From an uncultured Acidobacteriota bacterium (GTDB taxonomy: Bacteria > Acidobacteriota > Vicinamibacteria > Fen-336), in the NCBI GenBank assembly GCA_963720545.1, contig OY970399.1, positions 1,376,001-1,440,000 on the forward strand: 64,000 nt of DNA, given 5' to 3'. This document shows positions 1-64,000 of this stretch, piece after piece. The position numbers and the translations under genes are program-made. Numbering within the stretch: position 1 is the stretch's first letter; each line of letters begins with the position of its first letter. The notes under the pieces are model-generated. The model worked only from the letters and a program-made list of their open reading frames with translations, was not told the origin of the DNA and did not search any database.

Positions 1-7
1 TTCGTAC

Positions 8-811
8 GTGGTGTCGGCGAACGTCGTGGTCTTCGACTCGGCCGGCCGCTTCATCAAGGGGCTGACGCCGCAGGACGTCGAGGTGCTCGAGGACGGCGTG
101 CCGCAGGACGTGACCTTCTTTCGCGAGGCGTCCGACCGCAGCGGCGAGCGCATCCCCCTGTCGGTGGTGCTGGCGCTCGACACCAGCGGCAGCATGAAGC
201 GCAACCTGCACTTCCTGCAGGAGGCGGCGACCACCTTCGTCAACAAGCTCGAGGACGTGGACACCGTCATGCTCGTGCAGTTCAGCGACAGCGTGAAGGG
301 CAGCGCCTCCTTCACCGACGACCTCGACCGGCTCGACCGTTTCATCGAGGGGCTGCAGGCCTGGGGCGGGACTGCGCTCTACGATGCGGTGCATTACGCG
401 CTCACCCGGGTCTCCGACCAGCCCGGGCGCAAGGCGGTGGTGGTGTTCTCCGATGGCGCCGACCACGACAGCTCGATGAGCAGCCAGGACGTCATCGCCA
501 TGGCGCAAGGCGTCGAGGCCACGGTCTATTCGGTCGCGATCGAAGGCGAGAGCGGCTCCAAGGGCTTCCTGCAAAACGTCGCGAAGGACACCGGCGGCCA
601 GTATTTCTCGCCCGACAAGGTCGGCGAGTTGAGCGCCGTGTTCTCGGCGATCGCGAACGAGCTGCACAACCACTACGCGCTCGGCTACACGCCGAGGCAC
701 GACCCGGACGGCAAGTTCCACACGCTCGCGGTGCGCATCAAGACCCGCCCGGAGCTGCAGGTGCGCACCCGCAAGGGTTACGTCGCGCGCAAACCCCGCC
801 GCGCGCGCTGA
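8..811 (+). CDS. VWA-domain protein (Acidobacterial VWFA-related), probably 5'-truncated by the window edge
   Basis: MIDAS-like DTSGS, GGTALYD and VFSDG motifs; C-terminal YALGYTP...VRTRKGY typical of this family; frame is open to the window start. Confidence 0.85.
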   Translation: MVSANVVVFDSAGRFIKGLTPQDVEVLEDGVPQDVTFFREASDRSGERIPLSVVLALDTSGSMKRNLHFLQEAATTFVNKLEDVDTVMLVQFSDSVKGSASFTDDLDRLDRFIEGLQAWGGTALYDAVHYALTRVSDQPGRKAVVVFSDGADHDSSMSSQDVIAMAQGVEATVYSVAIEGESGSKGFLQNVAKDTGGQYFSPDKVGELSAVFSAIANELHNHYALGYTPRHDPDGKFHTLAVRIKTRPELQVRTRKGYVARKPRRAR

Positions 812-842
812 CGTCGGGGTTAGAATTCCCCAGCGAAACACC

Positions 843-2495
843 ATGCTCGAACTGAGCGTCCAGGGACCCGGCGGATCGCACCAGCGCATACCCCTGCAGC
901 CGCGCCTCACCATCGGCCGCTCGCGCGAGAACGACCTGTTCCTGCCCGACCAGTGGCTCTCGCGCCATCACGCGGAGATCCGCAGCAGCTCGAGCGGCTT
1001 CCTCATCGTCGACCTCGGCAGCAAGAACGGCACGCTGCTGAACGGCCGCCCGGTGCGCGGCGAGGCCACGCTGCGCACCGGCGACATGATCGTGCTGGGC
1101 GAGCACACCCTCAGCCTGATCGAGGCCCAGACCTCGGCAACCCTCGTGGACGGCGACGATTCCGAACCGCTCGGCACGCAGATCTTCTCGGCCAAGGACC
1201 TGTCCGCCGCGGCCACGCTGCCGACCAACGACCTCGAGGAGCTGGCCCGCCAGAACCGGGTGCTGACCATCCTCAGCCGCGCGTCGCGCGAGCTCATCGC
1301 CCACCGCCCGCTGAGCGAGCTGTTCGAGGTGATCCTGAACCTGCTGTTCGAGGCGGTGCCGGCCGAGCGCGGAGCCATCCTGCTGCTCGACCCGGTCACC
1401 CACGACCTGCAGATCGCCGCCTCGCGCAGCCGCCACGGCCAGCCGATCACCGCGATCTCGCGCTCGATCGCGCGCAAGACACTCGAGGGCGGCGCGCTGC
1501 TGCTGCCGAACGTGCTGGAAGACGCGGCGCTGCAGTCGCAGGACAGCATCCTGTCGCTCGGCATCCGCTCGGCGGTGTGCGTGCCGCTGTGGCTCACCTC
1601 GCCTGCCTCCGGCACGCAGGAAAACGTCATCGGCCTCGCCTACCTCGACACCCTCAAGGACTACCACTCGTTCACCGAGGACGACCTGCGCATCCTGACG
1701 ACGCTCGCGAACGTGGCGGCCTCGAAGATCGAGAATGCGCGCCTGCTCGAGGAGAACATGGAGAAGCGCGGGCTCGAGGAAGACCTGCGGGTCGCGGCGC
1801 AGATCCAGCGCAGCATGCTGCCGGCGAACTCCCCCGAGATCGCGGGCTACGAGCTGGTCGGCTCGCAGCGCACCTGCCGCACCATCGGCGGGGACTACTA
1901 CGACTTCGGCACCGACGAGCGCGGCGTGGTGGCGCTGGCGCTCGGCGACGTCTCCGGCAAGGGCACCGGTGCCGCGCTGATGATGACGGTGCTGCGCGCC
2001 TCGGTGCGCGGCGCCTGGATGAGCGGCGAGGTCGCGGACGCGGTCACGACCGTCAACAAGTTCATGAAGCAGAACGTGCCCGACGGCAAGTTCGTCACCT
2101 TCTTCCTGGCGCGACTCGATCCCAGGGAACACACGCTCACCTACACCAACGCCGGCCACAACCCGCCGATGGTGCTGCGCCAGGGCGGTGCGGTCGAGCG
2201 CCTCGAGGAGGGCGGGCCGGTGCTCGGGATTCTCGAAGGCGTGCCCTACGGCCAGGGCAAGATCTCGATCGGCCCGGGCGAGACGGTGGTGATCTATTCC
2301 GACGGGCTGTCCGAGGCGTGGAGCGAAACCGGCGAGGAGCTGGGCGACGACGGCCTGGCGCGCATCGCGACCGCCGCGGCGCACCTCGGCGCCGAGGACC
2401 TCGAGACCGAGCTGCTGCGCGGCATCGACGCGTTCTCCTCGGGAGCCAAGCCCACCGACGATCGCACCCTCATCATCCTCAAGCGCACGGCGTAG
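843..2495 (+). CDS. FHA-GAF-SpoIIE (PP2C-type) protein phosphatase
   Basis: FHA motifs IGRS, SRHHA, DLGSKNGT; central GAF (IRSAVCVPL); SpoIIE motifs GGDYYD, GDVSGKG, NAGHNPP, YSDGLSE, DDRT. Confidence 0.92.
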   Translation: MLELSVQGPGGSHQRIPLQPRLTIGRSRENDLFLPDQWLSRHHAEIRSSSSGFLIVDLGSKNGTLLNGRPVRGEATLRTGDMIVLGEHTLSLIEAQTSATLVDGDDSEPLGTQIFSAKDLSAAATLPTNDLEELARQNRVLTILSRASRELIAHRPLSELFEVILNLLFEAVPAERGAILLLDPVTHDLQIAASRSRHGQPITAISRSIARKTLEGGALLLPNVLEDAALQSQDSILSLGIRSAVCVPLWLTSPASGTQENVIGLAYLDTLKDYHSFTEDDLRILTTLANVAASKIENARLLEENMEKRGLEEDLRVAAQIQRSMLPANSPEIAGYELVGSQRTCRTIGGDYYDFGTDERGVVALALGDVSGKGTGAALMMTVLRASVRGAWMSGEVADAVTTVNKFMKQNVPDGKFVTFFLARLDPREHTLTYTNAGHNPPMVLRQGGAVERLEEGGPVLGILEGVPYGQGKISIGPGETVVIYSDGLSEAWSETGEELGDDGLARIATAAAHLGAEDLETELLRGIDAFSSGAKPTDDRTLIILKRTA

Positions 2496-2969
2496 ATGGC
2501 GCACTCCCGGCGGCTGGGGATGCGCGGGGTGTCGGGAGAGATCCTGGTGCTGCAGCGCGAAGTCACCGAGCTCTTCGAGCGGCTCAACGAATACGAGGCC
2601 GACGCGCCCGCCGGCGCCGCCTCGTTCCGCCCCGCGCTCGACATCTTCGAGTGCGAAGCGGCACTGATGGTGGTGATCGAGGTGCCCGGCTTCAACCCCG
2701 AGTCTCTCAAGGTCAGCCTCAGCCGCGACCTGCTGACGATCAGCGGCGAAAGGCGCAGCGCGCGCAAGTCGGGCATCGACGCGTTCGTCTGCATGGAGCG
2801 GCCGCACGGCCGCTTCCAGCGCAGCATCCGCCTCGACCGTCCGGTGGACATCGCCAGGGCGGAAGCGCGGCTGCGCCGCGGCCTGCTCACCATCCGCCTG
2901 CCGCGGCTCAACGACCGGCGCGGACGGGCGATCGCGATTCCCGTGGTGCGCGATGAGGAGGAGCAGTGA
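2496..2969 (+). CDS. Hsp20/alpha-crystallin small heat-shock protein
   Basis: RPALDIFE, EVPG, LTISGER, ERPHGRFQRSI, GLLTIRLP and C-terminal IPV; abuts the upstream stop and overlaps the lon start. Confidence 0.9.
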   Translation: MAHSRRLGMRGVSGEILVLQREVTELFERLNEYEADAPAGAASFRPALDIFECEAALMVVIEVPGFNPESLKVSLSRDLLTISGERRSARKSGIDAFVCMERPHGRFQRSIRLDRPVDIARAEARLRRGLLTIRLPRLNDRRGRAIAIPVVRDEEEQ

Positions 2970-5398
2970 GCGAGGAAGCGGCCCCGGACGACGAAGCCCC
3001 CAAGATCCCGCCGACGCTGCCGGTGCTGCCGCTGCGCGACATCGTCATCTTCCCGTTCATGATCGTGCCGCTCTACGTGAGCCGCGAGCGCTCGATCAAG
3101 GCCGTGGACCACGCGCTTGCCGAGAACCGCATGATCCTGCTGCTCGCGCAGCGCCAGCAGGACGACGAAGATCCCGGGGCAGACGGCCTGTACACGGTCG
3201 GCACGGTGGCGCTCATCATGCGCATGCTGAAGCTGCCCGACGGCCGCATTCGCGTCCTCGTGCAAGGCGTCGGCCGCGGCCGGGTCACCGGCTTCGAGGA
3301 CGGCCAGGCGTTCCTGCAGGCGCACATCGAGACGGTCAACGAGCCGGCGCTCGAAACCACCGACCAGCTGCCGGTGGAGGCGCTGATGCGCAACGTCAAG
3401 AGCGCCCTCGAGAAGTCGGCGAACCTCGGCAAGAACATCTCGTCGGAAGTGATCGTGATCGCGACCAACATGGACGAGCCGGGACGGCTCGCCGACCTCG
3501 CGGCCTCCAACCTCGACCTGAAGGTCGAGGGCGCGCAGGAGATCCTCGAGGCGACCGATCCCCTCGACCGGCTGAAGAAGGTCCACGAGCTCCTCACCAA
3601 GGAGCTCGAGGTGCTGGCGATGCAGCAGGAGATCTCGTCGCAGGCGAAGGGCGAGATCGACCGCAACCAGCGCGAGTTCTTCCTGCGCCAGCAGATGAAG
3701 GCGATCCAGTCCGAGCTGGGCGAAGGCAACGAGCTGGCCGAGGAAGTGGCGGCGCTGCGCGAGAAGGCCGGCAAGGCGAAGATGCCGAAGCCGGTCCTCG
3801 AGGAGCTGGAGCGGCAGCTGAAGAAGCTGGAGCGCATGCACCCCGACTCGGCCGAGACCGCCACCTTACGCAACTGGCTCGAGTGGATGGTGGGCCTGCC
3901 GTGGGGCAAGTCGACCAAGGACAACCTCGACCTGAAGGAAGCGCAGCGCATCCTCGACGAGGACCACTACGGCCTCGAGAAGGTGAAGGAGCGCATCATC
4001 GAGTACCTCGCGGTGCGCAAGCTCAAGGAGCGCACCAAGGGGCCGCTGCTGTGCTTCGTCGGGCCGCCGGGCGTCGGCAAGACCAGCCTCGGCCGCTCGA
4101 TCGCCCGCGCGCTGGGCCGCAAGTTCGTGCGCCTGTCCCTGGGCGGCGTCAAGGACGAGGCCGAAGTCCGCGGCCACCGCCGCACCTACGTGGGCGCGAT
4201 GCCGGGACGCATCGTCCAGGGCATCCAGCAGGCCGGCTCGAACAACCCGGTGTTCATGATGGACGAGGTGGACAAGATCGGCGCCGACTTCCGCGGCGAT
4301 CCGTCCTCGGCGCTCCTCGAAGTGCTGGACCCCGAGCAGAACAACACCTTCCGCGACCACTACCTGGGCGTGCCGTTCGACCTCTCGCAGGTGATGTTCG
4401 TGTGCACCGCCAACCTCATCGACACCATCCAGCCGGCGTTCCTCGACCGCATGGAGGTGATCCGCATCTCGGGCTACACCGAAGAGGAGAAACTGCAGAT
4501 CGCGAAGCGCCACGTGATCCCCAAGCAGCTCGAGGAGCACGGCCTGACCGCGGCGCATTTCGCGATCAGCGATGCGGCGCTGCGCCAGCTGATCCAGCTG
4601 TACACGCGCGAAGCCGGGCTGCGCAACCTCGAGCGCGAGGTGGCGGCCATCATCCGTAAGGTCGCGCGACGCGTCGCCGAGGGCGAGAAGGGCAAGAAGC
4701 GCATCACCCCGCAGTCGCTGCACCGCTACCTGGGCGCGCCCAAGATCCTGCCGGAGGAGATCCTCAAGCACGACGCCGTCGGCATCGCCACCGGGCTCGC
4801 GTGGACCGCGACCGGCGGCGACATCCTGTTCGTCGAGGCGACCGCCTTCAAGGGCAAGGGGCGGCTGATGCTCACCGGGCAGCTCGGCGACGTGATGAAG
4901 GAGTCGGGCCAGGCGGCGCTGTCGTACGCGCGCAGCCATGCGCGCGCGCTCGGCATCCGCGACGAGTTGTTCGCGAGCCGCGACCTGCACATCCACGTCC
5001 CCGAAGGTGCCATCCCCAAGGACGGACCTTCGGCCGGCATCACCATGGCGACGGCGCTCATCTCGGTGCTCACCGGCCGGCCCATCAAGCGCTCGGTGGC
5101 GATGACCGGTGAGATCACGCTGCGCGGCAACATCCTGCCGATCGGCGGCCTGAAGGAGAAGATCCTCGCGGCGCGGCGGCTCGGCATCACGACCGTGCTG
5201 TGCCCGAAGCTCAACGAGAAGGAGCTCGAGGAGGTGCCCGCCGACGTCAAGCGCGGCATCGAGTTCCACCTGGTGGGCGACGTCAGCGAGGTGCTGAAGT
5301 GGGCGCTGGTGCCGCCGCTAGTGATGCGCGCCGACCCGCAGGCGCCGCCGCGGCGCCTGCCGAAGTCCCTGCCGCGCTCGCGGCCGGTCAACGCTTAG
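2966..5398 (+). CDS. lon: ATP-dependent Lon protease (endopeptidase La)
   Basis: N-domain LPVLPLRD, Walker A GPPGVGKT, HRRTYVGAMPG, MDEVDK, catalytic KDGPSAG and IGGLKEK; GTG start. Confidence 0.97.
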   Translation: MSEEAAPDDEAPKIPPTLPVLPLRDIVIFPFMIVPLYVSRERSIKAVDHALAENRMILLLAQRQQDDEDPGADGLYTVGTVALIMRMLKLPDGRIRVLVQGVGRGRVTGFEDGQAFLQAHIETVNEPALETTDQLPVEALMRNVKSALEKSANLGKNISSEVIVIATNMDEPGRLADLAASNLDLKVEGAQEILEATDPLDRLKKVHELLTKELEVLAMQQEISSQAKGEIDRNQREFFLRQQMKAIQSELGEGNELAEEVAALREKAGKAKMPKPVLEELERQLKKLERMHPDSAETATLRNWLEWMVGLPWGKSTKDNLDLKEAQRILDEDHYGLEKVKERIIEYLAVRKLKERTKGPLLCFVGPPGVGKTSLGRSIARALGRKFVRLSLGGVKDEAEVRGHRRTYVGAMPGRIVQGIQQAGSNNPVFMMDEVDKIGADFRGDPSSALLEVLDPEQNNTFRDHYLGVPFDLSQVMFVCTANLIDTIQPAFLDRMEVIRISGYTEEEKLQIAKRHVIPKQLEEHGLTAAHFAISDAALRQLIQLYTREAGLRNLEREVAAIIRKVARRVAEGEKGKKRITPQSLHRYLGAPKILPEEILKHDAVGIATGLAWTATGGDILFVEATAFKGKGRLMLTGQLGDVMKESGQAALSYARSHARALGIRDELFASRDLHIHVPEGAIPKDGPSAGITMATALISVLTGRPIKRSVAMTGEITLRGNILPIGGLKEKILAARRLGITTVLCPKLNEKELEEVPADVKRGIEFHLVGDVSEVLKWALVPPLVMRADPQAPPRRLPKSLPRSRPVNA

Positions 5399-6861
5399 TA
5401 GCTCGCGGGCTGCGCGCCCTTCCAGCGCTCGTAGACGGGCGTCACCTCGACGCCGGTCGCCTCACGGCAGATGGCCCACAGCTCGGCGAGCGTGAATGGC
5501 CGCTGCGCCTTTGCGCTCCACGCGACCACGGCGCGCAGCGCGTCGCGCAGGCTGCGCGTGCCGCCGCTGCGCGCGCGGATCAGCGCGTCCATCTCCACCG
5601 CCATCAGCCCGCCGCGCGCAAACACGTTCATGCCGAGGCGGAAGTCGGCCGAGTAGCGGGATGAGGCGATGCGCGACAGCTCGTCGAGCGCAAGGCGCGC
5701 GATCGGCGCCGGTGTCGCAAGCAGCGTCTCGCGGAAGCGCACCGCCACCGCCCCGTCGCGGTAGTCGTCGCCGGTCGCCGGTGCCAGCGAGCGCGCGATG
5801 GCGTCGATCGCCGCGTACTGCGCGAAGCCTTCGCTGAACCAGATGGTGTCGATGAGCGGCGCCCACTCCCACTGGTGCGGAAAGTAACCGGCACCGTATG
5901 CGCGCTTGGGAATCCAGGCGTGCGCCATGTGGTGGGCGTAGAAAAGCCGGCGGCGGGTCTCGGTGATCGGGGCGCTTGCCGACGACTGCACCGAGGTCAT
6001 GCCCACGAGGTGCTCCATACCCATGTCGTAGGCGTGCAGGGGCGAGAGCGGCGCAATCCGCCATTCGCTGAGCGTGTAGTGGGCGAAAGGCGGGACGCCG
6101 CCGAACCAGGTGGCGACGGCGCGCAGCGCTTCGTCCGCAAGCCTGACGACGAGACGGTTGTCGCTCGCGGCCTCGGAGAACGTCGCGACATAGAGCGGCA
6201 CCGCGCTCGCCACTCTCGCGACGCGCAGGTCTGGCCCGGCCAGCACCTGCGAGTCGGCAAGCTCGTAGAAGTTGGCGGCGGCCGCGCGAGCCGGCAGCCG
6301 TGCTTCGAGGGTGGGTGCCAGTGTCAGGAACACCGGCCATTGCGGCGGCGCCTGCACCTCGAGTGCCACGGCTTCGTTCTCGCGCCCTTCGAAGAAGCCG
6401 AAGACGGAATAGCCCAGGAGGCCGATGAAGTGCGGGCGCGCGATCGAGACGTCGGACGCCTGCAGGTTCTCGCGCTCGAGGGCCGCGAGGTCCACCGTGT
6501 ACTCGAGCGCTATCGCGCGCGCGGCATCTCCGCCCTCGGATGCGGCGTCCTTGCCGAAGGCGAAGCGCGGTGCCGGGGGGCCCATCGCGGCGTCGCGGCG
6601 CATGGCGATGATCCCGCCGTGCGCGTCGCGGCCGCGCATGCCGTCGTAATAGCGGTCGTAGGGCGCTTCGCCGTAGCCCATCGGCACCGAGCGCGGCACC
6701 ACGAAACGCGCTCCTCGCGGCAGCGTGCCGCTCCACTCGATGCGCACCGCGATGGTCGGCGAGCCGTCGAGGGTGACGCGGTAGCGCAGCGTCGGCTCGG
6801 CAGCCGCTGTCGCGCCCGCCGTCAGCACCAAGCTCGTGCAGAGAGCCGCGCCGAACCTCAT
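5395..6861 (-). CDS. Secreted M61 (glycyl aminopeptidase-like) metallopeptidase homologue with variant HHxxH motif and no PDZ domain
   Basis: Start MRFGAALC at 6861 with a signal peptide; ELADS, GMEH, AHHMAHAWIPKR, WFSEGFAQY resemble M61 motifs. Confidence 0.75.
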   Translation of the reverse strand: MRFGAALCTSLVLTAGATAAAEPTLRYRVTLDGSPTIAVRIEWSGTLPRGARFVVPRSVPMGYGEAPYDRYYDGMRGRDAHGGIIAMRRDAAMGPPAPRFAFGKDAASEGGDAARAIALEYTVDLAALERENLQASDVSIARPHFIGLLGYSVFGFFEGRENEAVALEVQAPPQWPVFLTLAPTLEARLPARAAAANFYELADSQVLAGPDLRVARVASAVPLYVATFSEAASDNRLVVRLADEALRAVATWFGGVPPFAHYTLSEWRIAPLSPLHAYDMGMEHLVGMTSVQSSASAPITETRRRLFYAHHMAHAWIPKRAYGAGYFPHQWEWAPLIDTIWFSEGFAQYAAIDAIARSLAPATGDDYRDGAVAVRFRETLLATPAPIARLALDELSRIASSRYSADFRLGMNVFARGGLMAVEMDALIRARSGGTRSLRDALRAVVAWSAKAQRPFTLAELWAICREATGVEVTPVYERWKGAQPASY

Positions 6862-7394
6862 CGCACCCTCGCCTTTTTCGCCGCAAGCCGCGAGAGTTCC
6901 GCCTGCGCGGAGTCCGCGTCGCGCCGCACCTTGGTGAGCGCGGCCGAGGTTTCGAGGCTGAGGCCCGCCATGCCGACGAGATCGGTGAGCACGCGCAGCG
7001 GCGCGCCGGCGAATCCCCAGGTGGCCGCCTTGCCGAGCACCACCAACCCGCGCGGTCCGCCCGCCGAGCCGAGCGGCAGGGCCAGGATCGAGCCGATGGC
7101 GCGCGCCAGCAGTTGGTCGCGGCCGCGGTCGAAACCGGCGATGCCCGAGACGTCGTCGATGCGGTGCGGTTCCCGGGTGTCCACCAGGTGCAGCAGCAGG
7201 TCGTCGGGCAACAGCGGCTCGCCGTCTTCCGACAGCGCCCAGCGATCGAAGCCGAAGACCCGCGGCAGCACCAGCTCGGCCGCATCGCACGGCACCAGTT
7301 CCCGCAAGTGGCGGGCCAGCGCCGCGATGACGCGGTCGCCACCGTCCCACGTGACCGCTGCGGCAACGTCGAGGAGTCGCGCTGGCAGGTCCAC
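6858..7394 (-). CDS. Stand-alone GAF-like domain protein with C-terminal coiled coil
   Basis: IGSILALPL...GLVVLG GAF-like core; stop overlaps the M61 ATG (ATGA); TAGAAT 11 nt upstream of the GTG. Confidence 0.65.
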   Translation of the reverse strand: MDLPARLLDVAAAVTWDGGDRVIAALARHLRELVPCDAAELVLPRVFGFDRWALSEDGEPLLPDDLLLHLVDTREPHRIDDVSGIAGFDRGRDQLLARAIGSILALPLGSAGGPRGLVVLGKAATWGFAGAPLRVLTDLVGMAGLSLETSAALTKVRRDADSAQAELSRLAAKKARVR

Positions 7395-7436
7395 GGTCGT
7401 TCTGGATTCTAACGTCGTGGGTTAGCCTGACCCTTC

Positions 7437-8243
7437 ATGAACGTCCTCGTCATCGGCGACATCGTCGGCAATCCGGGCCGTACCATACTCAAGAAGGCGC
7501 TGCCGATCGTCCTGAAGGAGCACGCGGTCGATTTCTGCATCGCCAACGTGGAAAACGCCGCCGGTGGCTTCGGCGTCACCAAGGAAGTCTGCGACGAGAT
7601 CCTCGACCAGGGCGTCGACTGCATGACCTCGGGCAATCACATCTGGGACAAGCGCGAGATCCTGCCGTTCATCGACCTCATCCCGCAGCTGCTGCGCCCG
7701 CTCAACTATCCGCCGCGGCAGCCAGGCAAGGGCGTCTACGTCGGGCGCTCGCGCAGCGGCGTCGCGGTTGCGACCATCAACGTCAGCGGCCGGGTGTTCA
7801 TGAACGGCGCGATGGACGACCCGTTCACCAAGGCGCGGGAGGCGATCGACGCGCTCGGCAATCGCAATGAGGCGAAGGTCATCATCGTGGACGTCCACGC
7901 AGAGGCCAGCTCCGAGAAGACGGCGCTCGCCAACTACCTCGACGGCAGCGCGTCGCTGGTCTTCGGCACCCACACCCACGTGCCCACGGCCGACGAGCGC
8001 ATCCTCCCCGGCGGCACCGCGTACATCACCGACCTCGGCATGACCGGCCCATACGACTCGGTCATCGGCGTCGAGAAGGAAGTGGTCATCCAGCGCTTCC
8101 TGACCGCGATGCCGGCGCGTTTCGAGACCGCCAAGGGCGACCCGCGCTTCGCCGCCGCGGTCTGCGACATCGACGAAAAGACCGGCCGGGCACGCGGCAT
8201 CAAGCGCCTGCTGCTCGGCGAAAAGGACCTGTCCGGAAAGTAG
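7437..8243 (+). CDS. ymdB: YmdB-like metallophosphoesterase (2',3'-cNMP phosphodiesterase family)
   Basis: GDIVG, NVENAAGG, TSGNHIWD, DVHAEASSEK, GTHTHVPTAD, DLGMTG. Confidence 0.93.
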   Translation: MNVLVIGDIVGNPGRTILKKALPIVLKEHAVDFCIANVENAAGGFGVTKEVCDEILDQGVDCMTSGNHIWDKREILPFIDLIPQLLRPLNYPPRQPGKGVYVGRSRSGVAVATINVSGRVFMNGAMDDPFTKAREAIDALGNRNEAKVIIVDVHAEASSEKTALANYLDGSASLVFGTHTHVPTADERILPGGTAYITDLGMTGPYDSVIGVEKEVVIQRFLTAMPARFETAKGDPRFAAAVCDIDEKTGRARGIKRLLLGEKDLSGK

Positions 8244-8281
8244 ACAGGCTGCTGCCCGCGGCAGCTATACTGCTTGGCCAG

Positions 8282-9637
<1,356 letters not shown>

Positions 9638-9640
9638 GCG

Positions 9641-11056
9641 ATGGCGGAACAGCGCGGCTTCGAGTTCGATGAAAACGCGGCGAGGCGGCAGCCAGCCGCT
9701 GCGCCGCCGAAACCGGTGCGCACGCGCCGCGCGCTCAAGGTCTGGGAGCTGACCGAAGCCATTCAGGGAGTGCTCGAAACCGATTTCTTCGACGTCTGGG
9801 TCGAAGGCGAGATCTCGAACCTCAAGCTGGCGTCGTCCGGCCACTGGTATTTCTCGCTGAAGGACAACCGCGCCTCGATCCGCGCCGTCGTCTGGAAGAC
9901 CGCCACCCAGCTCATTCGCTTCCGCCCGAAAGACGGCCTGTCGGTGGTGGCGCGCGGTTCGGTGCGCGTCTATGCGGTGCGCGGCGAATACCAGATCTCG
10001 ATCGAGGTGCTGGAGCCGCTCGGCAAAGGCTCGCTGCAGCAGGCCTTCGAGGACCTGAAGGAGCGCCTCGCGAAGGAGGGGCTCTTCGATGCGGCGCGCA
10101 AACGGCCTCTGCCGATGCTGCCCCGCTGCCTCGGCATCATCAGCTCGCCCACCGGTGCCGTCATCTCCGACATCCTGCGCGTGCTGCGCACCCGTTACCG
10201 CAACGTGTCCGTGCAGGTCTATCCCGCGCGCGTGCAGGGGCCCGAGGCGGCCGGCGAGATCGTCGCCGGCATCCGCGCCCTCAATCGCCTCGGCGGGCTC
10301 GACGTCATCATCCTGGCGCGCGGCGGCGGCAGCCTCGAGGACCTGTGGCCCTTCAACAACGAGGGCGTGGCGCGCGCGCTCGCGAACTCGAGGATCCCGA
10401 CCATCTCGGCGGTGGGCCACGAGACCGACGTCACCATCGCCGACTTCGTCGCCGACGTCCGCGCCGCGACGCCAACGGCCGCGGCGCTCACCGTGGTCAA
10501 GGCCAAGGAAGACCTCGCGGCGCACGTGGTGGCGCTGCGCAACCGCGCGGCCGCGGGCCTGCGGCTGCGCCTCGAGCGCGTCTCGAGCCGGGTGCGGGCG
10601 CTCACCTCGCATCGCGTCTTCGAGGCCGAGCGCGGCCGGCTGCGTGCGAAGGCACAGCGCACCGACGAGCTGGTGGCGCGCGCCGCGATGCTCCTGGGCC
10701 GCCGGCGCCAGGTGGCGCGCACTGCCCTTGGCGGCGCTGCGCAGCGTCTCGAGCGGTTCCGCTTCGACCGGCAGGTGGCGCTGCGGCGCGACAGCACGAC
10801 AGCCCTCGACGCGCGCCTCGCGCGGGCAGCGGCGCGCACTCTCGAGGCGCGGCGCGGCAGCCTCGCGCGTCTCGCCGGCAAGCTCGAATCGCTTTCGCCG
10901 GTGGCGGTGCTGGCGCGCGGCTACGCGCTCGTCTGGACCGCGGACGGCACCCGGCTGGTGCGGCGCGCGACGGACGTCGCGGCCGGGGACAGGATCAGGA
11001 TCCGCCTGCACGAGGGCACGCTCGACGCCTCGGTGCTGGCCAAGGAGAACGAATGA
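9641..11056 (+). CDS. xseA: Exodeoxyribonuclease VII large subunit
   Basis: VEGEISN, GHWYFSLKD, ARGGGSLEDLWPFN, SAVGHETD, RAATPTAAA, VLARGYA. Confidence 0.96.
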   Translation: MAEQRGFEFDENAARRQPAAAPPKPVRTRRALKVWELTEAIQGVLETDFFDVWVEGEISNLKLASSGHWYFSLKDNRASIRAVVWKTATQLIRFRPKDGLSVVARGSVRVYAVRGEYQISIEVLEPLGKGSLQQAFEDLKERLAKEGLFDAARKRPLPMLPRCLGIISSPTGAVISDILRVLRTRYRNVSVQVYPARVQGPEAAGEIVAGIRALNRLGGLDVIILARGGGSLEDLWPFNNEGVARALANSRIPTISAVGHETDVTIADFVADVRAATPTAAALTVVKAKEDLAAHVVALRNRAAAGLRLRLERVSSRVRALTSHRVFEAERGRLRAKAQRTDELVARAAMLLGRRRQVARTALGGAAQRLERFRFDRQVALRRDSTTALDARLARAAARTLEARRGSLARLAGKLESLSPVAVLARGYALVWTADGTRLVRRATDVAAGDRIRIRLHEGTLDASVLAKENE

Positions 11057-11337
11057 CCGCAGAAACCCCGCTCAAGTTCGAAGGCGCCCTGGCCGAGCTC
11101 GAACAGATCGTCCAGCGACTCGAGCGCGGCGAGCTGGCCCTCGAGGAATCGCTGGCGCTCTACGAGCGTGGCGTGGCGCTGTCGCGCCTCTGCCACGAGA
11201 AGCTCGAGGAAGCCGAGGGCCGAATCGAATTGCTGCTGAAGGACGGCCGCGGCGACGTCGTCCTCGGCGCCGACGGCAAGCCGAAGACGGCGCCGCTGCC
11301 CGCGGACCCCGCCGACGATGACGACAAGTCCCGCTGA
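11053..11337 (+). CDS. xseB: Exodeoxyribonuclease VII small subunit
   Basis: MTAETPLKFEGALAELEQIVQRLERGELALEESLALYERG; ATG overlaps the xseA stop. Confidence 0.95.
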   Translation: MTAETPLKFEGALAELEQIVQRLERGELALEESLALYERGVALSRLCHEKLEEAEGRIELLLKDGRGDVVLGADGKPKTAPLPADPADDDDKSR

Positions 11338-12223
11338 GCTCCTCGCCGGCTATCGCGCGGCGGCGGACGCGGCGCTCGAGGAAGAGCTGCCGGCGGCCAC
11401 CGCCTGGCCGGCCTCGCTGCACGCAGCGATGCGCTACAGCCTGTTCGCCGGCGGCAAGCGCATCCGCCCGGCGCTGGTGTTCGCCGCTGCCGAAAGCGCC
11501 GGCGGCAGCTCCACCCAGCCTCTGGTGCTGCAGTTCGCGTGCGCGGTGGAGATGATCCACACGTACAGCCTGATCCACGACGACCTGCCGGCGATGGACG
11601 ACGACGACCTGCGCCGCGGCAAGCCGACCTGCCACAAGGTGTATGGCGAGGCGCTGGCGATTCTCGCGGGCGACGCGCTCCTGACGCGCGCGTTCGAGGT
11701 GCTGGGGCGCGAGGCGCCGGGCGCCGACGCCACCGCACTGCGCCGGCAGCTCGAAGCGACCGCAGTGCTCGCCTCGGCGTGCGGCACCACCGGGCTCATC
11801 GGCGGCCAGGTGGAGGACCTCGCCGCCGAGGGGTGCCCGGTGAATGCCGGAGAACTGGAACGGATTCATCGCGCCAAGACCGGCGCGCTGCTGCGCGCGT
11901 GCGTGGTGGGCGGCGCCATCCTCGTCGGTGCATCCGAGGACACGCGGACGGCGTTCGATGGCTACAGCCGCGACCTCGGCCTCGCCTTCCAGGTCGTGGA
12001 CGACATCCTCGATGCCACCGAGGACGCCGCGCGGCTCGGCAAGACCGCCGGCAAGGACGCGGCTGCCGACAAGGCGACCTACGTGCGCATCCACGGCCTG
12101 GAAGCGGCGCGCGCCAGCACCCGCACCCTGCTCGCGTCGGCGCTTTACTCTCTGGAGCCGCTCGGCCCGGCTGCCGAGCCGCTGCGCCAGCTCGCGCAGC
12201 TGGTGGTCGACCGGCGCGAGTGA
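11318..12223 (+). CDS. ispA: Polyprenyl (farnesyl) diphosphate synthase
   Basis: GGKRIRP, SLIHDDLPAMDDDDLRRGKPT, KTGAL, FQVVDDILD, GKTAGKD. Confidence 0.95.
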   Translation: MTTSPAELLAGYRAAADAALEEELPAATAWPASLHAAMRYSLFAGGKRIRPALVFAAAESAGGSSTQPLVLQFACAVEMIHTYSLIHDDLPAMDDDDLRRGKPTCHKVYGEALAILAGDALLTRAFEVLGREAPGADATALRRQLEATAVLASACGTTGLIGGQVEDLAAEGCPVNAGELERIHRAKTGALLRACVVGGAILVGASEDTRTAFDGYSRDLGLAFQVVDDILDATEDAARLGKTAGKDAAADKATYVRIHGLEAARASTRTLLASALYSLEPLGPAAEPLRQLAQLVVDRRE

Positions 12224-13032
12224 AAGCTCCGCCGCGGGTGCCGCGCGAGCGCCTCGACCGCGCGCTCGTCGCGCGCGGCCACGCCGAGTCGCGCCAGAAG
12301 GCGCAGGCGCTGATCATGGCCGGCAGCGTGCGGCTCGAGGACGAACGCGTCGCCAAGCCGGGCACCCTGGTTTCCGCCGACACCGCGATCGAAGTGGCGG
12401 CGGCGCCCGGGCACGTGGGCCGCGGCGCGCTCAAGCTCGGCCCCATCCTCGAGCGCTTTGCGATCGACGCGCGCGGGCTCACGGCACTCGACATCGGCGC
12501 CTCCACCGGCGGCTTCACCGAGGTGCTGCTCGCGGCGGGCGCGGCGCGCGTCTACGCGGTCGACGTGGGACGCGGGCAGCTGCACGAGCGCCTGCGCACC
12601 GATCCGCGCGTGCTGGTGCGCGACCGGGTCAATGCGCGGACGCTGTCGGCCGCGGTGATACCCGAGCGCGCGGCCATCGCCACCATCGACGTGTCGTTCA
12701 TCTCGGCCGTCAGGGTGCTCGAGGGAGCCGCGGCGGTGCTGGCCGCAGGAGCGCATGTCGTGTGTCTGGTGAAGCCGCAGTTCGAGGTGGGCCGCGGGCA
12801 AGTCGGCAAGGGCGGGCTCGTCAAGGACGCGCAGCTGCACCGGCAGTGCCTGAGCTCTGTTGCCCGCCGGGCGCAGGAGTTGGGCTACTCTCTTCGGGCG
12901 GCGGCGCCGTCTCCCATAACCGGAAGCGAAGGCAACCGTGAGTTTTTCCTGCACCTCGTCTTCGATTCGGGCAGCCCGGCAGCGCGCGCGGAGGAGATCG
13001 AAAGAATGGCCGATCGGGCGGTGAGCGAATGA
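12220..13032 (+). CDS. tlyA: TlyA family rRNA 2'-O-methyltransferase
   Basis: S4-like ERLD, RGALKL, LDIGASTGGFT, DVSFIS, LVKPQFE, GSEGNREF; GTG overlaps the ispA stop. Confidence 0.94.
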   Translation: MKAPPRVPRERLDRALVARGHAESRQKAQALIMAGSVRLEDERVAKPGTLVSADTAIEVAAAPGHVGRGALKLGPILERFAIDARGLTALDIGASTGGFTEVLLAAGAARVYAVDVGRGQLHERLRTDPRVLVRDRVNARTLSAAVIPERAAIATIDVSFISAVRVLEGAAAVLAAGAHVVCLVKPQFEVGRGQVGKGGLVKDAQLHRQCLSSVARRAQELGYSLRAAAPSPITGSEGNREFFLHLVFDSGSPAARAEEIERMADRAVSE

Positions 13033-13910
13033 TCGTCGGCATCATCGCGCGCAGCGACCTGAAGGCGGCGGGGCGGGTGCTGGGCGACCTGATCGCGTTC
13101 CTCAACGCACGCAACGCGCGCTGCATTGTCGAGACCGCCACGGCGCGGCTGCTGGACGGTGCGAAGGACGGCTTCAGCGTCGCCTCCGGCGCCGAGATGG
13201 GCAAGGCAGCCGACGTGCTCGTGGTCTTCGGCGGCGACGGCACGCTGCTGCGTGCGAGCCATCTCATCGCCAGCAACGAGACCTTGGTGCTGGGCGTCAA
13301 CTTCGGCAGCCTCGGCTTCCTCACCGAGATCGCGAGCGACGAACTGGAGGCGACGCTCGCCGACGTGCTCGCCGGCAACGCGCGCTTCGAGAATCGCAGC
13401 ATGCTGAGCGCCGCGATCACCCGCGGTGACAAGGAGAGCGAGCGCCACGACATCCTCAACGACGTGGTGGTCAGCAAGGCGTCGGTCTCGCGCATCATCG
13501 AGTTCGACGTCAGCATCGACCGCATTTTCGTCTCGGCGTTCCGCGCCGACGGCCTCATCATTTCTTCGCCCACCGGTTCGACGGCCTACAACCTCGCTGC
13601 CGGCGGCCCGATCCTGCATCCCGACCTGGCCGCGGTGCTGGTGACGCCCATCTGCCCGCACATGCTCAGCAACCGGCCGCTGGTGGTTGCCGACTCGAGC
13701 CGCATCGAGGTGAAGCTGCGCGACAACCGCCACGTGCCGGTGCACGTCAGTTTCGACGGCGAGAGCGGCGTGCCGCTCGAGACCGGCGACACCGTGGTCG
13801 TGACGCGCAGTGCGCGCGTGCTGCGCCTGGTGCGCTCGCCGCGGCGCGATTACTACGACGTCCTGCGCGCCAAGCTCAAATGGGGCGACTCGGCCGTGCG
13901 TCGTCCTTGA
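13029..13910 (+). CDS. nadK: NAD kinase
   Basis: GGDGTLL, NFGSLGFL, LND, ADGLIISSPTGSTAYNLAAGGP, PICPH. Confidence 0.96.
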   Translation: MIVGIIARSDLKAAGRVLGDLIAFLNARNARCIVETATARLLDGAKDGFSVASGAEMGKAADVLVVFGGDGTLLRASHLIASNETLVLGVNFGSLGFLTEIASDELEATLADVLAGNARFENRSMLSAAITRGDKESERHDILNDVVVSKASVSRIIEFDVSIDRIFVSAFRADGLIISSPTGSTAYNLAAGGPILHPDLAAVLVTPICPHMLSNRPLVVADSSRIEVKLRDNRHVPVHVSFDGESGVPLETGDTVVVTRSARVLRLVRSPRRDYYDVLRAKLKWGDSAVRRP

Positions 13911-13935
13911 TCCCGGAGCCCTGAACTCAGGAAGC

Positions 13936-16900
13936 ATGTCCTTCCGCATCACGATCCGCGGCACCACCGGCGCGCTCCGCCCGCCCAGCCAGCAGCAGCG
14001 CTTCGCCGTGGCTGCGGTGGCCATCGCGGCGGCCGCCTCGCTCTGCACCGCCTCCTATCACCTCGTGCCGACGAGCGCCGGAATCTGGCGCGGCATGGTG
14101 AACCCGCCGGGAGGGGCGCAGCTGGCGCTCGCCGTCATCCTCGGCGTCATCTTTTCGCTCGGCTTCCTGGGACTGCCGTGGCGCTGCAGCCGGTTGGTGC
14201 GCGTTGGCTTCGTGGCGGCGCTGCCGCTGGTGCCGCTCCTGACCGGCTGGGGCCGGGTGCTGCTCTTCTTCCAGGGCCCGGTGCTGCTGATCATTGTCGC
14301 GGCTGCCATCGGCATGATGCTGGTGCGGCGGCGCCAGCGCAACGAGTACGCGCCGGCACCGTTCGAACTGTTCGCGATTGGTTTCGTGCTGTTCCTGGCG
14401 CTCGGCCTGAGGCTGCCCGGTGCCGCCGGCCCGCAAGGCGACGAACCTCACTACCTGCTGATGGCGCGAAGCCTGGTGGCCGACCACGACCTCGACCTGG
14501 CGAACGACTTCGCGCAGCGGCGATACGCGCCCTTCTACGGAGGGGTGCTCGAAGCGCACACTTCGCCGCGCAGCCCGAAGGGGCGCATCTACGCGGTGCA
14601 CGCGCCGGGCCTGCCGGTGCTGCTCGCGCCGGGCTACGCCGCGGCCGGCTACTTCGGCGCGCGCGTGCTGATCGCGTTGCTCGCGGCCGCCACCGCGGCC
14701 CTCACCTACAGGCTGTGCGCCGAGGTGCTCGCCGATCGCGGCCCCGCGCTCGCCCTGTGGCTGGCGCTCGTCTGCACCGCGCCATTCGCGCTCTACGCGA
14801 CCAGCATCTACCCCGAGATGCCGGCGGCGTTCGCCACCGCGGTGTTCCTGCTGACGAGCCGCAAGGATCCCGGACCGCGCGCCCTCGCTGCCGTCGCGGC
14901 CTGCGCCGCACTCCTGCCGTGGATCCACCCCAAGTTCCTGCCGCTCGCCGCCGCGGGCCTGCTGTTCACGGTGGCCCGCCGCGGACCGCGCGCATGGCGC
15001 CGCGCGGCGGTCGCGGCGTTCGCGCTGTCGCTCGCCCTGCTCGCGTTCTTCTTCCGTTCGCACTACGGCTCGCCCTGGCCATCGGCCGCCTATGGTCCCG
15101 GGTACGGCGGCGATGTCTCGCTGCTGCGCGCGCCGCTGGGACTGCTCGGCTTCCTGTTCGATCGCCAGCACGGGTTGCTGTTCCTGAGCCCGGTGTGGCT
15201 GCTCGCGATTCCCGGCGTGCCGCTCCTGGCCCGCGAGCGCCTGGGCGACGCCTTGCGCGCGGGCCTGTTCGCGGCGGCGTCGCTGCTGGTGGGCGCCAGC
15301 TTCAGCATGTGGTGGGGCGGAGCGTGTCCGCCAGGACGGTTCGTGGTGCCGGCGCTGCCGGCGCTGGCGCTCTTCGTCGGCGCCGTCGCCGTGCGCCGGC
15401 ACGAGGTGACCGCGGCGCTGTGCGGCGTTGGCGCGGCCATCCTGGCGCTCGCGGCCTGGGCGCCACGCGCGCTCCACAACCGCGGCGACGGCGAGAGCGC
15501 GCTGCTGCGCTTCCTGGCGCCCGCGCTCGATCTCGACTCGCGGCTGCCCTCGCTGATCCTCGCCAACGGCGCCGGCATCCTGCTGCTCCTCTGCCTGGTC
15601 GGGGTGCTCACGCTCGCGTGGCGCTACACCCGCTACGGCTCGCTGGCCGGCGTCGCCGGCTACGCCGCTGTGGCGACGCTCGTCGCCGGCACGCCGATCC
15701 TCGACGGACGCGGCGCGACCCAGCAGCTGCTGTCCTTGTGGTGGCAGCCGCGCCTCACCGTCGGCACCACGCCGCCGCCCGCGCTGCGCGACCTGAGCCT
15801 GCCGCTCGACCTGCCGGATGCGCCGTGGGTGCTGGCGAAAGGCGACGAGCGCCACAGCCGGCGCTTCGAACTGCCCGCCGGCGTCTACCGCCTCGAGGCC
15901 GACCTGCGCCGGGAAACGGGTGAAGCCGCGACGCTGCGCGCGCAGTTCTTCGCCGGGGATGCGGTGCTCGCGGCCGGAAACTGGAAGACCGGCGCGGGCA
16001 GCACCCACGTCACTGCCGCGCTCGATGCCACCGTCGAGGAGGGCGCGCGCCGCCTGCAGGTTTCGGTGGCCGCTATCGACGGCCGCAGCCGGATCGCCGC
16101 ATTGCGGCTCATCCCGCTGGCGCTCGCCGCCTCCGCGGACGCAACCGCGGGCAACCTCGATGCCGCGATGAAGCCGCCGACCATGCCGGCCGCATCGCCG
16201 TCGGCGTCGCCGACACCGACGCCGACGCCGAAATCGATGGTCGAGGAGTGGCGCACGCCGACGACGCCGGCGCGCATCGTCGGCCCGATCTACTACGTCG
16301 GCACGCGCGACCTCGGCGTTTACCTGTTCACGACACCGGCTGGCCACATCCTCCTGGACGGTGCCGTCCCGGGTGCCGCGCCCGATATCCTGCGCTCCAT
16401 TCGCACCCTTGGCTTCAAGCCCGAGGATGTCCGCTTCCTGCTCATCAGTCAGGCGCATTTCGACCACGTGGGCACGCTTGCCGCGCTGAAGAAGGCGACC
16501 GGCGCAACTGTGATGGTGATGAGCGGCGACGAGGGCCTGGTGCGCGACGGCGGCGCCAGCGACTACCTGTTCGCGCGCGACCCTGCGATGCGCTTCGAGC
16601 CGGTCGCCGTCGAGCGGGTGCTGCGCGACGGCGAAACGGTTTCGCTCGGCAATATCGCCCTGCGCGCGCTGCGCACCCCCGGCCACACGCCGGGCACGAC
16701 CACCTGGACGACATCGGTGCGCGACCGCGGCCGGCGCTATTCGGTGGTGTTCCCCGGCAGCACCAGCATCAATCCGGGAACGCGCCTTGGCGCGGCACCT
16801 TCCTACCCCGGCATCGCGGACGACCTCCGCCATTCGTTCGAGGTGCTCGCCGGGCTGAAACCGGACATCTTCCTCACCGCGCACGCCGCGGCTTTCGACT

Positions 16901-17034
16901 TCGAGAAGAAGCGCGGACGCGCGATGCTGGAGGGGCCGCCCGCCTACGTCGATCCGGCCGGGTATGCCGCTTACGTGGCGGCCAGGCGGGCCGATTTCGC
17001 GAAGGCGCTCAGCGAATCGTCCGGCCGTCCATGA
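13936..17034 (+). CDS. Fusion of a multi-TM GT-C-like glycosyltransferase, a beta-rich extracytoplasmic domain, a P/S/T linker and a subclass B3 metallo-beta-lactamase
   Basis: One open frame; many hydrophobic helices with GDEPHY, DLDLAND, YPEMP, HPKF, WWGG..PGRF; C-terminal IYYVGT..., SQAHFDHVG, TPGHTPGTT, PDIFLTAH; ATG at 13936 chosen as start. Confidence 0.8.
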   Translation: MSFRITIRGTTGALRPPSQQQRFAVAAVAIAAAASLCTASYHLVPTSAGIWRGMVNPPGGAQLALAVILGVIFSLGFLGLPWRCSRLVRVGFVAALPLVPLLTGWGRVLLFFQGPVLLIIVAAAIGMMLVRRRQRNEYAPAPFELFAIGFVLFLALGLRLPGAAGPQGDEPHYLLMARSLVADHDLDLANDFAQRRYAPFYGGVLEAHTSPRSPKGRIYAVHAPGLPVLLAPGYAAAGYFGARVLIALLAAATAALTYRLCAEVLADRGPALALWLALVCTAPFALYATSIYPEMPAAFATAVFLLTSRKDPGPRALAAVAACAALLPWIHPKFLPLAAAGLLFTVARRGPRAWRRAAVAAFALSLALLAFFFRSHYGSPWPSAAYGPGYGGDVSLLRAPLGLLGFLFDRQHGLLFLSPVWLLAIPGVPLLARERLGDALRAGLFAAASLLVGASFSMWWGGACPPGRFVVPALPALALFVGAVAVRRHEVTAALCGVGAAILALAAWAPRALHNRGDGESALLRFLAPALDLDSRLPSLILANGAGILLLLCLVGVLTLAWRYTRYGSLAGVAGYAAVATLVAGTPILDGRGATQQLLSLWWQPRLTVGTTPPPALRDLSLPLDLPDAPWVLAKGDERHSRRFELPAGVYRLEADLRRETGEAATLRAQFFAGDAVLAAGNWKTGAGSTHVTAALDATVEEGARRLQVSVAAIDGRSRIAALRLIPLALAASADATAGNLDAAMKPPTMPAASPSASPTPTPTPKSMVEEWRTPTTPARIVGPIYYVGTRDLGVYLFTTPAGHILLDGAVPGAAPDILRSIRTLGFKPEDVRFLLISQAHFDHVGTLAALKKATGATVMVMSGDEGLVRDGGASDYLFARDPAMRFEPVAVERVLRDGETVSLGNIALRALRTPGHTPGTTTWTTSVRDRGRRYSVVFPGSTSINPGTRLGAAPSYPGIADDLRHSFEVLAGLKPDIFLTAHAAAFDFEKKRGRAMLEGPPAYVDPAGYAAYVAARRADFAKALSESSGRP

Positions 17035-18787
17035 CGATGGTGTCGACCGCATCGGTGCGCGGCACGAGCGACACCGAGGCGAGGTCGGCCGACGACTCGC
17101 CGCCGCCGCGGCCGAGCGTCACGAACACGTCGTCGCCCTGAGCGTACTCGAACGGCTGGCGCACCAGGAACTCGCCAGCCATCGGCCATGCCGTGTAACG
17201 CGGCGGGCCGCTGCGAAAGCTCGAGACGCCGACGTAGAGGATGCCGCGGCCGCGGCCTGCGACCCGCACCTCGAGGCGGCGCGCGGCGGTTGCGGGAAGC
17301 GCTCGCAGGAAGACCCCGTCCCAGCGCCCGCGCAGTTCGGCGTGCCCGCCCGCTATGCGCGCGCCGCGCTCGAGATGCGCATCCTTGAAGTTGTTCTCGG
17401 CGCCCGAGACCACCATGCTCCCGGCGGCGAACAGGAGGCGCGACCCCGACGGCGAACCGGGAACGAAGCGGTGCTCGGCAACCAGCACGCGCTGGTCGCG
17501 CACCATCGGCAGCGCCGCGATCAGGACGTGCTCCCGCAGGTGGAACGGGATGGGGCTGTCGCGAACGTTCCAGACCCACGAACGGTCGGCAGGCGCGCCG
17601 GCCCGCTGGTAGAGCCGCTCCCAGCGATAGTCGTATGCGAACGCCCCGAGGAGCTGCACGCCGATCGACACCGCTGCCGCGAGCGCGAACAGCGGCCGCG
17701 ACACGAACCGCCCTTCCGGCGTGAACAGGAACAAGAGCGGCAGCGCGTCGGTCAGGAGCCGCGGGCCGAAACTCTCGCCGCCATGCCATTCGCCCCAAAG
17801 CCCGATCACCAGGACGTGCACGGCGAGCGCCGCGCCAAGCGTGCCGGCGAGCCAGCGCTCGCCCGCGCGCCACGAACGGACCATGCCGACGAGGCCGAAG
17901 AGCGCCACCGGCGTGAAGACGAAAAGACCCTTCGCCGGCGAGAAGAGGAGCGCCAGGTGGCCGCGCCCGAAGGGCTCGGTGAAGCGCGACCCTCCGCCCG
18001 AGAAGGCATTGCGCCACGGCGAGCCGAAATACTCGAACTGATAGAGGGCCACGAGCAGCACCGGCGCGAGCCCCCAGAGGACCATGCCGAGGATGCGGCG
18101 CGGGTAGCGCACGGCAAGGCCGAGAAAAATCACCGCCACCATCGGCGCGGCGGCATGGCGGGCGGCGGCGCAGAGCGCGAGCGGCAGCGCGGCGCGCGCG
18201 ATCCAGGCGTCGTCTTCGCGCTGTTCGCCGCGCACGATGAAGACGAGTGCCAGCGACAGGCACGCGACCGCCGCCGGGTGCTGCCACAGCGCCTGGCTGG
18301 TGGCGAAGACCGTCGTGCCGAGCGCGAACACCAGCGCCGCGACCCGGCCGTCGGGCTCGGCGTGGCGCCTTGCGACCGCGCGATAGAGGAAGGCAGCGGC
18401 GAGCGCCGCGAACAGCGCCGCGGCCCACTTCCCCGCGAGCTGCGTGCCCGTGTCGTCGAGGACGAAGAAGAGTTTCGCCGCGGCGAACAAGGGCGCCGCC
18501 GCGACTGCGGTGAGCACCGGATAAACGGAGACCCGGTGCACACCCGCCGTCTTCGCGAACGGCTCGGTGACTGCCGGGTACTCGTCGAGGTCGAGATTGC
18601 CCGTGGTCACGAGACTCGCGGCCACATGCTCGCTGACGCGCGAATCGCCCGAGCCGATCGGCCGGCCGTTCGCCACCAGGATCACGAACACCGCAAGCGC
18701 CAGCAACAGCGTGGCGCGCAGGGACGGCTCGCGCGCGACAGAGCCGGCGATGATCGGCGCGTCGCCCTCGGGAGAGCGAACTCCCAA
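17009..18787 (-). CDS. Multi-TM GT-C-like membrane glycosyltransferase homologue with C-terminal beta domain
   Basis: Many TM segments; GSGD, LDLDEY, LWQH, FSPAKGLFVFTP, WHGGESFGPRLL parallel motifs in the opposite gene; start uncertain (TTG at 18787 just after the mltG stop). Confidence 0.65.
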   Translation of the reverse strand: MGVRSPEGDAPIIAGSVAREPSLRATLLLALAVFVILVANGRPIGSGDSRVSEHVAASLVTTGNLDLDEYPAVTEPFAKTAGVHRVSVYPVLTAVAAAPLFAAAKLFFVLDDTGTQLAGKWAAALFAALAAAFLYRAVARRHAEPDGRVAALVFALGTTVFATSQALWQHPAAVACLSLALVFIVRGEQREDDAWIARAALPLALCAAARHAAAPMVAVIFLGLAVRYPRRILGMVLWGLAPVLLVALYQFEYFGSPWRNAFSGGGSRFTEPFGRGHLALLFSPAKGLFVFTPVALFGLVGMVRSWRAGERWLAGTLGAALAVHVLVIGLWGEWHGGESFGPRLLTDALPLLFLFTPEGRFVSRPLFALAAAVSIGVQLLGAFAYDYRWERLYQRAGAPADRSWVWNVRDSPIPFHLREHVLIAALPMVRDQRVLVAEHRFVPGSPSGSRLLFAAGSMVVSGAENNFKDAHLERGARIAGGHAELRGRWDGVFLRALPATAARRLEVRVAGRGRGILYVGVSSFRSGPPRYTAWPMAGEFLVRQPFEYAQGDDVFVTLGRGGGESSADLASVSLVPRTDAVDTIVMDGRTIR

Positions 18788-18789
18788 GC

Positions 18790-19926
18790 TCAGCGCCCGC
18801 GCGAAGAAGAAGACGCTGCCGAGGGCGACGGTGGCGGCGCTGAGGGCGCGGCGGGCGGCTGCGGGCTCGCGTCGGGGACCGGCGAGGTTTCGGGGGACGC
18901 CTCGGGCGAAGGCGAGGCGCCGCCGCCGCCGGCGCGCTGGTACAGGTTCACCGCCTTGTTGTGCTCGGCGAGCGTGCGGCTGAAGGCGTGCGTGCCGTCG
19001 TTGCGGCTCACGAAGTAGAGGTCCTCGCTGGGCGTCGGACGCAGCACGGCGCGAATCGCCTCGATCCCCGGCGCGCCGATCGGTCCGGGCGGCAGGCCCG
19101 GCCACTTGTAGGTGTTGTACGGCGAGTCGATCGCGAGGTCCTTCTTGCGGATGTTGCCGTCGAAGCGGCCGGCCTCGCGCAGCGCATAGATGATGGTGGG
19201 GTCGGTCTGCAACAGCATGCTCTTGCGCAGGCGGTTCAGGAACACCCCGGCGATGCGCGGCCGTTCGCTGCCGCGCGCCGTTTCCATCTCCACCAGCGAG
19301 GCCAGCGTGACGATCTGCCGCAGCGTCATCCCGCTCGCCGCGATCGCCTCGCGCTCGGGTGCGATCACCTCGCGGAAGCGCTGCACCATGCGCACGATCA
19401 GCGCCTTCTCGGGCGCGTCGATGTAGGTCGAGACCTGGTAGGTGTCGGGGAACAGGTAACCCTCGAGGTCGTGCGCCGCAGGGTCGAGGTCGGCGATTGC
19501 GGCGGGATCGCTAGCCAGGTCGAGGAAGGTGGTGGGCCGCAGGCCGGCGCCGTCGACGATTTCCGCCATCTCGCGCAACGTGCGTCCTTCGGGAAAGGTC
19601 ACGCCCTTGTTGGCCGTCTCGCCGCGCACCAGCATCTCGACGATGTCGGCGAGCGTCAGCGGGCCATCCACCGCATAGTCGCCCGCGCGCAGCCGGGTCC
19701 CCGTGCCCTGCAGGTAGACGAGGGCCCGGAACACCCACGGATAGCGCACCAGGCCGAGACCCTGCAGCTGCCGGCCGATGCTCTCGCCGGTGGCGCCCTG
19801 CGGCACGGTGAATGGCAGCGGCGGATCGCCCACGCGGCGCACCGGCAGGCGCGTCTCACGCAGCCAGAAGCCATAGGCCACGGCGGCGAGCGCAGCAAGG
19901 ATCGTGATGCGCCGCAGCCACTTCAC
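18790..19926 (-). CDS. mltG: Endolytic peptidoglycan transglycosylase MltG with a P/S/A-rich tail
   Basis: N-terminal TM, VTFPEG, LEGYLFPDTY, LASLVEME, LQTDPT, SPYNTY..GLPPGPI, LYFV; GTG start at 19926. Confidence 0.95.
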   Translation of the reverse strand: MKWLRRITILAALAAVAYGFWLRETRLPVRRVGDPPLPFTVPQGATGESIGRQLQGLGLVRYPWVFRALVYLQGTGTRLRAGDYAVDGPLTLADIVEMLVRGETANKGVTFPEGRTLREMAEIVDGAGLRPTTFLDLASDPAAIADLDPAAHDLEGYLFPDTYQVSTYIDAPEKALIVRMVQRFREVIAPEREAIAASGMTLRQIVTLASLVEMETARGSERPRIAGVFLNRLRKSMLLQTDPTIIYALREAGRFDGNIRKKDLAIDSPYNTYKWPGLPPGPIGAPGIEAIRAVLRPTPSEDLYFVSRNDGTHAFSRTLAEHNKAVNLYQRAGGGGASPSPEASPETSPVPDASPQPPAAPSAPPPSPSAASSSSRGR

Positions 19927-19936
19927 GCGAAGGGCC

Positions 19937-20383
19937 TCAGTCTTCGGGGGCCGGCGGCTCGGATTCGAGGAGCTTCCGGTAGTCCAGGTAGTTCTGCAGG
20001 ATGATGATGGCGGCGACCTTGTCCACCCGGCCGCCGCGGCGATCCTTGCGCGAGACACCCGCCTCGATGAGGGCCTCTTCGGCCACCACCGAGGTGAGCC
20101 GCTCGTCCCAGGGGATGACCGGCACCCGCACGTGGCGCTTCAGGGCCTCGATGAAGTTGAGGACCTTTTCAGCCTGGGTGCCGACGGCGCCGTTCAGGTG
20201 CTTCGGGAACCCCACCACCACCTGCTCGACTTCGTGCTCCACGACCAGCTTTGCCAGGGCCTGCAGGTCTTTCTTCGGGCCGACCCGTTCGTAGGTGGGA
20301 AGACCGCTGGCGAGCGTGCCGGTTTCGTCGGACATGGCGATGCCGATTCGCTTGTCGCCCACGTCCAGCCCCAGTTGCCGCAT
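19937..20383 (-). CDS. yqgF: YqgF/RuvX nuclease (pre-16S rRNA maturation)
   Basis: MRQLGLDVGDKRIGIAMSD, VVGFP, WDERLTS, VDKVAAIIILQNYLD. Confidence 0.95.
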   Translation of the reverse strand: MRQLGLDVGDKRIGIAMSDETGTLASGLPTYERVGPKKDLQALAKLVVEHEVEQVVVGFPKHLNGAVGTQAEKVLNFIEALKRHVRVPVIPWDERLTSVVAEEALIEAGVSRKDRRGGRVDKVAAIIILQNYLDYRKLLESEPPAPED

Positions 20384-20425
20384 GTCGTTAACTGGCTGGA
20401 GTATAGCGCTTGATAAGATGGCGCC

Positions 20426-22501
20426 ATGAGCACCAGCTTCGCGCTTCGCGCCGCCCTCCTGCCCGCCCTGCTGGCCACTTTGGCCGGCTGTCAACCGAAG
20501 ACGCAGAAGCCGGAGCGCAAGGCCGCGCACAAGGTTTTCGTCATGGGTTTCGACGGCATGGATCCGAACCTGGCCCGCAAGTTCATGGACGAAGGCAAGT
20601 TGCCGAACCTCAAGAAACTGGCGGATGCCGGCACCTTCTCGAAGCTCGAGACCACACAGCCGTCCGAGTCCCCGGTGGCCTGGGCCAGCTTCGCGACCGG
20701 CGTCAACCCCGGCAAGCACAACATCTACGACTTCCTGGTGCGCAACCTGGACACGTACATGCCCGACCTCGCCGGCGTCGGCAAGGAGCCGCCGCGGTTC
20801 TTCTGGGGCATCCCGACGAAGGCCCCGCGGGTCTGGTCTACGCGCGGCGGGACGTCCTTCTGGGTGCACGCCGGTCTTGACGGTTTGCGCAGCACAGTGC
20901 TGACCGTGCCGATGACTTTCCCGCCCGAGGACATCGAGCACGGACGGATGCTGTCGGGCCTGCCGGCACCCGACGTGCGCGGCACCATCGGCACATTCAG
21001 CTACTGGGCGTCCGATGTCTCCTCGTTCGAGGAGGGCGCCAGCGAGTTCGGCGGCTGGACCAAGCGGCTCCTGTTCGAGAACGGAGTAGCGCACTCCTTC
21101 GTGCGCGGCCCGGAAAACCCGATCCTGCGCCAGGAAGAGACCGAACTGCGGGCGAAGCAGAAGGACGGCAAGCTATCCGAGAAGGACAGCGCGCGCCTCG
21201 AGGAGCTTGCCGGCACCAAGGACATCACGATCCCGCTGAACGTCACCTGGTCGGAGGGCAAGGGCGCCGCCGACATCGAGATCCAGGGCACCAAAATGAC
21301 GCTCAAGCCCGGCGAATGGAGCGCCTGGGTGCCGCTGTCCTTCTCGGCCAACTGGCTGGTGAAGATCAGGACGATGATGCAGTTCCTGGTGGTGCGCGCC
21401 GACAACGAGATCCAGATCTACGGCACGCCTGTGAATCTCGACCCGCGCAACCCGCCGACCCCGCTCTCGAAGCCGGACGGCTTCTCGAAGGAACTCGCAC
21501 AGGACGCCGGCCTGTTCCGCACCGTCGGCTGGGCCGAGCCAACCTGGCCGCTCAACGAGGGCCGCATCGACGAAGCCACGTTCATGAACGACTCGCAGCG
21601 CGCGTTCAAGGAGCGCGAGAACCTGATCTTCAGCCGGCTCAAGAAGGACGACTGGGACCTGTTCGTCGCCGTCATCGAGACGACCGACCGCGTCTCGCAC
21701 ATGATGTTCCGCCTCATCGACCCGAAGCACCCGATGTACGACGCCGAGCTGGCGGCCAGGCACGGCGACAGCATCGAGAAGGTGTACCGCTGGGCCGACG
21801 ACCTCGTGGGCCGCATCCAGCAGCAGCTACCGCCCGAGACCACGCTCTTCGTCATGTCCGACCACGGCTTCCATTCGTTCCGCCGCGGTGTCAACCTCAA
21901 CACTTGGCTGGCCCAGCACGGCTACCTGGTGTTCGAGGGCCAGCAGAGCGGCGAGAAGAAGACGCTTGCCGACCTGTTCGGCCACGGCAAGTTCTGGGAA
22001 GGCGTCGACTGGAGCCGCACGCGCGCCTACGCCGTGGGCCTCGGCCAGATCTACTTCAACCTGAAGGGCCGTGAGGCGCACGGCATCGTCTCCGCAGGGG
22101 CCGAGTACCAGGCGCTGCAGAACGAGATCGCGTCAGGCCTGCTGCCGGTCGTCGATCCCGAGTCGAACGGCCCGGTGTTCGGCGCCGTCTACAAGCGCGA
22201 CGACATCTACAAGGGCGACTACATCCAGAACGCGCCGGACGTGCAGGTGGGCTTCAACGACGGCTACCGCGTCGGCTGGCAGGACAGCCTCGGCCAGATC
22301 CAGCGCGAGGTGGTGGAGAACAACAACCGCAAGTGGAGCGGCGACCATTGCGCCACCGTCTCCGAAATCAGCGGCGGCGTCATCTTCTCGAACCGCAAGC
22401 TGAACCGCGAAAAGCCCCACATCATGGACCTGGCCTCAACCATCCTGAGCCTCCTCGGCGCCCCGGCGCCCCAGGACACAGACGGCTCCCCGCTGATGTA
22501 G
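20426..22501 (+). CDS. Alkaline-phosphatase-superfamily (type I phosphodiesterase/nucleotide pyrophosphatase) lipoprotein
   Basis: Lipobox LAGC; GFDGMD, PSESPVAWASFATG, TDRVSH, MSDHGF, WSGDH. Confidence 0.88.
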   Translation: MSTSFALRAALLPALLATLAGCQPKTQKPERKAAHKVFVMGFDGMDPNLARKFMDEGKLPNLKKLADAGTFSKLETTQPSESPVAWASFATGVNPGKHNIYDFLVRNLDTYMPDLAGVGKEPPRFFWGIPTKAPRVWSTRGGTSFWVHAGLDGLRSTVLTVPMTFPPEDIEHGRMLSGLPAPDVRGTIGTFSYWASDVSSFEEGASEFGGWTKRLLFENGVAHSFVRGPENPILRQEETELRAKQKDGKLSEKDSARLEELAGTKDITIPLNVTWSEGKGAADIEIQGTKMTLKPGEWSAWVPLSFSANWLVKIRTMMQFLVVRADNEIQIYGTPVNLDPRNPPTPLSKPDGFSKELAQDAGLFRTVGWAEPTWPLNEGRIDEATFMNDSQRAFKERENLIFSRLKKDDWDLFVAVIETTDRVSHMMFRLIDPKHPMYDAELAARHGDSIEKVYRWADDLVGRIQQQLPPETTLFVMSDHGFHSFRRGVNLNTWLAQHGYLVFEGQQSGEKKTLADLFGHGKFWEGVDWSRTRAYAVGLGQIYFNLKGREAHGIVSAGAEYQALQNEIASGLLPVVDPESNGPVFGAVYKRDDIYKGDYIQNAPDVQVGFNDGYRVGWQDSLGQIQREVVENNNRKWSGDHCATVSEISGGVIFSNRKLNREKPHIMDLASTILSLLGAPAPQDTDGSPLM

Positions 22502-22504
22502 CGG

Positions 22505-24589
22505 TTACTCCACGAGGCCGCCCATGAGCGGATCGGTGATGCTGTCTTCGCCGCTTTCGATGTGGCCCGCGAGCTGGCGCTCGAAGGACCCGTCGTCGGC
22601 CGCGGTGATGACGAAGTCGTACCAGCCGTGGGTGAGCGACAGCGGCCAGTGGCGTGACGCAGACTCGCCTTCGGCCAGGATGACGCGCGCCTGCGTGTGC
22701 GCGTTGTTGTTGGCGATCCGGACGTCGGCCTGGCTGCGGGCGCGGTTCGTGATCTCGAGGGTGATGCCCTTGCCCGCGGCGCCGTAGGTGGCGCGGACTT
22801 CGAGCTCGGCGTGGCCTTCATTGGCGGGTCCGCCCTTGAAGCTGCGCAGGAAGCCGTTCGGCCCATGGACGGTGAGGTCGTACTCGCCGGTGTTCCAGTC
22901 GTCGCTCACGTGCTTGCGCCGCTCGACCGTGTAGGTGCGGGGCGCATCGGCGCCGGGCGTACGTACCTGGAAGACCGCCGCCTGGTCGCCGGTGTTGCGG
23001 AAGTTGAGGCGGAAAGAGCCGCTCGCGGCGACCGACCCGTTCACGTGCAGCTCGTACGGCAGGGCGCGCGCCCGCTTCACGCCGCGTTCCTGCCGCGGCA
23101 GGGACTGGTTCGTGGGCGGCACCGGCACCTCGTCGGGCTGGCGTTCGAGCACCTCGGGCTTGTCGTCCACGGTGCTCGGCAGCATCAGGCGGCGGAGCAG
23201 GTTGGGCTTCTTGAAGTCGAAGGCGTTCGTCAGGTCGCCGCTGACGGCGCGGCGCCAGGGGGTGATGTTGCTTTCGATGAGGTCCGGACGGCCCTTGGCG
23301 AAGCGCTCCTCGAGGAAGCGGATCAGCGAAGTGTGGTCGAAGAGCTGCGAGTCGACCCAGCCGCCGCGGCTCCACGGCGAAACCACGAGCATCGGCACGC
23401 GCATGCCGAAGCCGTAGGGCGCGCTGACGAAGTCGGTGTCGCCGGGAAAGATCTCGTTGGTCGTCGGCACGGTCGAGAGACCCTCGGCGCGCGACTGCGG
23501 CGGGGTCGGCGGCACCAGGTGGTCGAAGAAGCCGCCCTCTTCGTCATAAGTAATGAAGAGCGCCGTCTTGCTGAAGACATCGGGCGAGGCGGCCAGGATG
23601 TCGATGATCTGCGAGAGGTACCAGGCGCCGAAGTCGGGCTCCCAGTTGGGGTGCTCGGTGTACGCCTCGGGCGCCACGATCCACGATACCTTCGGCAGCT
23701 TTCCACTGCGCACGTCGTCGCGGAAGATGTCGAGGAGCTTCTCGGGGTCGCGATTCTCGGCGCTGATGAGGGTGCCGGTCTTGGCGCGATCGGCGAGCGG
23801 CGTGCCGGGCGCCGCGTTCTGGTACTGGTGGAAATAGAGCAGCGAGTTGTCGCCGTAGTTACCGATGAATGGGTCGCCGGTCCAACCCCAGAACCCCGCC
23901 GCGTCGAGGCCGACGCCCTGGTCCTGGTAGACCTTCCAGGAGATGCCGTTGCGCTGCAGACGCTCGGGATAGGTCGACCAATCGTAGCCGGCTTCCGCGT
24001 TAGTGATCACCGGGCCGCCGCCGTTGCCGTCGTTCCCCACCCAGCCGGTCCACATGTGGTAGCGGTTAGGGTCGGTCGGGCCCATCAGCGAGCAGTAGTA
24101 GTTGTCGCAGATGGTGAACGCATCGGCGAGCGCGTACTGGTAGGGCAGGTCGGCGCGCGTGTGGTGCGTCATCGTCTGCACGCCCTTGTTCGGCACGAAC
24201 TGGTCGTGCCGGCCCGCGTTCCACGCGGCGTGCGTGTCGTTCCAGCCGTGCGGCGGGTCGGGCAGGAAGGTGGCGCCGAGGTCTTCGACCGGCGGGCGGA
24301 ACGGCAGCAGGTAGTTGGCACCGTCGGGCTGGTGGAACGCCGAGAGCCCCGAGGGCAGGCGCACCACGCGCGGGTCGGCGAAGCCGCGGACGCCGCGCAT
24401 CGTGCCGAAGTAGTGGTCGAACGAGCGGTTCTCCTGCATGAAGATGACGACGTGGCCGACGTCGGCGATGGTGCCCGTGGGGCTGTGCGCGTCGATGTCG
24501 AGCGCGCGGCTGATGCTGCCGGGCAGCGCCGCGGCCACCGCCGGTGCGCCCATCAGCTTGAGGAATGTGCGGCGGTTGTTCTCGGTCAT
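22505..24589 (-). CDS. Phosphocholine-specific phospholipase C (Tat-exported, phosphoesterase family with C-terminal beta domains)
   Basis: Tat motif NRRTFLK; MQENRSFDHYFG, TDPNR, TEHP, DEEGGFFDH, RVPMLVVSPWS, FDHTS, HGPNGFLR. Confidence 0.93.
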   Translation of the reverse strand: MTENNRRTFLKLMGAPAVAAALPGSISRALDIDAHSPTGTIADVGHVVIFMQENRSFDHYFGTMRGVRGFADPRVVRLPSGLSAFHQPDGANYLLPFRPPVEDLGATFLPDPPHGWNDTHAAWNAGRHDQFVPNKGVQTMTHHTRADLPYQYALADAFTICDNYYCSLMGPTDPNRYHMWTGWVGNDGNGGGPVITNAEAGYDWSTYPERLQRNGISWKVYQDQGVGLDAAGFWGWTGDPFIGNYGDNSLLYFHQYQNAAPGTPLADRAKTGTLISAENRDPEKLLDIFRDDVRSGKLPKVSWIVAPEAYTEHPNWEPDFGAWYLSQIIDILAASPDVFSKTALFITYDEEGGFFDHLVPPTPPQSRAEGLSTVPTTNEIFPGDTDFVSAPYGFGMRVPMLVVSPWSRGGWVDSQLFDHTSLIRFLEERFAKGRPDLIESNITPWRRAVSGDLTNAFDFKKPNLLRRLMLPSTVDDKPEVLERQPDEVPVPPTNQSLPRQERGVKRARALPYELHVNGSVAASGSFRLNFRNTGDQAAVFQVRTPGADAPRTYTVERRKHVSDDWNTGEYDLTVHGPNGFLRSFKGGPANEGHAELEVRATYGAAGKGITLEITNRARSQADVRIANNNAHTQARVILAEGESASRHWPLSLTHGWYDFVITAADDGSFERQLAGHIESGEDSITDPLMGGLVE

Positions 24590-24665
24590 TCGCGGCCTCG
24601 CTTCCTGCAGGAGTGTTGAAAAAGGAAATGCAGATTGCAGGCGAAGCTAGCGAGGCGGTGTTCGT

Positions 24666-24698
24666 TCGCTGTGAAGCCGCTGCGACAGCGAGGTAAAA
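24666..24698 (-). promoter_or_regulatory. Possible Pho-box-like 11-bp direct repeats upstream of phospholipase C
   Basis: Minus strand reads TTTTACCTCGC / TGTCGCAGCGG / CTTCACAGCGA, followed by TAGCTT (possible -10); degenerate match. Confidence 0.3.
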
Positions 24699-24731
24699 CT
24701 TCCAGCGCATCAACGCGACGCGCCGTTCAGT

Positions 24732-27700
24732 TCAGTGGCGACACTCCCCAGGGCGCGTCTCGGTGTTGGTTGGGACGTAGCCGCCTGGAAGACGCTCGAA
24801 GAAGAGCTGCGGGCGCTTCTTTGGCGTGGCGCCGACTTCGTCCATGGTCGAGACGTCGTAGAGGTGGCCGTTCACCATCACGTGCGTGAGGCGGTCCGAC
24901 TGGCGGATGTCTTTCAGCACGTCGCCGTCGATGACGGCGAGGTCGGCGAGCTTGCCCGGCTCGAGCGAGCCGATGTCCTTGTCCATGCCGAGGTACTTTG
25001 CCGGGTTGAGCGTCGCCGAGCGCAGCGCCTCGAGCGGCGTCAGGCCGCCCTTCACCAGCATCCACATCTCCCAGTGCGTGCCGAGGCCCTCGCGCTGGCC
25101 GTGGGCGCCGGTATTTACGGGCACGCCGGCGTGCTGCAGCATGGCCGCGGTCTTCGCCACCTCGATGACGTTGAAGTCGCCTTCCGGCGCCGTCTCGCGG
25201 CGGATCGCGCGCGCGTCGAGGATGGTGCGCGGCACGTACTTGCTCAGGAGCGGGTGCTGCCAGACATCGGTGGTTGCGTAGAAGTAGTGCTCGCCGTCGA
25301 GGCCGCCGAAGGCCACGATCAGGGTCGGCGTGTAACCGACGCCGGTGCCTGACCAGAGCTGGCGGACGTCGTCGTAGAGCTTCGCCAGCGGGATCGCGTG
25401 CTCGATGCCGGTGTGCCCGTCAACCACCATGCTCATGTTCATCTGGAACAGCGAGCCGCCTTCCGGCACCACCATCATGTGCGTTTCGCGCGCGGCGGCA
25501 ATGATCTCCTGGCGCTGCTCGCGGCGCGGTTGGTTGTAGCTCTTCACCGAGATGGCGCCGGCGGCCTTCATCCGCTTGAGGTGCGCGAGCGCGTCGTCGT
25601 AGGAATCGATCTTCGCCGTGGACGCGGACTTGGCGCCGTAGAGGATGGTGCCCGTGGAAAAAATCCGCGGCGCCACCACCAGGCCGGCCTTCTGCATCTC
25701 GGCGTGGGTGAAGATCTCGCCGGTGTCGTTCGACGGATCGTGGACCGTGGTGACGCCGAACGCGAGCGAGGCCAGATCGACCCAGCTCTGCTGCGGGATG
25801 AAGCCGTCCTCCCCCATGCCGCCGTGCCAATGAGCGTCGATGAACCCGGGCACGATGGTCTTGCCCTTGAGGTCGACGATGGTCGCTCCCGCCGGCACGC
25901 TCACCGATGCCGACGGGCCGAGCGCCGCGATGCGGTTGCCGGTGACGACGACGGTGCCGTCCTCGATGACGTCGTCGCCGTGCATCGTCACGATGCGGGC
26001 GCCGCGCAGTGCGACGGTTGCCGCGGGCTTCGCGGCCTTCTCGCTGAAGCCGATGCGCAGCCCGTCCTCGCCCGGCTTCGGCAGCTCCTTCGGCGCGCCG
26101 TCTACGAAACTGAAGGCGTCCTGCAGCGAGCGCGAGAAGAGCTGGTCGCCGAGGACGAAATGCAGCTGCTTGCTGTCGCCCGACCAGTGCAGCGATTCAC
26201 CGGCGTTCGCCGACACGCGCGTCTGCGGCAGCGCGTCCGCCTCGGGCCCGACTTCCTGCGGCTTGCCGTAGGGCGCCATCGGCGTGACGTAGACGCGGAA
26301 CCCTTCGACGAACGCGAGCCACTTGCCGTCCGGCGACAGTGCAAACTCGGTGGCGCGTTCGCTCTTGGCCGCGGTCCGCTCTTCGCCGCCGTCGAGGTTC
26401 ATCGCGACGAGCGTCGCCGACAGGTCCACTTCGTTGTCTACGCTGGTGCGTGTCACGTAGACACGGTCGCCCGTGGCTGCGAACTGCGGCGCGGCGCCGT
26501 CGGCGGTGATCTTCTTCGGCGTGCCGCTGCCGTCGGTGGCGGTGCGGAAGATGCCGGTCTCGAGGCCGTGCCATGGAGACGTGAGGAAGCCGCCGCGAGC
26601 GCGCTGGTAGACAACCAGCTTGCCGTCGGGCGAGAAGCACGGCGAAAGGTACTTCCCCGGCTCCTTCGTCACCGTGGTCTCGCGGCCCGTCTTGACGTCG
26701 ATGCTGCGGATACTGCCGAGCGTTTCGTCGTTCCAGGCGACGAACACGACGCTCTTGCCGTCGCGCGACCATGCCGGAAAGAACTCGAAGCGGTCCGAAG
26801 CGGTGGTGAGGCGTTTGGGGGTGCCGTTTGGCAGCGCGCGCACATAGAGATGACCCATCGCCGAGTACAACACCTCGCCGCCCGACGGCGACACGCTCGC
26901 CCAGCGCAGCTGGTGCACGTCGAAGCTCTCGGGCGCCACGGGCGTCTCGAACCGCACCGCCTTGCGTACTTCGCGAGTGTCCTTCACGTGGAACACGATC
27001 TCGCGCGGTGCGCCGCCCTTCACCGGCACGCGCCACAGTTTGCCCTGGGCCCAGACCACGATCTCCTTGCTGTCCGGGGTGAACGCGAACGACGGGTAGA
27101 CGCCGTGGATCGCCCACGCCTCCTGCAGGTCGCGCTCGAGGCCGTCCCAGACCGGCTGCTCCTCGCCGCTCTTCAGGTCCTTGACGAAGAGGGTGCTGCG
27201 CATGCGCACGCGGCGCACGAACGCGAGCATGCTGCCGTCGCGCGACGGCACCGGACGCACCGCCCCGCCCGGACCGGTGACGAACGGCTCGATGGTGCCG
27301 TCCCGCGTGTCGAGGCGCTGGATGACGTAGATCTGGGCGTTCGAGTTCTTGTTGTACTGGAAGACCCGGCCTGGAGTGGTGTCCTGCGAAAAGTAGACGT
27401 AGCGGCCGTCAGGCGAGAACGCCGGTTCGCCGAGATCCTTCTGCCAGTTGGGCTTTTCGTTGAGGCGCACGCCCTTGCCGGTGATGCCGGCGTGGTACAG
27501 CCAGATCTCGCCGGAGCCGAGGCTGCGCGTGCCGGTGAAATGCTTGCGCACGGCGATGTACTCGCCGTTCGGATGCCAGGTCGGGTTGTTGACGAGGCGG
27601 AAGCTCTCGTTCGTCACCGCGCGCTGGTTCTTGCCGTCGCGGTCCATCACCCAGGCGTTGTCGCCGCCGCCCTGGTCGCTCATGTACGCGAGGCGCTTGC

Positions 27701-28010
27701 CGTCGGGCGAGAAGCGCGCCTGCATCTCCCAGGCGATCGAGTGCGTCAGCGCGGTCGCTTCGCCGCCCTCGATTGGCATCGTGTAGATGTCGCCCAGCAT
27801 GTCGAAGACCAGCGTCTTGCCGTCGGGGCTGACGTCGACGCTCATCCAGGTGCCGGTGCGGGTGTCGATCGCAACCGTGGTGGCCTCGCCCGGCGGCGCG
27901 TTCACGTCCCACTTCTTCGCCTTGTCGTCTTTGTCCTTCGCGGGGTCTTCCGCGTAGGCAACCACCAGGACCGAGGCGCCAAGCGCCGCCGCGACGAGAA
28001 ATGAGCGCAT
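24732..28010 (-). CDS. Secreted amidohydrolase with N-terminal TolB-like (PD40) beta-propellers
   Basis: Signal peptide MRSFLVAAALG; repeated SPDGK/SPDGR units; PGFIDAHWH, FGVTTVHDP, GAHGQ, GSLEPGKLADL. Confidence 0.92.
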   Translation of the reverse strand: MRSFLVAAALGASVLVVAYAEDPAKDKDDKAKKWDVNAPPGEATTVAIDTRTGTWMSVDVSPDGKTLVFDMLGDIYTMPIEGGEATALTHSIAWEMQARFSPDGKRLAYMSDQGGGDNAWVMDRDGKNQRAVTNESFRLVNNPTWHPNGEYIAVRKHFTGTRSLGSGEIWLYHAGITGKGVRLNEKPNWQKDLGEPAFSPDGRYVYFSQDTTPGRVFQYNKNSNAQIYVIQRLDTRDGTIEPFVTGPGGAVRPVPSRDGSMLAFVRRVRMRSTLFVKDLKSGEEQPVWDGLERDLQEAWAIHGVYPSFAFTPDSKEIVVWAQGKLWRVPVKGGAPREIVFHVKDTREVRKAVRFETPVAPESFDVHQLRWASVSPSGGEVLYSAMGHLYVRALPNGTPKRLTTASDRFEFFPAWSRDGKSVVFVAWNDETLGSIRSIDVKTGRETTVTKEPGKYLSPCFSPDGKLVVYQRARGGFLTSPWHGLETGIFRTATDGSGTPKKITADGAAPQFAATGDRVYVTRTSVDNEVDLSATLVAMNLDGGEERTAAKSERATEFALSPDGKWLAFVEGFRVYVTPMAPYGKPQEVGPEADALPQTRVSANAGESLHWSGDSKQLHFVLGDQLFSRSLQDAFSFVDGAPKELPKPGEDGLRIGFSEKAAKPAATVALRGARIVTMHGDDVIEDGTVVVTGNRIAALGPSASVSVPAGATIVDLKGKTIVPGFIDAHWHGGMGEDGFIPQQSWVDLASLAFGVTTVHDPSNDTGEIFTHAEMQKAGLVVAPRIFSTGTILYGAKSASTAKIDSYDDALAHLKRMKAAGAISVKSYNQPRREQRQEIIAAARETHMMVVPEGGSLFQMNMSMVVDGHTGIEHAIPLAKLYDDVRQLWSGTGVGYTPTLIVAFGGLDGEHYFYATTDVWQHPLLSKYVPRTILDARAIRRETAPEGDFNVIEVAKTAAMLQHAGVPVNTGAHGQREGLGTHWEMWMLVKGGLTPLEALRSATLNPAKYLGMDKDIGSLEPGKLADLAVIDGDVLKDIRQSDRLTHVMVNGHLYDVSTMDEVGATPKKRPQLFFERLPGGYVPTNTETRPGECRH

Positions 28011-28129
28011 AAGTGTCGTTGACCTCGCGGCGGATTCTACGGTGGCTGCCCCGCCAGGCTCCACGGGCCGATTCAGGGGGCTGGATTGCGTTCGCGCGGC
28101 CTGTTTGCGCCCCGGTTCACGGCGCGCCT

Positions 28130-28135
28130 TATACT
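28130..28135 (+). promoter_or_regulatory. -10 hexamer (TATACT) 6 nt before the ATG; probable leaderless promoter
   Basis: TATACT-tgcttc-ATG; same geometry at 20414, 37470 and 38633. Confidence 0.55.
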
Positions 28136-28141
28136 TGCTTC

Positions 28142-29368
28142 ATGAGTGCCCGCGCCCGCCTGTTCGTCGCTTTCGTCTCCACCGGCCTCATCGGCTTCCT
28201 GCTTGCCGGCGCCGTTGCCGGCCGGGTCTTCGGTGACACCGCCTACGGCCAGCTCACGCTCTTCAATGAGGTGCTGCGCCACGTGCTCGACGGCTACGTG
28301 GACGCGCTGACGCCGGAACGGCTCGACAGCGCGATGGAAGCGGCCGACATGGGCCTGATGGACGCGCTCGACGGCGACACTGCCTACCTCGGGCCGGAAG
28401 ACTGGCGCGCCTACCGCGAGAAGAGCGCCGTGAGCGAGGCCGAAACCGGCATCGCGCTGGGCCGGCGCTTCGGCTTCCTGATGGTGATCGCCACCCGGCC
28501 TGGGTCGCCTGCCGACAAGGCCGGAGTGCGCGCCGGCGACTTCCTCAAGACGATCGACGACCGCCACACCCGCTCCATCAGCATCGCCGTCGGCGACCGC
28601 CTGCTGCGCGGGGCGCCCGGCTCCGAGGTGAAGCTGCGGGTGCTGCGCTCGCGCGCCGAGCCCATCGAATTCAGCATCGTGCGCGAGCGGCTGACCGCGA
28701 CCCCGGTGGAGCGCCGCGTGCTGGGCGAGGGCAACGGCTACATCCACGTGACCGACTTCGAGGGCGACGCGGCGCGCGAAATCCGCGATGCGGTCGAGTC
28801 GCTGAAGCGCGCCGGCATCCGCAACCTGGTGCTCGACCTGCGCGGCGCTTCGTTCGGGCCGCTCGAGCAGGGCTCGGCCGCGGCGCAGCTGTTCGTGCAG
28901 AGCGGTGTGGTCGCGCGCCTCGCGCCCCGCTCGGGCGCCGAGCAGACGACGAGCGCCGACCCCGCAAAGGTCGCCTGGGAAGGCCCGCTCGTGACTCTCG
29001 TGAACGGCGGCACGTCCGGACCGGGCGAAGTGCTCACCGCGGCGCTCGCCGATTCGGGCCGGTCGTCCACGGTGGGACAGAAGACCTTCGGCCGCGTCGG
29101 TGTGCAGCGCGACTCGCCGCTCGACGACGGCGGCCTCATCGTCACCGTCAGCCGCTACATTTCGCCGAAGGGCACGGCCATCCACGGCAAGGGCATCGAG
29201 CCCTCGGTGGTGGTGGCGCTCGCCGCGCCGGGTTCGCTCGCGACCAGCGACGATGACGATGACGAAGCGCCCGAGGCCGAGAAGCCGGGCCCGCAACCGA
29301 ACACCGACCCGGTGCTCGACAAGGCGCTCGAGGTCCTGAAAACCGGAGTCGTGAAGAAAGCGGCCTGA
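28142..29368 (+). CDS. S41 (CtpA/Prc-like) PDZ protein, probably catalytically inactive
   Basis: N-terminal TM, PDZ (GSPADKAGVRAGD), GYIHV, LVLDLRG, LVNGGTSGPGE, TFGRVG, YISPKG..IHGKGIEP. Confidence 0.85.
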   Translation: MSARARLFVAFVSTGLIGFLLAGAVAGRVFGDTAYGQLTLFNEVLRHVLDGYVDALTPERLDSAMEAADMGLMDALDGDTAYLGPEDWRAYREKSAVSEAETGIALGRRFGFLMVIATRPGSPADKAGVRAGDFLKTIDDRHTRSISIAVGDRLLRGAPGSEVKLRVLRSRAEPIEFSIVRERLTATPVERRVLGEGNGYIHVTDFEGDAAREIRDAVESLKRAGIRNLVLDLRGASFGPLEQGSAAAQLFVQSGVVARLAPRSGAEQTTSADPAKVAWEGPLVTLVNGGTSGPGEVLTAALADSGRSSTVGQKTFGRVGVQRDSPLDDGGLIVTVSRYISPKGTAIHGKGIEPSVVVALAAPGSLATSDDDDDEAPEAEKPGPQPNTDPVLDKALEVLKTGVVKKAA

Positions 29369-29417
29369 TCCCCTCGGCGCGGCGCCGCCGGGCCGTCATG
29401 CCACATTCGTTGCAGAG

Positions 29418-29433
29418 CGTGACTCGCGTCACA
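29418..29433. promoter_or_regulatory. CRP-like palindrome CGTGA-N6-TCACA
   Basis: One mismatch to TGTGA-N6-TCACA; in the intergenic region about 150 nt upstream of a Crp/Fnr gene. Confidence 0.5.
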
Positions 29434-29583
29434 CAAGCGTCGAAACCGCGGCGCGATACTCGCTCTCGACCAGCTGCAATCGTCGGCCCTCCCGGACTCG
29501 ATGATCGAGTAGCGAAAGCCGCCCCTCCCGCACGTACCGCTACAGAAGCGTACTCGCGTGCCGTTGCCGGAGAACGTTCGTAG

Positions 29584-30180
29584 ATGTTGCAGCGCATCAA
29601 GCAGAACATCGCCCAGTACGCGGCGATCGACGACTCGCAGTTCCACTACTTCTTCTCGCTCCTCAAGCACAAACACCTCGAAAAGCAGCGGCCGCTGCTG
29701 GTCGCCGGCGACGTGTGCTCGTTCGAGGGGTACGTCGAGGCCGGCTGCCTGCGCGTCTTCTGCACCGACAGCGCCGGCTCCGACCACGTGCTCGCGTTCG
29801 CCTCCGAAGACCAGTGGGTGGTGGACATCGACAGCTACAGCAGCCAGAAGCCGGCGCAGCTCGGCATCACGGCGCTCGAGAACACCAGTGTCTGGCTCAT
29901 CGACAAGGCCAGCAAGGAGCGCCTCTACGAACGCATACCGGCATTCGAGCGCGTGTTTCGCCTGATGGCGCAGGATGCGGTCGCGGCACTGCAGCAGCGC
30001 CTGCTCGCGAACATGCACCTCACGGCGGACCAGCGCTACCTCGAGTTTCGCGAAGCTTATCCCGGGCTCGAGAACCGCGTGCCGCAATACGAGATCGCGG
30101 CCTACCTCGGCATCTGCCCGGAATTTCTCAGCAAGATCCGCCGCAAGTTGATGGGGGGCACAGCGCCGGGAATTTCTTGA
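29584..30180 (+). CDS. Crp/Fnr family transcriptional regulator
   Basis: cNMP-binding-like N-domain (GDVC..GCLRVF, ITALENT); C-terminal HTH QYEIAAYLGICPEFLSKIR. Confidence 0.9.
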   Translation: MLQRIKQNIAQYAAIDDSQFHYFFSLLKHKHLEKQRPLLVAGDVCSFEGYVEAGCLRVFCTDSAGSDHVLAFASEDQWVVDIDSYSSQKPAQLGITALENTSVWLIDKASKERLYERIPAFERVFRLMAQDAVAALQQRLLANMHLTADQRYLEFREAYPGLENRVPQYEIAAYLGICPEFLSKIRRKLMGGTAPGIS

Positions 30181-30190
30181 ACTACTTCAA
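30177..30190. promoter_or_regulatory. FNR-like palindrome TTGAA-N4-TTCAA
   Basis: Perfect 5-bp inverted repeat overlapping the Crp gene stop, 63 nt upstream of the di-heme gene ATG; AT-rich in a GC-rich background. Confidence 0.6.
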
Positions 30191-30253
30191 TGCCGGGCGC
30201 GCAGTGAGCGGCCTACTCTGCCGCCACACCCAATCTGCCCCGGGGGACGCCCA

Positions 30254-31645
30254 ATGCAATTTCATCGATATTTCCGGATCGGCGGAGCCACGACCTTCGT
30301 GGCGATCGCCGTGCTCATCGCAGGCAGTTCGTCGTCCATCCAGTCCCAGAACCGCGACAACTCCAGGCGGGACGAAAGCCGCCGCCAGCGCTTCACGCCC
30401 GTGGGCGACGCCGAGCAGGAAGCCGAGCCCGTGGATGCGAGTTCCTTCGCGGCGCAACAGCCCGACCGCTTCGGCAAGGTACCCCTGCGTGAGGCGCTCA
30501 CCGGGTTCGACAGCCTGACGAACGGCTTCGACGAGCAGGGGCCGGACTACTCGACGCTCGAGGAAGACACCGTCGTGGCCGGCCGTTCGTTCAACGACAA
30601 CCGCTTCATCTTCGAGGAAGTGGAGCACCCGCAGGACGGCCTCGGCCCCACCTACAACGCGCAAAGCTGCGCCGAGTGCCACCAGAACGTGGCAACCGGC
30701 GGCGCCAGCCAGATCGCCGAGCACCGCACCGGCCGCATGGTCGACGGCCAGTTCTTCGAGTCGCAGGGCGGCTCGCTGATCCAGTCGCGCGCCACCCACC
30801 CAAACGTGATGGAGCTGGTGGCCTTCGAGGACGACATCCGCACCTTCCGCATCTCCACCAACACCCTGGGCGCCGGTTACGTCGAGGCGATTGCGAATTC
30901 GACCTTGCTCGACATCATGCGCCGCCAGCCGCCCGCCATGCGCGGCACCGCGGTGCGGGTGCCGGTGCTCGAGTCGAACGGCCGTTCGCGCGTCGGGCGC
31001 TTCGGCTGGAAGGACCAGCACGCGAGCCTCGAGTCGTTCGCCGCCGACGCCTACCTCAATGAAATGGGCGTCACTTCGCCGCTCTTCCCCGAGGAGAACT
31101 CCTCGAGCGGCCGCGACGTCGCCGCCTACGATCCGGTCGCCGATCCCGAAGACGACGGCGACGACCTCGAGGCGTTCGCGAACTTCATGCGCTCGACCAA
31201 GGCGCCGCCGCGCGGCACCATCACCGGCGCCGTGCGCGCGGGCGCCTTCCTGTTCGCGCAGGCGGGCTGCGACACCTGCCACGTTGCGGCGATCGCCACC
31301 GCGCCGCCGGGCACGCGCATCAACGGCGGCAAGCTGGTGGTGCGTCCGGCGGTCGGCAACAAGATCATCCACCCGTACAGCGACTTCCTGCTGCACGACA
31401 TCGGCACCGGCGACGGCATTCCCATCCAGCCGACCCCGGAGTTCGCCGGTACCGCGAGCCAGATCCGCACTGCGCCGCTGTGGGCGTTGCGCACGCGCAA
31501 CCGGCTGATGCACGACGGCCTGTCGTTCACCAAGCAGGAGGCGATCTCCCGCCACGCCGGACAGGCCACGAGGGTGCGGCAGCGCTACGACGCGCTGACG
31601 CCCGACCAGAAGCTCGCTGTGCTCGCGTTCCTCGACTCGCTCTAG
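30254..31645 (+). CDS. Exported di-heme oxidoreductase family (DHOR-like) c-type cytochrome
   Basis: Signal-like N-terminus; GLGPTYNAQSCAECH, GRFGWK, EMGVTS, CDTCH, YSDFLLHDIG, RTAPLW, LMHDG. Confidence 0.88.
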   Translation: MQFHRYFRIGGATTFVAIAVLIAGSSSSIQSQNRDNSRRDESRRQRFTPVGDAEQEAEPVDASSFAAQQPDRFGKVPLREALTGFDSLTNGFDEQGPDYSTLEEDTVVAGRSFNDNRFIFEEVEHPQDGLGPTYNAQSCAECHQNVATGGASQIAEHRTGRMVDGQFFESQGGSLIQSRATHPNVMELVAFEDDIRTFRISTNTLGAGYVEAIANSTLLDIMRRQPPAMRGTAVRVPVLESNGRSRVGRFGWKDQHASLESFAADAYLNEMGVTSPLFPEENSSSGRDVAAYDPVADPEDDGDDLEAFANFMRSTKAPPRGTITGAVRAGAFLFAQAGCDTCHVAAIATAPPGTRINGGKLVVRPAVGNKIIHPYSDFLLHDIGTGDGIPIQPTPEFAGTASQIRTAPLWALRTRNRLMHDGLSFTKQEAISRHAGQATRVRQRYDALTPDQKLAVLAFLDSL

Positions 31646-31651
31646 CGGGCG

Positions 31652-33058
31652 CTAGCGAACCTCGAAGGGCGTCTCGCGGACGAGCTCCTCGCCCGCGACG
31701 GTGTCCTTGACGACGAGCCGGGCCGTATAGGTGCCCGGCTCGTAGGTCGCGAGCGATATCGGCCCGACCGCCGGGATCGGCGTCTCGTTCTCGTGGGTCT
31801 GCTCCGGCGCCTTGGCCTTGTCCTTGCCGTCGCGCACGATGCTGAAGCTCGCGGTGACCGCGCGCTTGCCGGTGTCCGCGGCCTTGGGGCCGTAGATGAT
31901 GGCGAGCAACTGGATCGAGTCGCCCTGCGCGAAGACGTTGCCCGCTTGCGGCACGAGTCGCGTGGTGCCGAGCGCGAACGCCGCGAGCGGATCCTGCGGG
32001 TCGGCCTGCTGCCCCTGCACGATGTCGCGCACCACCAGGAGGCCGGTGGCGCCGAAGCCGGCGCCGAACTCGAGCGCCTCGACGTCCGTGGAAGCCGTGC
32101 TGCCTTTGGCTGTGGCGGTGGCGGCGGCGTCAAGGACTGCTGCCTTCACCGTGTACTTGCCCGGCTTCACCGCGGCCCCCCAGGACGCGACGAAACTGTT
32201 GTCGGCGGAAACCTCCGCCGTCATCTCCTTGCTCCAGGTGGCGACCGGCTTGCCGACGTCGCCGATGAACTGCGCGGCGACCGCTACGCGCACCGTCTTC
32301 TTCCCTGCCGCATCCTGGACGGTGAGCCCCGCCGCATCGCCGCGGACGATGCCCGCGACGTAGGTCGAGCCGTCGCGGCCGCGGATCTGCATCATGGGCG
32401 CGATGGTGATGTTGAAGTCCTGGCGCGTGCCGTCGAGGATCGCCAGCGCGCCTTGCGGCGTTGGCTGCTGCGCGGCGGCCGTCACCAGGTGGCCGTTCGC
32501 CATGCGGTACTCGGGCGATGTCTGCACCACCCGGGCCTGCGCCATCTTCACGAACGCCGCCTCGATGCCGCTGCCTGCAGGCAGCCGGCACTCGCCGTCG
32601 AACGCGATCTCCATCTTGCCGCCGTCGAAGGTGACGCCCTCGCGGTTGCGGTAGGTCCACACCTCCGGAGTGCGCAGCTGCGCGTCGGCCGAACCGCGCT
32701 GCGCCTTCACTTCATCGGGCGCGCCGAGGAGCAGGAACGCCCGGCCGCAGTCGGTCGCGGACGATGGCTTGCCGGCGACCGCGTACTTCGTTCCCAGCTC
32801 CGCGAGGCGCTTTTCGTACGCCTCCCGGAACGCGTTCGTTTTGGTGGCGGGCGCGGGGTCGCGGCGCGCCCAGAAGATCTTCTGGAACTCCGCGATGTCC
32901 TGCGGGTCCTTGAGCGTCTTCCAGAGCTTGCCCTCTTCACCCAGCACCAGCGGCGTCACGCTGTCGAACCACTGCTTCGCGTCCTGCGTCTGCTGGGCGC
33001 CGGCAGCGGGCACGACCGATGCAACAAGCACCAGCGAGCAGGCAAGTGTGATCCTCAT
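31652..33058 (-). CDS. Secreted GWxTD-like domain protein with C-terminal beta-sandwich domains
   Basis: Signal peptide MRITLACSLVLV; FWARRDP..T..N.FREAY..R, ATDCGRAFLLLGAPD, EVWTY. Confidence 0.75.
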   Translation of the reverse strand: MRITLACSLVLVASVVPAAGAQQTQDAKQWFDSVTPLVLGEEGKLWKTLKDPQDIAEFQKIFWARRDPAPATKTNAFREAYEKRLAELGTKYAVAGKPSSATDCGRAFLLLGAPDEVKAQRGSADAQLRTPEVWTYRNREGVTFDGGKMEIAFDGECRLPAGSGIEAAFVKMAQARVVQTSPEYRMANGHLVTAAAQQPTPQGALAILDGTRQDFNITIAPMMQIRGRDGSTYVAGIVRGDAAGLTVQDAAGKKTVRVAVAAQFIGDVGKPVATWSKEMTAEVSADNSFVASWGAAVKPGKYTVKAAVLDAAATATAKGSTASTDVEALEFGAGFGATGLLVVRDIVQGQQADPQDPLAAFALGTTRLVPQAGNVFAQGDSIQLLAIIYGPKAADTGKRAVTASFSIVRDGKDKAKAPEQTHENETPIPAVGPISLATYEPGTYTARLVVKDTVAGEELVRETPFEVR

Positions 33059-33167
33059 GGCCCTCGATTCTAGGTCGTGAGTAATGCCACATCCAGGCCG
33101 CTTTACATAGATCAACATGAACAAACACTGAAGCTTGGTGAGGTATCTCGTGTTAGCCTCAAAATCG

Positions 33168-34202
33168 ATGTCTCGTATACGGATGAAGGGCCTCGTGGTC
33201 CTCGCGGCGGCCTTGTGTCTCACCCTCACACCTGACACGGCGGACGCACGTTCGCGGCGCCGGACCAGCCACCGCGCCCGCAAGGCGCCGCGGCGCGTGG
33301 TGCCGCCGCCGGTCCTGGTGCTGCCCGAAGGCGCTTCGGCGCGCGACCGCATCGTCGGCGACGCGATGCTGCGCGCGATCAAGGGCAAGGACGGCGCGGT
33401 GGTCGCCATGGATCCGCGCAACGGCCGCGTCATCGCCGTGGTCAACCCGCGGCACGCGGTGGCCGGCGCCTACACGCCGTGCTCGGTGTTCAAGACCGTC
33501 GTTGCCATCGGCGGGCTGTCCGAAGGGCTCATCACGCCCGAATCGACACACCGCTGCACCGGCCGCGGCACCTGCTCGAAGTGGGCCGGCCACGGCACCA
33601 TCGCGCTGCGCGCGGCGCTCGCACATTCCTGCAACCCCTACTTCGAGGTGATCGGCGAGGAGCTCGGCTACGAGCGCGTGCAGAAGTACGCGCGCCTGCT
33701 GGGCCTCGGCGAGCAGACCGGCATCAACCTCCAGGGCGAAACCAGCGGCGTCGTGCCCGAGTGGGTGATGCCCGCGGCCGTCGGCCACCTGTCGAGCCAT
33801 GCCACGGGCATCGCCACGTCCCCCATCCAGCTCGCGGTGCTGATCTCGGCAACCGTGAACGGCGGCATCATCTACCGGCCGCGCCTCGCTCCTGACGCCG
33901 ACTACGTTCCCGAGGAGCGCTGGCGCCTGCCGCTCGACACTCGCCTCGACGGGCTCGCCGAGGGCTTCATCTCGGCGGTCAACGAAGGCAGCGCCAAGAG
34001 CGCCTACGATCCGCAGGTCACCGTCGCCGGCAAGACCGGCACCTGCGAACAGCTCGGCTGGTTCGCGTCGTACGCGCCCGCCAGCCATCCCGAAGTGGTG
34101 GTCGTGGTGTTCCTGCGCTACGGGTCGGGCCACCTGGCTTCGGCCGTCGCCGGCAACGTTTACCACCGGCTCTACCCGAGCACCGGCGCCGCGGGTCAGT
34201 AG
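33168..34202 (+). CDS. Stand-alone penicillin-binding transpeptidase-domain protein
   Basis: SxxK (CSVFK), SxN (HSCN), KTG (AGKTGT); GAVVAMDP; signal/TM at N-terminus; alternative start at 33183. Confidence 0.88.
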   Translation: MSRIRMKGLVVLAAALCLTLTPDTADARSRRRTSHRARKAPRRVVPPPVLVLPEGASARDRIVGDAMLRAIKGKDGAVVAMDPRNGRVIAVVNPRHAVAGAYTPCSVFKTVVAIGGLSEGLITPESTHRCTGRGTCSKWAGHGTIALRAALAHSCNPYFEVIGEELGYERVQKYARLLGLGEQTGINLQGETSGVVPEWVMPAAVGHLSSHATGIATSPIQLAVLISATVNGGIIYRPRLAPDADYVPEERWRLPLDTRLDGLAEGFISAVNEGSAKSAYDPQVTVAGKTGTCEQLGWFASYAPASHPEVVVVVFLRYGSGHLASAVAGNVYHRLYPSTGAAGQ

Positions 34203-34224
34203 CCCGCACAAGCGCGAAGCCCGC

Positions 34225-36180
34225 TCAGGGCAGCGTGCTGATGGTGACGATGTTCGAGAAACCGCCCGTCGCGCTGCCGTTCTTCGCGTAGATCCCCAGG
34301 TAGTACTGCGTCCCCGGATGCAGGTTCGGGATGCTCGCGACCGCTTGCGGCGTGCTCGCGACGCTCACGATGGTCGTGAGCTCCGCGGGCGAGGTCCCGT
34401 AGTGAACCTCGTAGCTCGAGGCTCCGGGCACCGGGACGAACGGCAGCTTGATGACCCGCTGGGCGGCGCTCGGCAGGAGCGCCAGCGGCGCGCCGAGTGA
34501 GCCGCCCTCACTCAGGTGCACGATGCGCGCCACCGAGGGCACGCCGGCGGTGTCGTTCAGGAACAGCATGTAATAGCCAGGCGGCGCCAGGTTCGCGTTC
34601 GGGACCGCGCGCACGATCAGCCCGCCGGTCGTCGCCGTGAACCGCAGCGGCACGCGGCGCTGCTCGAAGTCGACCGAGTGCGTCACCGAGGCCATCCGCA
34701 TGAGCACGACCGAGGCGATGCCGAGGGGCGACGGGGTGGCAACGAAGAAGTCGTTGTCGTAGTGAATCGTTTCCGGCGCGCTGCCGATCTGAGGGCGAGG
34801 AGCTGTCGAACCGTTGGCCGTGAACAGGTAGGGGGGCGAGAAGATCTCGAAGTTCTTCTCGATGTAGCCGAGCGTCTGGCACTTGCCGCAGATGCCGCCG
34901 CCGCCGCTCAGGACGCGCGCGTCGGGCAGCAGGATGGCGGTCGAGTGGTACTGGCGGGTGCGCTGCGCCGCCGCCAGCAGCTGCCAGGTGCCGGTGGCGG
35001 GGTTCCAGCGCTCGGCGTTCAGCACCGGTGCGTTCAGGTCGACGAGCGGCGTGCCGCTCGAGTTGCCGCCGGTCGCGAGCACGCTGCCGTCGGGAAGCAC
35101 CGTCAGGTTGTGCTGGCGCCGCCCCACCACGAGGTCGCCGGTCGCCGCCGTCTGCGGCCTGCGGTCGGAGTAGAGGAATGAGACGACGCGCGCCGAGCGC
35201 GAGGACGGCCCCCCGCCGGCGACGATGACCTTGCCGAGGTCGTAGAGCCCGAACGAGCCATAGGAGCGCTTCAAGCCGTCGCCCCGCTTGCCCACGCCCT
35301 CCCAGGCGCCGGCGCCGGCGGTGTCGAGGTAGCGCAGCGCGTCGGCCGGCCCGAAGTTGAAGGCGCGTCCGCCGGGCGAGGCGTGAAGCCACGGATAGAG
35401 GGGCAGGGACAAGACCGCGTCCGTCAACGGCCGCAGGACACCGAGACTGGGAACGACGACATCCGGCGTGAAGACCTCCGGCGTGTCGTAGCCGCCGGAA
35501 GTGATGAGCATTTCGCCGTTCGCGAGCGGCGTCACCGACGGATACCAGCGGCCGCCGCCCATCACGGCCGGGCTCAGCGTCCAGGTCTGCGACATTGGGT
35601 CGAAGAAATGGACCGTGTCGAGGCCGGCCAGCGTGTGATCCTTGTTACCGCCGGCCACCAGCACCGTGCCGTCCGGCAGGTGCGCGAGGCCCGAACAGAA
35701 CAGGTTGTAGCCGGTGGTGGTGTCGACCCTCGCGAAGGCGTTGGTCGCGGGGTCCCAGACCGCCATGCGGGTGGTGTTCTGCGGATCGTGATACTTCGCC
35801 GCGGGGATGTCGCTGATCGAGTCCCAGAAGAGCAGGCGGCCGTTCGGCAGGAGCGAGATGTGTATTGGCACCAGCGGCGCATCGAACACCGCCGACCAGG
35901 CACCGGTGGTCGCGGGTGTCAACTGCGCCGGCTCGCTGTCAAGCACCGCGGGAGCGCGCAGTACGCCGTTGCTGTTGGTGTAGCCGTCGAAATCGCGCTG
36001 CAGGCGGTCGTTCAGGTCCGCGAAGCCGTCGAAGCCGAAATCCTCCAGCCGGTGCGCGGCGATCTCCTGCGCTGAGGACGAGCGGCCGCGCGGTGGATCG
36101 TGTGCGAATGCGGTCGCGGCAAGGGCGCATGCCAGCAAGGCGATGGCCGGCGCGTATTTCTGATGAGGAGGGCTTGCCAT
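34225..36180 (-). CDS. Galactose-oxidase-like copper radical oxidase (AA5; kelch propeller + Ig-like domain + Fn3)
   Basis: Signal peptide; LFCSG (Cys), RWYP (Tyr), QYHS (Tyr/His), VTHS (His), ICGKC, PPGYYMLF; C-terminal LHPGTQYY Fn3. Confidence 0.9.
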   Translation of the reverse strand: MASPPHQKYAPAIALLACALAATAFAHDPPRGRSSSAQEIAAHRLEDFGFDGFADLNDRLQRDFDGYTNSNGVLRAPAVLDSEPAQLTPATTGAWSAVFDAPLVPIHISLLPNGRLLFWDSISDIPAAKYHDPQNTTRMAVWDPATNAFARVDTTTGYNLFCSGLAHLPDGTVLVAGGNKDHTLAGLDTVHFFDPMSQTWTLSPAVMGGGRWYPSVTPLANGEMLITSGGYDTPEVFTPDVVVPSLGVLRPLTDAVLSLPLYPWLHASPGGRAFNFGPADALRYLDTAGAGAWEGVGKRGDGLKRSYGSFGLYDLGKVIVAGGGPSSRSARVVSFLYSDRRPQTAATGDLVVGRRQHNLTVLPDGSVLATGGNSSGTPLVDLNAPVLNAERWNPATGTWQLLAAAQRTRQYHSTAILLPDARVLSGGGGICGKCQTLGYIEKNFEIFSPPYLFTANGSTAPRPQIGSAPETIHYDNDFFVATPSPLGIASVVLMRMASVTHSVDFEQRRVPLRFTATTGGLIVRAVPNANLAPPGYYMLFLNDTAGVPSVARIVHLSEGGSLGAPLALLPSAAQRVIKLPFVPVPGASSYEVHYGTSPAELTTIVSVASTPQAVASIPNLHPGTQYYLGIYAKNGSATGGFSNIVTISTLP

Positions 36181-36199
36181 TGCGCTCGTCCGATGCAGG

Positions 36200-36226
36200 A
36201 AGGGGCCGCGTTTCGCGCGACCCCTT
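36200..36226 (-). terminator. Stem-loop between the PEGA gene and the AA5 gene (possible terminator or stabiliser)
   Basis: Minus strand AAGGGGTCGCG-cgaaa-CGCGGCCCCTT, an 11-bp stem with one G-U pair; no clear U-tract. Confidence 0.4.
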
Positions 36227-36255
36227 TGGTTACAAAACGAGTTTACGCCCGCTGT

Positions 36256-37278
36256 CTAGTTGCGCGGCTCGAGTTCGACGCGCAGGTCGGAATTGTCACC
36301 CGCCTGCACCTCGAGATCGCGGTCATACGTGACGAACCCGGGGCGCACCACCTCGACGCGGTGCGTGCCCGCGCTCAGTTCCACGGTCTGCACCTGGGCC
36401 GCGGTGCCGCGGAACTCGCCGTCGATGTAGATGGTCGCGTCCTGCGGCTGGAACTGCAGGCGGACGCGGCCGCGTTCGGCCTGGGCGTTGCGCGCCATCG
36501 GCCGTGAATCGCGGTCGTCGCGGCCGCCGCGATCGCCGTAGGCGGGCGCGGGACGCGCATTGTCCGGTTCGTCGGCGACACCCGCGGGGCCGCGCGCGCC
36601 GGCCAGCTCGTCGATGGCGTCGGCGCCGTCGCCTTGCACCATGTCGTAGTGCAGCTTCAGCGTCTGGCCGCCCGCGGCGTAGAGCTTCCAGGTGTGAGTG
36701 CGGTAGCCGTCCAGCTTGACCGTGACGTCATGGCGGCCGGGCGAAACGTTGAGCCGCTGGAACAAGCCGTTGTAGTCGTCGACGACGCCCGCGTAGTAGC
36801 CGTCGACGTAAACCCTCGCTTTCTGCGGCTCGACCTGGATGCGCAGCTGCGCGCGGTTGTCGTAGTCGTAGTAGCGGCCGGCGCCATAGACGGGACCCCA
36901 ATAGCCGTAGCCGCCGCCGCCCCAGTAGTAGCTGTCGTACCAGAACGGGCTGTAGCCGAAGTAGGCGTAGCTGCGCGGACCGTAGCCGAAACCGTAGTTG
37001 TAGCGGTAGGGGTAACCGTAATTGAAGCGGCCGCCGCGATAGCCGCGGCCACCGGTGCCGGTGCCCGCGCGCGGATGGCGCGCCTGCGCGCCGGTCACTG
37101 AGCCGCCGCTCGACTGGCCCTGCGAGCCGCTGCTCGAGGCGCCGGACGAGGAAGCACCCGAATGCCGTTGACCCGCGCTCGACGAACTGCCGGAGGTGCC
37201 ACTCCGGGGATGCGCATTGTCGGCCAGCGCAACAGTTGCTGACAAACCGAGCACCAGGAGCGTCGCCATCGACTTCAT
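36256..37278 (-). CDS. Secreted PEGA-domain protein with G/S-rich and Y/G-rich low-complexity N-terminus
   Basis: Signal peptide; two PEGA-like repeats (VEPQKARVYVDG..GRHDVTVKLDGY; QPQDATIYIDGEFRG..GTHRVEVVRPGF); SD GGAGG. Confidence 0.85.
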   Translation of the reverse strand: MKSMATLLVLGLSATVALADNAHPRSGTSGSSSSAGQRHSGASSSGASSSGSQGQSSGGSVTGAQARHPRAGTGTGGRGYRGGRFNYGYPYRYNYGFGYGPRSYAYFGYSPFWYDSYYWGGGGYGYWGPVYGAGRYYDYDNRAQLRIQVEPQKARVYVDGYYAGVVDDYNGLFQRLNVSPGRHDVTVKLDGYRTHTWKLYAAGGQTLKLHYDMVQGDGADAIDELAGARGPAGVADEPDNARPAPAYGDRGGRDDRDSRPMARNAQAERGRVRLQFQPQDATIYIDGEFRGTAAQVQTVELSAGTHRVEVVRPGFVTYDRDLEVQAGDNSDLRVELEPRN

Positions 37279-37324
37279 AACCGTCCTCCGATTCTTCCAG
37301 AAGCGTACTGCTGATACCTATCTG

Positions 37325-37340
37325 AGCAAACGCTGTGCCG
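37325..37340 (-). promoter_or_regulatory. Sigma54 (-24/-12) promoter for the PEGA gene
   Basis: Minus strand CGGCACAGCGTTTGCT = GG-N10-GC, near consensus TGGCAC-N5-TTGC, 46 nt upstream of the ATG. Confidence 0.75.
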
Positions 37341-37481
37341 GGCAGGCTGCGGGGCGCATGGCCCGCAAACCATTGGAATCGCTGCCAATACCCGGCCTGG
37401 CGCCCGCCGCAACTTTTTACCCTTCCGCACGGTCGTCCGCGCGTGAGGACGCTTCCGAAAGCATCGCCTTATACTGCCCGG

Positions 37482-38612
37482 GTGAGCGCACCGCGCCGGC
37501 TGCTCGTCGTCGCCGGCGAGGCCTCGGGAGATCTCTACGCCGCCGAGCTGGTGCGCGAATTGCGCCGCCTCGAGCCGGAACTTGCCGTCTACGGCATGGG
37601 CGGCGACCGGCTGGCCGATGCGTCGGCCACGCTCCTCGCCCATATCCGCGACTCGGCGGTGGTTGGCCTGCTCGAGGTGGTTTCGCACCTTTCCCACCTG
37701 CGCGCGATCTACAAGCGGATCCTCGCCCAGGTAGACGCCGAACGTCCCGACGCCGCGGTGCTCGTCGACTACCCCGACTTCAACCTGCGGCTCGCGAAGG
37801 AGCTCAAGAAGCGCGGCATCCCGGTGGTCTACTACGTGTCGCCGCAGCTTTGGGCCTGGCGCGGCGGGCGCATGCGTCACATCGCGCAGAGCGTCGCCCA
37901 CATGATGGTGATCTTTCCGTTCGAGGAGGCCCTCTACCGCGCCGCCTCGGTGCCGGTGACCTTCGTCGGCCACCCGCTCGTCGACATCATCCGCACGCCC
38001 ACCAACGCCGCCGCGTTTCGCGCGGCGAACGGCATCGCGCTCGACCGCCGCATCGTGACGCTCCTGCCGGGCAGCCGCCCCAAGGAAGTCGCGTACAACC
38101 TGCCGCCGCTGCTGCGCGCCGCGGATCAACTGGCGGGGCGGGTGGACCTGCAGTTCGTGGTGGCGCAGGCGCCGCATCTCGACGCGCTGGTGGCCGAGCT
38201 CGTCGGCAGCCGCCCGATCCGTGTGGTCGCGGGACAGACGCACGCGGCGCTTGCCGTCTCGTCTCTGGCGCTCGTCGCCTCCGGCACCGCGACCGTGGAG
38301 ACCGCCCTCCTCGACGTGCCGATGGTGGTCGTCTACCGGCTGTCGCCGCTCACGTATGCGCTCGGCCGGCCGCTGGTGCGCGTACCGCATTACGCCATGG
38401 TGAACCTGATCGCGGAGGCGCCGGTGGTGCCGGAGCTGATCCAGTCCGAGTTCACCGCCGAACGGGTGGTCGCGGAGGCGCGGCGCCTGCTCGACAACCC
38501 GGTCGCCATGGAGCGGATGCGGGCGGCTCTCGCCGAGGTGCGCGGCAAGCTCGGCGCCCCGGGCGCCTCGGCGCGCGCGGCCGCGGTGGTCGCTTCGTAC
38601 CTGCAACATTGA
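37482..38612 (+). CDS. lpxB: Lipid-A-disaccharide synthase
   Basis: VAGEASGD, VDYPDFN, YYVSPQLWAWR, IFPFE, FVGHPL, LLPGSR, ASGTATVE; GTG start. Confidence 0.96.
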   Translation: MSAPRRLLVVAGEASGDLYAAELVRELRRLEPELAVYGMGGDRLADASATLLAHIRDSAVVGLLEVVSHLSHLRAIYKRILAQVDAERPDAAVLVDYPDFNLRLAKELKKRGIPVVYYVSPQLWAWRGGRMRHIAQSVAHMMVIFPFEEALYRAASVPVTFVGHPLVDIIRTPTNAAAFRAANGIALDRRIVTLLPGSRPKEVAYNLPPLLRAADQLAGRVDLQFVVAQAPHLDALVAELVGSRPIRVVAGQTHAALAVSSLALVASGTATVETALLDVPMVVVYRLSPLTYALGRPLVRVPHYAMVNLIAEAPVVPELIQSEFTAERVVAEARRLLDNPVAMERMRAALAEVRGKLGAPGASARAAAVVASYLQH

Positions 38613-38644
38613 ACTCCGGGCACCCCTGCCCGTATCCTCTGCTG

Positions 38645-39154
38645 ATGGATCCGATCCTCGACAAGGCGCTTGCCGCACAGGGCTTCCTGGAAAAGCTCGC
38701 CGGAGCCATCCCCGGCTTCAAGGGCTACCGCGAGCGCGAGCTGCGCCGCGACGCCGACGCGCTGCAGCGCGAGCACCTGGCGGGCCTGCTGCATGCGAGC
38801 CAGAAGCCGCTCGAGCGCGCCGCCGAAGCCGCTTCCCGCGCGGGCAGCCTCGACGTCATCAACGACATCGAGAGCGCCCGCAAGAAGCTGGACCGCGTCA
38901 CCGCGCGGGTGCGCGCCGCGGACCGCGGCTATTCGGGCTTCTTCGATCCGGTCAAGGTGGACGAGCAGGTGCTGGGCCGCGTCTACCAGTTCGACCTCGA
39001 CAGCCTTGGCGGCGCCCAGGCAATCGCCGCGGTGGCTGCCAAAGCCGGCTCCGGGGCAGCGCGCAAGGAAGAAGTGCAGGCCGTGATCGACGCAATCGCT
39101 GCGTTCGAGGAACGGTGGGGCCAGCGCGAAGGCATCCTGCGCGCGGTCCTCTAA
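38645..39154 (+). CDS. Hypothetical all-alpha protein
   Basis: MDPILDK...[17 protein letters not shown]...[10 protein letters not shown]; host-like codon usage; TATCCT 6 nt upstream. Confidence 0.75.
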
Positions 39155-39179
39155 CAACAGGCGAAAGAGGCAAGACCAG

Positions 39180-40211
39180 ATGGTGACCCTCGAGATCCTC
39201 GAGCACTTCGACGCGTCGGGGCGGCAGATCGTGCAGCGGCTGCCCGAGTCGGGCTCGGCCGACATCAAGCTCGGCGCCCAGCTCATCGTCCAGGAGAACC
39301 AGTGGGCGGTTTTCTTCCGCGACGGCAAGGCGCTCGACACCTTCACGGCCGGCCGGCACACGCTCACCACCATGAACGTGCCGCTGCTGACGCGCATACT
39401 CAGCCTGCCGTTCGGCGGCCAGTCGCCGTTCCAGGCGCAGGTCTACTTCATCAGCCGGCAGACCTTCACCGACATGAAGTGGGGTACGAAGGAACCGATC
39501 GTGTTCCGCGACTCCGAGCTTGCGATGGTGCGGTTGCGCGCCTTCGGCCGCTTCTCGATGCGCATCGTCGAGCCGCAGATGTTCCTGCAACAGCTCGTCG
39601 GCACGCGCGGTGCCTACACCACCGACGCCATCGAGGACTTCCTGCGCGACTTGTGCGTCTCGCGCCTCAACGACCTGCTTGGCGAGACCATGAAGACGGT
39701 GCTCGACCTGCCGCGCTACTACGACGAGATCGCCGGCGGGCTGAAGGGCCGCGTGGCCGACGACTTCTCGAAGTACGGGCTCGAGCTCGTCGACTTCCTG
39801 ATCGGCGCGATCACGCCACCCGAAGACGTGCAGAAGGTCATCGACGAGCGTTCCGGCATGGGCGCCGTCGGCAACATGCAGCAGTACATGGCCTACAAGG
39901 CGGCGCGCGGCGTCGAGGCGGCTGCCAACAATCCCGGCGAAAGCGGCGGCGCGGTGGGCGTGGGCCTCGGCGCGGGCGTCGGCATGATGATGGCGAATGC
40001 CATTGGCCAGGCCGCGAAGGGCGGCGCCGCGGCGGCGCCGGCCGCTGCGACCACTCCGTGCCCGAAGTGCCAGTCGCCGGTCGCCCCCGGGCAGAGGTTC
40101 TGCGGCAACTGCGGGGCCAACCTCGCGGCCCCGGCGTGCGCGAAGTGCCAGGCGCCGCTCATGCCAGGGGCCCGCTTCTGCGGCAACTGCGGTGCCGCCG
40201 TCGCGCCCTGA
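39180..40211 (+). CDS. SPFH (band 7, YdjI-like) domain protein with C-terminal double zinc ribbon
   Basis: [32 protein letters not shown]-terminal CPKC, FCGNCG, CAKC, FCGNCG. Confidence 0.9.
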
Positions 40212-40220
40212 GCGCGCCGC

Positions 40221-42650
40221 CTACTGTGCCGCGAGCTGCTGCAGGACGCGTCGCGCACGCGCGAACCGCTCGCTGAGCTTCGGTATCGGCGCATCCTGGT
40301 AGCCGTCGCGCAGCTGGCGGTCGCCGACATCCATCCACTTCAACAGGTCGCCGGCGGCGGCGCGGGCGGCTTCGGGGTCGCGACTGCCCCTCGTGCCGAT
40401 CCAGATCGGGGCGGTGTGCGCGAAGAGGTCGCCGTCGGTGGCCGGCCAGGTGGCCGTGCCGCCGTGAGCGCGCGCCGCGAGCCAGCCGCCTGACGGCAGC
40501 GCGATTTCGCCGCGGTAGGCTTTGGTGCCCGCCGCATCCAGCCCGGGACGCGTTTCGACCACACGGCCGTTGACCAGGATCTCGACCCGCTCGACGGCGG
40601 TCGGGCTCGCAAGCGTCAGTGTCCAGGCTGCTTTCGCCGCTGGCGCTGCGACCCCGCCCGGCTCCTGGCCGGCCGCGCGCAGCAGCAGCAGCGGGCCGTT
40701 CGAGACGAAGCTGCGGCCGGCGCGCAATGCCGCGAGGTACGACTGCATCGTGAGCGGTCCGCGCGGCTTGACGAAGACGCGCGTGGAGCCGACCGGAATG
40801 GCGCGATAGAAGTTCGGAAAGGCGTCGGTGCCGCCGGTGGGCACGATGGGCAGGCCGAGGTTGAGGAGGCGATACCACAGGTCGCTGGTGCCGAGTTCGT
40901 CGGTCCAGAGGCATGCGACCTCGAGCCCGTCCAGGTCGCCGAGCACCGCATCGGGAATGAGCTCGAGCGGGATCTGCTTCAGGTTCTCGACCGAGGCCAA
41001 CGGCTCGCGCACCCGCACCGGATGGACGTAGAAGCCGAAACCGTTGCGGCGGCGGGCGAAGCGGAGCGCGTCGGCGTTCTCGCGATCGTCGCGGCCCAGC
41101 GACGGGTAACCCGGTCCCCAGTACCACGGCCAGAAGAGCTCGCCGGCGCCCACGAGGCCGATGTGGCCGAGGAAATGGGCGCGCACCTCCTGCGCGAACG
41201 CCATCAGCGGCGGGGTGCTGCGCGTGGCGCCCCAGAAGGAACGATCCTTGAACCGCGTGTGCAGGTTCGCGACCTGCGGCGTCGCGACGTCGAGATCCTC
41301 GCCGCGCAGGTGCGCCACGACGTCCTGGGGTTGTAGCCGATAGGGACCGCCGTAGTTGAGGTGCCAGTGGTGGTCGCCGGAGTAGTAGCCGAGCGCGCGC
41401 AGGTCGATGAGGCCGCGCAGGGCGACTCTCAGCTCCGCCCCGGCGCCGATGGCGCGCGCCGCCGCGGCGGTGAAGCCGCGCGTGGCGCGTGCGGTCACCG
41501 CACCTGCCGAGGGCACGGTGAAGGCAAGACGGCCCGGCGTCGCGACGTAGACGGCACCGCTCGAGGAGTCGAAGCGCGGCTGGCCGCCGTCGGGGAGAGC
41601 CGGATGGCCGCTCGCGTCGGTGACCGCGAGCCGCGCCGGCGACAGGACACCGTCGTAAGTCGTGACCACCGTGAGAGTGCGCGTCGGCACCCCCCAGTCC
41701 CAGCTTCGCGGCTCGAGATCCTCCGCGGCGCCGCCCCCCTGCGGGATGCGCATCAGGTGAAAGCGCTGCTGCGCGTCGGCATCGACGTAGTAGATCGCGT
41801 CACCCGCCGCCGAGAACGCGGGCTGGATCGGCAGGCGCGCCGAGTGCGCCAGCTGGATGAGCGCGCCGCCGCGCGGATCGAGCAGGAACAAGCCGTCGTC
41901 GTCGCCCAGCGGCAGGGTGACGGCCAGGCGCGAGCCGTCCGCGGCGAGCGCGGGACGCATCTGCGACGCGATCCATTCCTCGCGCACGGTCGTTCGCTTG
42001 CCGGTGCCGGTGTCGAGGGCCACGATGGCGTCGGCGCCGAGCCGCTGCTTCAGCACGAAATAGAGGACTCCGCCAGGCCCTGGTTGCGCTCGCAGTTCGA
42101 CGCCGGCGGCGTTCGTCACGCGCTCGGCGTTCGCGTGGCCTGGTGCCGCGCCGGACCGCAGCCGCCAGATGTCGATGTCGCCGGCAGCGCCCGACGAGTA
42201 GTAGAGCGTGCCGTCCGCGGCGTACGCCGGGTCGAGCTCCATCGCGGCGGTCTCGGCGAGCACGGTTTCCTTGCCCGACGCGAGCTCCAGCCCGACGATG
42301 CTCGTGTCTTGCCCCGTGTCGCGGACAAAGGCGAGCCGCGTGCCGTCGGGCGAGAACGCCGGGCGAAAGTCCATCGCCGCGCCACTCGTCACCCGGCGCG
42401 CAACGCGCTTCTCGAGATCCATGACCCACAGCCAGCCGCGCGCCGAGAACGCGAGCGAGCGGCCGTCTGGCGAGGGCGCCGGGTCGGACGGGCCGGCGTT
42501 CAGCACCGGCAGGTCGTAGCCCTCGAGATAGATCTGGTGGTTGTAGCCGCTGACCTTCGGGTAGCGGTTCGCGAACGGCGCGCCGTACGCGGCGGCGGCA
42601 GCCGCGGCCACCAGGACCGCGAGCGCCCCTAGTCGCGTAGGTATCCCCAG
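40221..42650 (-). CDS. Secreted TolB-like propeller + CehA/McbA-like (PHP-fold) metallohydrolase
   Basis: PSPDG/FSPDG repeats; GDHHWH, FLGH, YVHP, GGTD, GRSFVSNGP, AHTAPI; start uncertain (CTG 42650 or GTG 42611). Confidence 0.8.
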   Translation of the reverse strand: MGIPTRLGALAVLVAAAAAAAYGAPFANRYPKVSGYNHQIYLEGYDLPVLNAGPSDPAPSPDGRSLAFSARGWLWVMDLEKRVARRVTSGAAMDFRPAFSPDGTRLAFVRDTGQDTSIVGLELASGKETVLAETAAMELDPAYAADGTLYYSSGAAGDIDIWRLRSGAAPGHANAERVTNAAGVELRAQPGPGGVLYFVLKQRLGADAIVALDTGTGKRTTVREEWIASQMRPALAADGSRLAVTLPLGDDDGLFLLDPRGGALIQLAHSARLPIQPAFSAAGDAIYYVDADAQQRFHLMRIPQGGGAAEDLEPRSWDWGVPTRTLTVVTTYDGVLSPARLAVTDASGHPALPDGGQPRFDSSSGAVYVATPGRLAFTVPSAGAVTARATRGFTAAAARAIGAGAELRVALRGLIDLRALGYYSGDHHWHLNYGGPYRLQPQDVVAHLRGEDLDVATPQVANLHTRFKDRSFWGATRSTPPLMAFAQEVRAHFLGHIGLVGAGELFWPWYWGPGYPSLGRDDRENADALRFARRRNGFGFYVHPVRVREPLASVENLKQIPLELIPDAVLGDLDGLEVACLWTDELGTSDLWYRLLNLGLPIVPTGGTDAFPNFYRAIPVGSTRVFVKPRGPLTMQSYLAALRAGRSFVSNGPLLLLRAAGQEPGGVAAPAAKAAWTLTLASPTAVERVEILVNGRVVETRPGLDAAGTKAYRGEIALPSGGWLAARAHGGTATWPATDGDLFAHTAPIWIGTRGSRDPEAARAAAGDLLKWMDVGDRQLRDGYQDAPIPKLSERFARARRVLQQLAAQ

Positions 42651-43909
42651 TTGTGCAGGCGGTCGCTGTCCTCGAGCCAGCGGTCGCCGATGTCCTTGCG
42701 GTAATACATGTTGGGAATCATGATGTTCTCGATGCGGTTGTAGGCCTGCCGCTGGGCCTGGCGCATGGTCGGCCCCAGACCGACGACGATCAGCACCACG
42801 CCCGAGGTGCCGGTGACCACCCACTCCTTGTTCTCGAGCTTCACGTCCTCGATGTGCACGCCCTCCTGGTTGGGCTTCTTGAAGATGATGACGGCGTCCT
42901 TCGAGGTGCGGTTGAAGGTGTTCGGGTCCTTGAACGGGAACGGCGGCACCACGATGCGCACGCCCACCTGGAAGCCGCTGCGCGCCTTGAAGCGCGTCAG
43001 CGTGCCCTCGGCGAGCTTGAAGAGGAACTCGCTGATCGGCGTGATCATGCCTTCCTGCTGGATGCTGATCGTCGGGTAGCCGAAGCGCGCGGTGAACTCG
43101 AGCGGGTAGATGCCGTTGCTGTTGACGATGCAGTTGACGTCCATGTAGCCGACGAAGCCCTCGTCGCGCAGCCGCGACTCCATCTTGCCCACCGTCTGGT
43201 TGAAGACGCGGTTCGGCTCGCTCCAGAACATCGAGGTGCCCATCTCACCGGTGGACGGGCCGATGTCGCCGGGAAACAGCTTCTTGTGCTCGAAGTTGAC
43301 GTTGATCGGCTCGACGAAGGTCTTGCCGTTGAAGAACGCGCCGGTCGCCACCTCGACGCCGATGATGCGCCGCTGCAGCTGGAACTCCATGCGCTTCTTC
43401 GACCAGACACGCTCGTAGTCCTCGAGCACCTGGATGACGTCCTTGCCGTCCTCGTCCTCGCCGACGAACAGCAGCTGCTTGGTGTTCTGCGCCTCGCCGC
43501 TCGGCTTGATGACGTAGCGGTTCGGGTTCGCCTTCACGTAGTCGATGGCGTCCTTGAACACCGTGAAGTTTTCCTGCGGGATGATCGCGACGCCGGCGGC
43601 GCGCAGCTCGCTCTGGCCGAAGGCGCGGTCGTCCTCGAGCCGGTCGGAGTAGGGCGAACCGCCGACCACCAGCTTGCCCTTCTCGCGCAGCTTCTGCGCC
43701 GCCTCGCCCTGGCCGAGGACGTCGTCGAAGACGATGACGTCGGCCCAGTCGACGTCTTTCTTCCAGTCCTTCGTCTTCGGCACGAAGCCGTCGCCGATCT
43801 CCTCTTCCTCCTCGGAGCCGATGAAGTAGCGGACCTCGTGGTCCTCCTTCACCACCTGCCACGCGATGTCGCTGATGAGCCCTTCGAGCGAGACGAAAAG
43901 GAATTTCAT
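42629..43909 (-). CDS. Divergent PurD-like ATP-grasp ligase
   Basis: LEDDRAFG, YVIKP, EHKKLFPGDIGPSTGEMG, LEFTARFGYP, YYRKDIG; lacks the PurD N-terminal GSGGREHA. Confidence 0.8.
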   Translation of the reverse strand: MKFLFVSLEGLISDIAWQVVKEDHEVRYFIGSEEEEEIGDGFVPKTKDWKKDVDWADVIVFDDVLGQGEAAQKLREKGKLVVGGSPYSDRLEDDRAFGQSELRAAGVAIIPQENFTVFKDAIDYVKANPNRYVIKPSGEAQNTKQLLFVGEDEDGKDVIQVLEDYERVWSKKRMEFQLQRRIIGVEVATGAFFNGKTFVEPINVNFEHKKLFPGDIGPSTGEMGTSMFWSEPNRVFNQTVGKMESRLRDEGFVGYMDVNCIVNSNGIYPLEFTARFGYPTISIQQEGMITPISEFLFKLAEGTLTRFKARSGFQVGVRIVVPPFPFKDPNTFNRTSKDAVIIFKKPNQEGVHIEDVKLENKEWVVTGTSGVVLIVVGLGPTMRQAQRQAYNRIENIMIPNMYYRKDIGDRWLEDSDRLHNWGYLRD

Positions 43910-44622
43910 GACGCGCCGAAATGTAGCACGGCGCGCAATGCGCGCCCCCAGGCGGGCGCGAACGCCGCCTTGAGGATCCAGTCGAGCGCGATGCCGGCGG
44001 CCGCGGCGGCAAGGTACTTGTGCGCGGCGGCGAGGCCGCCGTACTTGTACTTCAGGAGGCGCGAGAGCAGCGGCTCCGCCAGCACCGCGCCGAGCGTTGC
44101 GAACGCCGCGACGCGGCAGATGGCCCACGGCTGCCAGCCCAGGAACAGCACCGCCCACAGCGGCGCGCCGGCGCGATGCAGCGAGGCGACGTAGAAATTC
44201 ATGAAGTTCATGAGCACCGCCCCCATCAGGATGGCGCCGGCGCTGGCGCTCGCGAGCGCTATCGCGACGAAGATCGCGAGGTGCAGCAGGTGCTGGGGCA
44301 GGAACAGCCGCACGCTGCCTTCGCGGCCGATGCCGGTCGCGATCCAGGCGAACATCTCGTCGCGGTAGCCGACTCCGTTCAGCACGGTCGCGCCGGGCGG
44401 CGTCGGCCACAGCGAAAAGGCCAGGACACCCACGACCGCCATGGTCAGCGCCCAGGCAAGCATGGCGACGACGGCGCCGTGGCGATCGCCGCTGCGCAGC
44501 CGCTGCGTCATCGTCAGGTACGCCGGCAGCGCGTTCAGCGACGGCAGCAGCCACGGCGATCCGGACGCGAGTCCCAGCGGATAGGACAGCGCGGTCGCGA
44601 CCACCAGCGCCGGGATGCTCAC
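43906..44622 (-). CDS. Integral membrane protein (possibly SpoIIM-like)
   Basis: About 6 hydrophobic helices; YRDEMFAWI, QPW motifs; 4-nt overlaps with both neighbours. Confidence 0.7.
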   Translation of the reverse strand: MSIPALVVATALSYPLGLASGSPWLLPSLNALPAYLTMTQRLRSGDRHGAVVAMLAWALTMAVVGVLAFSLWPTPPGATVLNGVGYRDEMFAWIATGIGREGSVRLFLPQHLLHLAIFVAIALASASAGAILMGAVLMNFMNFYVASLHRAGAPLWAVLFLGWQPWAICRVAAFATLGAVLAEPLLSRLLKYKYGGLAAAHKYLAAAAAGIALDWILKAAFAPAWGRALRAVLHFGAS

Positions 44623-45527
44623 TGCGCCTCGAACGACGTGAGCCGCTTGAGCAGCGCGTAGCGCTCGTCGATCTCGGCGCGAGTCAACCGCAGCAAGCGG
44701 TCGAGGCTGAACGCCTCGACGCAGAACGAGGCCATGGTCGTGCCCATGATGACCGCGCGGCGCAGCGCAGCATCGTCCAGCGCCTGGCTCGCGACCAGCG
44801 AGCCCATGAAGCCGCCGGCGAAAGTGTCGCCGGCGCCGGTCGGGTCGAACACCGCTTCGAGCGGAAAGGCGGGCGCCGCGAACGAGCCCTCCGGCGAGAA
44901 CATCAGCACACCGTGCTCGCCCTTCTTGACGATCAGGGTCTGCGGCCCGAGCGCGCGGATGGCGCGCGCCGCCTTGACGATGTTCCATTCGCCCGACAGC
45001 TCGCGCGCCTCGGCGTCGTTCACCAGCAGCACGTCCACCTGCCGCAGCGTCCGGCGCAGCTCGTCCGGCTTGCCGGCGATCCAGAAATTCATGGTGTCGC
45101 AGGCGACCAGCTTCGGTTTCGCCACCTGGTCGAGGACCGAGCGCTGCAGCGCCGGGTCGATGTTGCCGAGGAACACGTACTCCGAGTGGCGATAGGCCTC
45201 GGGAATCTTGGGCTCGAAGCCGGCGAACACGTTGAGGTCGGTGCGGATCGTGTCGCGCGAGTTGAGGTCGTACGAGTATTTGCCCTGCCAGTGGAAGGTC
45301 TCGCCGCTGGCGCGCTCCAGCCCTGCCGTGTCGATGCGGCGGCCGGCGAACGCCTGCATCTGTTGCTCGCCGAAATCGTCGCCCACCACGCCGACGAGGT
45401 TCACCGGCGTGAAGAAGGAGGCCGCCACCGCGAAGAAGGAGGCGCTGCCGCCCAACACTTTCTCGGCCTTGCCGAACGGGGTCTCGACGGTGTCGAACGC
45501 AACGCTGCCGACGACGAGGATGGCCAT
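44619..45527 (-). CDS. PfkB/ribokinase-family sugar or nucleoside kinase
   Basis: VGSVAFD, GGSA, VGVVGDDF, NDAEA, KKGEHG, DPTGAGDTFAGGF. Confidence 0.93.
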   Translation of the reverse strand: MAILVVGSVAFDTVETPFGKAEKVLGGSASFFAVAASFFTPVNLVGVVGDDFGEQQMQAFAGRRIDTAGLERASGETFHWQGKYSYDLNSRDTIRTDLNVFAGFEPKIPEAYRHSEYVFLGNIDPALQRSVLDQVAKPKLVACDTMNFWIAGKPDELRRTLRQVDVLLVNDAEARELSGEWNIVKAARAIRALGPQTLIVKKGEHGVLMFSPEGSFAAPAFPLEAVFDPTGAGDTFAGGFMGSLVASQALDDAALRRAVIMGTTMASFCVEAFSLDRLLRLTRAEIDERYALLKRLTSFEAQ

Positions 45528-45542
45528 GTCTCTCCCCCTGGC

Positions 45543-46406
45543 TTACTCGAAGTGCTTTGCGGCGATGAGGGCGAGCCGCTCGCGGGTCTGCGCGGGCACC
45601 AGGCCGGCGGCGGTGACGATGGCGGCGTCGAGTGCCGCGGCGCAGTCGCACTGCCGCGCATCCGGCAGGCTGCGCAGCACCGCGCGCAGCGCCGCCTGCG
45701 CGGTCGCCGCGTTCTCGTTGAGGACCGCGATCACCTGCGCCGCGGTGACGTCTTCATGGCCGGGATGCCAGCAGTCGTAGTCGGTGACGAGCGCGAGCGC
45801 CGCGTAGCAAAGCTGCGCCTCGCGCGCGAGCTTCGCTTCCGGGAGCGCGGTCATGCCGATGATGTCGAGCCCCCACGAGCGGTAGAGCAGCGACTCGGCG
45901 CGCGTCGAGAACTGCGGGCCGTCGATGCAGATGTAGGTGCCGCGCTCGTGCACCGTGGCGCCGGCGGCGCGCGCCGCGGCCGCCAGCACCGGTGCCAGCT
46001 GGGGGCACACGGGCTTGCCCATCGCGGCGTGGGCGGCGAGGCCGTCGCCGAAGAAACTGCTTTCACGGCGGCGGGTCCAGTCGACGAACTGGTCGGGAAC
46101 CACGACGTGGCGCGGCGCCATCTCTTCCTTGAGCGAGCCGACCGCCGACACCGAGACGATGCGCACCGCACCCAGCGACTTCAGCGCATGGATGTTGGCG
46201 CGGAAGTTCACCTCGTGCGGCAGGATGCGGTGGCCGCGCCCGTGGCGCGGCAGGAATGCGACGCGCTGCCCTTCGCACACTCCGGTGACGACGAGGTCGG
46301 AGGGGTCGCCGAACGGCGTGGGCACCGCATGCTCCTCGACTTCCGTCAGCCCGGCCATCTGGTACAGGCCGCTGCCGCCAATGATGCCGATGCGCGCGTC
46401 CGCCAT
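45543..46406 (-). CDS. mtnP: S-methyl-5'-thioadenosine phosphorylase
   Basis: IGIIGGSGLY, PRHGRGH, NFRANI, SAVGSL, GPQFSTRAES, IGMT..PEAKLAREA, VTDYDCW. Confidence 0.95.
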   Translation of the reverse strand: MADARIGIIGGSGLYQMAGLTEVEEHAVPTPFGDPSDLVVTGVCEGQRVAFLPRHGRGHRILPHEVNFRANIHALKSLGAVRIVSVSAVGSLKEEMAPRHVVVPDQFVDWTRRRESSFFGDGLAAHAAMGKPVCPQLAPVLAAAARAAGATVHERGTYICIDGPQFSTRAESLLYRSWGLDIIGMTALPEAKLAREAQLCYAALALVTDYDCWHPGHEDVTAAQVIAVLNENAATAQAALRAVLRSLPDARQCDCAAALDAAIVTAAGLVPAQTRERLALIAAKHFE

Positions 46407-46411
46407 GCGCG

Positions 46412-47263
46412 TCAGGCCGCCTCTTCAGCGAGCAGGTAGCGGCCTTTCGCCTCGCGCACACGGCCGAGCGGCGTGCGCACGTCGTGATAGAAGAGGATCC
46501 AATGGTCGTCGCGGGCGGCTTCCTGCAGCAAGCGCCGCTTTGCCTCGAGGCTGCCGAGCGGGAACAAGTCGTAGCCGGTCACCCACGCGAGCGGCAGGTG
46601 GCTCGCCGTCGGTAGCACATCGCTCGGGATCTGCAGGGTCACGCCGCCGTGCGTCACGCGCACCATCTGGTGGTACGGCGTGTGGCCGCCAATCGGCACC
46701 ACGCTGACGCCGGGCGCCACTTCCACCGTGCCCTGCACCGGCAGCAGCTGCTGGGCCTCGGCGAGCGGCAGGTAGTCGGCGTCCACGTAGGAGCCGCGGC
46801 TGCGCTCGTTGGGGCGGGTCGCGTCCTCCCACTCCCCCATCTGCACGATGTACTGCGCGTTCTCGAAGGTTGGCGTCGCGCGTCCGTCCACCAGGCGCGT
46901 GTTGCCGCCGGCATGGTCGAAGTGCAGGTGGGTGTTGACGACGATGTCGATGTCCGCGGGCGCGATGCCGATCGCCGCCAGCGACGACAGCAGGGTGGCA
47001 GAGCGGTCGATGCCGTAGCGCGCACGCTGCTTCTCGCTCCACTTGTCGCCGATGCCGGTGTCGACCAGGATCTTCTTGCCCGCGGTCTCGATGAAGGCGA
47101 CGTTGGTCGCGAGCGTGACGCGGTTGTGCGCGTCGGGCGGGTTGCCCTTTTCCCAGAGCGTGCGCGGCACCACGCCGAAAAGGGCGCCGCCGTCGAGCGC
47201 GAAGGTGCCGTCCGACAACACCCGTACACGGATGTCGCCGAGCTTCAGGCCGACTTTTTTCAT
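46412..47263 (-). CDS. MBL-fold metallo-hydrolase (YtnP-like)
   Basis: LDGGALFGVVP, VDTGIG, THLHFDHAGG, GHTPYH, GYDLFP, FYHD. Confidence 0.9.
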   Translation of the reverse strand: MKKVGLKLGDIRVRVLSDGTFALDGGALFGVVPRTLWEKGNPPDAHNRVTLATNVAFIETAGKKILVDTGIGDKWSEKQRARYGIDRSATLLSSLAAIGIAPADIDIVVNTHLHFDHAGGNTRLVDGRATPTFENAQYIVQMGEWEDATRPNERSRGSYVDADYLPLAEAQQLLPVQGTVEVAPGVSVVPIGGHTPYHQMVRVTHGGVTLQIPSDVLPTASHLPLAWVTGYDLFPLGSLEAKRRLLQEAARDDHWILFYHDVRTPLGRVREAKGRYLLAEEAA

Positions 47264-48576
47264 GGGTTGCCCAAGGATAGCAGCAGGCTGCTCAGCGCTT
47301 CGGCGCGCGGCTGCAGCGGCTGCGCGAGCACTGGACGGCCCAGGCATGCCTGAAGCGCGGCGGGTAGAGGCAGCTCGCGGCCGATGATCGGCTCCACCAC
47401 TTCCGGGAACTTCGCCGGGTGTGCGGTGGCGAGCACCACCCCGGTCGCGGGACCGTTGGCCTTGCGCCACGCCTCGAGCCCGAGCCATCCGACCGCCGTG
47501 TGCGGATCCATCACGTAATCGTGGCGCTGCGCCGCCGCGGCAATCGCGGCGCGGGTCCCGGCGTCGTCGTGGGCGCTGCCGAAGACGTCGGCGCCGATGG
47601 CGGCAGCATCGCCGCCGTAGAGCGCCTGGATGCGCGCGAGGTTGCTGGGCGTGCCCACGTCCATCGCGTTCGAGATCGTGCGCGTCGACGGCCGCGGCCG
47701 GTAGTTGCCGGTGCGCAGGTACTCCGGCACGACGTCGTTGGCGTTGGTCGCGGCGACGAAGCCGTCGATCGGCGCGCCCATGCGCTTGGCGATGAGGCCG
47801 GCGGCGAGGTTGCCGAAGTTGCCGCTCGGCGTCGAGAAGATCAGCGGACGCGGCGCCGCGCGCAGCGCGATCGCGGCGTGCCAGTAGTACCAGACCTGCG
47901 GCAGCAGCCGCCCGATGTTGATCGAGTTGGCGGAGCTGAGCGAGAGCCCGGCGAGCTGCGGGTCGGCAAACGCGGCTTTCACCAGCCGCTGGCAGTCGTC
48001 GAAGGTGCCCGAGACCGCGAGCGCCGTGACGTTGCCGCCGAGCGTCGCGAACTGCGCCTCCTGCAGTCGGCTCACCTGTCCCTGCGGGTAGAGCACCACG
48101 ACGCGCACGCGCTCGAGCCCGAAGAACGCGTGCGCCACGGCGCTGCCGGTGTCGCCCGAGGTCGCAACCAGCACCGTGAGCGGCTCGCCGCCGCGCAGCG
48201 TGCGCGCCAGCCGCGCGAGGACGCGCGCGCCGACGTCCTTGAAGGCGAGGGTCGGACCGTGGAACAGCTCGAGGATGTGGGTGTCGCCGCCGGCAGCGGC
48301 GTCGCGAGTCAGCCGCACCAACGGCACGTCGAAGTCGAGCGCTGCGTGCGCGAGGCGCGTGAGCGTGCCGGCGTCGAGCGACGACACCAGCTGGCGGGCG
48401 CCGACGAACGCAGCGGTGCCGGCGAACGAGCTGTCCTCGAGATCGCGCACGGCGTCGGGATCGATCGCCACGATGCGCTCCGGCATGTAGAGGCCGCCGT
48501 CCGGAGCCAGGCCCTGCGCCACGGCCGTGGCCAGGTCAACCGGCGGCGCGGCCCCGCCGGTGCTGACGAACCTCAC
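47260..48576 (-). CDS. thrC: Threonine synthase
   Basis: GLAPDGGLY, ELFHGPTLAFKD, ATSGDTG, SANSINIGR, PSGNFGN, TAHPAKF. Confidence 0.96.
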   Translation of the reverse strand: MRFVSTGGAAPPVDLATAVAQGLAPDGGLYMPERIVAIDPDAVRDLEDSSFAGTAAFVGARQLVSSLDAGTLTRLAHAALDFDVPLVRLTRDAAAGGDTHILELFHGPTLAFKDVGARVLARLARTLRGGEPLTVLVATSGDTGSAVAHAFFGLERVRVVVLYPQGQVSRLQEAQFATLGGNVTALAVSGTFDDCQRLVKAAFADPQLAGLSLSSANSINIGRLLPQVWYYWHAAIALRAAPRPLIFSTPSGNFGNLAAGLIAKRMGAPIDGFVAATNANDVVPEYLRTGNYRPRPSTRTISNAMDVGTPSNLARIQALYGGDAAAIGADVFGSAHDDAGTRAAIAAAAQRHDYVMDPHTAVGWLGLEAWRKANGPATGVVLATAHPAKFPEVVEPIIGRELPLPAALQACLGRPVLAQPLQPRAEALSSLLLSLGNP

Positions 48577-49527
48577 CTAGCCGTTCTCGACGAGCCGCGC
48601 GCCGGGAGCCCCCACGGGCGAGACGATCACGTCGGCGGGCACGCCGGCGGCTTCGGCGAGCGCCGAGCGCATGGCATCGCCCACCCAGCGCGCGAGGTGC
48701 TCGGTGTGGCAGAGCGCGAAGATCGACGGTCCCGACCCCGAGAGGCTGCAGCCGAGGGCGCCCGCGCGCAGCGCCGCGCCCTTGACGGCCGCGAAGCCGG
48801 GCACGAGCGTCGCGCGCTTGGCTTCGGCGATCTCGTCCACCAGCACGCTCGCGAGCAGGTCCATGTCGTCTTCGTAGAGGGCGGCGACCAGAGCGCCGAC
48901 CCGCCCGGCTTGCGCCACCGCCGCCACCAGCGGGACGGTATCGCCAAGGAGCGCGCGCGCCTCGGAGGTGCGCAGTTCCAGCTGCGGGTGCAGCACGGCG
49001 CAGCACAGGCCATCGGGCACCGGCAGGCGCACCACCTCGGGCGCCGAGGGCGTGCCGTGCAGCAGCACGAAGCCGCCGAGCAGCGATGGCACCACGTTGT
49101 CGCCGTGCGCGGCGCCGGAGGCCACGAGACGCTCGGCCTCGATCGCGGAGCGGATCATCACCGCCTGGGTTGCGCCGAGATCGAGCGCGGCGTCGGCGGC
49201 CACCACTGCCGCCACCGCGCTGGCGGCGCTGCTGCCGAGGCCGCTCGCGAGCGGAATGCCCTTGCGCACCCGCAGCGCCACACCGGCGGTGGACTGCATC
49301 TCCTTCAGCAGGTGCGCGACGGCCACCGATGCGGTGTTGGCCGTCGCGTCCTTCGAGAGACGGCCGCCCTCGCCGACGACGCTCTCGAGCACCACTCCAG
49401 GGTTGCCGCGCGGCGTCGCCAGCACCTCGTCGCCCAGGCCATCGAGTGCGAAGCCGAGAACGTCGAAGCCGCAGGCGACATTCGACACCGAGGCGGGCGC
49501 CCAGGCGCGCGCCGGGTTGCCGCTCAT
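48577..49527 (-). CDS. thrB: Homoserine kinase
   Basis: PASVSNVACGFDVLG, IPLASGLGSSAAS, HGDNV, SGSGPS. Confidence 0.95.
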   Translation of the reverse strand: MSGNPARAWAPASVSNVACGFDVLGFALDGLGDEVLATPRGNPGVVLESVVGEGGRLSKDATANTASVAVAHLLKEMQSTAGVALRVRKGIPLASGLGSSAASAVAAVVAADAALDLGATQAVMIRSAIEAERLVASGAAHGDNVVPSLLGGFVLLHGTPSAPEVVRLPVPDGLCCAVLHPQLELRTSEARALLGDTVPLVAAVAQAGRVGALVAALYEDDMDLLASVLVDEIAEAKRATLVPGFAAVKGAALRAGALGCSLSGSGPSIFALCHTEHLARWVGDAMRSALAEAAGVPADVIVSPVGAPGARLVENG

Positions 49528-50627
49528 GCTGTGGCGGGCGCCGCGGTGGCGGGAGCGGCAGCGCGCAGCAGCCCGCGGCTCATCGCCAGCTCGGCCACCA
49601 GGATCGCGCCGCCCGCGGCGCCGCGCACGGTGTTGTGCGAAAGCGCCACGAACTTGTGGCCGAAGTTGGCGCACGGCCGCAGCCTGCCGATGCTCGTCGC
49701 CATGCCGCCCTCGAGGTCGCGATGCAACCGCGGCTGCGGCGCGTCGTTGCGCTCGTGGTAGTGGATGGGGCGCTGCGGCGCCGACGGCAGGCCCAGCTCC
49801 TGCGGCTCGGCGCGGAAGTCTTCCCAGGCGGCGCGGATCTCGGCGGCGCTCGCCTTGCGCTCGGTCTCGACCGAGATCGCGAGCGTGTGGCCGTCGATCA
49901 CCGCGACCCGGTGGCAGGCCGCGCTCACCACGATGCTCGCGTCCTTGAAGGCCTTGCCGTCGAACTCGCCGAGGATCTTGAGCGTCTCGCGCTCGATCTT
50001 TTCCTCCTCGTCGGCGATGTACGGAATGACGTTGTCGAGGATCTCGAAGCTCGGCACGCCCGGCAGCCCCGCGCCGGAAACCGCCTGCAGGGTGACGACG
50101 TGCACGCGCCGCAGGCCGAATGCGTCGGCGATCGGCTTCAGCGCCAGCACGATGCCGATCGTCGAGCAGTTGGGGTTCGTGAGGATGGCACCCGTCCCAT
50201 ACTGCTGCAGGCTCGCGGCCGCAAGGTGTTCGGCGTTCACCTCCGGCACCAGCAGCGGCACGTCGGCGTCGTAGCGATGGCTCTTCGCATTCGAGACCAC
50301 GACCACCCCGGCACGCGCGAACGCCGCTTCCGCGGGGCCGGCGGCGGCGGCGTCCATCGCCGAAAACGCGAGCGGCACCGCGAACGGCTCGGTCGGCAGC
50401 AGCGGCATCGCGGCGATCTCGCGCGGCAGCGGGGCCTGCTGCAGCCAGCGCACCGCCTCACCGTAAGGCTTGCCCGCCGAGCGCTCCGAAGCCGTCAGGT
50501 GCGCGATTTTGAACCACGGGTGGTTCGCAAGCAGCGAGACGAAGCGCTGCCCGACGCTGCCGGTCGCGCCCAGGATCGCGACTGGAATCCGCCCACCCAC
50601 CCCCGATACGCCGCTCACAGTAGTCAT
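49524..50627 (-). CDS. asd: Aspartate-semialdehyde dehydrogenase (archaeal/fungal-like subtype)
   Basis: GATGSVGQRF, ASERSAGK, PEVN, NPNCST, QAVSGAG, NVIPYI..EEEK, HNTVRGAAG. Confidence 0.95.
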   Translation of the reverse strand: MTTVSGVSGVGGRIPVAILGATGSVGQRFVSLLANHPWFKIAHLTASERSAGKPYGEAVRWLQQAPLPREIAAMPLLPTEPFAVPLAFSAMDAAAAGPAEAAFARAGVVVVSNAKSHRYDADVPLLVPEVNAEHLAAASLQQYGTGAILTNPNCSTIGIVLALKPIADAFGLRRVHVVTLQAVSGAGLPGVPSFEILDNVIPYIADEEEKIERETLKILGEFDGKAFKDASIVVSAACHRVAVIDGHTLAISVETERKASAAEIRAAWEDFRAEPQELGLPSAPQRPIHYHERNDAPQPRLHRDLEGGMATSIGRLRPCANFGHKFVALSHNTVRGAAGGAILVAELAMSRGLLRAAAPATAAPATA

Positions 50628-50641
50628 GGATCGGCGGGATT

Positions 50642-53077
50642 CTAACGGGAGCGGGCGGCCTTCAGGATGTCGGAGAACACCGCGGAGGCCGTTACCTCCG
50701 GGCCGGCGCCGGGGCCGCGGACGACCAGGGGCGCCTCGGCATAGCGCCGGGTCCAGAAAGCGATCAGGTTCTGGGTGCCCGAGAGGCTGAAGCAGGGGTG
50801 CGACTCGTCGAGCAGGCGCAGGCCGGCCTCGAGGCCAGCTTCGCTGGCGCTCGCCACGAAGGAAAGCCGGCAGTTCGCGGCCCGGGCCACCCGGGCGAGC
50901 TCGCGGTAGTGCTCGTCGAGCTCGGGCAGCGCCGCCCAGAACTGCTCCTGGGACAGCGAGTTCCAGTCGCGGCCGGGCAGCAGGCTCTCCACCTGGACCT
51001 CGCCGGCCGGCAGTCCCGCGACGCGAGCGAGGATCAGCAGCTTGCGGCCGGCATCGACGCCGCCGAGGTCCTCGCGCGGGTCGGGCTCGGTGTAGCCGAG
51101 CCCATGCGCCTCGCGCACGGCCTCGCTGAACGAGGCCGACTCGCCAAGCCGGCTCATGAGGAAGGCGATGGTCCCGGACAGGCAGCCTTCGATCCGTGTG
51201 ACGGTGTCGCCGGTCGCGACCAGGTCGGCGAGCGTGCTGAGGATCGGCAGGCCGGCGCCGACCGTGGCCTCGTGCAGCAGCAGGCCATGCCGCGCCGCCT
51301 CGCACAGGCCCTGCCAGGAGGCGGGGGAACCCGCGAACGCGCGCTTGTTGGCGGCGATCACCGCGACGCCGCTTTGCAGCAGCTCCTGATAGAAGGCCGT
51401 TGGTTCGTCGCTCGCGGTGCAATCCACGAAGATGCGCCGGCCCTTTCGCGAAGACAGCGCGCGCACCACCTCGGCGAGCGGCGCGCCGCCGGGGCCCTGT
51501 TCACGCCAGGCGTCGAGCGGGATGCCGCCTTCCGCCAGGGTCCCGCCGCGGCTTCGGCTCAGGCCAACGAGCGAGAGCTGGATCCCTGCTGCCTCGAGCT
51601 CCGCGCGGCGCGCGGCCAGCTGGTCGAGGAGCGCCGCACCGACGCGGCCGGGTCCGGCGAGTGCCAGCGCCACGGGTTCCGCCGCCGCCTTGCCCGCGGC
51701 GCCGAAGAACACCTGGTGGACCGCGCGCACCGCAGCCGCTTCGTCCGCGCGCTTGACCGCCACGGTGATGTTCAGCTCCGACGAGCCTTGCGAGATGGCG
51801 CGGATGTTGACGCCTGCGGCGCCGAGCGCGCCGAACAGCCGGCCGGCGATGCCCGGCCGCTCGTGCATGCCCGCGCCGACCACTGCGATGAGCGCGACGT
51901 CGTCCTCGACCACCACGTCGTCGACGAGGCCGGCGGCGCGCTCGAGGGCGAACTCGGCCTGCAGGCGCTCGACGGCCTGTTCGAGCGAGCCGGGATCGAT
52001 GGCGAAGCAGATCGAGTGTTCGCTCGACGACTGCGTGATGAGGATGGCGCTGATCGACTCGTTGGCAAGGGCGCCAAAGAGGCGCATCGCGATGCCGGGG
52101 ACGCCGACCATGCCGTCGCCCTCGAGGCGCAGCAGCGCAACCCGCGGCACCGAGGTGATGCCGCGGACGTCGAACGCGTTGGCGCTCTGCTGCGCCGAGA
52201 TCGCCGTGCCCGGAAATGCCGGGTTGAGGGTGTTCCTGATGATGAGCGGGATGCCCTTGGCGCGCGCCGGGTGGATGGTGGGCGGATACACGACCTTGGC
52301 GCCGAAGTGCGACATCTCCATCAGTTCGTCGTAGGTCATCGCCGGGATCGAGAAGGCGCCGCTGACGATGCGCGGGTCGGCGCTCATGACGCCGTCGACG
52401 TCGGTCCAGATCTCGATCGCCGGCGAGTCGAGCGCGGCGCCGACCAGCGCGGCGGTGTAGTCCGAGCCGCCGCGGCCGAGTGTCGTGGTTTCGCCGGCCT
52501 CGGTGGCGGCGACGAAGCCGGCAAGCACCGGGATCGCGTGCCGGCCCGAGAGCGACTCGCGGATGCGCGCATAGCTCTCGGGGAGGCGCACCCGTGCCGC
52601 GCCGAAGCGCTTGTCGGTGAGGATCAGCGAGCGCGTGTCGAAGGCGGTGGCGGCGATGCCGCGGGCGCGAAACGCGGCGGCCACCAGCGGCGCCGACAGC
52701 CGCTCGCCGTAGCTCATGACGCTGTCGAGGGTGCGCGGCGTGCACTCGCGCACCAGGGACGCGCCGCGCAGCAACCCGCGCAACTCCGCGAACGAGTCGC
52801 CGACGAAGGCGGCGAGCGACGCCTGCTCGTCGGCGCTTGCCAGCGCGCGCGCCGCTTCGAGGTGGCGCACGGCGACGCGGTCCAGCACTTCGCTCCACTG
52901 CGGGTCGCTCGCAACCGCGAGATTCGCGACCGCGACCAGGTCGTTGGTGACGCCGCCGAAGGCCGAGACCACCACGGCCAGCGGGCCCTCGCGCGCCGCG
53001 TCCGCGACCAGCGAGACCACGCCCTGGACGCGCTCGGGCGTGGCCACCGAGGTGCCGCCGAACTTGAGGATCTTCAC
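50642..53077 (-). CDS. thrA: Bifunctional aspartokinase/homoserine dehydrogenase
   Basis: KFGGTSV, TLGRGGSD, WTDVDG, two ACT domains (QSSSE, QGSSE), ANKR, EATVGAGLP, EPDPREDL, GPGAG. Confidence 0.96.
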   Translation of the reverse strand: MKILKFGGTSVATPERVQGVVSLVADAAREGPLAVVVSAFGGVTNDLVAVANLAVASDPQWSEVLDRVAVRHLEAARALASADEQASLAAFVGDSFAELRGLLRGASLVRECTPRTLDSVMSYGERLSAPLVAAAFRARGIAATAFDTRSLILTDKRFGAARVRLPESYARIRESLSGRHAIPVLAGFVAATEAGETTTLGRGGSDYTAALVGAALDSPAIEIWTDVDGVMSADPRIVSGAFSIPAMTYDELMEMSHFGAKVVYPPTIHPARAKGIPLIIRNTLNPAFPGTAISAQQSANAFDVRGITSVPRVALLRLEGDGMVGVPGIAMRLFGALANESISAILITQSSSEHSICFAIDPGSLEQAVERLQAEFALERAAGLVDDVVVEDDVALIAVVGAGMHERPGIAGRLFGALGAAGVNIRAISQGSSELNITVAVKRADEAAAVRAVHQVFFGAAGKAAAEPVALALAGPGRVGAALLDQLAARRAELEAAGIQLSLVGLSRSRGGTLAEGGIPLDAWREQGPGGAPLAEVVRALSSRKGRRIFVDCTASDEPTAFYQELLQSGVAVIAANKRAFAGSPASWQGLCEAARHGLLLHEATVGAGLPILSTLADLVATGDTVTRIEGCLSGTIAFLMSRLGESASFSEAVREAHGLGYTEPDPREDLGGVDAGRKLLILARVAGLPAGEVQVESLLPGRDWNSLSQEQFWAALPELDEHYRELARVARAANCRLSFVASASEAGLEAGLRLLDESHPCFSLSGTQNLIAFWTRRYAEAPLVVRGPGAGPEVTASAVFSDILKAARSR

Positions 53078-53465
53078 TTCGCCTTCTCCTTCAGCTCCAG
53101 CAGGACGCCGTCCCCGGCAGAGGGGTGCAGGAACGCGACACGGCTGCCGAAAGCGCCCGGGCGCGGCTGTTGGTCGAGGAGCGGAACGCCGCGCGCCTTC
53201 AGGCCGGCGAGCGCCGTGTCGAGGTCGTCCACCAGGAAGCAGACATGGTGCAGCCCCTTGCGCTTTTCGAGGAAGCGCGCGATCGGCGAATCGGGCGAGG
53301 TCGGCGCGAGCAGTTCCAGGCGCGACTCGCCGATGGGCAGGAAGGCGACGCGCACGCGTTCGCTCGGCACCTCGCAGACTTCTTCGGCCGCAAGGCCCAG
53401 TGTCTTGTAAGTGGCGATCGCGGCCTCGAGGTCGCGAACCGCGATGCCGAGATGGTCGATCTTGA

Positions 53466-53469
<4 letters not shown>
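53074..53469 (-). CDS. mce: Methylmalonyl-CoA epimerase
   Basis: IDHLGIAV, LELL, GLHHVCF, AFLHP..GVLLEL; adjacent to meaB. Confidence 0.92.
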
Positions 53470-54413
<944 letters not shown>

Positions 54414-54418
54414 CGCGG

Positions 54419-55576
54419 CTACCGCACCATGCCGCGCAGCTGCAGCAACTCGCGCGCGATCACCAGCCGCTGGATCTCGCTCGTACCCTCGCCGATGGTG
54501 CCGAGCTTGGAGTCGCGCAGGTAGCGCTCCACCGGATAGTCCTTGAGGTAGCCGTAGCCGCCGTGGATCTGGATCGCGTCCATCGCCGCCGCCACCGCCA
54601 TTTCGGTCGCGAACAGCTTGGCCATCGACGATTCGGTGGTGTGCTGCGCGCCGCTGTCGCGCAGGCACGCGGCGCGCCAGGTGAGCAGGCGCCCGGCTTC
54701 GACCGCGGTCGCCATGTCGGCGATCTTGAACTGGATCGCCTGGTACTCGGCGATCGCATGGTCGAACTGCTTGCGGCCCTTCGCGTATTTCATGCTCGCT
54801 TCGAGCGCCGCCTGCGCGATTCCGACCGAGAACGCCGCGATGCCGATGCGGCCGCGGTCGAGGATGCGGAGGGTGTCGATGAAGCCCATGCCTGCCGCGC
54901 CCAGCAGGTGGTCGAGGGGCAGGCGCACGTCCTCGAGGATCAGCTCCGAGGTGTCCGAGCAGCGCACGCCGAGCTTGTCTTCCTTCTTGCCGGGGCGGAA
55001 CCCGGGCGTGCCCTTCTCCACCACGAACGCGGAGATGCCCTTCTTGCCGGCGGCGCGGTCGGTGACCGCCATGACCACCGCGATGTCGGCGACGCTCGCG
55101 TTGGTGATGAAGGTCTTCGAGCCGTTCAGCAGCCAGCCCGAGCCGTCGCGGACCGCGGTCGTCTTGGTGCCGCCGGCGTCCGAGCCGGCGCTGTTCTCGG
55201 TGAGGCCCCAGCAGCCGATCTTCTCGCCCTTCGCGAGCGGCACCAGCCACTTCTTCTTCTGCGCCTCGGTGCCGGCGAGGGCGATGTGGCCCGACGACAG
55301 CGAGTTGTGCGCCGCGACCGACAGGGCGACGCCGGCGTCGGCGCGGCTCAGCTCCTCCATGACGATCGCGTAGTCGAGGGTGGACATGCCGGAACCGCCG
55401 TATTCGGCCGGCCAGACGACGCCCATCAGCCCCATTTCGCCGAGTTTTGCGAACAGTTCGCGCGGGAACGCCTGGCGTTCGTCCCACTCGCGCGCATGCG
55501 GAGCGATCTCTGCTTCAGCGAATTCGCGAACCGACGAGCGCAGGAGCTTCTGCTCGTCGCTGAGGCTAAAATCCAC
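54419..55576 (-). CDS. Acyl-CoA dehydrogenase
   Basis: [51 protein letters not shown] start with GGAGG upstream. Confidence 0.95.
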
Positions 55577-55634
55577 GGTCAATTCCTCCGGGGGGAACGA
55601 GAATCTTAGTGGATGGCCCGGAGAAGGGGCAAAC

Positions 55635-56576
55635 CTGAAGCGCGCGGCGCTCATCGTCTTTCTACTCCTGCTCGTGGGCGCGCTGGTCTTCTGGATCGGC
55701 CTGCCCGCGCGCAGCGACGTCCGCGAGCTGCGCAGCGTGAACCCGAAGGAGACGAGCGTCATGCGCCAGCGCGCGGCCGAGGCGCGCGCCGCGGGCCGCA
55801 AGCCCGGACGCTCGCAGGCGTGGGTGCCGCTGTCGCGCATCTCGCGCAACCTGGTTGAGGCCGTGGTCTCGGCGGAAGACGGCAAGTTCTTCGGCCACCA
55901 GGGCGTCGACTGGGAGGCGCTCAAGGAGAGCGCGCAGAAAGACTGGGAGAAACGCCGCTTCGTGCGCGGCGGCAGCACCATCACCCAGCAGCTCGCGAAG
56001 AACCTCTACTTCACGACGCGCCGCGACCCGGTGCGCAAGCTGCGCGAGTTCGTGGTGGCGCGCTGGCTGGAGGAAGACCTGTCGAAGCGCCGCATCCTCG
56101 AGATCTACCTGAACGTCATCGAATGGGGCGACGGCATCTACGGTTGCGAAGCGGCGGCGCGCCGCTGGTACGGCAAGCCGGCGGCCTCGCTCTCTGTAGA
56201 GGAAGCGGCCGGCCTGGCGGCGATGATCCCCAACCCGCGCCGCATCAACCCGCGCGTCAGCCCCGGCTGGCACCAGCGCGCCACCAGGCGGGTGCTCTGG
56301 CTGATGGCGCTGTCCGGCCGCATCGAGCGCGGCGAGCCTGTGCCGGACGCCACCCCGCCGCCGGTCGAACCGCCACCCGGTGAATCGCCCGACATCGAAA
56401 TGGACGCTCCGCCCGAGGTGCTGCCGGTGATCGAGGCAACCCCGGCGGCGCCGCCGGCCGGGCCCGAGGCGAGCCCGTCGGCGCCACCGCAGGTGAGCGA
56501 ACCGCCGCCGCCGCCCGCGCCGATGCCAACCCCAACCCCCTCGCCCACGGTCGATCCGCGCCAGGGGCCAGCGTGA
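55635..56576 (+). CDS. mtgA: Monofunctional peptidoglycan transglycosylase with Pro-rich tail
   Basis: N-terminal [43 protein letters not shown]; start tentative (CTG after GGAGAAGGGG). Confidence 0.9.
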
Positions 56577-57292
56577 TCGGCGCGCGCGAAACCGCCGACA
56601 TCGAGACTTCGTCCGATGCGTATGCCCGCCGCTTCGACGGCGCCGTCGGCGCATGGTTCCTCGAGGTGCAGCGCGACATCACGCTCGCGCTGCTGAAGCC
56701 GTGGCCCGGAGCGCGCATCCTCGACGTCGGCGGCGGCCACGGCCAGCTCACCGCGCCGCTGGTTGCGGCCGGCCACGCGGTCACCGTGTTCGGCAGCGAT
56801 CCCGGCTGCGTGCAGCGCGTCGCGCCGCTGGTCAAGGCCGGCCAGGCTGCGTTTCGTTCCGGCGACCTGCTGCAGATGCCGTTCGCCGATCGCGAGTTCG
56901 ACGTGGTGCTCTGCTATCGCCTGCTGCCGCATGTCGCCGAGGTGGACGGGCTGGTGATCGAGCTGTGCCGGGTGGCGCGCAGCGCTGTGGTCGTCGACTA
57001 TCCGACGAAGCGCAGCGTCAACGCCGCCGCCGATGCGCTGTTCGCCGCCAAGAAGCGCGTCGAAGGCGACACCCGGCCGTTCACGGTGTTCGCCGACGCG
57101 GCGCTCGACACGACATTCGCTGCCGCCGGCTTCGCGCGCACCGCGCGCCGGCCGGAGTTCCTGCTGCCGATGGCGCTGCATCGCGCCGCCGGCACGCGCG
57201 CGCTCTCGGCGGCGCTCGAAGGCGCGGCGCGGGCGCTGGCGCTGACCACGGCGTTCGGCTCGCCGGTGATCGCGCGGTACGAGCGTGGCTGA
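56573..57292 (+). CDS. Class I SAM-dependent methyltransferase
   Basis: ILDVGGGHG, GDLLQMPFADREFDVV, LLPH; GTG overlaps the mtgA stop. Confidence 0.88.
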   Translation: MIGARETADIETSSDAYARRFDGAVGAWFLEVQRDITLALLKPWPGARILDVGGGHGQLTAPLVAAGHAVTVFGSDPGCVQRVAPLVKAGQAAFRSGDLLQMPFADREFDVVLCYRLLPHVAEVDGLVIELCRVARSAVVVDYPTKRSVNAAADALFAAKKRVEGDTRPFTVFADAALDTTFAAAGFARTARRPEFLLPMALHRAAGTRALSAALEGAARALALTTAFGSPVIARYERG

Positions 57293-58064
57293 GAGCAGGG
57301 CCGGCTGGGCGCGCGCGCTCTTCTCGCGCTCCGTCTTGAAGCAGCGTAAGGTCGCGGAGATCGTCCAAAGCCTCGGCGCGACGAGCGGGCTGCGCTGCCT
57401 CGACCTCGGCTCCGACAACGGCATCGTCAGCCTGATGCTGCGCGAGCGCGGCGGCTCGTGGGCCTCGGCCGACCTCACCGAGGAAGCCGTGGCGGCGATC
57501 GCCGAGCTGGTTACCAGCGACGTGCACCTCGTGGACAGCGCCCGGCTGCCGTTCGGCGGCGCCTCGTTCGACCGCGTCGTGGTGGTGGACATGCTCGAGC
57601 ACGCGCCGGACGAGGCGTCGTTCGCGGCCGAACTGGGCCGCATCACGCGGCCCGGCGGCCTGCTGGTGGTGAACACCCCGCACCTCAAGCGCACGCTCCT
57701 CAAGCGGCTGCGCCATGCGCTCGGCCAGACCGACGCGAAGCACGGCCACCTGCGCCCCGGCTACACGGCCGCGCGCGTCGCCGAGCTGCTCGGCCCGGGC
57801 TTTTCGCTCACCGCCTCGCGCAGCTACTCGCGCTTCTTCTCCGAGTTCGTCGACACCCTCATCAACGTGGCGGTCGAGCGTCTCGGCAAGGGTTCGTCGG
57901 CGAAGGGCATGGTGATGACGCGCGACGACCTCGCGAAGCACCGCAGGATGTTCCGCGCGTACTCGCTCGTCTACCCGGTGGTGCGCGCGGTGGCGGCGCT
58001 CGACGCGCTCATCCCCTGGGCCTCGGGCTACATGCTGATCGTCACCGCGGAGCGCCGCGGCTAG
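57285..58064 (+). CDS. Class I SAM-dependent methyltransferase
   Basis: CLDLGSDNG, LPFGGASFDRVVVVDMLEH, RPGGLLVVNTP, GHLRPGY. Confidence 0.88.
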   Translation: MAESRAGWARALFSRSVLKQRKVAEIVQSLGATSGLRCLDLGSDNGIVSLMLRERGGSWASADLTEEAVAAIAELVTSDVHLVDSARLPFGGASFDRVVVVDMLEHAPDEASFAAELGRITRPGGLLVVNTPHLKRTLLKRLRHALGQTDAKHGHLRPGYTAARVAELLGPGFSLTASRSYSRFFSEFVDTLINVAVERLGKGSSAKGMVMTRDDLAKHRRMFRAYSLVYPVVRAVAALDALIPWASGYMLIVTAERRG

Positions 58065-58073
58065 CGCAGCGGG

Positions 58074-59546
58074 TCACCTGCCGGCCTTGCGCCGCTCCTT
58101 GTCGGCGTACATGCGCTCGTCGGCGAGGCGAATGAGGGCCTCCTTGCCGTTCGCCGCGGTCGGGTAGTCGGCGACGCCCACCGAGGCGCCGACCCGCGCG
58201 TTGATCCCCTCCTCCTGCAGGAAGGTGTGCGACTCGATGATCTCGCGCAGCTTCTCGGCAAGCGCGCGCGCCGCGTCCTCGGAGGTGCGCGGCAGGATGA
58301 CGCAGAACTCGTCGCCGCCGTAGCGCGCCGGGTAGTCGGTCTCGCGCACCGCGTTGCGCAGCAGGAAGCCGATCTCGCGCAACACGCGGCTGCCGCGCAG
58401 GTGGCCGTACGCGTCGTTGATCGGCTTGAAGCGGTCGAGGTCGATGAACATCAGCGACACCACGCTGCCGTAGCGGTCGACGAACTTCAGCTCGCGGTCG
58501 AGGATCTGGTGGAAGAAGCGGAAGTTGTAGAGCGGCGTGACGTCGTCGGTGATCGACAGCTCGCGTGTCTTGAGGAACAGGCGCGCGTTCTCGAAAGCGA
58601 GCGCCAGCGCGTCGGCCACCGGCTGCAGCCGGGTCGCGGCGTGCGCGTCGAACGACGACGGCTTGCGCGCCGCGAGGCACAGCGAGCCGATGCTCTGGGT
58701 GCGCGCGTTCAGCGGCACCACCAGGTACGAGCGCAGGTCTTCCTCGAGCAAGCGCATGTCCTCGACGAAGCGGCGGCTGTGCAGCAGGTCGGTGGCGAGC
58801 ACCGGGTGGTTGTCGGCGACCGCCGCGCCCGGGCCCGAGCCGACCAGCGGAATGACGCTGCCGAGCCCCCAGGTGGCGCCTTCGGGAAAGCCGAGCAGGT
58901 CGAAGTAGTCGCGCGACTCGTTGAGGAACGCGCACACCAGCCGGTCGAACGGCTGGAACGCGCGCAGCTCGCTGGCAAACGCCGGAATCACGTCCTTCAG
59001 CTCGCGGCTGCCGCCAAGCGTCGAGGTGATGCGGCTCAGCACGTCGGCGCGCGCGGTGGAGGCCTCGAGCTCCGACGACAGGCGCGCGTTCTCGATGCCG
59101 GCGCCGAACAGACGGCCGAGCGCCTCGAAGAAGGACGGCTCGTACGGCATGCGGCCGCCGTTGTCGAACAACACCAGCGCGCCGACCGTGCCGGAGCGCA
59201 CCACCAGCGGCGCGGCGCTGGTCCAGCCCGACTCGCGCATGTCGAAAGCCGCGCGGCGCGCGCCGATGGCGTCCTGGGCCAGGGCGCGCAGCCGCTCGTC
59301 ATCGACCGACATGGTGCCGGCGCGCAACAGGTTGCGCTCGCCGCCGTTCGCGTCATGGAAGAGCGCTACCGCGCCTTCGATCCCGAGCGCGCGCACCACG
59401 TCTTCGAGAGCCGCGTGCACGAGAGCGTTCTCGTCGCGCTCGGCGCACAGCTTGAAGGCCACCTGGCTCAGGGCGTGCGCGGCGCGATCGGTGCGCACCA
59501 CCGTACCTTCGGCGGGCGTTTCCGCGGAGCTGCGGCGGGTGGTCAT
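58074..59546 (-). CDS. GAF-GAF-GGDEF diguanylate cyclase
   Basis: Two GAF regions ending ENARL; TDDVTPLYN, DLDRFKPINDAYGH, RETD I-site, RYGGDEF. Confidence 0.93.
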   Translation of the reverse strand: MTTRRSSAETPAEGTVVRTDRAAHALSQVAFKLCAERDENALVHAALEDVVRALGIEGAVALFHDANGGERNLLRAGTMSVDDERLRALAQDAIGARRAAFDMRESGWTSAAPLVVRSGTVGALVLFDNGGRMPYEPSFFEALGRLFGAGIENARLSSELEASTARADVLSRITSTLGGSRELKDVIPAFASELRAFQPFDRLVCAFLNESRDYFDLLGFPEGATWGLGSVIPLVGSGPGAAVADNHPVLATDLLHSRRFVEDMRLLEEDLRSYLVVPLNARTQSIGSLCLAARKPSSFDAHAATRLQPVADALALAFENARLFLKTRELSITDDVTPLYNFRFFHQILDRELKFVDRYGSVVSLMFIDLDRFKPINDAYGHLRGSRVLREIGFLLRNAVRETDYPARYGGDEFCVILPRTSEDAARALAEKLREIIESHTFLQEEGINARVGASVGVADYPTAANGKEALIRLADERMYADKERRKAGR

Positions 59547-59572
59547 GGCGGGCAGGCCATTCTAGGACGCCA

Positions 59573-60931
59573 TCACCGGGCTGCCGCGGGTGCTGTGAGC
59601 CGCAGCACCACAGCGCGGACCCGCGCGACCAGCGCCGGCTCGGGCCGGCCGGCGCTGCCGAGATCGAGGCGCCGCAGCACGACGTCCTCGACCGACGCGG
59701 CCAGCTCCTCCGAGACCGCGAACGCGGCGCGCTCCTCGAGGGTTTCGCCCTGCGGCTGCAGCACGCGCAGCGGCGTCACCGCCGTCTTGCTGCCGCCAGC
59801 CGGCAGGGCGTACGCCGAGCGAAGCAGGTCTACGGTACGCTGCGCCACAGCACGCGCGGTCGTGTACTTCACCGCGACCACCGAGACGAGCCCGCGGCCG
59901 CCGGGGTGGGCGGCATGATCGACGATGAGCGGCCGGCTCCACAGGCCCGAGGCGCCACCGTGCCCCGGGACGAAGCCTTCGTGCACCAGCGAGATCTCGT
60001 CGCTGCGCAGCCGCGCCCACGGGAACGCGCGGATGGCGGAGTCGAGGAATTCCGCTTCGACCTGCGCGCGCGCCACGGCGGGGTCCGCGTAGGCGGTGCC
60101 GACGAGCGTGCGTCCCTGCCACGGCGCCAGGATCAGGAAGCGGCCGCGGTCGGAGGCGGCCACCGCGAAGTCGCCGTGCGGCGCGCGCGCGAACACCAGG
60201 TTGACGGCGCGCAGTAGCGGCACCTGCAAAGGGACCGCGGCGAGTGCCGCGACGGCGGCGGCGCCGGCACCAGCCGCATTCACCACCACCTTCGCGCGCA
60301 CCTCGAAGGCGGGACCGTCGACTCCGTCGGTGACGCGCACGCCTGCGAGCGCGCCCGCGTCGCGCAGCAGCGCCACCACCGGCGCATGATTCGCGAGCAA
60401 CGCGCCGGCGCCTGCGGCGGCATGCAGGAACGCGAACAAAAGCCGCTCGGTGCTCGACGCCTGCGCGTCGCGCCACTCGGCGGCGCCGGTGAGGCCGGCC
60501 TGCGGCAGTTCCGGGATGAGGCCACGCACGGCCGCCGCGCCCAGCGTGCCGTGGATTCTTTCGCCGCCCAGCAGGTTGCCGAGCAGCATCCCCGCCAGGA
60601 ACGCTTCCCTGCCGCGCGTGCCATGCCCGTAGAAGGGCGCGACGACGCGCAGCGGGTGCACGAGCCCGGGGGCGATGCGCAGCAGGTTGCGCCGCTCGCG
60701 CGCCGACTCGCGAAAGGCACCGAGGTCGAGACGCTGCAGGTGACGGATGCCGCCGTGGATCGTCTTCAGGCTGTTCCAGGAAGTCGCGGCGCCGAAATCG
60801 CCGGCTTCGACGAGCCCCGTCTTCAGGCCGCGTTGCGCCGCTTCCCAGGCGAGGCATGCGCCCTGGATGCCGCCGCCGACGATGACGACGTCGAGTCCGC
60901 TGCGGGCGAGGCTCGCGAGGTCGCGCTTCAC
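59573..60931 (-). CDS. FAD-dependent oxidoreductase, glycerol-3-phosphate dehydrogenase-like
   Basis: DVVIVGGGIQG, DFGAATSWNSLKTIHGGIRHL, VVNAAG, KYTTAR; GTG overlaps the ltaE stop. Confidence 0.85.
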   Translation of the reverse strand: MKRDLASLARSGLDVVIVGGGIQGACLAWEAAQRGLKTGLVEAGDFGAATSWNSLKTIHGGIRHLQRLDLGAFRESARERRNLLRIAPGLVHPLRVVAPFYGHGTRGREAFLAGMLLGNLLGGERIHGTLGAAAVRGLIPELPQAGLTGAAEWRDAQASSTERLLFAFLHAAAGAGALLANHAPVVALLRDAGALAGVRVTDGVDGPAFEVRAKVVVNAAGAGAAAVAALAAVPLQVPLLRAVNLVFARAPHGDFAVAASDRGRFLILAPWQGRTLVGTAYADPAVARAQVEAEFLDSAIRAFPWARLRSDEISLVHEGFVPGHGGASGLWSRPLIVDHAAHPGGRGLVSVVAVKYTTARAVAQRTVDLLRSAYALPAGGSKTAVTPLRVLQPQGETLEERAAFAVSEELAASVEDVVLRRLDLGSAGRPEPALVARVRAVVLRLTAPAAAR

Positions 60932-61941
60932 GCCGCGGCCGCGGCAGCCGCAGCCGTCGCGGCGGCGCGCTCGCAGTCGGCGGCGCTCGCGTCGCGATGC
61001 GTGACGAAGCGGACGACGCCCTGGTCCATGGCGGTCGCGCGCACGCCGGCCCGAAGCAGCGCCGCGACCAACGGGTAGGCATCGCCCTGCGGGCGGCGCA
61101 CCACCACGATGTTGGTCTGCGGCGCCACCACCTCGAGGCCGCCCGCCGCGAGCCGTTCGGCCAGCGCGCGAGCATTCTCGTGGTCTTCGCTGAGGCGTTC
61201 GATCATCGTCTGCAGCGCCACGATGCCGGCCGCCGCGATGATGCCTGCCTGGCGCATGCCGCCGCCGAGTTGCTTGCGCACGCGGCGCGCCTCGACCATC
61301 ACGTCGCGCGACGCATAGAAGAGCGAGCCGACCGGACAGCAGAGACCCTTCGACAGGCAGGTCATGGCGCTGTCGGCACCGGCGACCAGCCGCGACAGCG
61401 GGACGCCGAGCGCGACCGCGGCGTTCCACAGGCGCGCGCCATCGATGTGCACGCGCAGCCCGAGCGCGCGCGCGGCGGCGATCAGCTCCTGCATTTCGGC
61501 GACCGTCGCGACGCTGCCGCCCGCAAGGTTGTGCGTGTTCTCGATGACCAGCGCCTTGACGTCGGCGGCGGTGTCCGAGCGGGGGCGGATGCCCTCGAGA
61601 TCGCGCGGGCGCAGGCGGCCGTCCGCGGTGACCACCGCGCGCGGCAGGATTCCCGACAGAGCCGCGAGCGCGCCCAGCTCGTGCTGCACCACGTGCGAGC
61701 GGCTTTCGACGATGACCTCCTCGCCGGCCCGGGCGAAGAGACGCAGTGCTATCTGGTTGCCCATGGTGCCCGAGGGGACGAAGAGGGCGGCCTGGAAGCC
61801 GAGCAGCCCCGCCGCCAGCTCTTCGAGGCGCCGTACCGTCGGGTCCTCGCCGTAGTAGTCGTCGCCGACCTCCGCGCCGGCCATGGCGCGGCGCATTTCC
61901 TCGGTGGGGGCGGTGACGGTGTCGGAGCGCAGGTCGATCAT
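60928..61941 (-). CDS. ltaE: Low-specificity L-threonine aldolase
   Basis: MIDLRSDTVT, GDD..EDPTV, PSGTMGN, ENTHN, HIDGARLWNA, CLSKGL, GGGMRQAG. Confidence 0.95.
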   Translation of the reverse strand: MIDLRSDTVTAPTEEMRRAMAGAEVGDDYYGEDPTVRRLEELAAGLLGFQAALFVPSGTMGNQIALRLFARAGEEVIVESRSHVVQHELGALAALSGILPRAVVTADGRLRPRDLEGIRPRSDTAADVKALVIENTHNLAGGSVATVAEMQELIAAARALGLRVHIDGARLWNAAVALGVPLSRLVAGADSAMTCLSKGLCCPVGSLFYASRDVMVEARRVRKQLGGGMRQAGIIAAAGIVALQTMIERLSEDHENARALAERLAAGGLEVVAPQTNIVVVRRPQGDAYPLVAALLRAGVRATAMDQGVVRFVTHRDASAADCERAAATAAAAAAAA

Positions 61942-62447
61942 CGGCCCGCGGCGGCGCGCTCGCGGTCGAACACCACCAGGTCGGTCGCCTGCGGCTTGCC
62001 GCCAAACTGGCGCAGGAACGCCGCCACCTGGCCGCGGTGGTACGTCGAATGGTTGACGGTGTGCTGGACCGTCTGCCAGAGCGGCGCGGTGAACGGCTCG
62101 CCCTGCATGTTGCGATACGAGAACGATCCCGCCAGGTCGCGCTCCTCGAGGTTGCGCAGCCACGCCGCGCGGTGCTCCTCGATCGCGGCCCAGCGGTCGC
62201 GCAGCGCCACGATGTCGGGAAACTCGCCCTCGTCGATGAACGCGGTCGGCGACACGCCCTTCCAGCGCTCGAGCCAGACCCACTCCGCGCCCATCATGTG
62301 GACGAGCGTGCCGCGCACGCCGCCGAAGCTCGAGCCGAGGTCCCGCTTGTAGTCCTCGACCGACAGCAGGGCCGCGCCGCGCATCACGCGGTGGTTGGCC
62401 CAGATCGTGTAGTCGAAGAGCCGCGCTGCGTCGGCCTGGTCGAGCAT
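61938..62447 (-). CDS. DinB family protein
   Basis: YTIWAN, TLVH...E..W, HTVNHSTYHRGQ. Confidence 0.9.
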   Translation of the reverse strand: MLDQADAARLFDYTIWANHRVMRGAALLSVEDYKRDLGSSFGGVRGTLVHMMGAEWVWLERWKGVSPTAFIDEGEFPDIVALRDRWAAIEEHRAAWLRNLEERDLAGSFSYRNMQGEPFTAPLWQTVQHTVNHSTYHRGQVAAFLRQFGGKPQATDLVVFDRERAAAGR

Positions 62448-62459
62448 GTGCAGCGAATG

Positions 62460-62678
62460 CTACCGCTGGAGCGCTATCGGCTCGGTACGCTTGCGCTTGC
62501 CGAGGGACGCGTTGCAGGCGGCGCACAGGTACTCGTACAGGTCGCCGTCGGGCAGCACCAGCAGCAGCCGCTCGCGCACCGGCTGCGCCTGCTTGCAGCG
62601 TTCGCAGAAGAGCGCCGATGCCTGGAATTCCTCGAACTGCCCCGCGCGGCGGGGCGGACCGGCTGGCCGCATCATCAC
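62460..62678 (-). CDS. Small putative zinc-ribbon protein
   Basis: CERC...CAAC in 72 aa; fills the gap between dinB and the divergent gatB. Confidence 0.65.
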   Translation of the reverse strand: MMMRPAGPPRRAGQFEEFQASALFCERCKQAQPVRERLLLVLPDGDLYEYLCAACNASLGKRKRTEPIALQR

Positions 62679-62776
62679 TGAAAGAAATAACGGTTCGAGC
62701 CGCGCGCGTCAAGGCGGGGGAGCGAAAAAAGGCGCGTGCTAGAGTCGTTTGCACCGTGCCCGCCGCCCCTGCCGAC

Positions 62777-64000
62777 GTGAGCAAGACGCTCTACCAGCCG
62801 GTCATCGGCCTCGAAGTCCACGTGCAGCTGCTGACCGCGACCAAGGCGTTCTGCTCGTGCCGCAACCGTTTCGGCGACCCGCCGAACACCCACATCTGCC
62901 CCGTGTGCCTCGGGCTGCCGGGGGCGCTGCCGGTCCTGAACCGCAGGGCCGTGGAACTGGCCGTGCGTGCCGCTCTCGCGCTCGAGTGCGAGGTCCACGA
63001 GACGTCGGTCTTCGCGCGCAAGAACTACTTCTACCCGGACCTTGCGAAGGGCTACCAGATCTCGCAGTACGACAAGCCGCTCGCAACCTCGGGCCGCCTC
63101 GAGATCGTGGCCGCCGGCGCCGCCAGGACGATCGGCATCGAGCGCATCCACATGGAAGAGGATGCCGGCAAGCTGCTCCACGAAGGCTTCGCCTGGTCGG
63201 GCGAGAAGAGCGGCGTCGACTTCAACCGCAGCGGCGTGCCGCTCATCGAGATCGTGTCGCGGCCCGACCTGCGCTCGGCCGAAGAGGCGTACGAGTACCT
63301 CACGGCGCTGAAGTCGGTGCTGCTCTACACCGCGGTCAGCGACGGCAACATGGAGGAGGGCTCGCTGCGTTGCGACGCCAACGTTTCCGTCATGCCCAAA
63401 GGCAGCGAAACCTTCGGCACGCGCGCCGAGATCAAGAACCTCAACTCGTTCCGCAACGTCGCCCGCGCCATCGACTACGAAGTGGCGCGGCAGGCCGCGG
63501 TGCTCGATTCCGGCGGCCGCATCGTGCAGGAGACGCGCCTCTGGAACGCCGACCGCGGTGAAACCGTGTCGATGCGTTCGAAGGAGGACGCGCACGATTA
63601 CCGCTACTTCCCCGAGCCCGACCTGCCGCCGCTTACGGTCGGTGCGGAGTGGCGTGAGGCCGTGCGCGCGGCGCTCCCGGAATTGCCCGCGGCGCGGCGA
63701 CAGCGCTTCGCCGCCGAGTACGGGATCCCCGCCTACGACGCCGCCGTGCTGACCGCATCGCAGGATGTCGCCGACTACTTCGAGGCGGCGGCGCAAAAAA
63801 GCGGCAACCCCAAGGCGGTCTCGAACTGGGTGATGACCGAGGTGCTGCGCAAGCTGAAGGAAGACGGCCGCGAGATCACGGCCTCGCCCATCGCGAGCGG
63901 CCATGTCGCCGAACTGGTCGCCCTCATCGACTCTGGCACCATCAGCGGCAAGATCGCCAAGGACGTGTTCGAGAAAGCGTGGGCGTCGGGCGAGAGCCCG
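62777..64000 (+). CDS. gatB: Asp/Glu-tRNA amidotransferase subunit B (3'-truncated by the window end)
   Basis: GTG start; IGLEVHVQL, CPVCLGLPGALP, RKNYFYPDL, HMEEDAGK, LRCDANVS, YRYFPEPDL; missing from the ORF track because it has no stop in the window. Confidence 0.96.
   Translation, partial: MSKTLYQPVIGLEVHVQLLTATKAFCSCRNRFGDPPNTHICPVCLGLPGALPVLNRRAVELAVRAALALECEVHETSVFARKNYFYPDLAKGYQISQYDKPLATSGRLEIVAAGAARTIGIERIHMEEDAGKLLHEGFAWSGEKSGVDFNRSGVPLIEIVSRPDLRSAEEAYEYLTALKSVLLYTAVSDGNMEEGSLRCDANVSVMPKGSETFGTRAEIKNLNSFRNVARAIDYEVARQAAVLDSGGRIVQETRLWNADRGETVSMRSKEDAHDYRYFPEPDLPPLTVGAEWREAVRAALPELPAARRQRFAAEYGIPAYDAAVLTASQDVADYFEAAAQKSGNPKAVSNWVMTEVLRKLKEDGREITASPIASGHVAELVALIDSGTISGKIAKDVFEKAWASGESP

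Follow-up and report, generated by a model that had tools for sequence, protein, structure and literature searches.

An in-frame fusion of a GT-C-fold membrane protein and a subclass B3-Q metallo-beta-lactamase domain in an uncultured Acidobacteriota bacterium

In this study, we examined a window of 64,000 nucleotides of DNA from an uncultured Acidobacteriota bacterium, and observed that positions 13936-17034 of the forward strand form a single frame of 1032 amino acids with no internal stop, in which a GT-C-fold membrane protein runs into a subclass B3-Q metallo-beta-lactamase (MBL) domain (Table 1). This is a new architecture made from two known families. The explanation that we favor, and hold to be reasonably probable, is that an orphan GT-C, whose periplasmic C-terminus is variable, acquired a secreted B3-Q enzyme at that end, yielding a membrane-tethered hydrolase of beta-lactamase type that would be independent of glycosylation.

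Table 1. Parts of the fused gene and its two neighbors, in window coordinates
Feature	Position	Strand	Basis
Fused gene P0001, 1032 aa	13936..17034	+	Translation; contigs of other runs cross the junction
N-terminal extra membrane module, aa 1-135	13936..14340	+	Model, hydropathy
GT-C-fold core, aa 137-540	14344..15555	+	VIA and Foldseek structure matches
Asp169-Glu170, first external loop, predicted GT-C catalytic motif	14440..14445	+	Alignment of 100 homologues
Final membrane segment, aa 545-584, interpreted as two-helix hairpin	15568..15687	+	Hydropathy; hairpin inferred
CBM-like beta-sandwich, aa 601-730	15736..16125	+	VIA, Foldseek
Pro/Ala/Ser/Thr-rich linker, aa 731-770, without signal peptide	16126..16245	+	Translation, alignment
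Subclass B3-Q metallo-beta-lactamase domain, aa 771-1032	16246..17034	+	NCBIfam, Pfam, ligand alignment
NAD kinase gene (context), with 25 nt between its end and the start codon of the fused gene	13029..13910	+	Profile match
Convergent GT-C-like gene (context), distantly related; start position approximate	17009..18901	-	Profile matches

Since long frames may occur by chance in DNA of 70% GC, the frame was compared with other assemblies. Contigs from four short-read runs of several studies cross the linker without gaps, each covering a junction segment and none the entire gene. Two of these show no differences (X5, 16029-16292, gap-free across the junction, and X2, 16050-16255), a third is gap-free at the junction (X3, 16127-16550), and the fourth carries seven substitutions and no gaps, representing a second allele (X10, 16099-16303). 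Full-length homologues of identical architecture, P0003 (1018 aa, 60% identity) and P0004 (1019 aa, 59%), were obtained from JGI and ENA, and the fusion is conserved in three sequence clusters. The in-frame fusion put forward by the first-pass annotation thus stands, both at the junction itself and in relatives at about 60% identity, and it is confirmed that it is not an assembly error. An assembly artefact, or a recent chance read-through between two neighboring genes, could be suspected from the single uncultured assembly that served as the source, from the absence of the junction in any other of 77 genomes of the order, and from gene calls that are split on two long ENA contigs. Against this stand the diverged P0003 and P0004 with their identical fusion, the short-read contigs of several studies with their gap-free second allele, and the lack of a conserved signal-peptide remnant; moreover, the split gene call of the close relative (P0122 and P0002) falls at aa 373-413, outside the linker, and the tail of P0122 reads like two successive frameshifts in the same DNA. 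This explanation is already largely refuted and hardly credible. A class-wide search, weak with only six candidates scored per genome, was negative, and no fused form was found among plasmid records; further or more distant fused proteins may exist elsewhere.

The GT-C-like identity proposed for the membrane half is upheld by its fold (model pLDDT 93) and an intact Asp-Glu loop. The ten best VIA matches of the core were all GT-Cs (Z 13.8-21.8): ArnT (GT83; Z 21.8, rmsd 4.1, 326 aligned) and ALG12 (GT22; Z 21.8, rmsd 4.2, 325 aligned) were tied, followed by Pmt (GT39; Z 18.4) and AglB (Z 18.2), at identities of 11-16%, and Foldseek matched the core to EmbC and ArnT. Asp169-Glu170, within the GDEPHY loop (aa 168-173), is invariant in 100/100 aligned homologues, and GT-Cs carry a DE/DxD motif upstream of helix HH1 (PMC12331936). 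No Pfam GT-C family matches the fused protein; PMT_2 and GT87 gave no match to it at E <= 0.1, with matches below cut-off in two of 30 homologues, so the assignment rests on fold. Compared with the GT-C superfamily (ArnT, ALG12/ALG9, PMT, AglB/PglB, EmbC/AftD), the protein shares the core fold (Z 16-22) and Asp-Glu in the first external loop, but has only 12-16% identity and an extra N-terminal membrane module of about four predicted TM helices with a beta-hairpin at aa 40-55. Its beta-sandwich scores VIA Z 9-10 against CBM22/35/36-type domains and matches CBM6 in Foldseek, and a C-terminal beta-sandwich is also found in EmbC and AftD. The structures and literature searched contained no GT-C joined to an MBL domain. 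The ancestral function, likely retained by the GT-C half, would be the transfer of sugar from a lipid-phosphate donor to a periplasmic acceptor. At least eight further GT-C-like genes are present in the source genome. In the ESM Atlas, the membrane part falls into unnamed clusters and the C-terminal part scores under 0.9.

The C-terminal domain matched the NCBIfam model bla_subclass_B3 at 300.3 bits (cut-off 240; profile positions 1-256 of 257, aa 771-1027) and Pfam Lactamase_B at aa 795-983. Its metal ligands are Gln839, His841 and His917 with Asp843, His844 and His983, which is the QHH/DHH motif that defines B3-Q enzymes (PMC7381538) rather than the canonical HHH/DHH, position 116 being Gln839; all six positions are retained in the fused proteins. 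The B3 subclass proposed in the first-pass annotation is therefore confirmed, with the amendment that the first His of the metal motif is replaced by Gln. The domain shares these ligands with GOB, LRA-12 and PEDO-1. The cut-offs of the named B3 families were not reached (GOB 155.6 against 560; FEZ 204.6 against 600; HARLDQ 194.3 against 350), and the domain belongs to a clade whose members are environmental enzymes of 56-64% identity, none with a solved structure. FEZ-1 is the best characterized relative found and the nearest with a solved structure, distant yet alignable over its full length (208 bits, E 2e-60), as is LRA-12 (E 1e-51). The position of FEZ-1 Tyr228 is Thr in the fused protein, and Ser942 is aligned to the FEZ-1 Ser. 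Subclass B3 enzymes have Ser at position 221 rather than a bridging Asp or Cys, and other MBL-fold hydrolases have the bridging Asp at the position equivalent to Ser942; for this reason a site of beta-lactamase type is more probable than the esterase that had been offered as an option. B3-Q enzymes gave resistance in E. coli, being the weakest among the resistance-conferring groups (PMC7381538). The full-length AlphaFold model was set aside, since pLDDT in its MBL part was under 50 because only four of 24 alignment rows covered this domain; the mixed alignments A3 and A5 were left unused, as GT-C rows were misaligned onto the MBL.

The MBL appears to be under constraint: between P0001 and P0002 it is identical at 253/255 positions, compared with 117/124 in the beta domain and 36/42 in the linker, and between P0003 and P0004 it keeps 219/255, similar to the TM part (505/571). 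Its codon usage departs only slightly from the reference set (CAI 0.62, at its 5th percentile; GC3 0.86), and this does not establish a recent transfer. It is the sole strong B3 match in the source genome, while stand-alone B3 genes occur in 21/58 genomes of the family. Six class-A-like (PF13354) genes above cut-off are already present in the source genome, so the need for a B3 enzyme is not evident.

With regard to topology, the fused protein has about 17 TM helices. Counting from the helix that precedes the Asp-Glu loop, 13 membrane crossings direct the C-terminus outward, with basic residues on the inner loops, so that the MBL domain is predicted to be periplasmic and membrane-tethered; the tethering had been supposed in the first-pass annotation. 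In mycobacterial PMT, another GT-C, a PhoA reporter placed the C-terminus outside (PMC12331936). The count depends on the last membrane segment, where hydropathy peaks at 540-558 and 570-588 are separated by a turn with two Arg, and DSSP gives one unbroken helix for aa 545-584, so the two-helix hairpin is only inferred. If this segment crossed the membrane once, the MBL would be cytoplasmic, and might act on a non-antibiotic substrate there. This is highly unlikely in our view: a basic turn that contains Gly separates the two peaks, the stalk, like the relatives, is of the kind seen in exported proteins, and, indirectly, structural alignments that cover the beta domain include outer-loop residues near 45 and 518-520 (VIA ranks 34, 44 and 46). 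The linker resembles both the stalks that follow the signal peptide in stand-alone relatives and the (S/T)P repeats of the genome's exported proteins; by eye, at least 14 of the 21 other repeat-bearing proteins are exported. An own signal peptide was not found, the linker being in frame and devoid of a conserved hydrophobic stretch, while 113/120 of the nearest stand-alone relatives have an N-terminal hydrophobic segment by a heuristic. The fused MBL thus differs from stand-alone B3-Q enzymes in lacking a signal peptide and in sitting at the C-terminus of a protein with some 17 TM helices.

It may also be asked whether the gene is fused while the MBL works free, being cleaved off within the linker or translated from an internal start. 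The linker is variable in sequence and of low confidence in the model, it contains three ATG codons, and a cluster member from another assembly (P0123, 265 aa) was called as a separate gene from Met768. Nonetheless, P0002 and the second-allele contig do not keep Met745 and Met750, P0003 and P0004 have no linker Met at all, and they also miss the Ala-x-Ala stretch behind the beta domain. No ribosome-binding-site-like run was seen ahead of any linker ATG, no promoter-like site was detected in 12800-17400 (a weak test), and a protein initiated internally would have no export signal. A free MBL is accordingly rather unlikely, and the tethered form remains our preferred reading.

As for the origin of the fusion, the first-pass annotation considered the MBL appended, judging from the convergent paralogue. 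This gene is related, with 31% identity over 151 aa, but only as a distant paralogue, so that the true orthologues provide a more suitable unfused reference; they lead to the same conclusion. Orthologous GT-Cs are unfused. In the tree, the GT-C halves of the fused proteins group together as a single clade (96/97) nested within unfused relatives, with unfused sisters. Alternative GT-C groupings with P0005 were rejected (p-AU 0.030 and 0.012). The unconstrained tree does not place the MBL halves as sisters, and a single MBL clade was neither rejected by the AU test (p 0.385) nor shown. The P0003 MBL is 73% identical to a stand-alone enzyme versus 62% to P0001, and as to shared rare residues, 1/120 stand-alones matched equally at strict thresholds, which favors a single origin, and 23/120 at 0.2, which does not. 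Two independent captures of an MBL at the same C-terminus, with which the trees are compatible, would, if true, mark the pairing as selected. The C-terminal slot itself is variable: among 60 complete unfused loci, 25 end at once and 35 add 70-190 aa, and one homologue has an arylsulfotransferase in this region. The NAD kinase gene nadK is present at 20/60 of these loci, and the convergent GT-C-like gene, whose 3' end overlaps that of the MBL by 26 nt, likewise at 20/60. A repeat search at the junction revealed neither IS ends nor a target duplication.

On these grounds, the following course may be proposed. A B3-Q gene whose product is normally secreted would have landed in the tight junction with the convergent gene, at the GT-C 3' end, losing its signal peptide and retaining the Pro/Ser/Thr stalk as a linker. 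The last helix of the GT-C would thread the CBM-like domain and the MBL outward, and the MBL would thereby borrow the promoter, export route and anchor of the GT-C. Binding zinc in the periplasm, it would hydrolyze beta-lactams at the inner membrane. In this reading, the MBL likely acts as a beta-lactam hydrolase that is tethered to the membrane and works independently of the glycosyltransferase.

Coupling of the two halves to envelope glycosylation, which had been suggested initially, is not supported, because the orthologues lack an MBL and B3 domains fuse with many unrelated exported proteins (partners of at least ten unrelated types; the membrane protein DUF456 is one of the partners). An MBL was found near 0/100 homologous loci, and a GT-C within the flanks of about 1.5 kb of 0/21 stand-alone B3 loci of the same family, giving no sign of an earlier partnership. 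Under coupling, the MBL might trim or unmask a group on the substrate or product of the GT-C, or the GT-C might O-glycosylate its own Pro/Ser/Thr stalk. We regard this as unlikely, although the fusion was retained over about 40% divergence, the two active sites are predicted to lie on one side of the membrane, and the arylsulfotransferase of the one homologue is a different periplasmic enzyme in the same region. The (S/T)P repeats as a mark of exported proteins also speak for it, as does the preference of mycobacterial PMT for Ser/Thr within proline-rich peptides (PMC12331936), and B3 enzymes can be promiscuous (PMC10318434). On the other side, the MBL site is a plain B3-Q site common to 86/120 stand-alone relatives, and PMT is not singled out by fold, as ArnT and ALG12 score higher. 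A tentative and doubtful extension is that the orphan GT-C family acts as a periplasmic protein O-glycosyltransferase on the (Ser/Thr)-Pro stalks of exported Vicinamibacteria proteins and has been fused, in this lineage, with a client of its own; the protein would then be a self-glycosylating tethered MBL, or its B3-Q domain would have been turned into an envelope-processing hydrolase.

Turning to other known systems, the ComEC/Rec2 DNA-uptake channel combines a polytopic membrane domain with a C-terminal MBL-fold domain. The gross layout is alike, but the membrane part here is a GT-C and the MBL is of B3 rather than nuclease type; identity with ComEC/Rec2 was rejected, since the Competence domain was not among the Pfam and NCBIfam matches listed and the fold is GT-C. 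NDM-1 is a lipoprotein with a lipid anchor at the outer membrane, whereas the anchor of the fused MBL is a complete inner-membrane enzyme. LRA-13 is a fusion of class C and class D, two soluble serine enzymes (PMC5967600). LRA-13 and NDM-1 are similar to our protein in that a beta-lactamase domain is part of a longer chain or attached to a membrane. The first-pass annotation did not recognize the architecture from any described protein, and we likewise found no published description: the fusion is undescribed in the main texts of the literature searched, whose supplements could list the sequence, and the passages considered from PMC8066302 and PMC13674405 do not mention it.

The fused gene is rare, chromosomal and from an uncultured soil Acidobacteria lineage, and with no plasmid record it has no evident clinical bearing. 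It is predicted to be a natural example in which a whole inner-membrane enzyme, in place of a signal peptide or a lipid, exports and anchors a beta-lactamase-type domain. Fusions of B3 domains to exported proteins occur more widely in soil bacteria, and this gene is one of them. The pattern is relevant to the question of whether B3 enzymes from the environment serve as resistance factors or as general hydrolases of the periplasm. In addition, the MBL would offer a built-in reporter of topology and expression for a large, uncharacterized GT-C family.

The membrane glycosyltransferase (GT-C) half and the B3 metallo-beta-lactamase (MBL) domain of P0001, the fused protein, were found to be encoded by a single frame of 1032 codons, which translates with no internal stop and sits on the single 4.09-Mb contig of its genome. 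This agrees with the in-frame fusion claimed by the first-pass annotation, and the linker (aa 731-770) is bridged gap-free by contigs X2, X5, X3 and X10 from other sequencing runs. Part of the stretch is present in 20 public runs, all DNA with none recorded as RNA, and contigs of eight were compared; those covering the junction are drawn from several studies, and any single run could be the source sample. An assembly artefact could be suspected, as the close relative appears in two pieces, P0122 and P0002 (break at aa 373-413, resembling two successive frameshifts), and P0123, identical to aa 768-1032, is annotated as a gene in its own right on a different long contig; however, the gap-free junction contigs from several studies, including the divergent X10 allele, make this very improbable. 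The P0123 call might also point to an MBL that is separately translated, or released from the chain, but the X10 allele, which has the linker sequence of P0002, lacks two of the three Met codons in the linker, and we regard such independence of the chain as unlikely. As the annotation had suggested looking for, the MBL motif was also detected in relatives, namely three of 120 listed homologues (the best 120 of 164): P0002 (96% identity), P0003 (60%, JGI) and P0004 (59%, ENA); the named relatives belong to Vicinamibacteria, Acidobacteriota. The GT-C/B3 fusion is therefore a real, conserved, rare and new architecture, in which both halves come from known superfamilies and their joining is new. 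No description of it was found in the open-access literature searched. The accessible portion of PMC13674405, on Vicinamibacterales B3 enzymes, does not mention fusions, and PMC8066302 proved irrelevant.

Positions of the fused gene, junction contigs and other features (G000:C1 is the contig carrying the window)
Feature	Sequence	Position	Strand	Remark
Fused gene	window	13936-17034	+	
Contig X2	window	16050-16255		0 differences
Contig X4	window	15821-16187, 16210-16390		0 differences
Contig X7	window	16058-16208		0 differences
Contig X5	window	16029-16292		0 differences
Contig X3	window	16127-16550		1 difference
Contig X10	window	16099-16303		7 substitutions, 0 gaps
Genes presumably xseA-, xseB-, ispA- and tlyA-like, then nadK	window	9641-13910		nadK precedes GT-C
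Ser/Pro-rich tail at end of MltG	window	18790-18930	-	
Type I phosphodiesterase-family lipoprotein-like gene and Tat-type phospholipase C gene	window	20426-24589		the two genes converge
Further GT-C-like genes	G000:C1	482965, 616517, 690123, 2173919, 2573045, 2597460, 3246749		
Further GT-C-like gene	window	17009-18901		
Class-A-like genes	G000:C1	319343, 441151, 878413, 933938, 1885726, 1888721		above PF13354 cut-off
Selenocysteine tRNA gene	G000:C1	862138-862236		

The B3 identity proposed for the appended domain was confirmed. Lactamase_B is the only Pfam match in the protein (aa 795-983), and the NCBIfam model bla_subclass_B3 scored 300.3 bits against a cut-off of 240 over its whole length, with no cut-off of the named NCBIfam B3 families being reached. 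The metal ligands (Gln839, His841, His917 / Asp843, His844, His983) form the B3-Q motif (QHH/DHH) as defined in the available text of Pedroso et al. (PMC7381538), according to which B3-Q enzymes give E. coli resistance but rank last of the active groups; Ser942 aligns with the Ser of FEZ-1. The consulted sections of PMC10318434 describe the B3-Q type and MBL promiscuity, and those of PMC13674405 the abundance of B3 enzymes in Vicinamibacterales. Since 253 of 255 MBL residues are the same in P0001 and P0002, and 219 of 255 in P0003 and P0004 (on par with the membrane domain), the domain is constrained whether one fusion, two captures or a domain replacement occurred. It is the sole strong B3 match in the genome. 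Six class-A-beta-lactamase-like genes, two of them 3 kb apart, indicate a beta-lactamase-rich organism, so that dependence on the fused MBL is less arguable.

The structure model of aa 1-735, built from 100 sequences (pLDDT 93.2, pTM 0.92), was compared with 48,161 structure chains, and its top ten matches were all GT-C enzymes, bearing out the earlier assignment: ArnT (Z 21.8, rmsd 4.1, 326 aligned), ALG12 (Z 21.8), Pmt (Z 18.4), AglB (Z 18.2) and PglB (Z 16.4) were among the structures matched. Residues 601-731 resemble CBM-type sandwiches (Z 9-10), and Foldseek agrees with both readings (EmbC, ArnT, CBM6). Asp169-Glu170, conserved in 100/100 aligned homologues, precedes the first external-loop helix, at the site that PMC12331936 assigns to the GT-C catalytic Asp. 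By its modelled fold, the membrane half is thus a GT-C superfamily member. The GT-C set of this genome is expanded: it includes no fewer than eight additional GT-C-like membrane genes, and a DE-x-x-Y loop occurs in several of them.

With the DE loop taken as periplasmic, predicted helices at 142, 241, 268, 294, 314, 332, 352, 414, 436, 468, 489, 545 and 568 give 13 crossings, with 1-4 Lys/Arg in each inner loop, and the C-terminus with the MBL is predicted to face the periplasm. The weak point of this topology is aa 545-584, a single helix in DSSP, which would leave the MBL cytoplasmic; but two hydropathy peaks flank a basic turn there, and the C-terminus of a mycobacterial PMT lies outside by PhoA fusion (PMC12331936, in the part available), making a cytoplasmic MBL quite improbable. 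The outward reading is further supported by the stand-alone MBLs, of which 113 of the 120 nearest have a hydrophobic N-terminal segment (by a heuristic), often followed by a linker-like Pro/Ala/Thr stalk (30 sequences inspected), and by the 22 predicted proteins of the genome, P0001 included, with at least four Ser/Thr-Pro pairs per 16 residues: on visual inspection, export seems likely for no fewer than 14 of the 21 besides P0001. Such repeats, present in MltG and 20 other ORFs, mark many exported proteins of this genome and are candidate O-glycosylation sites.

Outside this genome, no match spanning both halves was listed in 61 relatives, in the order (78 genomes) or in the class (401 genomes, a set including the smaller ones, with only six candidates scored per genome). 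The succession nadK, GT-C, convergent GT-C-like gene, mltG is also seen in unfused relatives, indicating insertion of the MBL between tightly packed convergent genes; the place after nadK, where recN commonly stands, is occupied here by the GT-C. The MBL was found in 0/100 homologous GT-C loci, which are not all independent. Sixty loci reach the end of the beta-domain and a stop (49 with at least 900 nt downstream); 25 of these stop no more than 30 aa later and the other 35 run on for another 70-190 aa, so the GT-C C-terminus is a variable slot. The majority of complete unfused homologues have an extra C-terminal domain of about 130-190 aa, which has no Pfam match and in several loci overlaps the 3' end of the convergent gene; a 1266-aa homologue (P0062, one contig only) ends in an arylsulfotransferase (ASST) domain.

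In the GT-C tree (32 rows picked from 120 homologues), the clade of P0001, P0003 and P0004 is supported at 96/97, the unfused P0005 and P0006 falling outside it, and grouping P0005 with either fused branch was rejected (p-AU 0.030 and 0.012, groups named post hoc). The fused MBL domains are non-sister in both MBL trees (129 rows in FastTree, 52 in IQ-TREE), that of P0003 sharing 73% identity with stand-alone P0177 and 62% with P0001, and a constraint forcing them together was not rejected (p 0.385). The simplest reading is a single fusion with a raised rate of change in this lineage; two captures, or replacement of the domain, are possible.

A long-protein search with the B3 domain gave 48 matches, three being GT-C fusions; in the remainder, of which 11 were rescanned, the partners include M19, M1 and M28 peptidases, lipase, other alpha/beta hydrolases, amidohydrolase, DUF3500, DUF1254/1214, BNR and PA14, and the near-length matches (n=120) added META fusions and one B3 behind the membrane protein DUF456. 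B3 domains are therefore common passengers on exported proteins. The suggested coupling to envelope glycosylation thus found no support: stand-alone B3 genes occur in 21/58 family genomes with no GT-C in their flanks, and functionally coupled halves, or self-glycosylation, are doubtful in the light of this missing neighbourhood link. Together with the passenger habit and the variable slot, the missing link speaks more for tethering than for a shared pathway. We consider it fairly probable that a secreted B3-Q enzyme lost its own signal peptide and that the GT-C half lends it expression, an export route and an anchor; the product would be an inner-membrane-tethered beta-lactam hydrolase facing the periplasm beside an unaltered, presumably active glycosyltransferase.

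In the DUF456 protein (P0192, three contigs) the B3 domain has no signal peptide, making it another apparent case of a B3 tethered to the membrane. Fusions of B3 to DUF3500, amidohydrolase, lipase, peptidase and PA14 domains recur (P0125-P0162), and the HxHxDH-type motif is missing in 5 of these 38, lipase fusions among them.
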